From the human T2T-CHM13v2.0 reference genome, Homo sapiens: DNA of 64,000 bases. A model generated the notes under the pieces. It was given only the letters and a program-made list of their open reading frames with translations, made no database searches and was not told the DNA's origin. The translations under genes and the position numbers were made by a program. Shown here in pieces: positions 1 through 64,000 of the stretch (positions are counted from its first letter, which is position 1; each line of letters opens with the position of its first letter). The DNA lies in assembly GCF_009914755.1 (NCBI RefSeq), contig NC_060932.1; one strand, written 5' to 3'.

Positions 1-3000
1 TGTGATGTGTCATATTTATTGACTTGTGTATGTTGAACCAAACTTACATACCAGAGATAAAGCCTAGTTGATCATGGTGAATTAGCTTTTTGATGTGCTG
101 CTGTATTTAATTTGCTAGTATTTTGTTAAGGATTTTTGCATCTATGTTCACTGGGGATACTGGACTGAAGTTTTCCTTTTTTGTTGTGTCTCTGCCAGGT
201 TTTGGTATCAGAATAATGCTGGTCACACAGAATGAGTTAGGGAAGAGTCCAGCCTCCTCAGTTTCTTGGATTAGTTTTAGTAGGAATACCAGCTCTTTAT
301 ACATCTGGCAGAATTCAGCTGTGAATCCATCTGGTCCTGGACTTATTCTGGTTGATAGATTTTTCTTTACTGATACAATTTCAGAACTCATTATTGGTCT
401 ATTCAGGGATTCAATTTATTTCTGGTTCAAACTTGGGAGGTTATGTGTTTCTAGAAATTTATCCATTTCTTCTAGGTTTTCCAGTTTGTGAGTGTAGAGG
501 TGTTCATAGTAGTCTCTTAGGGTTTTTTGTACTTCTGTGGGGGTGGATAGTAATGTCCTCTTTATAATTTCTTATTGTGTTTATTTGGAGCTTCTCTGTT
601 TTCTTCTTTATTAGTGTAACTAACAATCTATCAATCATATTTATTCTTTCATGAAACAAACTCCTGGATTCATTGATTTTTTGTATGGTTTACACCATCT
701 CAATTTCCATCAGTCCAGCTCTGATTTTTGTTATTTGTTTTCTTCTGCTAGCTTTAGAATTGGTTTACTCTTCTTTCTCTAATTTCTCTAGGTGTGATAT
801 TATATTGTTAATTTAATTTGAGATTGTTTTAACTTTTTGATGTGGATATTTAGCACATACACTTCCCTCTTAATACTGATTAAGCTGTGTCCCAGAGATT
901 CTGGTATGTTTTGTTCTCATTAGTTTCAAAGAATTTCTTGATTTTTGCCTTAAACTCATTGTTTACCTAAAAATCATTCAGGAGAAGGTGGTTTAATTTC
1001 CATACAATTGTTTGATTTTGAGTGATTTTCTTAGTGTTGATTCCTACTTTTTATTGTGCTGTAGTCTGATAGTGTGGTTGGTTTTATGTGTGTGTGTGTG
1101 TTTTTAATTTGCTGGGGATTGTTTTACGGCTGACTGTGTTGTTGATTTTAGAGTATGTGCAATGTGCAGATAAGATAAATGTATATTCGTTATTGGGTGG
1201 AGATTTCTGTAAATGTCTGTTAGGTCTATTTGGTCAAGTGTCAAGTTAAGGTCCCAAATATCTTTGTTAGTGTTTTGCCTTGATGATCTGTCTAATAAAT
1301 ACTGTCAGTGGAGTGTTGAAGTCTTCCACTATTATTGTGTAGTTAGCTAAGTCTCTTTATAGATCTCTAAAACCTTACTTTAGGAATCTGAGTGCTCTTG
1401 TATTGGATCCATATATATTTGAGATAGTTTTTCTTGCTGAATTGAACTCTTTAACATTATGTAATGCCCTTCTTTTTCTTTTTTGATCATTGATGGTTTA
1501 AAGTCTGTTTTGTCTGAAATTAGAAGAGCAACTCTTGCTTTTTTCTGTTTTCCATTTTCTTGGTAGATTTTTCTCCTTTACTTTGAGCTGGGTGGACATC
1601 TCACATTGCATGTGAGATATGTCTCTTGAAAACAGCATATAGTTGGATCTTGTTTCTTCATCCAATTCGCCACTACTCTGCACCTTTTAATTGGGACATT
1701 TAATGCATTTACATTCATGGTTAATATTGATATGTGCAGATTTGATCCTGTTATCATGTTGTTAGCTGGTTTTTATGTAGACTTGATTTGTGGTTGCTTT
1801 ATAGTGTCAATAGTTTATGTACTTCACTGTGTTTTTGTGGTGGTTTGTAGTGGTTTTTCTTTTCCATATTTAGCACTCCCTTAAGGATCTGCTATAATTC
1901 AGGTCTGGTGGTAATGAATTCCCTTAGCATTTGCTTGTCTGAAAAAGGATCTTATTTCTCCTTCATTTTCGATGCTTAGTTTGGCTGGAAATGAAATTCT
2001 TGGTTGGGCTTATTATCTTTAAAAATGTTGAATATATGTCCCCAATCTCTTCTGGCCTGTAGAATTTCTGCTAAAAGTCCACTGTTAGCCTGATTGAGTT
2101 CCCTTGGTAAGTAACATGACCTTTCTCTCTAGCTGCCTTTGATATTTTTTCTCTCAGTTTGATATTGGAGACCTTTGATTACTATGTGTCTTGTATAGAC
2201 ATATACAAGGTGATACATAGGGGATGATTGTCTTGTATAGTATCTTGCAGGGTTCTCTGTATTTCCTGAAGTTGAAATATGGTTGGCTTCTTTAGTGACA
2301 TTGGGGATATTTTCATGGGTGATACTCTTAAATACGTTTTCCAAGTTTCTTGGTTTCTTTCTCTCTCCTTCAGGGATGCCTATGAGTCATAGATTTAGTC
2401 TCTTTACATAATTTAATATGTCTCAGAGACTTTGTTCATTCTTCTTTATTCTTTTTTCTTTATTTTTTTCTGCCTGAGTTATTTTGGAGAACCAGTCTTC
2501 TAGCTCTGAGATTGTTTTCTCAGTTGCTTAATTCTGCTGCTAATACTTGTGATTATCTTATAAAATTGTTAAAGTGAAGTTTTCAGCTCTATCAAATCAC
2601 TTTCATTATTTCTTAAAATGGCCATTTCATCTTTCATTTCCTGTATCATTTTATTGTATTTTTTTAGATTCCTTGGATTGGGTTTCAACTTTCTCCTGAA
2701 TGTTGAAGATCTTCATTCCTTCCATATTCTAAATTCTGTTTCTGCCATTTCATCCATTTGAGACTAGATAAGAATCATTGCTGGGGCACTAGTGTCTTCA
2801 TTGAGGGAAATAAGGCATTCTGGCTTTTTTAGTTGTCCAGTTCTTGTGCTGGTTCTTTCTCATCTGTGTGGGCTGATGTTCCTTTAATCTTTGAAAATAC
2901 TGTCCTTTGGATGAGTTTCTCTACTTGTATTTTCTTTGATACCCTTGGGAGTTTGATTGCGGTATAAGGTGGATTCAATCAACTGGCCTCATTTCCAGAA

Positions 3001-4020
3001 GAATTTAGGGGGCCATGGCTCAGCTCAGCACTACTGGGCTGTATACTCTAACTCTAGGGAGCTGGTACCAGGCCCTGGCTTTGTTCACTGGCCCCTTGAG
3101 ATTCAGAACCTGCTGAGCTGAGGTGCTAAGGTATTCCTGGTCTGCTGGCCACAACACTCTGATGGGTGGTGCCAGCTAAAGTGCTTCATCTGGGCAGTGG
3201 CAGCAAGACCCATGCTCATTTGCATGCATTCCCGTGGCCATGGAAGTGCAGCAGGATGCATGGGTGTTGACTGGGACAGGGACCACCAGGAGTGGAGCTG
3301 TATCATTACTGTGCACACTTGTGCCAGTGGCTGGGGTTAGTGGGGAACAGCCGGGACAAAGTTGCCAGTGTCCATGTTTGCACTTGCACTGGCAAAGGCA
3401 GATGTGGGGACTGGACATTGGCGGGCATGAAGCTAGTGGCATCCATGCACGTGTTCACAGTGGTGGCAGTGGCAGCACAAGATGGAGGCAGGGCCACCAG
3501 CAACCAGTGTCCATTCCACATTCACAGCAGCAGCATTGGTGGTATGGGGAGCAGGGTGGGGTTGCTTGCATCTATGTGAGTGTTGCCAGCAGTGGCAGTG
3601 CAGCCAGATGCCTGTTCATTAGGGAGGCAGGGGCAGCAGGGTATGCTCACACAGGCAGCATTTGGGTGACACAGAACGTGTGCACACACACACTAGTGGG
3701 GGAGAAGTGATCTTTGCCTGTGTGCATTCTCACAAAGCAGTGGGGGTGTGGCCATGGGTGAGTGCATCCTGGCAATGCAGGTATGGAGGAGGCTGCAGTG
3801 GGAGAGGGTGTGGGTGGGCTGTTGTGTGTCAGTGGAGGCTGCACTGATAGAGCTCTCTGATGCTCAGGTGCAGTCTGCTGGTGAGGGAGCTATGATGTGA
3901 GCCCCCAGGAAGCACCTCAATTGGGCATCCAAGGCTGCATTGCAAGCAGGTGCAGTCAGATTGGGGCCCTACTAGAGGTCAGCAGACAGGGGTGTCCTCA
4001 GATAGAACTGGCTTTATCTA
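1..4020 (-). mobile_element. Old primate LINE-1 (L1PA13-16/L1PB-like): 5' UTR, degenerate ORF1 and 5' part of ORF2; continues off the window start
   Basis: ORF 107..391 contains L1 ORF2 motifs [11 protein letters not shown] and [15 protein letters not shown]; ORF1-like 2129..2344; GC-rich 5' UTR about 3000-4020. Confidence 0.9.
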
Positions 4021-4325
4021 ACCAGCATAAAAAACAGGATTTATACCTCTCTGTGTCTCTTTAATCCCAAGAAGTTGCTTGGCTAAAGATATGAATTATC
4101 TTTTTTGCCTCTAAAGATCTTCTTCAGGATGATACATGGCAAACCATTAACATCAAATAAGATCAGTAGAAACTCCTTGAACCATTGAGGAATTCTCCAT
4201 AAGTGTATTGCCATCATTGGACTCTCTGCACATTAGCTGTCAACAAGTTTATCTTCTCAAAATGACCATTTTTATTTATGGTAAAAGTATTTAATTATCT
4301 GCTACATAGTTAAAGAAACAGAATG

Positions 4326-4718
<393 letters not shown>

Positions 4719-4774
4719 CTATGAGAGAGACACCTGTCATTTGTAGGCCTGACATAGATTGCTGCTGATTTTGT

Positions 4775-6665
4775 TTTTGTTGTTTTTTTCTTAATTTAAT
4801 TTAATTTTATATTAAGTTTCAGGATATTTGTGCAGGTTTGTTACACAGGTAAACGTGTGCTATGGTGGTTTGCTGCACCTATCAACCAATCACCTAGGTA
4901 TTAAGTCCTGCATGGATTATCTATTTATCCTGATGGTCCCCAACACCCCACTCCCCTGACAGGCCCCAGTGGGTGTTGTTCCCCTTCTCGTGTCCATGTG
5001 TTCTTATTGTTCAGCTCCCACTTATAAGTGAGAACATGCAGTGTTTGGTTTTTGGTTCCTGTGTTAGTTTGCTGAGGATAATTGCTTCCAGCTCCATCTG
5101 TGTCTCAGCAAAGGACATGATCTAATTCCTTTTTATGGCTGCATAGTATTCCATTGATGTATATGTACCACATTTTCTTTATCCAGTCTGTGATTGATGG
5201 GCATTTGGGTTGATTCTATGTCTTTGCTGTTGTAAATAGTGGCACAATAAACATACACGTGCATGTATCTCTATAATAGAATGATTTATATTCCTCTGGA
5301 TATATACCCAGTAATGAGATTGCTGGGTCAAATGTTATTTCTGGTTCTAGGTCCTTGAGAAATTGCAACACTGTTTTCCACAATGGTTGAACTAATTTAC
5401 CTTTCCACAAACAGTGTAAAAGCATTCCAATTTATCCACAGCCTCACCAGCAACTGTTGCTTCTTGACTTTTTAATAATTGCCATTCTGACTGGCATGAG
5501 ACGGTATCTCATTGATGTTTTGATTTGCATTTCTCTACTGATCAGTAATGCTGTGCTTTCTTTCATGTTTGTTAGCTGCATAAATGTCATCTTTTGAGAA
5601 GTGTCTGTTTATGTCCTTTGCCTACTTTTTTAATGTGATTTTTTTTTTCTTGTAAATTTGCTTAAGTTCCTTGTAAATTCTGGAATTTAGACCTTTATCA
5701 GATGGATAGACTGCAAAAATTTTCTCCCATTCTTTAGGTTGTCTGTTCACTCTGATGATAGTTTCTTTTGCTGTGCAGAACCACTTTAGTTTAATTAGGT
5801 CCCATTTGTCAATTTTGGCTTTTTTTGCAATTGCTTTTGATGTTTTTGTCATGAAATCTTTGCTTGTGCCTATCTCCTCAATGTTACTGCCTAGATTTTC
5901 TTCTAGGGTTTTTATACTTTTGGGCTTTACATATAAGTCTTTAATCCTTCTTGATTATATTTTTGTATAAGGCACAAGGAAGGAGTCCAGATTTAATATT
6001 CTGCATATGGCTAGCCAGTTATCCCAGCACCATTCTTTAAATATGGAATCCTTTCCCCATGCTTGTTTTTTTCAGGTTTTTCAAAGATCAGATAGTTGTA
6101 GATGTGTGGTCTTACTTCTGAGATCTCTATTCTGTTTCATCGGTCTACGTGTCTGTTTTGGTACCAGTACCATGCTGTTTTGGTTACTGCTGCCTTGTAG
6201 TATAGTTTGAAGTCAGGTAGCATGATGTCTCCAGCTTTGTTCTTTTTGCTTAGGATTGTCTTGGCTATTTGGGCTCTTTTTTGGTTCCATATGATTTTTA
6301 AAGCAGTTTTTTCTAATTCTGTGAAGAATGTCAGTGGTATTTTAATGGGAATAGCATTGCATCTGTAAATTACTTTGGGCAGTATGGTCATTTTTACGAT
6401 ATTGATTCTTCCTATCCACAAGCACGGAATATTTTTTCCATTTGTTTGTGTCCTCTCTTATTTCCTTGAGAAGCGGTTTGTAGTTTTCCTTGAAGTGGCC
6501 CTTCACATCCCTTGTTAGCTGTATTCCTAAGTATTTTATTCTCATAGTAATTATGAATGGGAGTTCATTCATAATTTGGCTCTCTGTTTGCCTATTGTTT
6601 GTGTATAGGAATGCTTGTGATTTTTGCACATTGATTTTGTATCCTGAGACTTTGCTGGAGTTGCC
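4775..6665 (-). mobile_element. 5'-truncated L1PA (3' ORF2 and 3' UTR)
   Basis: ORF2 C-terminal fragments ([21 protein letters not shown]); 20-bp TSD TAGATTGCTGCTGATTTTGT at 4755-4774 and 6666-6685. Confidence 0.95.
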
Positions 6666-7564
6666 TAGATTGCTGCTGATTTTGTATGACAACTCTGCAT
6701 GCTATAACATAGCTATTTATTTTCTGAAGCTCTCTGATATTTTCTTTAACTCAAAATCTTCAGTCTTGCAGAACATTTAGCATTTTACTGTTTACCTTTT
6801 CAAATATCAAAATGGTAATACATCTTATTAGGTTACCTGGTTTGCAAGAGAATAAAACTTTCAGAAAATATGGTTCATCATGCACAAAAAGAAATGAATG
6901 TAAGTGTCCTAGGTCAATATTTCTCTTGTGCAAGAATATCAGTGGAAGGGGGAAAAAGAAGAAGAAAGTAAATTCTTTAAATTGGGACTGATTTCTAGAC
7001 CATAGCAGATGGTAACCTAAGGGGAAGAAATGACTCACCATATCTATTTAGAGAAAGCCAGTGAACAGACTGTTACCCATCCTCTTATGAGTTTGTTTGC
7101 CTGTGAACTGACCTAAGGTATCTACCAAATTTATTAATTGTCTTATTGAAAACATGGCTTAGTACCAAAAGAGGCAGGAAATCACTATTGACCATCTTTA
7201 AACATCCACCAAGCTAAGGCCCAGGAAAGAAGACAGTCCCAAGGGAGTCATTTTCCAAGTTAGCAGCTGCTTATTTGCTTATGTAGCTCAGTCTTCTGCA
7301 GTGCCCTCCCCCATGAGAGCTGAGAACTTCAACCATGTCAATGGTTACACAGAACTTGCCTTTCTATCAGTTTCCATCATAACTCCAAGCACACCAAGCA
7401 TTTAATGAGATTCATAAGGTCATGCTGCAGACCACGTTGCCCTTAAAATGACTTTTAGACTTGTTCCTTTCCTAAATCTTCACTTCCTATGCACATATTC
7501 TACATATGTCCCATGTTACTTCAAACCTAGGTACCATCACCCACCAACACATTTAGCATTCTAG

Positions 7565-7887
<323 letters not shown>

Positions 7888-8499
7888 AAGGTGGGGTTTT
7901 TTTTAATGTTTCACTTAAATATATTCACATATGCAATGAATTCCTTCATAATATTTAGCAAGAATCTTAGCCATATTGGTAAAATTTATTTCAGAAAAGG
8001 CCAGTTCATATTTTTACCCTCCTGGGCAGAGGCTAAAGATTTCACATATGTACATCCAATAATAAAATCTTCAAAAACTATCATCTATTTATACATTATG
8101 GTAGCAATGTTACAAGGTGGAGGAAGGTGGAATGAAATTAAAACAAACCTATATCCTTTCAGGTATCAGACCCCAGGGAAGAATAAAATGAATAGGATAA
8201 GCAAATAGTCTGGAGATTAATCTGTTTAAAATAAATATAATTTTGTTTACATAAGCATTGTCCATAAGAAAGGTTTACACAATGCATACAAGGTAGGGTG
8301 TGACAAGTCCTTCACCTAGAGAGCTTCCAGAGTTACCAACCCCATATTATATTTTCTGCTCATTTGCAAAGGCAGAGGTTGCTAAATTCTTTGAAGCTGT
8401 TATACCCACAAACAAAGCTACACATAAGTACAAAAACTCATGTGTTCCATGCAGTCACCATGTTTCTTTAGTCTAGTTTAATCTGAAAGAGTTACAATC

Positions 8500-9809
8500 T
8501 TATGCCTTGATAATTTCATAGAATGCCTCTCAGTTTAGGCTTAGTCTAGTGTTTCTTCCTCATTCAATTTAGGTTATGTGTTTTTGAAGGGAGTATTATG
8601 ACCTGTGACAGTCTCATTACAGAGGAGGTTAACTTTATTCAGTTAAGGTGGTATCTGCCATGTTGTTCCTACGTAAAGTTACTATTTTCCTCTTCCTCAT
8701 TAATACACCTCTTGTGGGAGATACTTTGAGACTACTTAATATCCTGCTCCTCATCAGATTCTCACCCTCTAATTTTAGCAGCTGCTGACAACTATTTTAG
8801 CAATTCAATTATTACTCTGATGGTTGCAAAATGGTGATTTTCTAAGTCCATTATCCATTTACATGTATTACTTGGCAATCTATTGTAAAGAAAAGACATT
8901 TTCTTCTCTATTTGTCCCATTTGTTTGTTTATATAATGTCAGGGCAATTCATGAATTCTTATTTTATTCTAGGGTGGATTTGTTGTCCAATACTGCATAG
9001 CTAATCATTCTAAAACTTAGTGATTTAAAACAACAGTAATCATTTATTGTCTCACACCCATTCTGTGGGTCACAATTTCAGAGTGGTTTGTCTGGATGGG
9101 TCTGGCTCAGGGCTTTGATGACGTTGCAGTCCGGAGTCAGCTAGTCTTCTGAAAATTAGACTGGGAGGAGAGGGGTCTGCTCCAGGGTGGCCACTCACAA
9201 AGCAGGCAATTTGGTGTTTGCTGCTGGTGGGAGGTCTCTCCCCAGGGCTGTCTGAGTGTCCCACAGCATGGACTCTGGGTTCCCCCAGAGTGAGCCATCC
9301 AAGAAACTAAGGTGGGAACTGCATTGCCTTTATGACCTACTCCTGGAAGTCATGCTCTGCTGCCTCCACTGCATTCTATTACTAACACAGCCTCCATTCA
9401 GTGTGGGAGGGATTGCACAGGGGTGTGAGCCTTAGGAGATAAGGTTCATTGTGGGCCATCTTAGAGGCTATCTACGAGTGGATCATTACTTTTTATTATC
9501 ATTATTTATTTTGAAACTCACTTTTCTCCAGATTTGGCCCTTCAACGTGGCTCCTATATCCTTTTGACACTCCCCCATTACTCTTTCAGAACTTCCTTAA
9601 TTCCAGGTGTTATAAGAAATCCCAGGCTCATCTTACACCTTCTTTGCTCTAGCTCTGGAATTAACTATGTATTTATGGATTCCTTTTAGTGAAGAATGGT
9701 TTTGAGAAACCAAGATCTAGGGGTTATGTGTGCTCAGTGCTACCAGAGTATCATTGCTTGTAGGTGCTCTCAGCAGAAAGAGGTAGTAAAAGAAAATGCA
9801 TGCGTATAA

Positions 9810-9844
<35 letters not shown>

Positions 9845-10250
9845 CACATATATATATAGCCATGAATGTATATTGATACCTACAATTCCAATCCAACACC
9901 ACAAATGTTATTCTAGCCTTCACCCTTTCTATATTTTTAAACCTCTTCTCCCGTGATAAAACTTCTTGTTGCATTTTCATCAATATATTTATGTATTTGC
10001 TCAACATCAGAAATTACTAAAAGCAGGTTCAAAATTGTGAACCCACACCACAGGGCAAACAAATGATGATATTAATATGTGTTTATAGTTTTTTTGTCTT
10101 TAATCTGAGGATATAACAATACTGTGTTCACAATCACTTGGCTTTTTATCCCCTTCAGTATGGCTACATTAGTCATCCAAAATAAAATTACATTCATCTG
10201 TTCCTGTTTATCATACATTTTTGTTTCCTTCTCATCTTTAAGGCTTTTTT
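8500..10250 (-). mobile_element. Ancient L1M (L1MC/ME-like) 3' fragments, interrupted by an MLT1 LTR
   Basis: Degenerate L1M 3'-end motifs on both sides of the LTR; (CA)n(TA)n at about 9808-9858; boundaries approximate. Confidence 0.55.
8985..9475 (-). mobile_element. MaLR LTR (MLT1F/G-like)
   Basis: aaaacttagtgatttaaaacaac...catttattgtctcac...ttctgtgggtca motif typical of MLT1. Confidence 0.75.
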
Positions 10251-11474
10251 TAGTATGAAAAATTAATAAAATCAGGAGAGGAAATCATTCTTTAGATTTC
10301 AGCTAACTCTCCCTCTAGCCACTTCACTGTTCGCTCAATTGACCCATTTACAAGTCCCTATAGTGGCAGATATAGAGGATCTGCATAGGTCCAACAGCAT
10401 AGATCCCCCTCACTGAAGCCAACCTGAACACCACCATTGTTGACTGCCCAAATGACCAGTAGAAGGGACTAACACAAAGACACTGATATAACACCTGCTA
10501 CCTGGAGGCAGGATAGTTGCAATAGACCTTTCTACCCTACAGGGAACAATGATATGTCCTCACTGGACTAGAGACTTATTCTGGATATAGGTTTGTCTTT
10601 TTGTCCACTGTCTTTCTCCTAGCTTCATTATATGTAGTGCCATATTTACCATCCTGTTTTCTGATACAGCACTGCGTCTAACAAAGAAACTCATTTTACA
10701 AAAAGATGAGTGGCAATGATACCACAGTCAAAGAATTTCTTGCTCGTTCAACATACTTGATAGAATTGGCTTAGTGAAAAACCCAGTTATGGAGCTAATT
10801 CTCTGCAAAATAAATGTGGTCTCCAATATGACATGGGGTATCCAAAAAATCACTGCCACTATATAGTTTTCTCCCATAGCCAGAATATGAGAGTCCAGGA
10901 ATCAAAGCATGATAATTGAAAGGGCTTGTCTAACTATTTTACCTAAGTCATTCACAAAATTTTTGTTTCTCATCTTCGTGTTTTGGACTCTTGTATGTTC
11001 TCAGAGAACACAACAATTGTTTCCAATTGGAAACTAGGACTGCCATTTGGTAATTTGGTCTTATCATGCTATAGAATAAATATCTGAAGGAGATTACTGT
11101 GCAGGTTATTATTATTTGTTCTGATTAGCAAGAGGAAATATGGTTGCTTCAACACAAAGAGGTGGAAAGGGAGAAGTATGTCTGGAGCCCAGAGGATTTT
11201 GTGAGATGCCTCCTGATATTTCCATGTCAATTAGTAAAATTAATAGAAAACAATAACAATCCAGTTGAGGTAGACTCACTGGGGACTTTGATCATCCAGG
11301 AATAAAAGTTTGGAGTATTGAGGTAAAACATCCTACTAGCTAAAGTGCTAACTGAGCACAAAGAGAACACAGAAAGGGTAGTGGGGCAGGAAGTTATAGA
11401 TATTAACTTCTGCCTTATGACATATTAGAGAAACAATTATAGCATCCATGCATACTTTCTTTCTTTCTTGTCTT

Positions 11475-12240
11475 AGTAACCAGCTTCCAAGGTAGTCCCT
11501 GTGATTCCTGCCTCCTGGTATTTCCATCCATTCTCTTTCTCTCTCTCACTACTTCTCTAGAAAAAGTCAGCTACCAGGACATGAACAGTTTTAAGGAAGA
11601 GCCTAGATGGCAAAGAACTAAGCACTCCAGACAACAACCATGTGCTTAGAAATGAATCCTTCAGCCCCAGTCTAGCCTTCAGATGTGTATTACTCCATTA
11701 TCACACTGCTATAAGGAATTATCTGACACTGCATAATTTATGAAGAAAAGAGGTTTAATTGACTCATGGTTCTTCAAGCTGTACAGGAAGCATGTCTGGG
11801 AGGCTTCAGAAAACTTACAATCATTGCAGAAGGTGAAGGGGAAGCCAGCATGTTTTACTATTGAAGAGCAGAAGACAGAGTGAAGTGGGAAGTGCTACAC
11901 CCACTTAAACAACCAGATCTTGTGAAAGCTCACTCACTATCATGGGAACAGCAAGGGGGAAATCTGCCCCCATGATCCAGTCACCTCCCATCAGGCCACT
12001 CCCCCAACACTGGGAATTACAATTCAACATGAGATTTGGGTGGGGAGCCAAACCATGACAAGTGTCAAACCATGACAATATGACTGCAATCTTAGCCAAT
12101 ATCTTGATTGCAATTTTATGAGAGGCCCTGAGCCTAAACTATCATTAAGCTCCTTAATTCTTTATTCTCAGAACCTAGTGAAAGATGTTTTTTGTTTTAA
12201 CCTCTTACATCCTGGATTAAGTTGTTATACAGGAATAAGT
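11475..12240 (+). mobile_element. MLT1-type LTR split by MSTA
   Basis: gaatccttcagccccagtctagccttcagatg resumes as atgactgca...gagaggccctgagc after the insertion. Confidence 0.65.
11686..12060 (-). mobile_element. MSTA solo LTR
   Basis: TG...CA termini; aagaaaagaggtttaattgactca and gagatttgggtgggga motifs. Confidence 0.88.
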
Positions 12241-12353
12241 AAATAATGCACTTGTTATATTCATATATATAAATATTAGCTAATCCCCCTTTTTCTTATT
12301 ATAACTTTTTATAATGACCACTGTGGTGGTTTACTTAATAATTTGGACTTACA

Positions 12354-12612
<259 letters not shown>

Positions 12613-12824
12613 TTACAGAATAATCAGATGAGATCGTGGCTAAACTGAAAGGAAATTACCACCATCTAGAGATGAATAACATAATTGATGGATCTTTGTA
12701 TCTCAGCTTGTTTTTAAGACAGGATAAGACCATCTTCGCTTGTATGAAGCTTAATTGCATCATACAAGGTGGAAGCATAAAGAGGATGTTTTTGCTGCAT
12801 GGAAGCTTAAATGTGGGTAAAGGC

Positions 12825-13440
12825 AGTGTTCGAATATTGAATAGCCAAATTGCTGGGCTGGGCTGGTTATTTTTCTGTCAGGTCTTAACCCCCACATATT
12901 TCTATACTTTGATCAATGCTGCTGGGTTTGGGAATTGGAAACTACATTTCCCAGATGCCTTTACCAGCTGGCTATTTGTTCTGCCAATGGGTGGCATTGG
13001 GAGGAGACTAGAAGGTAAAACCTGCATAGCCCTTGTTCTGACAGTAGTGACAGTTGCCAGCAATGAGGGCAGTGCAAGAAGGGGTAGGCTGCTGTGAGCT
13101 CAGCAACCCAGGAAATGTACCACCTCTCTGGTGACTCTACTACCTTGGTTACCCCTCTTTGATTCCAGTGCTGTCAGAAAGAATAGCTTCTCAGCATTTC
13201 CAGTGCTGGCAGCTGCAGAGCTACCCATGGCACAGCAAGCAAGTGCAACACATAAGTTCCAGTTAGGGGTATTAGAAAGTTTCTGATCTTGTACTTTTAT
13301 TCTTCCCCCTTTTCAAAAACCCCTCTAGCATCCCCTACTTCTCCTTTTTGTTCTTCAGTCCTCCTAATCACTTTATAAATCATTCGCTATATTATATCTC
13401 TTCTAGTTTAAATCATTAAAATGGTTCCTATTTTCCCTGA
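12825..13440 (+). mobile_element. ERVL LTR (LTR33/LTR16-like), probable 3' LTR of the ERVL relic
   Basis: ggaaactacatttcccagatgcctttaccagctggc motif; lies directly after the internal segment. Confidence 0.6.
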
Positions 13441-13989
13441 GAGTAATAAGAATAATAGATACTCAGGCTTGATGGAGATGCATTTTGGAAAACAACAAGC
13501 TTAAATATTCCCCAAACATTTCTTTTTATCTCTATATATTTTAGAAATACATGAAACTACTGCATTTTACCTGCATTATTCTCTAGAAGACTATGCATAT
13601 GATCAAAGTTTGTTAACATCTGGAAACTAGTATAGTGCTAACAGTTCTAGTGGTGATCAATGAAAAGCAATCCATAATCCAGAAACTAGTAATATGAAAC
13701 ACTTAATTCAGTACTTAAATATTCAGCTACAAAGTAAAGTGTTCTCATGCTGAGATACGTTTATCTTCAATATAATATTTGCTTATTTAACTGGAAACTG
13801 TTGTCTTCATGGCATGTTGTGTGTTAACACTGTGTTTGTAGATATTTTCAAATCCTGGGTTTTTTTTCCTTTTTCTATTCTATGGTTTTTAATATGCTTC
13901 TAATGTGTTTAAATAAATAACGAAGGAAGTTGAGAATGAAAATATTGATGCAGAGATGCTTATTAATTGATAATTGATAAATGCTAATT

Positions 13990-14470
13990 GCTTCCTATCT
14001 GATCTGGCTTCTGACAACCTCCACCTGCACCCCTGCCGCTTTCTGTGGTGCTGCAGCCACACTTCTTGCTAATCCTCAAGCGCACTAAGTTTGTTCCCAT
14101 CTCAGGAACTGTTCCTTCTGCCTGGAATGCTCCTCGTAATATCTCCATCTGCCTCACTCCCTCACATCATTACAGTCTTTGCTCAAGTGCTTACTTTGAA
14201 GACAGCCTTTTCCTCTCCCCATATCCTGGCAGTCCAGATTGCTGACCCACCTGGTCTCTCTCTACTGGGCATACTTTACTTTTCCTCTCAGCACTTATGT
14301 CTCCCTGAAATCATGTTCTGCAAGTATATGCTTATTCTTTTACTCTCTGTCCTTCGCTGAGTGTAAATTCTGTTGGGCCTGGAAAACTGTCTTTGTTCAC
14401 CACCTTATATCTTGTACCTAGAACAGTGGGTGCTTGGCACGTACAGTCACAGTAAACATTTATTAAATCA
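13990..14470 (+). mobile_element. L2 3' end
   Basis: gttccttctgcctggaatgct...gtgcttggcacgtacagtcacagtaaacatttattaaat. Confidence 0.75.
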
Positions 14471-14581
14471 ACGTTTTGGTCCATACATTTTCACTGTGAT
14501 ACATGTTTCATAGTTTTACCTCCGCCAATTTTTTAGATTTAACACACACTTTCAGCATTGTATGTTTTAAGCAATACAGAG

Positions 14582-15060
14582 TGTGATGGCTAAATATATG
14601 TCAGCTTTACTGGGCCATGGGGTGCCCAGATATTTGACCAAATGTTATTCTGAGTGCTTTTGTGAGGATATTTTTGGATGAGTTTCATATTTAAATCAAT
14701 AGACTGAGTAAAGCAGATGGCCCTTCCTGATATGGGTGGGCCTCATCCAATCAGTTGATGACCTTAACAGAACAAAAAGACTGATCTTCCCCTGAGTAAG
14801 AGGGAATTCCTCCTGCCTGACTGCCTCCAAGCTGGGGACATTGGTTTCTTCTAGTCAAAACATTGGCTCTTCCAGGGTCTTGTGACTGCTCACTTTTGGA
14901 CTGGAACTTATACCATGGGCTCTCCTGATTCTCAAGCCTTTGGAGTTGGACTGGAATACACAATTACTATTCCTGGGTCTCAGGGTTGCCAACTGCAGAC
15001 TTGTCGGCCTCCATAATTGCATGATCCAATTTCTTATAATAAATATATAGGTAGATAGAT

Positions 15061-15112
<52 letters not shown>

Positions 15113-15205
15113 GGGATACACAGATAGACACAGACACATGCACACACACAAACATACACCCATATTCTGTTGATTCTGTTTCCCTGGAAATCTCTGACTA
15201 ATACA
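14582..15205 (+). mobile_element. MLT2 (ERVL) solo LTR with internal (GATA)n at about 15052-15108
   Basis: tgtgatgg...ctgactaataca termini; 4/5 TSD cagag/cagat. Confidence 0.88.
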
Positions 15206-15670
15206 CAGATGTCATCTAATTTTTCTATAAATTACACATAGATTAATCACTTTCCATGTCAACAGACTATCTCACAGGTGAGTGCTGTTGGTCACACTTT
15301 TTGTGACAGTGTCTATGAATGGTGTGGGTTCTAGCTACCACTGCTTTTACACACATACTTTATAAATGCTATGAATCCTGGCTCATTATTTTTATTCAAA
15401 TGTGTATACAGAGACCAACATGCTTAAGCTAAACTGAAGAGCATTTCAATACTATTTTGCAATAAAAATACCTTCTATGACACAGTTACATTTGATAAAG
15501 AGATTATGGCGCTCAATGAGGCAAATGAATCCTGCCATCACCAAGTACCCTAAATGATACACAGTGTGTGTCAACCTATATTTGCATTGTTTTCCAAAAT
15601 GAGTAAATTTTGTTTTATTAAGTTTGTTTTAATAAGGAATATATGTACCTCTCACTTTTGAGTTCTTTAA

Positions 15671-16051
<381 letters not shown>

Positions 16052-17290
16052 AAAACCTTTTAAATGATGTTTACACTAGAGGAGTTCTGCTCATACAATA
16101 TTGAGAAATGGACACTTGAAATACAAAAATCAATTTTCTATTTTGCACTATTTTCCTACATGAGTCTAAAATATGTATTATCTTCTCTATGCTAATTAGA
16201 TGTTAGTTAGAATATAAGAGAATACAATTACAACTCAAGTTTTCTTCTATTGCCTTATATTTTGTTTTTATAGTTTTGTCTATTTAAAGTCAGAATTTTA
16301 AAAAGACAGAGAGAAGCCTGACAAATAATCCCTTAGTCATACATCAATTAAAAGTTCTTTTTGTTCTGCCGTCATCTCTTTCCCTTGCAGGCATCACTAT
16401 CTTGCTTATATCTATCCTCTTGAGGTAAGAGAGACCAGTCTAAGCCCTCTTCACATTGTCAGTGTCTACTTGTACATAGGAAGTGCTCAACATGGTTTTT
16501 GATAGTAGTAATTACTTTTGTTTAAGTTAATAAAACAACTTACATTTGTCAATGCCCTATAAAAATGAAATCATGCAAATATTGGGATGGATTATTTGAC
16601 TTGCCTGTTCCAAATTATTCTATTTTGAATAATAGTTCTTGTTTTGTACTTGTGTCTTTTGGTAGGTTTTGTTTGTGTTTTACTGAGAAGGCACATGGCC
16701 CTCCCCGTCCTAGTTTGCCTTAGAGACCTGGATGCTTGTATTGTACACTGATGTTTCTAGCTTACTTGGAGGGATCGAGCTTACTTGCCAGTGTGCGGCT
16801 CATTCACATGAATCCACTGTAGAAAAATATAAAGCAGATTGTTCTGTTTTCTGACTGTTTTTGAGACAAGCTTAGGCATTCACCCATCTCTTTCAATTGG
16901 ATTGGCTACTTTCATTAACTTTGAACTAGCATTCTATATAACATACAATTTCCACCATCTCAAAGATAAGCTTGTCCCATGCCATGGCCTCCATCCACTC
17001 TTCATTAAGTGAGTGTATGAACCAATGAAAGCCTGTGATCCTTCCTAAAGTCAATTCAGTGGAGCCATCATCTTGAACAGGTGGATATTCTCTGATTTTA
17101 CACTTTAAAGAGAAAACACATTATAAATTTTTTTTTTAGATTTATTAGGTTGAAAATTGAACAGGAAAGGTAACTTTTATCATTGTGAAATTTCTGATTA
17201 ATACAAAAAACTTTTGTGCTAGGTCCCATAACAAATGAAAGACCAAGGAGCAGAAACATGGGGGCAGGTACCCTTTAAAAAAAAATCTAT

Positions 17291-23695
<6,405 letters not shown>

Positions 23696-26380
23696 TAAAA
23701 AAATCTATGAAAATCACAGAAAAAAAATCACATAAAGAGAGAGTCATCCAAAATATACTAACACAATTATGACCAATTTTTATGAAGTCACACTAGAAAT
23801 GATGACATAATATTTAAAAATTATCTGGCCATTTTAGATTAGCACATGTTAAATAATCCCAATAAAATGCCCACTTCAGCATTTTAAATTTCAGGCAACA
23901 GTCTCCAAAAGAAAGCCCTAGAAATTTTATCACTAACAATTTTAATATAGACAAATAAATAATCAGGTTTTACATTATGAAAAACAATTCTAAAATTACA
24001 AAGAAAATATTTATAAGAGACAGTTTTAATGGAATTTCTTTAAGTTTCCCAAAAAGGCAGTTCTCTGTAAAAGTTGTGCTTTCAAAGTCAGTCAAGTATA
24101 TCATGAGAAAAATAAACTCACCCTAAAAGGAATGACAATAGCACGCCGTTGTTAAGTTTTATTTCTTCTTGTCTGGTCATAGGAGAAGTTCTCTCTCATA
24201 GCCTACCCACTGAAGAGGCAGGGCTTGGGGAGGAGCATGTGATATGTGATTTGCTGGAAAGACCCATCTAAACTGGGTAGTACTTTGAGGAATTCATACA
24301 AGCGATTCTGCGACTTTCTCTCTGACAAGGGATTAGGGCAAAACTTTCTCTGTAACACTCAGAGGTAGTTTCTAATTATGCTGGACAACACGCTCTCGGA
24401 AATACATTGATAAATAAAGGTTATTTTTGCTTGTTTATAAATCTGGATTCTGCCAGGTTACAGGCAGTTGGTGACTGTATGTAGAAAATACATGAATTTA
24501 TGAGCATTTATTTGTTTAATCTTTTAAAAAATCAAGCTCAAATTTCTATAGCACATCAGCTAGTTTATACTTAAACAGTGCAAAAAATTTATGAGTTTTT
24601 TTTTTGTTTTCAAACATTTATTTATCTAAAAAGAGTTACAGGAAGTAGAACCATCATTGAAATTTGAAATAGAATTCTGAAAGAAACCTAGAAAAAAGGC
24701 TAAGAAAATATTAAAGGGAACTTCAATGAGCAGCAGGACTAGAATGAACCTACATGAAGCTATATATATCTTTCACAGAGAACCCTAAAGAAACAGAAGA
24801 AACATTGGAAGCAGGAAGAGTAATCATAAAGAGTTACCAGATTTGAATACACCTCTAACTGTAATAAATGTAGAATAACATAAAGGACATACATTATTCA
24901 ACTATGTGTCCGCAATCCAAGCATGAATCATGTCAATTACAGTATCTGTAATACTGATAAAAATTTTTTACAGTCATAAATGTTTTAAATAACTGTTTTT
25001 ATTAGCTTTGGTTTTAATTCAATAGTATGAGAAAATTAATTTTTGGTGGTTTCTGATTATAAAAATTGAATTAACATTATAATGTTAGTTATTTAGGGTA
25101 ATGGACTTCTTTCTATTTAATAAAATACCATCTTCTCCCACTGGATGGCAACAATGACTCAAAAATCAAAGGAGTTTTGCAAATTGCCTTAATGTGTTGC
25201 AGGTCTCAAGTAAAGGACAAGCGAAGCACCAAATATATGAACAGATAACTACAAAACCACAATAATATAGTTAGGTACCCCAAGACAGGAAGTGCACAAG
25301 TTCATGAAACTGTATAGTACGTAGAAATGAGCAATTTTTAAAAATCTTACTGTTTTTTGTCTTATGATCTATTGATAATATTGATTATAGTTGTTTAGAA
25401 TAAGAAAACCATTGTAAATGGTATCATAATCTGAAATGGATTAAGTGCCATCAGACATACAAATGAGCTACATGGACACGTCTAGGCATCATTTTTCTCT
25501 AGACCAAATTTTAAAAGTAATAGTTTGTGTTGGACTACTTTTAAGTAGGACTAATGTCTTTTAATTATCCTAGATATATACTTCTATACCTAAAACATTG
25601 GCTGGTACCTACAGATATTTAATATATATTTATTGAACATAAACAAACCAAAGATATACTTGATCTTATAAGGATATAAGATTTTGTAAAATTCCCTTCC
25701 AGTCATATTTGCTTTCCATCTTTGCAATTGTGGCAAAGGAATGTCAGCATTTATCTACCCATGCAACAGGAGTATTGGGGGCTTATCATTTATCAGTCAC
25801 TTGCTAGGTGCTGAGAGTTTAAATTCAAATAATACCAGGTTCTTGACCTCAGAGAATTGACACTTTGATGGAGTAGAGACTTGTAAATAATTTTAGGAGA
25901 TTCAGAAATATTTACAGATATATATCTATACATACTGCTGTTAGAGAAGAAAAAAAGGGGCAAGAAATTCCAATACGGGACAGATCTTAGTCTTCAAAAA
26001 GAAGTACCATTGAGGTGCTTTGCAAACTGTTCTCCTGCTAGTCAAAATAGATGAGTCTCTCCTCAGTCAGCAACATAAAATATCAGTACCATTGCACTCA
26101 CAAGAAAAATAGTTGAATTAGAAGTCATGGAGCTCCTGTCAAAATTCAGGCAAATAAAACTGAGATTCAGTGAATAGATTCTAAGTGTGTGGAAGACATG
26201 ATCTATTTACACATTTAGAAAATGGAACAGGTTTGGGCTGGGTGTTTCTGCCTCCCCACACCCCTCTAAATCTTGGTCAAGAGCTGCATGAGAAGAGTGC
26301 CCCTCATCCCACAGGGTCGTGAAGAAGAGCCCTCGCTGAAACTCTTCTCCTCAGCATCCCTCTGCTTGTTTGCTTTTTTG

Positions 26381-26384
<4 letters not shown>

Positions 26385-26431
<47 letters not shown>

Positions 26432-26689
26432 TGAGACTGAGTCTCCCTCTGTTGCCAGGCTGGAGTACAGTGGCGCAACCTTTGTCCCCCGGGCTCAAGT
26501 GATTCTCCTGCCTCAGCCTTCCGAGTAGCTGGGACTACAGGCGTGCGCCACCAGCTAATTTTTGTATTTTCGGTAGAGGCGGGGTTTCACCATGTTGCCC
26601 AGGATGGTCTTGAGCTCTTGACCTCGTGATCCCCCCACCTCGGCCTCTCAAAGTGCTGGGATTACAGGTGTGAGCTACCGCACCGGGCC
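26385..26689 (-). mobile_element. Alu (AluS) with (TG)n at the tail
   Basis: Reverse Alu with a short right-arm deletion; about 22 TG units at 26385-26428. Confidence 0.9.
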
Positions 26690-27489
26690 GTCCCTCTCCT
26701 TCTAATCCTCCTCCATTCCCTTCCTGAGTCGAGGCTTCTGCTGAAGAGCCCTTACTGGAGATCAGCATCCTGTGATCCTGAGCATCCATGAGACATATGC
26801 ACCTCTAACCTCCCTTGGAAAGGGTTTACATAGGATTGAACGGAGGGAGAGTTACTATTGTTTTTACTTCTTCTCTAAGCCATGTTTGCTGTCGCACACA
26901 CCAGATTTCAGTGGCTTGCCTTCTGTGAATAGAAATTTGTCAGACACTTATTTTGTTGATTTAGTTCTGTTGGTAAACACTGGAGCACAGTCTCGTAGTC
27001 ATCTCTCGGAGTTAGAACTGTCAGCTACTAGGAGCTAAAAAAAAAGAGGGACTCCTAGGCATACTGCCATTCAACAGAATCTCTTTCTTTATTCTAAGAG
27101 TTCAAAAAATATGGTGCAGCCAGATTTTTTCTTTTTCACAGAGTTAAGTATAATCCAGCTAAAAATAGTGCCATGTTTTAATATCTGTAACCTAGAATTT
27201 TTATCCACGCAAAAATATTTTCACTTATAGCCGTTTGTGTAAACTTTGCTTAAGGAAATTAATTAATAGATATATGAGTACTTAATTTTAAATGTGAATC
27301 TCCATAAATAAAAACATATTTTCATTGGCTAATAAAATTCCCTCATCCCCTCAATTACTTTGCTCTCTCCAGTGTAAATCCTTTTTAGGAAAAATGGGAT
27401 GACAGCTGGCATTATTTGGTCTCCGTTATGTGCATGGCTGACTGATAAGCAATTTACACACATTCTCCTCTTCAGGTCTTATAAGAAAC

Positions 27490-27630
27490 TTATGTCTCTC
27501 TTAGAGAGACATATTATCTCCATTTTCCTAAGAAGAATACAGATTTGGGGGATTAAGTAACATTTCAAAGATCACATAGAAAAATGTCAATGCTGGAATT
27601 TGAGCTATGGTCGATCTAATTTTAAAAGTC
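27490..27630. mobile_element. MIR fragment
   Basis: attatctccattttcctaagaagaatacaga...ttaagtaacatttcaaagatcaca core. Confidence 0.6.
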
Positions 27631-28519
27631 TACTTCTAGATTTGTAAAATTTAATCTATCCTTGACACATGCATGGAACAGAAGACTCTTCCTCTAGCAC
27701 TGGCAGAGGAAAGGATTAGAATAATGAGATAACTTTCTACAATATGTAAAACCATGTACACCTAACAACACATCAACAATCATACAATTGAAAATGTGGT
27801 TTAATCGTAGCTGTAGATATGTTTTGTCATAAGTGAGACCTACACTTCAATAGCAACAATAAAAATGAATTAATATTTAGAATATAAATTCTGGCACATA
27901 CACCACATCTTCTTTAAAATTCATTGAATATATTGAAATAAAACCAGTCATGTAAAATGACTTAATGATGAACTTATGGAATATCCTATAGTTCTCAGTG
28001 TATGTTTAGAACTTTCTGGTGTTCCAATCTTACCATAGACCAGGGGCTTACAGCCTGTGCCTGGTCCCATCAGGACCCAACAGGTGGATGTTCGATATTA
28101 TCTTCTCTTTTAGGTCACTTGCCAATCAGGAAGTTAAACAATGACCTATGTTCTTCATATAAGAAAGCAGAACATTCCGGGCCTTTAATGTTTCAAAAAC
28201 TTCTCTGTATTGGCCTAGAGGCTTCTCTTACTTGGACTTTTACAGTGGCTTGAGGTCATAGTTTTGGGATGCAAACACATAACATTCACTTCCAACTTCT
28301 GACTCCATTTATATTTCTCATCTATTTATTTCTGCCCTGGTTCTTGTCTGACATCTTGATTTTGGCACCAAATTAGTTCTTCATAAGAATGAATCTAAAA
28401 GTAGGCCCTGCTGTTTATTCTAAGTTTTTCTTAAATCCTCTGATTTTCTTCCTAGGTATGTCTCCATATATTTAACTATAAGCAGTCCTTTTTCAGCACA
28501 TTATATTGGTGCTTATAAT

Positions 28520-28970
28520 ATGTTATCAGAAGAATAGTTTTTGCTGCATGTCATAAAAACCTGGATTCCAACAGTCTTAAACTATCCATTATTCCACATA
28601 GCAGGAGATCCAGAGAAAATGCAGGCTTCAAGTTTGGTTGACCTGGTGATGTCATCAACGATCCAGGATCATTTCATCTCTTCTCAGCCATTCTCAGTTT
28701 AGGCTCCATTTTCAGGCTGGTGGAAATATAGCTGCAGCAGTTCAAGTTTTCTAATTCTGACACAATATCTAGAAGGGAAGAGACCATCCTTTTCTGGAGG
28801 TCTCTCTTTGAGCCAAGGAAATGTTTCTTGAAGGTCCCTGCAGACTTCCTCACACATCTCATTGGTCATATGCCCAGGCTTGAAACCACTCACTGGCAAG
28901 AGGAATGAATCTGCAATGATTCAGGTCAGTCACCTGGGTGGAGTGAATGTGGGGGAATCAGCCACAATAT
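28520..28970 (-). mobile_element. Old MaLR LTR (MLT1I/J-like)
   Basis: cagacttcctcacacatctcattggtc...aaaccactcactggcaagaggaatg. Confidence 0.65.
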
Positions 28971-29955
28971 TCACATGTAGTGAATTTCTTCCAAATATGT
29001 TATAAATAGTGATGATGTTGGCATACTATTTGGTTGTGTGCATAGTGCCATGACACTGGTCTGTTGAAAACAAAGAAATATTTTACGTGGTGTAATATGT
29101 TGCAGGATCTTGGGGGCAAAACTACAAAGTATTTTTGATGCAATGTTCCTGTTATATTTACAGAACCTACTACATGCTGGAGTTCTCTGATACAATGCTA
29201 ATAAATTTATCCAAAGCTAAAATTTGAATGAATTGTATTAGCTGCTTCATCCTTATAGAATAAGATTGCATCCTTTCAATAATGGGTGTAATACCATATT
29301 AAGTGATGCATTTCACTGTTGCTGGCTATGCAGGATATGCTAAGAGACTGTGATTCTGGTTTTCCCAGCATTGATAGATCATTCACCTCCATATCACCTA
29401 AAAGAAGAAAGTTAAAGGCAGCAGTATATTTATTTGTTGAGGGTTGTCACCGTGTTCCCTTTCCTTGCTGTGGGTGAGTGGAAGGAAGCTGCAAGAAGAC
29501 CACTCACAGAGCTTGGCATATGCCCATTAGTATTCGGAGGAGGAAGCGACTGGTACCTGATGCCTACCTGAAAATGTCTAATGGGAAAGATCTGGCCAAC
29601 CACTCTGAAGGCAGAGCAAGAGGAGTGTACTACATTCAGAGGAAGCCACTCTTCTACCAAAAGCAAGGACAAGGTATGTTTCCCATGATGACCAAAACCT
29701 GCAGAAGGAAGGTGTTCGTGAGTCCTCTTAACAGTGATCTCAGTAGGAAGAAAACTAGGAAAGCAGGGTGTGGTGGAAGCCAAAGAAAGAATGGGCAGCA
29801 ATTACAAACATTCTTAGATATCAAGTGCCCATTGGATTTGGCATGAAGTTAGTTGGCACGTTTGGTGGTGAAGGAGTAAGCCCGGTTGCAGCACATTGCA
29901 TTTTCACGGTCATCAGTTGTAGGTTTGATGGAAAGAAATTGAGGAACTTTCCATC

Positions 29956-30915
29956 TGTATTCATTATTTGTTGCTTCATAACAAGATCTCCCCCAACCCC
30001 CGAAACATAGCAGCTTAACACACCACACACTCATTATTTTACAGTATGTGTGGGTCAGTAATTTAGGCACAACTTATCTGGGTCCTCTTCTTTAGGGCTT
30101 CTCAGAAGGCAACAGTCAAGGTGCCAATCAAAAGTGGAGTCTCATCCAAACACTTGTCTGGGAAGGAGCTGCTTCCAGGGACAAGTGATCCTTGGCAGAA
30201 TTTAGTCCCCACAGGACTGTTGGGCCGAGGGCCTCAGTTCCTAGCCAGCTGTTGGCAAGAGTTCCTTGCCACAGGGGCCTCTCAAATATGATGACATACT
30301 AGTTTTATATCACTGAATAACAAATTACCACAAATTGAGAAACTTGATGGAATCCAGGAACGCTTGACTAAGTTCTGTGAATCTCATAAGGCTGAAGTCA
30401 AGGTATCAGTCATGCTGGGTTCTTTTCTGGAAGATCTGGGAGGAAATCCACTTCCAAGCTCATAAAGGCTGTTGGAAGCATCCAATCCCTTGTGGTTGTA
30501 GACCCGAGGTCCCTGTTTCCTTGCTGGCTATCAGTTAGGGCCTGCTCTTTGCTCCTAGAAGCTGCCTGCATTCTTCATCATGTGGTCACTTCCATCTACA
30601 AAGCCAGCAATGGGGTGTTGAATCCTTTTCATGCTTTAAAACTTTTACTTCCCTTATTGCCACCTGTCAGGGAGAACTCTTTGTTTTGAAGGACTTGCAT
30701 GATTAGATTAGGTACACCCAAATAGTCTCCTATCTTCAGGTTAACTGTGCCATATAACACAACATAACATGGCATAGCATAACATAACATAACATAACAT
30801 AACATAACATAACATAACATAACATAACATAACATAACATAACATAACGAAACAGTGAAAGTGATATAAGTTTCATAGGTTCTGGGGATTAGAGTATAAT
30901 ATCTTGGTGTAGGGT
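29956..30915 (-). mobile_element. Two abutting or nested MLT1D/E-like LTRs
   Basis: Two LTR starts (about 29956 and 30297), each followed by gtcaaggt and cttcca(a/g)g motifs. Confidence 0.7.
30755..30848. repeat. (ATAAC)n pentanucleotide microsatellite
   Basis: About 14 perfect units plus degenerate leading units. Confidence 0.95.
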
Positions 30916-31619
30916 AGGTTACCTTTTTATGTTTCTATTTTCTTCTAGGGGTAGGGGGCCTAGAGCGAGTAGGACTTGCTATGGGCAAAAGTTTAGAGTC
31001 AAGTGGGGAAGTATTCAAATAGAGTTAAGAACAAAGAAACAGACAAATTAGGGAAACAGAATTATTGCTGGGAAGCACAGGATGATGCCTTGAGGTAAGA
31101 GGTTAGGAATTTAGCTATTAAAGGACACAAAATGCTTATAATTTTCAAAATTCCCCGTCTTATTTGCGTAGCATATCTAGATACAAGACAGCATTTCTAG
31201 ATTCATGAGTGGTCCAAGGGACTTTGATTAACTTAACTATAGCAAATATACCATTCTTTGTGAGACTATCTGATGGGCAGCCATGGACCCAAGGAGATTT
31301 TCTACCCAAAATCTCACAAATTGCCACTCACATATGTATTTATTTTAGGCAATCATAATCATAATCAAAATTTGGTCAATGTAATGGCATAATTAAAATG
31401 TGAAATTATTGTTGTTATGCAAAACGTAAGTGGATACATGTTTAGTGTTAAAAAAATTGAGCTAATATTGAGTTGGTAGTGTTTTATCTGATTTCAAAGT
31501 TTCTGCAAGATTTTCCAGCCTTGAGCAATTTGAACTGTGCAGTGAATGAAACTACTGAAAGAAACTAGCATACAATAAGCAAATGAAAAGTATGCAGTTG
31601 TATAACTCTTAGGCATATT

Positions 31620-31750
31620 GCTGGACAGCACAATATTATTCTGACCTTAAACAAGTTACTTAACTTCTCTGAGCCTTAGTTTCTTCATCTTCAAAAATTA
31701 GGAAAATAGTATGTCTCTTGCAGTGTATTAAATGAGACAGCACAAGTAAT
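31620..31750. mobile_element. MIR fragment
   Basis: tgaccttaaacaagttacttaacttctctgagccttagtttcttcatct. Confidence 0.75.
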
Positions 31751-32962
31751 TAAAACAGAGTAAGGGATACATGTATTTATTTATCCTAAATGTATTTTTT
31801 CTATTTTGTTGTTCAATTTACACCAAGAAGAATTATTCGTCCAAATGTTGCCATTCAAACCTTAATTGTTATAAAATCAAGTAAATGTCTGAAGTCTATT
31901 CTAAGATGCTACAAAAACTTAAAACAACATTATATATATATTTTTTCCCTTTGGGAGGGGAGTCTAAAAACAATGCAATCCCCTTTTCAGTAATAGAAAC
32001 TTTATCTTAATTTTATATTTATTCAAAAGACTAATTTACAATCACTGTGTTCTAATGTTGGCAAAGAACCTTATTATTTCTCTAATGGAATTGATCTATA
32101 AATTTTCATACTTCAAAAGCCTTAATAAATAAATATTAATCAGAGGATCTCACAAAAACTGTGACTGAAAAATATACATATGAGTTCAGCCAAGAAAAAA
32201 ATGAGTGTAATCAGACTGCTACTCAATTTTAATATTGGAGAACAAAGAAGGTAAATAGCTAATCTATGACAAATGAGGATTTACTCATTGCCAAAATACA
32301 ATGGATCATTTGTTGTATACTCAAAAAAGTCAGATCTTAATGGAACTTAATAATATTGGCTTTTCCAGTGGCCCTTTTTTTTTGTTCATATAAAACTTGA
32401 TTTTTTTCAATTAAGTACAATTGCAATTGTACTTAATCAAACTGCAATTTGAAAATAGTAAAGTATATTTTAAGTTGTTATCTGCTGTTTTTGGTAAATT
32501 GATGCATCACTGACAATCAAAGAATATACACATATAGATATTACTGTCATTCTTATATTACAAGCCACATTTACTGACTCACTTAAATGACTTAATATGG
32601 TGCATATACCAAATTAAAGGCTGGAGTGATCATTTAAAATTTCTAATCACTTTTGACAGCTTGATTCTACTCTGCTTTGTAAGAGTTAGGCTTTGTAAGC
32701 CTACTCAGAAGATAGTGTGGGGTTAGAGTAGAGCCTAGACTGTTATTCAGGGCGAATTTATCATTTTATGACTACACAAAGGAAATTAACCTGCAAAGAA
32801 CTCAGGAAGAACAGTCATAGAGATGAGGGCAGCCCAGGCATGGTTAGAATTAGCACCCAGTAATTCTGGCTCTTTATATGGTCCCTCTTCCATTATAATG
32901 CAATGGTCTTGCTTAGTCTTTGATCACTTCATATACTTTCTATAGTGGACATTCCAACTGTG

Positions 32963-32965
<3 letters not shown>

Positions 32966-33027
<62 letters not shown>

Positions 33028-33029
33028 GA
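32966..33029. repeat. (TG)n(AG)n microsatellite
   Basis: Direct reading. Confidence 0.95.
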
Positions 33030-35364
33030 GTTAGGCTTTTTGTTCCCAACCAAATCTCATCTTGAATTGTAATCTCCATAATTTGTCAAGGGAGAGACCA
33101 GGTGGAGGTAATTGGATCATGGGGGCAGTTTCCTGCACACTGGTCTCATGATAGTGAGTGAGATCTCATGAGATCTGATGGTTTTATAAGTGTCTGGTAG
33201 CTCCTCCTGCATTCATTTTCCATCCTGCCACCTTGTGAAGAAGGCGCCTTGCTTCCCCTTTACCTCTGTCATGATTGTAAGCTTCCTGAGGCCTCCCCAG
33301 CCATGTGGAACTGTGTCAATTAAACCTGTTTTCTTTATAAACTACCTAGTCTCAGGCAGTTCGTTATAGCAGTGTGAAAATGGACTAATACAGTAAATTG
33401 ATACTGGGGAGAGTGGGGTACTGCCATAAAGATACCTGAAAATGTGAAAGTGACTTTGGAACTGGGTAACAGGCATTGGTGGGAACAGTTTGGAGGGCTC
33501 AGAAAACAAGAAGATGTGGAAAAGTGTGGACTTGTTGAATGACTTTGACCAAAATGCTGATAGTGATATGGACAATGAAGTCCAGGCTGAGATAGTCTCA
33601 GATGGAGATGAGGAACTTGGGAATTGGAATAAAGGTGCTTCTTACTATGCTTTAGCATAGGGACTATCAGCATGTTGCCCCTGCTCTAGAGATCTGTGAA
33701 ACTTTGAACTAGAGAGAGATTGATTTAGAGTATCTGGCAGAAGAAATTTCGAAGCAGCAAAGCATTCAATAGGTGCCCTGCATGCTCTTAAAAGCATTCA
33801 GTTTTATGCATTCACAGAGAGATGGCTTGGAATTGGAACCCATATTTAAAAGGGAAGCAGAGCATAAAAATTTGGAAAATTTGCAGCCTGATAATGTGAC
33901 AGAAAAGAAGAATTTATTTTCTGTGGACAGACTCAAGCCAGCTGCAGAAATCTGCATAAGTAATGAGGAGCCAAGTGTTAATCCCAAAGACAATGGGGAA
34001 AATGTTTCCAGGGCATGTCAGAGGTCTTTATGGCAGCACCTCCAATCAGGCCCAGAAGCCTAGGAGGAAAATACAGTTTTGTGGGCTGGGCCCAGGGCCT
34101 TGCTGCTTTGTGCAGTCTTGGAACTTTGTACCTCATGACCCACCCATGGCTAAAAGGGGCCAAGGTACAGCTCAAACCTTTGGTTCCGAGGGTGCAAGCC
34201 CCAAGCCTTGGCAGTTTACATGTTGTGTTGGGCCTGAGAGTACAGCGAAGTCAAGAATTGAGGTTTGGGAACCTCCGTCTAGATTTCAGATGATGTACGG
34301 AAATGCCTGGATGTCCAGCCAGAAGTTTGCTGCAAAGGCGAAGCTCTCATGAAGAACCTCTGCTAGGGCAGTGTGGAAGGGAAATGTGGGCTAGGAGCCC
34401 CAACACCGAGTCCCCACTAGGGTACTGCATAGTGGAGCTGCGAGAAGAGGGCCAACATCCTCCAGACCCCAGAATGGTAGATCCACTGACAGCTTGCACC
34501 ATGCACCTGGAAAAGCTGCAGACACTCAATGCCAGCCTGTGAAAGCAACTGGGAGGGGTGCTGTAACCTGTAAAGCCATAGGGATGGAGCTGCCCAAGGC
34601 TATGGGAGCCCACCTGTTGCATCAGTATGACCTAGATGTGAGACATTGAGTTGCATGGAACTTTAAGGTTTAATGACTGCCCAACCAGATTCCAGACTTG
34701 CATGGGACCTGTAGCCCCTCTGTTTTGGCTAATTTCTACCATTTAAAACAGGAATATTTACCCAATGCCTGTACTCCCATTGTATCTTGGAAATAACTAA
34801 TTTGCTTTTGATTTTACAGGCCCCTAGGCAGAAGGACTTCCCTTGTCTCAGATGAAACTTTGGACTTGGACTTTTGGGTTAATGCTGGAATAAATTATGA
34901 CTTTGGAGGACTGTTGGGAAGGCATGATTTGCTTCAAAATGTGAAAGATACATGAGATTTGACAGGGGCCAGGGCTGGAATGACATGGTTAGGGTTTGTG
35001 TTTCCACCTAAATCTCATCTTGAATTATAATCCCCATAATCCCCATAATGCCCACATGTCAAGGCAGAGACCAGGTGAAGATAATTGGATGATAGGGACA
35101 GTTTCCCTCATGCTGTTCTCATGATAGTGAGTGAATTCTCACAAGATCTAATGGTTTTATAAGTGTTTGGTAGTTCCTCTTGCATTCATTCTCCTTCCTG
35201 CTGCCTGTGAGAAGGTGCCTTGCTTCCCCTTTGCCTTCCACCATAATCGTAAGTTTCCTGAGGTCTCCCAAGCCATGTGCAACTGTGAGTCAATTAAACC
35301 TCTTTCCTTTATAAACTACTCAATCTCAGGCAGTTCTTTATATCAGTGTGAAAATGGATTAATA
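33030..35364 (+). mobile_element. Full-length THE1D-like MaLR provirus (LTR 33030-33392, internal 33393-34980, LTR 34981-35364)
   Basis: Two similar LTRs of about 370 bp (aaatctcatcttgaatt...gtgtgaaaatgga(c/t)taata) flank a 1.6-kb MaLR internal region. Confidence 0.93.
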
Positions 35365-35798
35365 GTGTGTGTGTGTGTGTAAATGTGTGTTCTTTATTGT
35401 ATATTATAAACACTTAGCTGTACATACACACATATATATCTGCACACAAATGTAAGTGACATGTGACTAGGAAAAACAAATGAAGTATATCTTTGCTGTA
35501 ATAAAAGATACTGAAAGGGTAAGGTTGGTCCCCCACCCATCTGCTCTCACAGGGACAGTGTGTATTTAACACAGATGCTATGGATGAGCCACCCAAAACA
35601 TGAGGGCAAATTTCACCCTCTGTCACTTAGTCCTTTCACATCTTGAGTTAATCATATTCATTTTTTTTAAAGCACAGCTACTTTTTTCTCATAGGCAGAG
35701 ACGGCTCAAAGTCTGTAAAATGACCCCCTTAGGAATAACACAAGGAATGGATGTCAAGCAGTGTCAGATTATTGATGTTATTTGTTACGTGTACTTAC

Positions 35799-35912
35799 AA
35801 ATAATGTCCCATCACATCTGGGTTTGTTGGGACATACGGCGGTGGATTTCCGATCCACTTTGCGTATGCAACAGCATGGCAGCTTCTATTCTAAGCTGGT
35901 ATGGAGTTTCAC
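35799..35912 (-). pseudogene. TRPA2P: TRPA1-like exon 25 with stop (K988*)
   Basis: cattttag|VKLHTSLE*KLPCCCIRKVDRKSTAVCPNKPRCDGTLF|gtaagt; TAG at 35886-35888; 114 bp. Confidence 0.94.
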
Positions 35913-37998
35913 CTAAAATGCATTTTGGATTTATTGACAGAACCATTAATTAGTATCTGAAATTCTTATATGGCACAGAGGCAATCATTAGTACAGCAAA
36001 ATGAAAACTGATTCCTACTTCCTGACTTCTGGACAGCAGCTGGGCTGACCTCTCACTTTCATTTCAGAGGATTCTATGAGAGCATTAAATGACCCTGTAG
36101 GAAATGCATGCTACATATCCACTGCTGCTGTGGGCTCAGACATAGGTTTCAGAATGGATGCAGAGAGTTGCTTAAGAAACAACTCAGGGGAAGTAGGAGA
36201 ACGGCTTCCTGGTTTTCTAGTCGATTCTGTTTTTGATCCGAAACAAGGCACAGATAACATGGGGGTACTAGGATTTGTGTTATTTACTTTCAGGGAGCAA
36301 AGTAAACAAAATATAGCATCGTACTTTTCAGCTCAACGCTACTGGCATTGTAGTTGAGTGAGCTTCCCCAAGATATTTTATTTGGTGCTACTGCTTGTAT
36401 TATTATTTTTATTTATTCCCCAGTGTATTTTAAAGAGGTATTAGGGCATTTATGAGGTATTGCTGACATACCTGCCAAGAAGTTTATACATCCCCTCTCC
36501 ATATAAACATACCTGGAGTCCTAAACCCCATCTTTGTGACACTAACAACCTGTCATTAGCTCTTCCTACCTCTGATCTTTCCCCACTAAACCAAGATAAC
36601 AGCAGATCACATACGCACCATTTTCATTGTGGAAGAGCTAATAATAACTCTCCACTAACTTACAAAGTAACTTGAAGCACTTCATAATTTACTGCCCTTT
36701 TGCTAAGGTTTTTCTCTGCTAGTTTTGAATAAACCCCCCTGTCATCTGGAGCAATCTAGTCACCCACTAACATGAATGATCCTTCCAGGCAAGGGGGCCT
36801 TGGGCCAGTGCCTTGGCCATTTTCCCTGTTCTGATGTGGCCTTTGGCTCTTACTGGCCCCTCCTTTCGGGACGGTATCGATGTCCTGTTAAATCCCAACC
36901 ATCTTTCAACACTGACTCATCTCACCCCCTCCATGTAGCATTCCCTTATTTTTGCATTTTTTTCTGTACCTGATAATCATTTAATTGTTTTTGTTCTCTA
37001 AATGTTCCAATCACTCTGTATCTCTGTAATAATATACAGCCATGTCATACAGGATAGAATTTAAGAATAGTTCTCAGTTGATTTTTGATATTTCATTCTA
37101 TGAATGCCTAGCTGGTGTGCTAAGTAGACATAGTTCACTTAACAGTCAGGGATCACATCCCTCCGTTTCCTCTGGGCTCTCATGCTAAGCATCCCAGCAT
37201 CTCCTGGGATGCTGCACTTTGTACACTCTATGTATTGAAACATTGTTTTTCAATAAATAAATGCTAATGCATGGCTGAAGGAATAACAGAGAAGAAAATT
37301 GTGACAAATAAGAGTGAAGAGGAGACAAGAGTGAATAGAAAGTTATAACATAACACGATTTTTCTATCTCTCAAACTGGCCAAAGTTTCTGAATGCGTAT
37401 AGTAAACTGGTCAACAAATATCCTTGAAGCATCAAAAATGCCCACTTGAATTTGAAATTTAAAGACAATCCAGTCAAGAACAGGTAAATAACTTGGTGTT
37501 GTATTACAGAAAAGTAACTCACAATATTCAATAGCCAAGGACCTAGCCAAGAAACTTTGACACCACATTTTACATCAAATTGTCCATAAAAATAAGAGAC
37601 ATGTCACAAGAGAACAAAACCACATAGATTCAGTTAAAACTTCAATATAAATCTTGCTGTGGGGACCCTGTGATTCCCTGCACAAAATAGAAGCAGCTCC
37701 TTAAAACAGCGGGGCTAGGATGCCAGTGATGCTCTTGATCAAGCGGCTAGCTACCTGGGTGGCCACAGGTTAACATAACAAAAGATGCTCAGCCAATTTC
37801 TTAATTTCTCTACTAAAATTGTTCTAGGACATTTTTTTCATCATCTTTGATTACAGCAGGTATACCAGATAACATGCAAAAAGACACAGGATGTGACTCC
37901 TCAGGATTAAGAAAACATCCATTGCTAAATAACTGTGCTCTCAGAAAAGGAAGTAATTATAATTGTGTTAATTTCAGTAGGTTTAAATAGATGTAATG

Positions 37999-38339
37999 CA
38001 GACAATGCCTAATTTAGGATGGTTCAACTCATGTCTTTTTGACTTTATGATGGTGTGAAAGTGATACACATTCAGTAGAATCTAAACTTCAAATTTTAAA
38101 CTTTGATCTGTTCTGGGCTAGCGGTATGTGGTACTCTCCTGGGATGCTGGACAGTGGCAGCGAGCCACAGAACCCAGTCAGCCACATGATCAGGAGGGAA
38201 AATAGCCCAACTTTACAGTGTAAGTGGTGTAAATTTATAACTGGCATATTCCTACAAAAGGCCCATTTTTGACTTGTAATATTTTTAACTTATTGTGGGT
38301 TTACCAGAAGATAACACTGTCATAAGTGGGGAGGCACTG
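37999..38339 (-). mobile_element. MER47B-like TcMar-Tigger element
   Basis: gactttatgatggtgtgaaagtgatacacattcagtagaa and ggcagcgagccacagaacccagtcagcc motifs. Confidence 0.75.
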
Positions 38340-38346
38340 CACTTAC

Positions 38347-38415
38347 CTGCATAGCTATCCTCTTCAATGATGCATGTTTCTGGACCTCAGCAATGTCACC
38401 AACTGCCAAACCAAT
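38347..38415 (-). pseudogene. TRPA2P: TRPA1-like exon 24 (S6 end/TRP helix), intact
   Basis: catacttcag|IGLAVGDIAEVQKHASLKRIAMQ|gtaagt; 69 bp. Confidence 0.96.
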
Positions 38416-38480
38416 CTGAAGTATGACACAAAATTAAATCACTACAGTTGAATGGTCCACCTAAAAATGCATGTAAGGTC

Positions 38481-38846
38481 TGTCTTAGTCCATTCAGACT
38501 GCTATGACAAAATATTTTAGTCTGGGTAATGTATAAATAGCATAAGTTAATTGCTTACAGTTCTGCAGGCTGGGAAGTCCAAAATCAAGACTCAGGCAGA
38601 ACTGGTTTCCGGTGAGAGCCCATTCCTCGTAGGTGGCACCTTCTATGTGTTCCCGTATGGCAGAAGGGCAAAGAAGCTAATAAGCTCCCTCATAGCTCTT
38701 TTATAAGGGAACTAATTCCATTCATAAGGGCTCTCCCCTCATGGCCTAATCACCTCCCAAAGGCCCCACCTTCTAATGCCATCTTCTTGGTGATTAGGTT
38801 TCTATATATACATTTTGGATGGGACATAAAAATTCAAACCATAGCA
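38481..38846 (-). mobile_element. MLT1A-like solo LTR
   Basis: tgtcttagtcc...caaaccatagca termini; 4/5 TSD aggtc/aggcc. Confidence 0.85.
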
Positions 38847-39757
38847 AGGCCTCTGTGGCTAAAGTGGGAGAGTGGGCATATGATCTACTAGTAGTAGCTG
38901 CAGAATACTTTGGTAATACACCTTACAGAAAACTACAAAGCCTATATACCTCTGCAACAATGACGGACACATTCAGAGGTTCAGTACTCTTAAGTGTTAA
39001 GACACACACATTAATCTGAAATTCATTTCATTTAAGATAAAAATCTGTTTTGTTTTATTTGGTTTTTTTTTTGCAAGGACAAGGATGATGTGATATTACA
39101 TGCAATTGGGTGTGGCCACACAACATGGCAGGAAACTCCAGGAGTTTAGTAACTAAGGTAGACAAGAGCGATTTAACAACATGGAAACAAATACTAAACT
39201 GAGAGAATGATACATTTTATATCTTGTATATGTTCAGAAGGAAAACAGATATTATAGGGGCAGGAGAGGCTCTGGTAAGAAACCAGAAATTTATGGCTAG
39301 ATAGGATTAGGTGGGGGGAAGGTGTTAGCTCAGTTCTACTCAATCTGATGAATTAGCTCATTTCACTCACTCATTTATTTTTCAGGCACTTAGTTCCTGT
39401 CTTTGCTGAGCCAGTGTCTTGCATGCTGCACCAGAAAGAAAAGTCAGTGACTGCTCTTGAGGAGCTCAAAGTCCAGTAAACCATATGTGAAAAGTGATCT
39501 GTCAAGGTCATCACTGTATGCCCAGTGCTTAGTATAGAGCAGGGCACATAATAGGTAAACAAAACAGTCACAGAATGAATGAAGACAGGGAGAATATATT
39601 CTAGGGCTTGCAAACTAGCATTGAGAACTGGATATAGTCAGGAAATAGGTTTTACTGGGCAGAATAACTTTTGTTTGGTTTTTCATTTGCAAGTCTTCAG
39701 CTGGGTATTCTCACCGATTTACAACAGTCGCCATCAAAACCAAACATCTCTGATTTT

Positions 39758-40057
39758 TGCCAGGCGTGGCAGCTCACATTTGTAATCTCAGCACTTTGGG
39801 AGGCTGAAGTGGGAGGATCACTTGAGCCCTGGACTTCCAGACCAGCCTGAGCAACACAGTGAAACCCTCTCTCTACAAAAATACAAAAATTACCTGGGCA
39901 TGGTGGTGAGCACCTGTAGTTGCAGCTACTAGGTTGGCTGAGGTGGGAGGATCATCTGAGACTGGGAGGTAGAAGCTTCAGTGAGCCATGATCACTCCAC
40001 TGCACTCCAGCCTGGGTCACAGACTGAAACCCTGTCTCAAAAAAAAAAAAAAAAAAA
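39758..40057 (+). mobile_element. AluJ
   Basis: gggaggatcacttgagccc and aggtgggaggatcatctgag J-type motifs; poly-A tail. Confidence 0.92.
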
Positions 40058-40299
40058 TACCCAAAGCTAACCATCTCATACCTGCTGCTTCACATATTTT
40101 AGATACTTGCCTGGGGTCTGAAGACATTTGAACTTGTAAGCCATAGAAGAGATCAATTATTAACTTTTAATGGTCACTAACATTTATCAAATGCTTATCA
40201 TGTGCCAAGTACTGTTTTAAGTCCCTTGTATTAGCTGATTTAATCTTTGCAATAATCTAGAAAGTAGGCTTCATTATTATTATCTGTTTGTATCCTCAA

Positions 40300-41010
40300 A
40301 GCTATGGTAACACAAGGAAAGAGCACCCAATAGAGTAAGGTAATTGGAAGTCTACCCCAAAGAAATGATACTTGTGCTGTTTTGAAAGCGTAGCGTTAAC
40401 CCATGGTGGGAGGATTTCCAGGCAAAAGGAAGAGCCTCTACAGAGTGTAGGCAGCATGAAGGAAAGAGTGGCACACTCAGGGAATGTGCATTTCTGGGTA
40501 AATCCTGGGAACAGTAGGAATTGGGTAAGATATAGGTAAATCCAGCTCATAGGGACATTTGCCTGCTATGCTGATGGGTTTGGACTGAATTAAAGCTTTT
40601 GAAGAGGCATGGAAAAAATACTTAAAAGAGTCACTGATGGGTTCAGTTTTTAATTATCAGATGGTCACTCTGGTGACCATTTGTAGGAAGAATTAGACAA
40701 AGCAGTGTGATAAGGTAGAGATGCTCTTGAGGCTGCTGCATCAATTTGGATGAGGAACCGTAACAGTCCAAGCCAACTGGAAGCAGATGTGAAAGCCAAA
40801 GAATTACTGAAAGAACTGATGAAAAACGTGGGAGAGTGAAATAGAGACTATCTGCCAATGATCTTAGTAGGATGACTAGGAGATTCTACTGAGAGGCAGT
40901 GGAGATTCTGAAGGAAAGATAACATTAGTCTTGGCTCTGTTGGTTTTGATTTTCCACCAGGATATCCAGGTAGAGATGCACAGTGGGTGTTGGATGTTTG
41001 GATCTTCAGA
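40300..41010 (-). mobile_element. L2 fragment
   Basis: ccaggcaaaaggaagagc...ggcagcatgaagg and gatatccaggtagagatgcacagtgggtgttggat motifs. Confidence 0.55.
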
Positions 41011-41589
41011 ATGGGGCCAACCTGTACTACTGCTAAGCCCAATTCTCTTCTGGATAATTATCTCCCAAAACATAAACAATTATCAGAGAACAATGTAGGC
41101 TTTGTGTCATTCTCCATTATTCCTATTGCCATCCTTTGTTTTTCTAGGTCACCAAAATAAAACTCTGGAGTTGTATCAAATAAGTGGACCAAAATACTTA
41201 CGAGCCTGCATAATTTTTTTCTTTCCAGAAGCACTAACTAGCACATTCTCTGGTACATAGTCAGACTCAGAGAAAGTGTGTGGAATACGTACATGTGTGC
41301 ATAAATGGATAAAGGAAAAACAGGCATGAAAATGCCAATAAGCAACCACCACAGACCTAGAGTGGGATGCACCTTTGCCTGCATCAGCCAGCATGCTCAT
41401 GGCTTGGGCAGATTCTCTAGAGAATTCCATGTGGAAGGGCACTCTCATGTCTGCTGATAGGGTCTAGGCTTTGGCAGGGTTCAGGGTGGCATCTGAACGT
41501 TGCAGACGCCCTTTGCATGAGAGACTTCTCCACTTGGATGTCTGGTCAATGGTAAATTTGAGCATAGAGACAATATGTTCCGTAAAGGT

Positions 41590-41920
41590 CTCTGCCTAAC
41601 CTCTGACCCCCTCTCCAACTCCAAAGCATCACACACCTTCATCTTTATTGCCTTTCCCTGCTTCTTATTTCTTCATAGCATTTATCACCCCCATGACATT
41701 ATGCTACACAGTTATTTGTTTATTTAACTTCCTGACTATTTTGTAATCACACTAGGACTGAATATTGGTCTGCTTTCTTCAACACTGTTTCCCAGAACTT
41801 GCAACAGTTCATGGTATTTAGTAGATTCTCGGTATTTGCCAAGTGCATGCATCTGTGCACGCCCTGAGCCTCTTGATGTGCCTGGTGCTCCCCAGGCACC
41901 AAATGAGTGTTGAATGAATA
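41590..41920 (+). mobile_element. L2 3' end
   Basis: ttcttcatagcatttatcacc...tgttgaatgaata. Confidence 0.65.
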
Positions 41921-42043
41921 GATTTTGTGGTAGATCCTTTCTCATCTCCCCAGTGGAGGGAGATTAAAGAAGTTAAAAATAATTATCATTATGAAATGTT
42001 TCAAATGATCAATGAACAGAAAATACATGAAAAAACTACTTAC

Positions 42044-42226
42044 AAGTAAATTCATGAGGACAATTGGGGCAAATACTGTGAAGGAAATAAGCTGTGCAAA
42101 GGACAGAACTGGATGTGCCAATTTATTCTTCAGAAATGGTTCTAGGAAGGACTCTCAATAATTGATATTTCCTTGTATCATGCTGAAGGTCTGTATTATA
42201 GACAGCAATGGAGAACTAAAGGCATC
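42044..42226 (-). pseudogene. TRPA2P: TRPA1-like exon 23 (pore helices, S6) with stop (R919*)
   Basis: DAFSSPLLSIIQTFSMIQGNINY*ESFLEPFLKNKLAHPVLSFAQLISFTVFAPIVLMNLL; TGA at 42155-42157; 183 bp. Confidence 0.96.
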
Positions 42227-42329
42227 CTGAAATGCGAGGTGTATACAATGAAAAAATGTTTCCTGGAGAGTAGAATTCTGAAAAAATGTTTCAGAATACT
42301 TTTTAAAATTCAGAGGTATGCAGTGATAA

Positions 42330-42642
<313 letters not shown>

Positions 42643-42808
42643 TGATTTTTCTAAAATCATTTGAAAGATATAGCAGATGAAAAAAACTAAAGTATTAAAA
42701 TACTGTTGTTATGTAATTATAAATTTTCTAGACTATTTAGATTTACATATAAATGTATATTTCCATAATTCACAGTGATAAAATCAACTACTGATACAAC
42801 TGCCTTAC

Positions 42809-42938
42809 CTGTAAATTCAGGAGGACGTAAAAGCTGAGTCCAAAAGCCAAAAGAAGGAAGAAAAATACAACTGCAGACCTCAACAAAGTTTTAAAAATTA
42901 CCTCCAATATAACAATGAAAATTCCACAATTCTCAAAT
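42809..42938 (-). pseudogene. TRPA2P: TRPA1-like exon 22 (S4-S5 linker, S5), open
   Basis: ttttcctag|FENCGIFIVILEVIFKTLLRSAVVFFFLLLAFGLSFYVLLNLQ|gtaagg; 130 bp. Confidence 0.96.
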
Positions 42939-43152
42939 CTAGGAAAATGAAAAAATAAAATATATACTCACTTTTGTGGTCAAAGTGTATCCATACAGCG
43001 AAACCATCGTGTATTAAATCAGGTATTAGATTTCATAGATGAGATCATTGAGGCCAATTATTTTGAAAAAGAAAACATTAATTGAATAATCATATCTCAT
43101 TTTCAATGTGTTAATCAAATTTATTTTTTCTTACTATTAATGTTATCTAGTT

Positions 43153-43439
43153 TTGGATCCAAGATCTTGCTTTATCACCCAGGTTGGAGTGCAGAGGTGT
43201 GATCATGGCTCACTACAACTCTGACCTCCGAGGTTCAGGTGATCCTCCTGTCTTAGCTTCCCAAGTAGCTGGGACCACAAGTGTGTGCCATCAAACCTGG
43301 CTGATTATTGCATTTTTTTTGTAGAGAAAGGATTTTGCCATGTTGCCCATGCTGGTCTCAAACTCCTGGTCTCAAGCAATCAGCCGACCTCGGCCTTTCA
43401 AAGTGCTGGGATTACAAGGGTGAGCCACTGCGCCTGGCC
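43153..43439 (-). mobile_element. AluJ
   Basis: gatcatggctcactacaact and ctcaagcaatc J-type motifs. Confidence 0.88.
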
Positions 43440-44019
43440 CTAAGGTTATCTTAAATCATTTTACCGCTTGGCAACTGGACATTACTTCAACTGAAGTAGG
43501 CGAGAAAAATAACAGCTTCCCAATATCAAAGAAGATGCTACCAAATTGGTAATAAAGAAATTAGAGAGGTAAATGGTGTGCTACATCAAGCAGAGATTAA
43601 CTGAGTTCATGAACTGGAAGACACCTAATGCAGGGTACACAACATATGATTTGTATTTGATCCTTTTATCTCCTTCAGTTTTCTTTTCTACCCACTGCAT
43701 CCTATATTGGGAAATGTCTGGATAAATAATGGGTTTGTCATCTGGCCACTAACTTGTACTTTGCATTTGGCAAAGACAACTTGTTAAAAGAGGAAATCAC
43801 AATACTATAAAGCTGAAAGGGACTTCAGCTAAGTTCACAGAGATGCCTAGTAACTCACTAAAGCCACTAATAATGACAGAGCCAAGGGTGTGACAGTGTC
43901 TGAACCTGCCTTAAATCCTCTTATTCCTTAGCCACTGCCTTTGTTACCATACCATGTCCTCTCCAAGAGGACACACTCAACTTTGTGCCACTGTGCTCCT
44001 GACACAGTAATGCAGACGA

Positions 44020-44215
44020 TATGGTAGAAAAAGTACGCCCCCTGGAGTCAGAAAGACTTTGATTAAATACCTATGTAGTGAATGAATAGCTGAGATCTTC
44101 AGCAAGTTACTGAACTCAGTGCTTCAGCTTCTTTTAGACAATGCGAGTAACAACATTGGCCTCGAGTAACAACATTGGCCTCGTTATTGGAAAGATTATG
44201 TGAAATAACATGAAA
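44020..44215. mobile_element. MIR with internal 19-bp tandem duplication
   Basis: ctggagtcagaaagac...agcaagttactgaac; cgagtaacaacattggcct twice at 44144-44181. Confidence 0.65.
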
Positions 44216-44433
44216 CTTTCAGAGGCTGGGGAACTCAACCTTTTTTCCTTCTCTAGAATTAAATTATTTAGGCTTATTTTTTCTTTTATACCACTTCGAT
44301 TCCACATACTATCTATCAGTTCACTTTGACTGTTTTAATGCAAAGTAAATGCTTACATATAATATCAGGTAAAACAAGAATAGCCAACACTTTTCCCACT
44401 TACTTACCCCATTTAATCTAGATTTGTCTAAAC

Positions 44434-44879
44434 CAATGTTCTTGACCTGGGCTCATTTGGTACCCAGGAGACATCTGGCATTGTCTGCATACATTTTTGG
44501 TTGTCACAACTGGAGTGGGATGGATGCTACTGGTATGTAGTGGGTAGAAGCCAGGAGCCAGGAATGCTGCTAAGCGTTTTAAATTATACAAGACAGTCCC
44601 CCTCTACAAAAAAAAAAGAATAAGAAGAAAGAGAAGGAGAAGGAGAAAGAAGAAGAAGAAGAAGAAGAAGAAGAAGAGGAAGAGGAAGAAGAAGAAGAGG
44701 AAGAGGAAGAAGAAGAAGAAGAAGAAGAAGAAGAAGAAGAAGAAGAAGAAGAAGAAGAAGAAGAAGAAAAGAAAGAAAGAAAGAGAAAGGAGGGAAGGGG
44801 AGGGGAGGGAAGGGAAGGGAAGGGAGGAAAAAAATTATCTGGCCACAAAGAACAACAGTGCCGAGTTTGAGAAACCCTG
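44434..44879. mobile_element. MER20 (hAT-Charlie) split by a purine repeat expansion
   Basis: catttttggttgtcacaactgg...gctactggtatgtagtgggtagaagccagg...ttgagaaaccctg. Confidence 0.85.
44608..44833 (+). repeat. A-run, (GAA/GAG)n and (GGGAA)-like homopurine tract
   Basis: About 225 nt of almost pure purines; about 40 GAA/GAG triplets at 44648-44768. Confidence 0.97.
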
Positions 44880-45060
44880 GTCTACATTCTGAACTCTGGA
44901 ATCATGCTCCAGCCTTTCCTTAATAGGGCATAAAAAATTCTTCACATTTTGAAACAACTGGAAAAGGAATAAGCCAGTTTCAAATGTACACCACTTACAA
45001 TAGTTTTTCTTTTGATATTAAAAATGCTTAAAGATGGGGAAATCATTAAAGCTTTTTTAC

Positions 45061-45230
45061 CTTCAAAGACACAATAAGAAATTAATCCAATAAAAATAAA
45101 CCACGATTGCTCCACATTGCCACTGCAGATGGGCTGCTATTTCAGTGAACAAGGGCAGCACTAAAATGGGGCCCATCGTGTTGATAATCCATTCAGTACT
45201 ACTGCTAATATCCATAAAGTAATTCCTTTT
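45061..45230 (-). pseudogene. TRPA2P: TRPA1-like exon 21 (S3-S4) with stop (Q851*)
   Basis: KRNYFMDISSSTEWIINTMGPILVLPLFTEIAAHLQWQCGAIVVYFYWINFLLCL*R; TGA at 45063-45065; 170 bp. Confidence 0.96.
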
Positions 45231-46340
45231 CTGGGATAGAAAAGAATAAAAAATTACCACATATAGAGACCTTGCATCTGTGGATGATTATATACATGTA
45301 CCCAGTAATAAAATTTTTCTAGCTTTACAGCTATCTGGGGAGAAGTTTAGGACCAAGGAGTAACCTCATGCCATCCTGGATTGACTTCAGAGCCCTTGGG
45401 GTATAGATCGGTGTTGGAGATGGCCCAGAGTCCTCTGTTAACCTGGTGTTATGGGAGTCTGTTGCCTAAGGAAATCCTACAAATTGCTGGGCTTTCCTTG
45501 TGGAGACCACTCTGCAATGATAAAAATGCAAAGCATTATTATCATCAAATTTATAAATGCAAATATCTATGTGTTTACACGATGCAACAAAGAAAATTTT
45601 CACACAAAGTGAGGTGTTGTATAAAAGATGTATGATTTATAAAAATAATATTCATGAAAATATACAAAAAAATTATAAAAGACTTTCAACCTCCATACTG
45701 AGAAATGAAGGATCCATACCATTTATCAACCAAAGGAAGGACCTATACATAATTTATATACTTGGTTCTGATCTGAACTTGGCTCACTCATTAAAAAAAT
45801 AGAAGATAAAGTAAAAATTATGCTATAAAAAGTTCCAAAATTGTATTAAAACTTGGAATTTTATTTAAAAGGAAAAATTTCTGTTAGAATTCAAAGACAG
45901 ACCCATTTGAAATGGAGTCTTGGGCTAGATAACTTCTTTATAAACTTTTACATTAAAAATTATCAAGTTCAAAATCTAACCATTATGTTAGCAAAATCTT
46001 TAAAAACTATGTAAGAGGAAAGACAGAAAAGTCACTCATAATAACCAAAAGGTCACCCATAATAACCATGTGTAGCCAGACAGATCTTTATGGACCAGTA
46101 AAAGTGGAACATCTCTTTTATAGATATATATAGATATATCAAACAGGCAGTGACCTTACCCAAAATCATGTGATTTCTACATTTTGAAACATTTATGCTT
46201 GGTATTTCTAATCTATATGTTAGTCAAGCTATGTGAATTTATTATGACACAGTATTATCTCAAGTAACAGCTTATCAATTAATTTATGTTCTGAATATTA
46301 AAATATTTGCAACTTTAGACATACAAAATGTATTTCATAC

Positions 46341-46430
46341 CTGTTGGAAAATTTGAACCACTTCTTTGACATACCCTAATATACTTGAGCAAAAAACTAA
46401 AATCATACAAATTGTTATTAGACTTGAATT
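46341..46430 (-). pseudogene. TRPA2P: TRPA1-like exon 20 (S2), open
   Basis: tttgttttag|NSSLITICMILVFCSSILGYVKEVVQIFQQ|gtatga; 90 bp. Confidence 0.94.
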
Positions 46431-46694
46431 CTAAAACAAAAAAGGGTAAGATACATAGTTACGAGGATATAAAACACTTCAACATTTCCAAAATTTTCAC
46501 TATTAAATTTTTTACTTATTTTGCTTAATTTATACTGTCTACATTTGCGTTAAACAGAAAATTTAAATGATGCAAATACTCATATAATTTACTAGAGATG
46601 AACACACCCACATTTCATAATGTCCTTATTAAGAGAAGTTCAAAAATTGCCAATGGAACTATAAAAGAATATGAATCTGTAGACCTACATAAAA

Positions 46695-46945
46695 TTTTTA
46701 TTGTGGTAAAATACATATATAAAATTTACCATTTTAAAATTGTTACATTTTACATGTATATTTACATTTTAAAATATAAAATTCAGTGGCAATAAGTGTA
46801 TTCACAATGTTATACCACCATCACCATTATCTGGTTCCATAACTTTTTCATCTTTTCAAATGGAAATCACATACCTACAAAGCATCTCTCCCCATTCCCA
46901 TGCCCCACTTTCCCTGACAACTACGAATGTGCTTTCTTGTAGACC
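46695..46945 (-). mobile_element. L1MB-like 3' end
   Basis: tttttattgtggtaaaatacatat...attcagtggcaataagtgtattcacaatgtt. Confidence 0.7.
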
Positions 46946-47219
46946 TATTTTAAAGTTATACACTTCAGCATTTAAGCTAGCATCTAAAAATGCCAATTCC
47001 TTTTAAATTAGTTTATAAAATCATTTATTGACCTGTTTGTTTATATTCTCTCTTATTCTACAAAGGATTTTAGAAGAAATTCATACCATATACAAATTTT
47101 TACAGGCTATCTATAGTAATCAAAGTTTTGATATTTCAGATTTATTATGGTTTAGTATTCTTAAGAAAAAATACACTTTTTATAATCCTGTATTTTAAAA
47201 AGTCAAAATTTGAAATTAC

Positions 47220-47382
47220 CATGTTATCTAGTATTTCTGAATGATCACTAGTTTTATTGATGATTCCAGCAGAGTTGAAAGCCATTCCTGGTTTTATTCT
47301 GACAACAAGAAAGGTCATTGGTATGAGACCAAGACAGTAAAATCCTAGATTTATCATATGGGCTATAAATCCGTAAGCCAAC
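47220..47382 (-). pseudogene. TRPA2P: TRPA1-like exon 19 (S1 and S1-S2 loop), open
   Basis: LAYGFIAHMINLGFYCLGLIPMTFLVVRIKPGMAFNSAGIINKTSDHSEILDNM inside ORF 47145..47426; AG/GT intact; 163 bp. Confidence 0.96.
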
Positions 47383-48028
47383 CTACAAAAAAAATAAGCA
47401 AACCAGAATTGAGTTGTTTTAAACAAAAATATTTACTTCAGATACCTGTGGGAAAAGTGGTAGTAATCTCTTTCAGAAACCTAGTTTGGAAATTCACTGA
47501 AGTTTAAAATCAAGTAAATCTTCTAATTCACCTTTTTCATTTTCAGAGAAGGAATCTCAAGTTCTGAGGAAATTATGACTTCACAAATTAATGAAAGAGT
47601 AGGATCTTTAGCCCACATAATCCGAAACCAAGATGAACGCTCTTCCCAGAACACACCTCTCACTTCTATGTCCACTACACTGTAGGCTTCAGAGTGCCTC
47701 TCCATGTTTGACATAATAATTCCTTCCCATTCCCCAAATATTCAATTTAATGTTAAAGATAAACAAATTGTAGGCTCTAGGAAGTTTCTTCATGTCTTAC
47801 ATAGTAATTTTCTCCCACCTCCTAAATAATTCATTTAATGATAAAGGTAAACAATGCCAGTATTTCAATACCAATATTTGCCTTTGATGCTTATTCTTTT
47901 TAAAGTGTAAAACATTAAAATAACAAAATCAAAAACATTAAAATACCACTAAAACATAATTGTTTTGAAGATTTTTAAATAGATTCAATAGGCACAGCAT
48001 TAAACAATAAATACTACTTAATATCCAG

Positions 48029-48099
48029 CATTTCATGAGTAAATACTCATTACACACAGGATGATGGAGAAGCTCTGTGCAGTTATATTGTAACACTGC
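48029..48099 (-). pseudogene. TRPA2P: TRPA1-like exon 18, donor lost (CT instead of GT)
   Basis: ctttatttctgag|AVLQYNCTELLHHPVCNEYLLMK(W)|ctggat; 71 bp. Confidence 0.9.
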
Positions 48100-48572
48100 C
48101 TCAGAAATAAAGAGTAATAAAAATACAATAATAATAAATTACTGAGTATAAACTAATATTTTTATTGTCTGGCTTTATAACTTTATTTTGATATTGTAAA
48201 AGTGACACTTATTTTTGAAAATTGGAAAAATTAAAAATTACATCAAGATAAAAAAACAGAGAACCATTTCACGCAAGTACAATTATTTGACACAGTTTGT
48301 CACTTTAGATGCCTGACTGCTAGAGGTAACATAAGGTTTTTAATCTTATATAGGGTTACAACAGGAAATGACATTAAAGGTAAATTATCAAGAGTTATAT
48401 CCTCATTCTGTCCATGAAGGAATTCAGGCTTATCCTTCCAGAAAGTTTTTATATAGTAGAATACACATAAATATTTGTTAAGTTAAATCTAGACTATAAA
48501 TTTTCATTAGAATTATTTGTAACTACTAGTATTTATTTAAAAATTGGTTTTTAATTATTCAAGAAATACATA

Positions 48573-51076
48573 GAGGGATGAATGTCAATAAGGTAGCAAA
48601 ACAGGAAGTCCTCCTCCACAGAGATATGTAATTAAAAACAATACACAGACCATTACCTTTGTGAGCAATGCAGAACCTAGTTAAGAGATGCCTAAACCCT
48701 AGGTGAGCATGTAACCAAAAAGAACCATATCAAAGACAGTAGAAAAATTCATGGCCTTTACTCACCACAGCTCTTCCCTCTGGCACAGCACAGTGTCATT
48801 GGGAAAAAAAAACTTTCAACTCCTGGTTTCTCCCTGGAATAAGAGAAAAAAAAGAGTGGAAGATACATCCAATGTTCTGATTTCTGAGAGGCTACCCAAG
48901 AAAATGTTTTTTATCTTGCCTGAATCTAAGCTCTGAAAGGAATAAGTGCCAGGAGAGGATCACTGATAACAAAGTTGGTCACTGGGACTTAGTCTAATGC
49001 CAGAGAAGATACAGTGTCACAGACAGACACTAGGCAGTGTCCCAGTATCATGACTTGCTACAGCACCAGAGAGGCTGTAGTACCACAGACATATACTGAG
49101 GGGAGGTACTGAGTAAAGAGAGGTAAGCCTCTTCAACTGGTAGATAACAAGCACAAGCCCAGAGAAGATGAATCCCTAGAAAAGGCTTGAGAGGTCTCCA
49201 GCCTTTTCTAAAGAGAGGTAAGCCTCTTTAACTGGTAGATAACAAGCACAAGCCCAGAGAAGATGAATCCCTAGAAAAGGCTTGAGAGGCCTCCAGCATT
49301 TGTAGCCAGGCAGAAGAAACAATGAGTGAATTCAATGACAGGATATTCAAAATTATCAAGTCTGAAGAGCAAAAAGAAAAAAGAAAAGAAAAGAAGAAAA
49401 GTGAAGAGAGCCTAAGGGATTTAAAGAAAACAAGCAGAACAGCATGCACATTATGAAAAGTTCCAAAGGAGAAAAAGAAGATGGAGGATTAGAAAGCCTA
49501 TTTGAATAAATAGTGACTGAAAATCTCCCTAATCTGAGAAAAGAAATGAACACACACATTCAAGAAGCTCAAAGAACTTCAACTAGCATAAATTTAAAGT
49601 GAGCTATCCTGAGACACATTATAATCAAACTGTCAAAATTCAGACAGAGACAATTTTGAAATCAGCAAGAGAAAAGCAAGCTATCACATACCCAGTAGCT
49701 CCAATATGATTATCAGCAAATTTCTAGGCAGAAACATTGCAGGCTAGAAGAGAGTGGAATGATATATTCAAACTACTGACAGAAAATAAACTGACAACCA
49801 AGAATATTATAACTGGTAAAAACGGTCCTTTAAAAATAAAGGAGAAATAAGATTTTCCCAGGTAAACATAGGGCGAGAAAGCGCATCACCACTAGACTGG
49901 CCCTATAAGAAATGCTGAAGAGAGTTCTTCAAATTGAAATGAAAAAAATGTTAAACAGCAACACAAAATCATACAAAAGTATAAAACTCTCTGGTAAAGG
50001 TCAACATATAGACAATTATAGAATTCTGTCATATTATAAGCAAAAAAATTACTTTTAAATCTGGCATAAAAGTATTTAAACAATAGCACAGAAAGTAACT
50101 CTAAATCTATGTTAATGGATATGCAATTAAGAAGCAGTATTATGCATCATCAAGAACGTAAAAGTGGATGTGGATGAAGTAATACAAAGTAGAGTTTTTC
50201 TATGCAGTTGAAGTTAAATTGTTATCAGTTTAAAATAGATTCTTATACATTTAAGATATTTGATGTAATTGCAATGTTAACTGATAAGAAAATATGTATA
50301 TAATATACACAAAAGGAAACAGTAAGGGAATCAAAACATATCACTACAAGAAAAATATCAATGAAACACAAAAGAAGACAGCAAGATAGGAGAAAAGAGA
50401 TGAAAGAGCTACCACATACTGAAAACAATTAATGAAGTGGCAATAGTAAGTGATTTCCTGTCAGTAATTACTTTAAAGGTAAATTGGTTAAACTCTCCTA
50501 TTAAAATACAAAGATTGACTGAATGGATAAAACACAGGATTCAACTATATGCTGTCTACAAGAGACTCAGTTTAGATATAAGAACAACACACCGAAAGTG
50601 AAAAGATGGAAAAATATTCCATCCTTTCACATATTCCATTCAAATAAGTAATATGTAGTATTTCTTTTAAAAGATAAGGAATATGTGGTATGTACATACA
50701 ATGGAATATTATTCAGCCTTAAAAAAGAAGAAAGTCACGTCACATGCTCTAATATGGATGAACCTTGAGGAGATTATGGTAAATGAAATAAGCAAGTCAC
50801 AGAAGTACAAATACTTTAAGATTCCACTTATATGAAGTACTTAAATTAGTGAAAATCATAGAAACAGAAAATAGAAAGTGGTTTCCAAGGGCTGGGGGAA
50901 GGTTGAGGGGAAATTAGTGTTTAATAAGTACAGGGTTTCAGTTTTGCAACATGAAAGAATTCTAGACATTTCTTGAGTAACAATATGAAAATAATTAACA
51001 CTACTGAACTGTACATTTGAAAACAGTTAAGACAGTAAATTTAACTTTATGTTTTTTGCCACAAGCAAAAAAGAAA
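48573..51076 (+). mobile_element. L1MA9/MB1-like element with large internal deletions
   Basis: 5' UTR, ORF1 remnant, ORF2 start (atatgctgtctacaagagactca), a jump at about 50640 to the 3' end, and A tail; TSD-like AAGAAATA(C/T)ATA. Confidence 0.8.
49114..49297 (+). repeat. Tandem duplication with 95-bp period
   Basis: taaagagaggtaagcctct...ctccagc at 49114-49202 and 49209-49297 with 2 mismatches. Confidence 0.93.
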
Positions 51077-51814
51077 AGAAATATATAAACAAATTCTTTT
51101 TTAAAATACTGAAACATTAGGTAAGGCCCTACTTCTCACCACACCTATGCCCCAATTCTGGGCATGATGTCATTTCCCCAGTAGTATCATCATTACTAAC
51201 TTGTTCATCCTCCCAAATCCTTTTCTATATTTCTAAACACAAACATGCATGTACAAAAACTTACATGTAGTTATAGAAAATATGATTATTTTGTATTTAC
51301 GTTTTTACTCAACTTATGTCTTCCACTTGCTTATTTATTCAACAACATAGCCTACAAATATATCAAAGTTATTTAAAGATTATCAGTAACATTGTTTTTA
51401 AATACTGCTTAATATTCTATTGTATGGATTTAGCAGTTTATTTAGACTGTCCCTTGTTGATTAACACCACTACTGTTTAACATTTTGCAAGTAAAAATGA
51501 TGCAGCCAGGATCGTCTGCTTAGCCCCTGGAGAAGATTTTTTTTTAATTTGGTAAGTTATATCTTTTATTTCTGGAAAATTCTCAGACATTATTCTGCTT
51601 AATTTTTCTCTCCATCATTCTCTCTAAAAATAAAAAAAAATCCATCTTTCTGGAACTACTTTTAGATAGAAGTTAGGGTTTCTTGTTTTAGCCTCCTTGT
51701 ATTAACTTTGATTTGTTTGTAGTTTCCAAAATTATTCCACCAAACAACTTCTACATTTTTGGACTGAACACCCACCTACATTTTGGAAAACCTTCTGCTA
51801 TAATTCTCATCAGC

Positions 51815-52010
51815 ACTGTATTAGACTTTTTCTATCCTGGTGTTCATAAAAATCCTCTGAGAGGCTTATTTAAAAAGTAGATTCCTAGGTCTACTCCCAA
51901 ATATTCTGGGTTAGTAGGTCTAAGATGGGCCTTATGAACCTTCATTTTAATAAACGAACCACAGTAATTATGATTCAAGCAGCCAGAGATTCCAGTTTAA
52001 AAACTACTAC
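51815..52010. mobile_element. MER5-like element
   Basis: agattcctaggtctactccc...agtaggtctaagatgggcc. Confidence 0.6.
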
Positions 52011-53377
52011 TGTGTCATCAACAACTGAGTATTTCTAGGTTCACTGTTTTTATTTTCAACTTATTTTTACCCTAACCATTTGAAAAGTAATTGAGATATA
52101 CTGGTAGACAGTATTCTTGGGGAATTAAAGAACCCCTTGTTGCAAATATTTGTTGTCAGTTGGATGCTCAGTGGAACCCATAAAACTACATATCTAGCTA
52201 TTCTTGGGGGAAAAAAAACCTTACAGGATCTAACTATTGTTTTTTGAGATCTGAACTAAATTTCCATGTAGATGTGACTTTTTTTCCGTTTAAAATTAAT
52301 GTTTTTCTCAAGCTAAAATGAAAAATATGGAAACATATTTGTAAGAGGAACTCACTTAAAATGTTACTAATATTCAAAAACCATACTAGAGACACATACA
52401 GATAGTTGTTTTCCATGTGCTTTCATTAAAACAATCCTCTTATTATGTTTTGAAATCTTGTAACTCTGCTTTTAAACTAATAACAAATATGGCAAACCTA
52501 CCCCTTAGGGTATATAAGTACAATGTAAGTTTAAATATCACCCAAATGAAGAGTAAATAAGAGTTAAAGTATCCAACGTGTTTGTAGCTGTGCTAATAGA
52601 GCTTCTAAGGAAGCTCTACTCTTGCATGAACCATTAATGAAATAGCCTCTCACTGGATCCAGTTTGTCTTAATCTCAGTATCTGATTTCTTATGTTCTCC
52701 TATTTGGTCCATCTGACTTTCAAACTTTCTGTGCAAAATAATTTCCCATCAGGCCAGCTGCCTTCCTGAAAAGCCCCACTCAGCTCACTTATATCTAAGG
52801 CAAGGTTTGCTAAGCTATTAAGACGTCATAAACTCTTGTGCTGGTTTGACACTGAGTGCACTGTATTTATCCAAGTGAGCCTATTTCATTTAAATTATAC
52901 ATTGCCCATTGTTATATATTGCCTATTTCTTTTTAGATGCCACATAGATCTTATTTCCTCCTATTCTTATTCTGATGGTGGAGACCAAAAAAAAAGATAC
53001 ATTTTCTTTCTGATAGAAGTATTGCCTATTTTAAAAATTAAAATTAAGAAACACATACATATGCAACAATTGTTCTAAGTATAACTGTAATGTAGTTACT
53101 ATTGGATCACTGGATATCGATTATGAACTATACTAATAGCAAAACATAACATACTCCAGGAGAGCTAAAGTTCTTACAGCAAAGGTGAGTCAGTTGCCAT
53201 CACCAGTGTTGAGGGCATAAAATCCCCATGAGTCTGCATCCTTCACACTCCAAGTGCTCGGTAAGTCTTAAAGGTTTAACTTTGGGTGATGACTACTGCC
53301 ATGGTCTGTACGAAAGGCTTCAGGGTAGGGAAATGAACTCATTGAAGGTGAATGAAAATTCCTTATTGGCCTAGAGC

Positions 53378-53580
53378 AGTGTTGCCCAGTAGAACTTTCT
53401 GCAGTGACAAAAATGTCTTCTACCTGTGGTGTTCAATATAAGAGCTGCAAGTCAAATGGCCTACTGAGCACTTGAAATGTATCCAGTGTGACTGAAAAAA
53501 TTATAAACTTCATTTAATTTTAACTAGTTTTAATTCAGGTAGCCACATGTGACTAATGGCTCCCATATTAGATAGCACGA
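53378..53580. mobile_element. MER3
   Basis: tagaactttctgcagtgac...ctactgagcacttgaaatgt...tagccacatgtgacta. Confidence 0.82.
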
Positions 53581-54375
53581 GTCTAGACAAAAATTTGAAA
53601 ATCCAGTCCTCAAATCTGTTTTGTTCTGTTTTGTTTTGCATGCACACAATTTTAATTTGTTGTCAATATTTACACAAGTATGGGCTGCTATTGCCACATG
53701 GCAATGATTTGTTGAACCTAGTAGCCACTGTCCTTTTAACCAGGAGCTTAAGTTACTCGTCTATTACTGTTTTCTCTGTAGTTATTTCAGTTTGAGACCT
53801 TTGATTTAGACTGAAGGGGATCATATGCCTGGTTTTGATTGCTTCATTGGCTAGAAATGTAAAAGTATCTTTGAAATAAGAGCTGCTTTGGAACAAGTTA
53901 CTTGGGAAGTTCAAGTCCATGGTGTGTGTTCAAAGCCTACTTTAGATTGGGTTCATCCCTCTGGAAGGCACCTCTCCATGGTCAGTTTGTCTTGGAGCCC
54001 AGCGGCTCACCGAACTTGAAAGCTGTGACTGTAAAATATCACCCTTTGCATTTTCCTGGGGTTTATACTGGAGGAAACTCTTGAATATGCAGGTGGATAG
54101 AGGTGGCAAGCGTTACCTGTGTTCTCCATGGTTTATTTGATTCTGGTTTGGAGCAGGTCTTAAGTGAACATTAGAAAAGAAGGGTAGAACTTTCTAGCAA
54201 TTGAAAAAAATGATTGCTTTCTTTATTAAAAAATAAACAGTTGAGTCACATGGCAGACATGGACATAGAATTATAAAACTGGAATTCTCCCCATCCACCT
54301 AATGTGGGACTATTGTATTAAAACATTTTAGAACCCGGCTAGAAACTACCTAGATAATGAAAACACCGAACTTAC

Positions 54376-54474
54376 ATTGAGGGCTGCAAAAGGTTTATAT
54401 GTGATATTCTTTGTAGGTGTTATATTTTCTGTTAATTCTAATGGGCATTGAAGATATCTGAAATTATACTTGAT
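54376..54474 (-). pseudogene. TRPA2P: TRPA1-like exon 17 (C665 region), open
   Basis: ctacag|IKYNFRYLQCPLELTENITPTKNITYKPFAALN|gtaagt; 99 bp. Confidence 0.93.
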
Positions 54475-55004
54475 CTGTAGAAAATTTTTACAAAGTAGTT
54501 AGTCAGGTACAGAATCCCCAAAATAATTCCTGAAAAATCAAATATACAAGTATACAATTTTGCTAAAAATTAAGTGATTTGAACAAAGTTGAAACATTTC
54601 GAGTCGAAAAAAGATATATATTATTGCATATTAATTATAAAAATAAACATCCTGGAAGGCTGTTATTCAATTGCTTCATATCTCACAGTCATGGAAAAAG
54701 AGTAATTCTCAAAAGATCATTTAGATATTTTAGATCTTCATTATTAAGGCAAAACTACCCAAGGAAATATAAAGACTAGACATAACACTAAATGATGCTA
54801 TTAGGAACTGTTAAAATATGAGAGGAAAACTGAGGAGGTAAGGGAAAAATTATTTCACAAGTAGATAATACTATAATATGAAAAAAACGAGACCAGTATT
54901 TGCCATCTCCAGTAGATTACACATCGATAGTAACAACATTTTTAATATTTTTCAAAGAACATAAAGAAAGCAAATTTCAAATTATTATGATAAAATAGAC
55001 TTAT

Positions 55005-55064
55005 GTGGTAGTCTTTGCAGGACTTATACTCTGGGGAAGGCAACATGCAGAAGTCTAAAAGTAT
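55005..55064 (-). pseudogene. TRPA2P: TRPA1-like exon 16, donor mutated GT>AT
   Basis: tttgaaag|ILLDFCMLPSPEYKSCKDYH|ataagt; 60 bp. Confidence 0.92.
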
Positions 55065-55400
55065 CTTTCAAACAGAAAAACCACCTAAGATATTGGGCAG
55101 GCCACTATATATTAGAAAGAATTTTATCCCATTTCTAAAATAACACACAAGATATTTCCCTCCCTTTTCTTGGCTTCTTGCATCTCAAGGATAAATTATA
55201 ATCTATCTCATCCAGGAACAAAGTTTACAATACAAAGTGTTACAAATACATCTGCATGTTTCAGAAATAACCAGGTGATTCAGAAAAATACCATGTGCTT
55301 GAGAGTAAAATTGCATGTACTAATATTTGGGTAAGAGATATTCCACTAGTTTTGCCTAAGATTTGATGTCTTTCTGGGCTTCTAAAGGGTATACAGATTA

Positions 55401-55720
55401 CAGGTTGAGCAACCCTAATCTGAAAGTCTAAAATTCTAAGTGCTCCAAAATCCAATACTTTTTGAGCACCCACATGATGCCACAAGTGGAAAATTCCACA
55501 CATAAGTACTTAACACAAACTTTGTTTCATGCACAAAATTATTAAAAATATTGTATAAAATTAACTGTAGGCTATGCTTTTAAGGATTATATGAAATACA
55601 AATGAATTTTGTATCTACACTTTGATCTCATCCTTATGATACCCCATTATATATAGGCCAATATCTTGAAATCCAAAACACGACTGGTCCCAAGCAGTTT
55701 GGATAAGGGATAGTCAATCT
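55401..55720. mobile_element. Tigger4b/MER46-like element
   Basis: caggttgagcaaccctaatc ... gataagggatagtcaatctg imperfect terminal inverted repeats. Confidence 0.82.
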
Positions 55721-57559
55721 GTCTGATTCCTTTACTCAGTTTCTTACAGTAACAACTTATTGTCCCTAATTGAGATTTTTCATCCCAGGTCTACAGTCTT
55801 TCCATGATTTAGGTTCAGTCTTCTGAATTGCCCCAGTCTGGAGTAATGTGTTTGTTTCTATACCTCATATGCCAAGCAACACAGAGAATGTGTTTAGAGG
55901 GGAGCGGACAGGATAGTGGGGGATAGATGCTGTAACAAGAAATAGATGAAGACCCTCTAGATAGTTAACTCAGGGAAAGAACACTTATAGGGTCACACTA
56001 GAGCCACCCCTATGGTGTGTGGAAAGGAACTATTTTTGTGGGGCTGCATAAACAATTTGAGACACCTCAAATCTAGTGGCCCATATTTATGACCCTGAGA
56101 AAGAAATACCACTTGGCCAGGCTGCCCTCTTAGAACCAGGACTGGACACAATACCCCATATGTTGCCATCAATGCATCCAGGAGCTCCTGGGGCTTCTGG
56201 TGAATGTCACCTGCAGAACTTGAGGGTAGATGGTCAGACTATATCCAAAAGGGAAGAAACAGGACCCTGGGTGGTGTCAGGTACCAACGGGACTAAGAAA
56301 ACTTCAAGGAAGATTCTATTGGTGACTGGATGTCAGTACTGGGGATCACAACAAACATTATGAAAAATAAAGACAAGACTAGTCAGTAGTGCTGTTCAAG
56401 GCAGAAACAGGCAAGTCTGGTTATTTATTATAGCTTGTAAACTTGTTAATAATCAACATGGGCAAAATAAAGGATGGGCTGCCTTGGCTGGGGGCTGGGC
56501 AGATTGCAGGAGCAACTTTTCAGAAATGTTGTGTAAGTAATTCAAATGTGTTATGTTGAGCTAAATTAAGACATTTAAGTTCATTAATTTTGTTAAAAAG
56601 TATTCAAAATACCAAAATAATACAAGTCATCATAGAAAATTATCTAGAAAATATAGTAGCTTAAGGAAGAAATTAAAAACTATTCATAATCGCATAACAG
56701 ACCATTTTTATTAACATTGTGGTATAATTTCAATTCTTTACTATGTTTTCACATGTGAATATTTCACCTTTTTTATAATTATAAATGATGCTGCAGGAAA
56801 CATTCTATATAAATCTGTCTGTATCTCTGATTATTCATTAAGACAGATTTCAACAACTATAATCACTGAATAAGAAAGTTTGAGATTGTTTCAACCTTGA
56901 GTATTTATGTGTCCTTCGATGAGATTCAGCCACCTAACAAGATAATCTGTACACTATTTGTACTAGTACATATGTACTAGACTGGCTCCAGTTTTTATTA
57001 GGCATTATAAAGAAAAAAATGCACACAATGTTTAGCACATAGTAAGTCCTTATTCAATAAATAAAAACAAAATACTAGTACTACAAATAACCACATAAGC
57101 AGTATAAAACAGTAGGAGGTAAATTTTATGTACTGACCATTGCCCTTAGCATTTTATATATTTTACCCCTACTTTTGTAATCACTTTGTAAACTCAGCAT
57201 CAGCATCATTGTTTTAGACATAAATAAAACAGAAAATAAATTCTGAGGTGAAATGACTTATCTAAAGCAGTATAGCAAGAGACAGCACCAGAATTAGATC
57301 CCATGGCCTCCAGAAGGCTCCAAATCTGGGCTTTTATTCCCTCTGTCACTATATCTTACTGCCTCCCCCAGCATTTGAATATATTTTTCCCTTTGCATGA
57401 AATCTGAAGTGATTCTGATTTTCTGTCTGTCCCAACCCTCAAATCCCAACTTTCCTAGATCTTTTATTTGCATCCTTTAATACTCATCTGCTCAACAGTT
57501 TGTGCATATTTGTCTTGTATGGAGTGTCAGGTCATATGCGGGGTGTGTATTTAATGTAG

Positions 57560-58071
57560 CATAGAGAGTTACATGCTTAAAAACCCACAGAGGCCAGGCA
57601 CGTCATGCAAATAAAGGAACAATGCCAAATGTAAGAGCTTTTTCCCATTGTTCTTGAGATATTGGCTATCCTAGGGCAAGCTTTCATCTTTACAGTTAGG
57701 ATAGAGCCATAATTCAATACTTCTGTACTCTAAGGAAAGCAATTGCACAAAAACGGCTATATGTGACAACTAACACTGGGCACTAGGCCCAATGTACAAA
57801 AGGGAGAACTGGGGTGTTTCAAATAGGAGAGTGATTGCCACATCCATGGGAAGCATCTGGTGCTGAACCCAGTAATTCCTGCCTTGTGAGAAGGCAGGCT
57901 TAGGTGCCAAATTTCATTCTTATGAGAAGCCAGATAACTGGAACCTTAAGGAAAGCATCCTGGTTTCAAATGTTAGCAATTCATGTAAATTTGAAAGAGC
58001 AATAACATGCATGCCAAACAAAACACATATTAAGGTTTTATTCAGCCAGCAAACACCAGTTTATAGTCTCT
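57560..58071 (-). mobile_element. MER102-like hAT-Charlie remnant
   Basis: End gccaaacaaaacacat...ccagtttatagtctctg. Confidence 0.5.
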
Positions 58072-58331
58072 GTTACAGGTGTGGATTGTTTGAATAAAAA
58101 AATCTGTTTACCATATTATCCTGTATTACACAAAATAATTAATAGGATTCTTTAATTCAAGAAGGTCCTCATTAAATACTTATTGTCTAAATTCCCTTAT
58201 AGCCTATGGGAAACTACAAGCTTTATTTCATGATGGAAATTATTATTACTAGATTGTGATGACAACAATAAATCCTCACATCATATATGCCAAACATAAA
58301 CCCAGGAAGAGTTTTGTTTTAGAGAGCTTAC

Positions 58332-58425
58332 CTTCATGCATTCAGGGAGGTATTCGATCATTTCCAAAATTGGACATTTATTGTTTGGAGAATAATGACT
58401 AAAAACCTTAAGACATTCATCCCAT
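58332..58425 (-). pseudogene. TRPA2P: TRPA1-like exon 15 (C621 region), open
   Basis: WDECLKVFSHYSPNNKCPILEMIEYLPECMK inside ORF 58281..58496; AG/GT intact; 94 bp. Confidence 0.96.
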
Positions 58426-59689
58426 CTGTAAAAAATGAATACATAAGACAAGCACAGGTCTTCAACCTTCTGTTCTGCACAACAGTTGAAACTCAAGATT
58501 ATATCTTTAGGAGAAATCTAAACTTAAGCTTATTCATGAAATGCAATGCTTGCCCTTAGTTCTGATGGAAGCAATATGTAAACCGAGATCAACCCAGTAA
58601 TAGGATCCTTGTCTGTTAATAGGCATTAGGAATATGGGCAAATTTTGGGATAGCTGTTACAATTATTGTTCTGTCTCTTCTTCTAAATGTCTTTCAAAGA
58701 AGCTGGGACTATATCTTCTTTCTCTCCTGAAGTCATAAAATAGGAAGTACTTACAGTCCTAATCATGTTCGGTACAGATTCCACATTCACATACCTACAC
58801 CATCAAAGCAGTACTGGACCAATATTTAATAGCTAATTCATGAATTAAACTACAAATTAACACATGTAAAGTGCATTGATAAGCACAGCCTCTGCAAAGA
58901 AAAGTTTGCCCCTTTTCTTCATTATCATCCAATTGAACAGGGTAAGAAGGTGCTTACCATACCAAGGAGGAACTAAATCTACAGCAGGATGCAAAGAGGA
59001 GCTCTTTTATCTCCAATATCCTATCTAATTTTCTATTAACTCTATCAGTAAAACCCATCTAGTATATCTGTATTATCGACAGAAAAGTTCTGGTTGAACA
59101 CTTTCATTAAAAAGTGCTTTAAAAAGGAACTATCAGCAGGAGATTTTTGAGGCTGTCCATGCTCAAAAACAAGGGCTTGATCTGCCTTGAATATGGAATT
59201 GTTCATTCTGTGTCTACTATTGGGTGACACTGGTCCCTAATGCATGTCTATCTGTGATTATACAGAAAGTGATATTATGAGATATTATGAGAAATTAGAC
59301 AAAGTACCCTCTAACTTCATAATTAAAACTCTTAGAACATGGATTAGAAACCCACAACCACAAAAGATTATTTGCTAAAAGATATCCCATTAAAGGGCAT
59401 GGATAACAATCTGAATTTACCTTGGGTAATATTTTTGCCAGCATCCACTTTCAGGGTTTCTACTGGCACATGTCAGGCAAGTTCAGGGAGGGCAGTGTGA
59501 AGTTTGCTTGACAGTGACATGGTGCCAGACAATACACATGCCTGAATCCCTGGAATCTCGTAAGAGTGCTGCGAAGCTTGGTCTTAATGTGCCCATATTT
59601 TATTTTGTTAAGAAATATAAACTGAAGATCGGCGAGGTAAAGTAATGTGCCTGTTGTCACTAAGAAAAATCATTTAAAAATTCTGTAAA

Positions 59690-59875
59690 CATTTAAAAAT
59701 AACTAAAGGAGTATAATGGGATTGCTTGTAACACAAAGAATAAATGCTTGAGAGTATGGATACCCCATTCTCCTTGAAATGATTATTATGCATTGCACAC
59801 CTGTATCAAAACATCTCATGTACCTGATAAACATATACACTTACTATGTACCCACACAAATTAAAAATAAAAGAC
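59690..59875 (+). mobile_element. L1MA2-like 3' end
   Basis: gtaacacaaagaataaatgcttgag...tactatgtacccacacaaattaaaaataaaa. Confidence 0.82.
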
Positions 59876-60020
59876 TTCTTAAAAATTTAGGTAAACAACT
59901 GATATTTTAAAATTGTGATTAATGGGATTAATGGCTGAAACTCATTTCTTTTCTCTCAGACTTCGAGTCATCCCTGACACCAGAGAACACTAAATGACAG
60001 TGGACAGGCAGACAGTGTAC

Positions 60021-60188
60021 CTTTTGCTCCTGATGGTCATAAGAACCACCTCCTTCTTCTTATTGTGAAGTGCAAGGTGCAAAAAGGAGGCCTGCCTGCT
60101 CCTTGTTCAGGACTATGTCAGCATTGTGGCTCAGAAGTGCAAAGGCTTTGGCACGGCCTTCCCTTGCAGCAAAGTGAAGTGCAGTGTT
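60021..60188 (-). pseudogene. TRPA2P: TRPA1-like exon 14 with 3-bp deletion and 4-bp duplication frameshift
   Basis: NTALHFAAREGRAKAFALLSHNADIVLNKEQ-(CAGG duplicated, 60091-60098)-ASFLHLALHNKKKEVVLMTIRSKR; 168 bp. Confidence 0.95.
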
Positions 60189-60411
60189 CTTTTGAAGAAA
60201 CGGACACAGAAAATGTGGTGACAATGCCTAATCTGCTTTGTTTCATGGCTGAACTGCCTAAAAGACATTTGCAACACTAATGATTTAATACCAAAATACA
60301 TAGCATTTAAAACTGGTGTTCAAGCTTCAAACTAATGAGTTTATAGTTCAAACATGGTGTGAGTGTGCATGTGTGGGAAGTGGGTCTGTTTGTGTATGTG
60401 TGGGAAGTGGA

Positions 60412-60413
<2 letters not shown>

Positions 60414-60456
<43 letters not shown>

Positions 60457-60472
60457 AACAGAGAGAGAGAGA
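60414..60472. repeat. (TG)n(AG)n microsatellite
   Basis: Direct reading. Confidence 0.93.
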
Positions 60473-61190
60473 AAAAAAAACAGAGAGAATGAATTCCAAG
60501 GGGGTTGTTTTGTGCTGCTTTTGCAATGGGATGATTCCACAAGGACAGAGGACCAGCTATCAGGGTACGGATGTTGGGTTGAACACAGAAGAAAATACTC
60601 CTGAGATTTATCATCTTGTAGAGCAGTGGCTTACAAATTTGGGGTTTCCCAAGCTTGTAAACTTTTTTAAAATTCAGAGACTGTTATAAGGTTGCCAGTT
60701 TTTAGTTTCCCCACATGAAGACTATTTTTTTGAAAAAGGCAACAATTGTCCATCTCCATCATTTTATGAACAAATGTACATTTCAATAGTTACTCTCCCC
60801 AAAAGAAGGAATGACATAATAGCACAATAAAGGGCAGTCCTTCAAGTCAATATACTTCAAAATAAAGCACTTATTTTAGTGAAAACTTACACCTTCCTTT
60901 ATTTTTCTGAGTCTACCAGGGAGTAAAAGCTTTATCATCAACTCACAATGGCCTGTGGACCAACCTCTGTGAGTCTAGTGGTTTCCTAAACATTCATCCA
61001 CCCCTTGGTATTCTCCCATTTCTGTTGCCTTTTGACTCATACTTCACCTCAAGAGTCTGCTTGCTAAACACCCAAAAAGGCTGGGAAAGGAGCAAGGAAG
61101 GGAAGAAGGTATCTAGGAGGGTTTTCTGGCAATGCTGGAAGTTTCTGGTATGTCGAGATTTTGGGTAAGTGTGAGGACCATGGTACATAC

Positions 61191-61303
61191 CCCGTCTTCA
61201 TCTATGTGATCTGTGCACTTCAAATTACTATCAAGAATGACCTTCATGGTCTGAGTGTACCCTTATGGATGCATGATGCAAAACCATCTAGCCATTGTGG
61301 TCA
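61191..61303 (-). pseudogene. TRPA2P: TRPA1-like exon 13 with stop (W515*) and 2-bp deletion
   Basis: DHNG*MVLHHASI-(frameshift)-GYTQTMKVILDSNLKCTDHIDEDG; TAG at 61288-61290; 113 bp vs 115 expected; AG/GT intact. Confidence 0.95.
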
Positions 61304-62708
61304 CTGATAAAGAGTTAAGAAAAGATGTGTGCATACACTTAACAGATGAAATTTGGGATGGGATGCCACTTGGCTCTTTCTAGGTAAATCTGATGACAAC
61401 AAAAAGTATAATGAGGTCTGGCAACTAAATATTTATGAAATATTTATAATGAATGAGTGAATTTCAAGCTCAATGATCGTAAATAATCTATTTGTAATGT
61501 GATTCACTCATATTTTTTATTTAGTGGATTAAGATATGAAAGTATATAAACACATTACCAAACACTTCGGGGTAGGAGAAGTACACTTAGTGTGTGTGTA
61601 TCATGCATAATTTTTTCAAAGCTATAATGAACTTATACACATTAACTTAAATCATGTTTTATTTTTTCATTGAACATTGCATCCAAAAAAATTTTTTGAA
61701 GTGGTGTTAGTCTTTGTGATCAATAGTTATTAGTAATACTACTAATAATATAGTACATGGCTATAAGATATTTAGCTTAGCGTCACTTATTCTTCTAAGA
61801 GTTCAAGTCTGAAACACTTTCCTCTTGTGCTCTCAAAGATGCTTACCCAATCACTTTGAAAACTGCTAATTCTTTTTCACAGAAATTTGAGGTGTAAATA
61901 TAATGAAGCCTTGTCATATTGCTAATACTTTTTGAAACTAAACATAGAAAATATTTCCTGACACAATTTAATTTCAGTGCTAGTGAACAGATGTTTTAGG
62001 GTATAACAGCCATTCCAGTTATGATGTAATTAAGCAACAACTGTCTGGTCTGGTTCTACTTGGGTCCCCTTTGTAAGTCAGTTGCTTGGCATTTCCTTGT
62101 AAACCAGAAGAAACTGAGCAAAGCATTCATTTTTGCAGCTATATCACTTAATTTGCTGGCATCAATATTCTGTTAAGAAAATGTGTTTCTAAACAGCCTA
62201 ATAAGCTCTTTGCTACTGCTTTGATGAAATACCAAATGAAATACCTCTGTAAAATATTCCTAGGTTTTTTTCTTTTTTTTTTAACAACAATATCATTTAC
62301 CTATGCCACATATTTTATTATGCTTACATATTTTAACTTGGTTTTGTTTCTTGTGCTTGAGTTCCTTTAAGTATAATGAAGTTCAGAAATTTTTACTGTC
62401 TCCCGTTGTCACTCAAGGGGAGCTTTTTATGTCTACCATTCATCAGACTGAAGAAAAAGTAGCATATTTGAACTTGTATGTTTGTGTGTGCGTGTGTACA
62501 TGCACACATACACATACACAACCATGGTTTTGTATCTACACAGGAAAATGGCAGCATGATGAGCTAAAATATGAGAAACTGTATTTCAAAGATTCTGAAA
62601 AAGACTCTGCACAAAGCCACTTATTCTGTGACCTTGAACAAGGTTCTTCAAGTCTATAAACTTCAAAGTCTTTGTCAGTTGGAAATATACTGACTTCCCT
62701 TCCAGCAT

Positions 62709-62943
62709 TTTTTTTTTTTTTTTTTTGAGACGGATTCAAACGATTCTCCTTCCTCAGCCTCCTGAGTAGCTGGGATTACAGGCATGCACCACCAAGCTCA
62801 GCTAATTTTGTTTTTGTATTTTTAGTAGAGATGGGGTTTCTCCATGTTGGTCAGGCTAGTCTCGAACTCCCGACCTCAGGTGATCCACCCGCCTCGGCCT
62901 CCCAAAGTGCTGGGATTATAGGCTTGAGCCACCGCGCCCGGCC
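62709..62943 (-). mobile_element. AluSp with a right-arm deletion of about 70 bp
   Basis: tttctccatgttggtcaggct...cccgacctcagg Sp diagnostics; TSD CCCTTCCAG(C/T)ATTT. Confidence 0.9.
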
Positions 62944-63107
62944 CCCTTCCAGTATTTAAGAAGTTACGTGTTGATGATAAAATAAAATGTATAAAACTAC
63001 TTAGTGAAATATAAAGTTAGACAACATAATTAAAAATATAATGAAAAGATAGCCTGAAAATGGCTAATTAAAGAAACTATATAAACACCCCAATCATATA
63101 TCCGCAC

Positions 63108-63272
63108 CTGAGAAACAATGCACCTTTTTTCAGAAGAAGCTGAACTACTTTATCATGTCCATTCTTTGCTGCCAGATGGAGAGGAGTCATTCCATGAAGG
63201 TCCCCTTCATTCAGAAGCCTCGTATCACTTATGTCTTGTAGGAGCCTCTGACAGGTATTGATACGCCCATAA
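63108..63272 (-). pseudogene. TRPA2P: TRPA1-like exon 12, intact
   Basis: ttttttccaag|YGRINTCQRLLQDISDTRLLNEGDLHGMTPLHLAAKNGHDKVVQLLLKKGALFLS|gtgcgg; 165 bp; 85-bp intron separates it from exon 11. Confidence 0.97.
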
Positions 63273-63357
63273 CTTGGAAAAAATTAGGTTTCATATTTTC
63301 AAGGCAAATATTAAACAGAAAGAAGACAGGTTCATACAATGCTAGACTGACCCTTAC

Positions 63358-63527
63358 CTGGCTGCAAAATGCAGAGGTGATTTCTTATCTTTGCTTTTGG
63401 AATGAATGGACACATTAAAGCCAAGTAGGTTATTTACAGAACCAGGGCCCCCCTGTCTACATGCATAATGTAGAGGAGTACACCCATCGTTGTCTTCATC
63501 CATTACCAGCTCTTTGATCTGTTGCAT
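63358..63527 (-). pseudogene. TRPA2P: TRPA1-like exon 11 (ankyrin repeats), intact
   Basis: ttttttcctgtag|MQQIKELVMDEDNDGCTPLHYACRQGGPGSVNNLLGFNVSIHSKSKDKKSPLHFAAS|gtaagg; 170 bp. Confidence 0.97.
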
Positions 63528-64000
63528 CTACAGGAAAAAATTAATATCATACAAATAACTCTGCTGTTATGCTAAAATGATGGTTTCCAAACTATTCTGT
63601 AGGAAAATATTTTCCAACAAGGGTCAATATGTATTCCTTGGGGCCAAAATTGTAAATAACCTAAAGGATTTGAGAGTAAAATAAATATGAATGAAGTTGA
63701 ATGCTCTGTCTTCATGTAATGTACATTACCATATTAAAGGCTCTGAGAGATCCTGCAAGTGGGAAAATATTAAATAATAAATTTAATATTATTTAATATA
63801 AATAATAATAAAAACTTAACATTTTTAACTCAGTATTTTTCAAATATATTTGATCACAGCCCTTCCTTCTGCTCCTCCTCTCACTTCCTCCTGCTCCTAA
63901 GTAACACCTAACAGCTTCATGTTAATAAGTTCTGTTAGGTAAAATGGAAGGGATGTTAAAATTAGGTTTACTTTATCTTTTATATGTATAGTAAATTAAA

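What the first reader, a model, noticed from the sequence alone, without database searches (positions are those of the whole stretch)
63108..63527. Exons 11-12 look identical to human TRPA1: candidate recent gene-conversion tract
Seen: 335 coding nt with no lesion and surviving CpGs (AACGAT, GGGCGT, ATACGA), whereas exon 13, 1.8 kb away, has a stop, a frameshift and several substitutions. From memory the peptide matches human TRPA1 399-510 at every residue, including human-type MQQI and GGPGSV. Inference: interlocus gene conversion from TRPA1. That would also create a short-read mapping blind spot in TRPA1 and a route for pseudogene variants to enter it.
Basis: partly seen in the sequence, partly recalled or inferred. 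Interest (0 to 1): 0.8.

Follow-up and report, generated by a model that had tools for sequence, protein, structure and literature searches.

The report
TRPA1-to-pseudogene gene conversion tract
A stretch of about 700 bases in the dead neighbour copy of the human pain-sensor gene TRPA1 was overwritten with the working gene's sequence a few million years ago, which is a real but ordinary kind of event with little practical consequence.

Summary
TRPA2P exons at 63358-63527 and 63108-63272 (minus strand) are intact and keep AG/GT splice sites. They translate to exactly human TRPA1 399-510. At nucleotide level they match the TRPA1 copy of the same genome at 334 of 335 bases; the one difference is a synonymous Gly478 change.

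TRPA2P is a tandem, colinear, truncated duplicate of TRPA1, about 175 kb away. Mismatch is 11.05% over 48,981 aligned columns. Against that background, window 63025-63718 has 11 mismatches in 694 columns (98.4% identity). It is the strongest low-divergence segment of the locus, and 0 of 300 shuffles reach its score.

The tract includes the 85-bp intron (2 of 85 mismatches) and about 270 bp of flanking intron. Synonymous divergence is 0.013, against 0.152 in 7 other exons. This rules out selection or chance.

Ortholog comparison points to TRPA1 as donor. Divergence of 1.6% means the event is millions of years old, not population-recent.

The "mapping blind spot" is overstated: 42 of 563 150-mers are identical to the paralog. 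The only coding difference available for back-transfer is synonymous.

I found no description in print. Verdict: a real, ordinary interlocus gene conversion and a new member of a known kind.

The parts
63025..63718 (-). Gene-conversion tract: TRPA2P sequence 98.4% identical to TRPA1 (chr8 72490440-72491133 of the same assembly).
   Evidence: Maximal low-divergence segment of the locus: 694 columns, 11 mismatches, LLR 47.7 against a shuffle maximum of 13.5 (0 of 300). Mismatch positions are listed. No indel inside the tract.
63358..63527 (-). TRPA2P exon equivalent to TRPA1 exon 11 (aa 399-454 plus 2 nt). Intact.
   Evidence: 170/170 nt identical to TRPA1. 56/56 aa identical to PDB human TRPA1. 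AG/GT splice sites kept. The exon lies wholly inside a 191-bp run of perfect identity, 63340-63530.
63273..63357 (-). 85-bp intron between the two exons, also converted.
   Evidence: 2 of 85 mismatches (63329, 63339). P(<=2 | 85 columns, 11.05%) = 0.003.
63108..63272 (-). TRPA2P exon equivalent to TRPA1 exon 12 (aa 455-510). Intact.
   Evidence: 164/165 nt identical. The one difference, at 63203, is the third position of Gly478 (GGG against GGT). 54/54 aa identical. PDB TRPA1 456-509 matched.
62713..62964 (.). Alu-like insertion present only in TRPA2P, 60 bp beyond the low-coordinate edge of the tract (context, a possible barrier to the tract).
   Evidence: It appears as a gap against TRPA1. 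It matches dispersed Alu-like copies. No colinear TRPA1 partner exists. The 60 bp between it and the tract carry 9 mismatches.
63719..63741 (.). High-coordinate edge of the tract: a mismatch at 63719, an 18-bp indel after 63731 (extra bases in TRPA1), then dense mismatches.
61191..61303 (-). Unconverted exon-13 equivalent, used as contrast: TGG->TAG stop, 2-bp deletion, 11 of 113 mismatches.

Best explanation
TRPA2P is a tandem, same-strand, 3'-truncated duplicate of TRPA1 that arose within anthropoid primates and has decayed to about 89% identity. Later, one short non-allelic (interlocus) gene conversion copied about 0.7 kb of TRPA1 over the matching part of TRPA2P, now window 63025-63718. 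The copied piece comprised exon 11, the 85-bp intron, exon 12 and about 270 bp of flanking intron. It erased whatever lesions had accumulated there.

The likely mechanism (inferred, not shown) is repair of a break in TRPA2P by synthesis-dependent strand annealing, or heteroduplex repair during misaligned pairing, using TRPA1 174.6 kb away as template. Both ends of the tract lie next to heterologies: an 18-bp indel on one side and a TRPA2P-specific Alu 60 bp away on the other.

Since the event the two copies have collected 11-12 differences (1.6%). That places it roughly at great-ape or African-ape age. The intact look of the two exons is a by-product of copying, not evidence of function.
For: 1. 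Locus structure. The locus is a colinear duplicate with 48,981 aligned columns at 11.05% mismatch.
2. The tract stands out. It has 694 columns with 11 mismatches and LLR 47.7, and 0 of 300 column shuffles reach this (maximum 13.5). It is the minimum of all 694-column windows (11 against a median of 78 and a next best of 23).
3. Non-coding and silent sites are converted too. The non-coding part has 10 of 359 mismatches (P = 5e-9) and the intron 2 of 85. pS is 1/74.3 = 0.013, against 27.3/179.8 = 0.152 in 7 other equal-length exons (P = 7e-5).
4. CpGs. They are retained in both copies at 3 of 4 sites in the tract, against 77 of 518 elsewhere in the block.
5. Neighbouring exons are decayed. The other 11 annotated exons in the window are 82-98.6% identical. 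Exon 13 has a stop and a frameshift. Many other exons carry stops.
6. Direction. Across about 103 scorable sites of exons 11-12, human TRPA1 differs from the platyrrhine-plus-outgroup consensus at 1 residue (Q401). TRPA2P differs from the consensus at 141 of 657 sites elsewhere (an over-count that includes frameshifted stretches). A pseudogene donor would therefore have put many changes into TRPA1.
7. Copy number. Only two places in the whole assembly match the 801-base query.
Against: - No primate DNA was available. The classical test, whether paralogs group by species inside the tract and by locus outside it, was not run.
- The date rests on recalled primate divergence values.
- Direction is inferred from proteins only. 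The flanking intron cannot be polarised.
- Exons are less diverged than non-coding parts of the tract (1 of 335 against 10 of 359, Fisher P = 0.012). One event plus constraint on the TRPA1 side explains this only partly. However, scans for a nested younger segment are not significant once corrected for choosing the boundaries (107 and 123 of 300 random placements do as well).
- At about 89-90% background identity, conversion should be rare (established knowledge on homology requirements, recalled).
- Only one haploid assembly was examined.
Confidence: 0.9

Rival explanations
1. Two or more conversions at the same spot: an older event of about 0.7 kb and a younger one of about 0.4 kb covering 63105-63530. 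The island of identity would be self-reinforcing and possibly still active.
For: The core 63105-63530 has 3 of 426 mismatches, against 8 of 268 in the outer parts (Fisher P = 0.027). Exons have 1 of 335, against 10 of 359 in non-coding parts (P = 0.012).
Against: The boundaries were chosen after looking at the data. With random placement of 11 mismatches, a run of at least 191 identical bases occurs in 107 of 300 trials. An equally good nested interval occurs in 123 of 300 trials. Constraint on TRPA1 exons lowers exon divergence anyway (inference).
Confidence: 0.2
2. The conversion ran the other way: TRPA2P donated exons 11-12 to TRPA1. For example, Q401 would be pseudogene-derived.
For: Q401 is shared by human and chimpanzee TRPA1 and by TRPA2P. 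It is H in all 16 other mammals compared, including 2 New World monkeys. Identity alone does not give a direction.
Against: Human TRPA1 has only this 1 derived residue in about 103 scorable sites of exons 11-12. The TRPA2P lineage changed at roughly 10-20% of residues elsewhere (141 of 657, including frameshifted stretches) and carries stops or frameshifts in most exons. Three CpGs survive in the tract.
Confidence: 0.04
3. Purifying selection keeps exons 11-12 of TRPA2P intact because the transcribed pseudogene makes a functional ankyrin-repeat peptide or RNA. No conversion would be needed.
For: TRPA2P is annotated as transcribed (hub table). Within the spliced exons 11-13, an ATG at the start of exon 11 opens a frame through exon 12 to the exon-13 stop, 116 codons if spliced as annotated (inference).
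Against: Selection on a peptide does not protect synonymous sites (pS 0.013 against 0.152), the 85-bp intron (2 of 85 mismatches) or the flanking intron. The exons are internal in a 20-exon non-coding transcript.
Confidence: 0.02
4. Artefact: assembly collapse or consensus polishing pasted TRPA1 sequence into TRPA2P.
For: None from the calls.
Against: The tract is only about 0.7 kb, is flanked by 11%-diverged unique sequence and itself carries 11-12 copy-specific differences. Long reads of 10 kb or more would anchor unambiguously (inference). Reads were not available to check.
Confidence: 0.02

Closest known systems
Gene/pseudogene interlocus gene conversion in tandem human duplicates (CYP21A2/CYP21A1P, GBA1/GBAP1, SBDS/SBDSP1; recalled, no call)
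   Same: Short tracts of tens to about a thousand bp are copied non-reciprocally between a working gene and a nearby dead paralog on the same chromosome. They are recognised as islands of identity that include introns.
   Different: In those pairs the background identity is 96-98% and the medically relevant direction is pseudogene to gene, recurring in living people. Here the background is only about 89%. The detected event went gene to pseudogene, is millions of years old, and no disease allele is implied.
Conversion tracts catalogued in human segmental duplications (definition recalled: at least 1 kb and at least 90% identity)
   Same: Same signature and the same statistical detection: a run of shared sites against diverged flanks.
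   Different: The TRPA1/TRPA2P block is 88.9% identical on aligned columns, so it falls under the usual threshold. Duplication-based scans may never have examined it (inference). I did not see their supplements.
TRPA1 (human), ankyrin-repeat region, residues 399-510
   Same: The two TRPA2P exons encode exactly this segment.
   Different: In TRPA2P the segment sits in a gene with stops and frameshifts in neighbouring exons and without the last two coding exons. No channel can be made.

Membership tests
Interlocus (non-allelic) gene conversion tract | A discrete segment whose paralog divergence is significantly below that of the flanks on both sides | tested here: met
   11 of 694 mismatches against an 11.05% background. 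LLR 47.7, 0 of 300 shuffles reach it. Flanking 100-column windows return to 80-90% identity.
Interlocus (non-allelic) gene conversion tract | The low divergence includes silent and non-coding sites, so it is not due to selection on the protein | tested here: met
   pS 0.013 against 0.152. Intron 2 of 85 mismatches. Non-coding part 10 of 359, P = 5e-9. CpG retained at 3 of 4 sites against 77 of 518.
Interlocus (non-allelic) gene conversion tract | Non-reciprocal and local: colinearity and background divergence are kept on both sides, with no crossover product | tested here: met
   The colinear chain continues on both sides at 80-88% identity per HSP.
Interlocus (non-allelic) gene conversion tract | Phylogenetic incongruence: inside the tract paralogs group by species, outside it by locus | not testable with these tools
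   No primate genomic DNA is held. Only protein orthologs were available.
Interlocus (non-allelic) gene conversion tract | An identifiable donor and acceptor | tested here: met
   Protein-level polarisation: human TRPA1 has 1 derived residue in about 103 sites of exons 11-12, against 141 of 657 on the TRPA2P lineage elsewhere. This points to TRPA1 as donor. It is an inference; there is no nucleotide outgroup.
Unprocessed (duplicated) pseudogene of TRPA1 | Intron-containing, colinear copy of the parent gene with disabling lesions | tested here: met
   The colinear block includes introns. Stops or frameshifts occur in many exons, and there is no match to aa 1018-1119.
Segmental duplication (at least 90% identity; definition recalled) | At least 90% identity over at least 1 kb | tested here: not met
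   88.9% on aligned columns over the whole block. Individual HSPs are 80-90% including gaps. Only short stretches exceed 90%.
Short-read 'camouflaged' region | Reads over the region align equally well to two or more places | tested here: not met
   150-mers identical to the paralog: 42 of 563. 100-mers: 118 of 519. No exon base is covered only by identical k-mers. TRPA1 appears in 0 of 42 supplementary files of PMC6526621, while the control SMN1 appears in 19. Stored files may be truncated.

The most novel reading that the evidence does not exclude
The converted island could be a self-sustaining exchange site that is still active in living humans. It is the only stretch of near-perfect identity in an otherwise 11%-diverged pair. 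Conversions might keep recurring there in both directions. The 11-12 paralog-distinguishing sites, including TRPA1 c.1434 (Gly478, synonymous) and the intronic sites next to the exon 11 and 12 splice sites, would then segregate as recurrent 'variants' in TRPA1 and TRPA2P. Some reported TRPA1 variants or association signals in this interval would be conversion products or cross-mapping.
Probability: 0.12. Interest if true: 0.45.

Novelty: new member of a known kind. Interest (0 to 1): 0.3.

Why it matters
TRPA1 is a major irritant and pain sensor and a drug target, so its variants are read in clinical and population data. There are three reasons the tract is worth knowing about.

- **Variant calling.** A 191-bp stretch holding all of exon 11, and most of exon 12, is duplicated almost perfectly 175 kb away. 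This explains why the pseudogene looks alive there. It also marks a small interval where single short reads can cross-map.
- **Gaps in genome-wide scans.** Conversion can act between paralogs below the 90% identity cut-off used to define segmental duplications. Scans built on that cut-off can miss such tracts.
- **Limits.** It is one more example of a well-understood process. The detected transfer went into the dead copy, and the only coding difference available for back-transfer is silent.

Tried and rejected
- **PRDM9-type hotspot motif.** I searched the window for CCNCCNTNNCCNC (recalled from memory). There were 2 matches, at 7848 and 37160, neither near the tract. Chance gives at least 2 in 9 of 100 shuffles. 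No support for a motif-driven hotspot.
- **Nested two-event model.** Not significant once the choice of boundaries is accounted for.
- **Literature.**
  - TRPA2P / LOC392232 / 'TRPA1 pseudogene' gave 4 papers, judged incidental from the listing alone (term occurrences, titles, abstract starts; no passages read).
  - TRPA1 + 'gene conversion' + pseudogene gave 1 paper, PMC11526382. I read its passages and they are unrelated.
  - TRPA1 + 'gene conversion' gave 14 papers. None is on this topic, judged by title and abstract start only.
- **Dark/camouflaged gene surveys.** The PMC6526621 supplements show TRPA1 in 0 of 42 files and the control SMN1 in 19. The single held supplement of PMC12800076 (2,419 characters) has no occurrence. 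bioRxiv supplements are closed.
- **Rows dropped.**
  - In the synonymous-site count, exon 45061-45230 was dropped because my frame finder failed.
  - Three annotated exons with length differences (48766-48833, 60021-60188, 61191-61303) were not included in that count.
  - In the ancestral-state counts, positions 269, 397, 398, 453, 454, 656 and 851 are artefacts of tblastn hits running past exon ends. I excluded them by eye.
- **Dating with primate DNA.** Per-exon primate trees, GENECONV proper and MAPQ from real reads could not be run.

Full report
**What is at the coordinates**

On the minus strand, 63527-63358 (170 nt) and 63272-63108 (165 nt) are two open exon-like segments. An 85-bp intron separates them, and each is bounded by AG and GT.

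- The first segment translates to 56 residues identical to human TRPA1 399-454 in solved structures such as 6v9v and 9m8n (alignment printed).
- The second segment matches TRPA1 456-509 over its whole length (that alignment was not printed).
- I therefore also translated the TRPA1 exons of the same genome. They agree at 56/56 and 54/54 residues, with AG/GT kept in both copies. The split codons 455 and 510 read Ser in both.
- Exon 13 (61191-61303) lies 1,805 bp away. It carries TGG->TAG, a 2-bp deletion and 11 of 113 mismatches.

Position 63203 differs (Gly478: GGG here, GGT in TRPA1), so nucleotide identity is 334/335.

**The locus**

The assembly holding the window could be searched. An 801-base query around the exons found exactly two places, itself and chr8 72490360-72491151 inside TRPA1, the latter at 97% identity. 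I fetched 80 kb around TRPA1 and 30 kb beyond the window end.

- BLAST shows one colinear, same-strand block running from about window 34985 to about 89167 (25 kb past the window end). It pairs with chr8 about 72460224-72514998.
- After chaining, 48,981 aligned columns have 11.05% mismatch.
- tblastn with a chimpanzee-cluster TRPA1 protein (P0001) finds TRPA2P counterparts of the coding exons up to residue 1017. Many carry stops and frameshifts. Nothing matches residues 1018-1119. TRPA2P is therefore a 3'-truncated, unprocessed, decayed duplicate.
- Two Alu-like elements sit at colinear positions in both copies (39759-40057 and 43120-43442). At least six others, including 62731-62944, are in TRPA2P only. 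Since Alus are primate-specific (established knowledge), the duplication happened within primates.
- Of 20 clean residues derived on the human lineage relative to two New World monkeys plus outgroups, excluding exons 11-12, TRPA2P shares 7 and lacks 13. This suggests a duplication on the catarrhine stem, or older patchy exchange.

**The tract**

A MAFFT alignment of 7.8 kb around the exons shows 100-column identities of 77-95% on both sides. From about 63058 to 63739 there is a plateau of 96-100%.

- A maximal-segment scan was run over the whole block. It scored a 1.5% mismatch rate against the background 11.05% (the rate).
- Its top segment is 63025-63718: 694 columns, 11 mismatches, score 47.7. 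The best score in 300 column shuffles was 13.5.
- Among all 694-column windows this one is the minimum (11 mismatches). The median is 78 and the best window not overlapping it has 23.
- The differences lie at 63077, 63089, 63104, 63203, 63329, 63339, 63531, 63566, 63576, 63587 and 63680, plus 63719 at the edge. There is no indel inside.
- The high-coordinate edge coincides with an 18-bp indel after 63731.
- The low-coordinate edge lies 60 bp, carrying 9 mismatches, from a TRPA2P-only Alu-like insertion at 62713-62964.

**Selection or chance?**

They are not.

| Measure | In the tract | Elsewhere |
|---|---|---|
| Synonymous divergence (pS) | 1/74.3 = 0.013 (exons 11-12) | 27.3/179.8 = 0.152 (7 other equal-length exons); P = 7e-5 |
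| 85-bp intron | 2 of 85 mismatches (P = 0.003) | |
| All non-coding parts of the tract | 10 of 359 mismatches (P = 5e-9) | |
| CpG retained in both copies | 3 of 4 sites | 77 of 518 in the block; 4 of 24 in the other 11 annotated exons |

One exon was dropped from the synonymous-site count for a frame-finding failure, and three exons with indels were not used. Selection on a peptide, chance and a mutational cold spot are all rejected as sufficient explanations.

**Direction**

One search returned TRPA1 orthologs, and I aligned 17 of them.

- In exons 11-12 the human and chimpanzee sequence differs from the consensus of two platyrrhines and 14 other mammals at one residue only, Q401 (H in all 16). 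P425 and S427 are shared with the platyrrhines.
- TRPA2P carries all the human-type states.
- Elsewhere the TRPA2P lineage differs from that consensus at 141 of 657 scorable sites. This is an over-count, because frameshifted stretches are included. Human TRPA1 differs at 24 of 657, some of which are artefacts at hit ends.
- Had the pseudogene been the donor, TRPA1 should show about ten or more changes in these 112 residues. It shows one. TRPA1 is therefore the donor.

This is an inference from proteins. The intronic part cannot be polarised here.

**Age**

Tract divergence is 1.59% (95% CI 0.79-2.84%), about one seventh of the background.

Compared with recalled genome-wide divergences (human-chimpanzee about 1.2%, gorilla about 1.6%, orangutan about 3%, macaque about 6%, marmoset about 11%), the conversion is roughly of African-ape to great-ape age. 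The duplication is roughly as old as, or somewhat younger than, the split from New World monkeys. These figures come from memory, not from a call.

'Recent' is right relative to the duplication and wrong on a population scale.

**One event or several?**

Exons (1 of 335) are cleaner than non-coding parts (10 of 359, P = 0.012). The core 63105-63530 (3 of 426) is cleaner than the outer parts (8 of 268, P = 0.027).

With random placement of 11 mismatches, a run of at least 191 bp occurs in 107 of 300 trials. An equally good nested interval occurs in 123 of 300 trials. One event is sufficient, and a second younger one is possible (about 0.2).

Perfect-identity runs are 191 bp (63340-63530, holding all of exon 11), 125 bp and 98 bp.

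- Of the placements overlapping the two exons, 42 of 563 150-mers, 118 of 519 100-mers and 0 of 517 250-mers are identical to the paralog.
- No exon base is covered only by identical k-mers.
- TRPA1 and LOC392232 occur in none of the 42 held supplementary files of the dark/camouflaged-gene survey PMC6526621. The control SMN1 occurs in 19. Stored files may be truncated.

There is a small zone of lowered mapping confidence, not a blind spot.

A back-conversion confined to the tract could transfer only a synonymous change plus intronic bases. The nearest disabling lesions are 1.8 kb away, through diverged intron.

**Known or new?**

Full-text searches gave the following.

- TRPA2P, LOC392232 or 'TRPA1 pseudogene': 4 papers, judged incidental from the listing alone.
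- TRPA1 with 'gene conversion' and 'pseudogene': 1 paper. Its passages were read and are unrelated.
- TRPA1 with 'gene conversion': 14 papers, none relevant by title or abstract start.

Genome-wide conversion catalogues may list the pair in supplements I did not see. The block's 88.9% identity is under the usual segmental-duplication cut-off (recalled), so it may not have been scanned at all.

The event belongs to a well-known class, so I rate it a new member of a known kind with modest interest.

**Not done**

No primate genomic DNA, read data or population variant data were available. Phylogenetic incongruence, MAPQ and polymorphism were therefore not tested.

Noticed in passing
window 38230-38938: The second-best low-divergence segment of the locus: 709 columns, 23 mismatches (96.8%), score 24.0 against a shuffle maximum of 13.5. 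It contains exon 38347-38415 (1 of 69 nt different), whose 24 residues (TRPA1 957-980) are identical to TRPA1. Flanks are 95% identical. Probably an older conversion tract.
   Followed up: partly
window 40821-41063, and the 38-42 kb stretch generally: An intronic segment with 4 mismatches in 243 columns (score 16.4). Several smaller ones lie at 39131-39225, 39512-39652 and 41601-41717. The whole 36-42 kb stretch is less diverged (about 9%) than 47-59 kb (12-15%). This hints at old, patchy exchange in the 3' part of the gene.
   Followed up: partly
outside the window: chr8 72687665-72688011 (L013:1665-2011), paired with chr8 72511554-72511900: 347 columns with 9 mismatches (97.4%, score 16.5), about 1 kb upstream of the annotated TRPA2P 5' end and of TRPA1's first coding exon. 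Either a conserved promoter-proximal element or another conversion tract.
   Followed up: no
window about 34985 to the window end and on to about 89167 (L011-L013): Extent of the duplication: about 54 kb colinear with TRPA1. It runs from the exon for residues 981-1017 to about 4.5 kb upstream of exon 1. There is no counterpart of the last two coding exons (residues 1018-1119), so the copy was truncated at birth or soon after.
   Followed up: partly
window 39759-40057 and 43120-43442: Alu-like elements present at colinear positions in both TRPA2P and TRPA1 (86.6% and 80.2% identical). They date the duplication to within primates. At least six other Alu-like insertions are private to TRPA2P.
   Followed up: partly
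TRPA1 residue 401 (window 63519-63521 in TRPA2P): Gln in human and chimpanzee TRPA1 and in TRPA2P, but His in all 16 other mammals compared, including two New World monkeys. It is a catarrhine- or ape-derived change in ankyrin repeat 11. When it arose relative to the conversion is unknown.
   Followed up: no
window 60390-60470: A (TG)n-type microsatellite in the intron next to the exon-14 equivalent. Local paralog identity drops to 77-81% there.
   Followed up: no
window 62712/62944 junctions: The two BLAST segments flanking the TRPA2P-only Alu-like insertion overlap by 16 bases on the TRPA1 side (A1 40354-40369). This is as expected for a target-site duplication of a retrotransposon insertion.
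   Followed up: no
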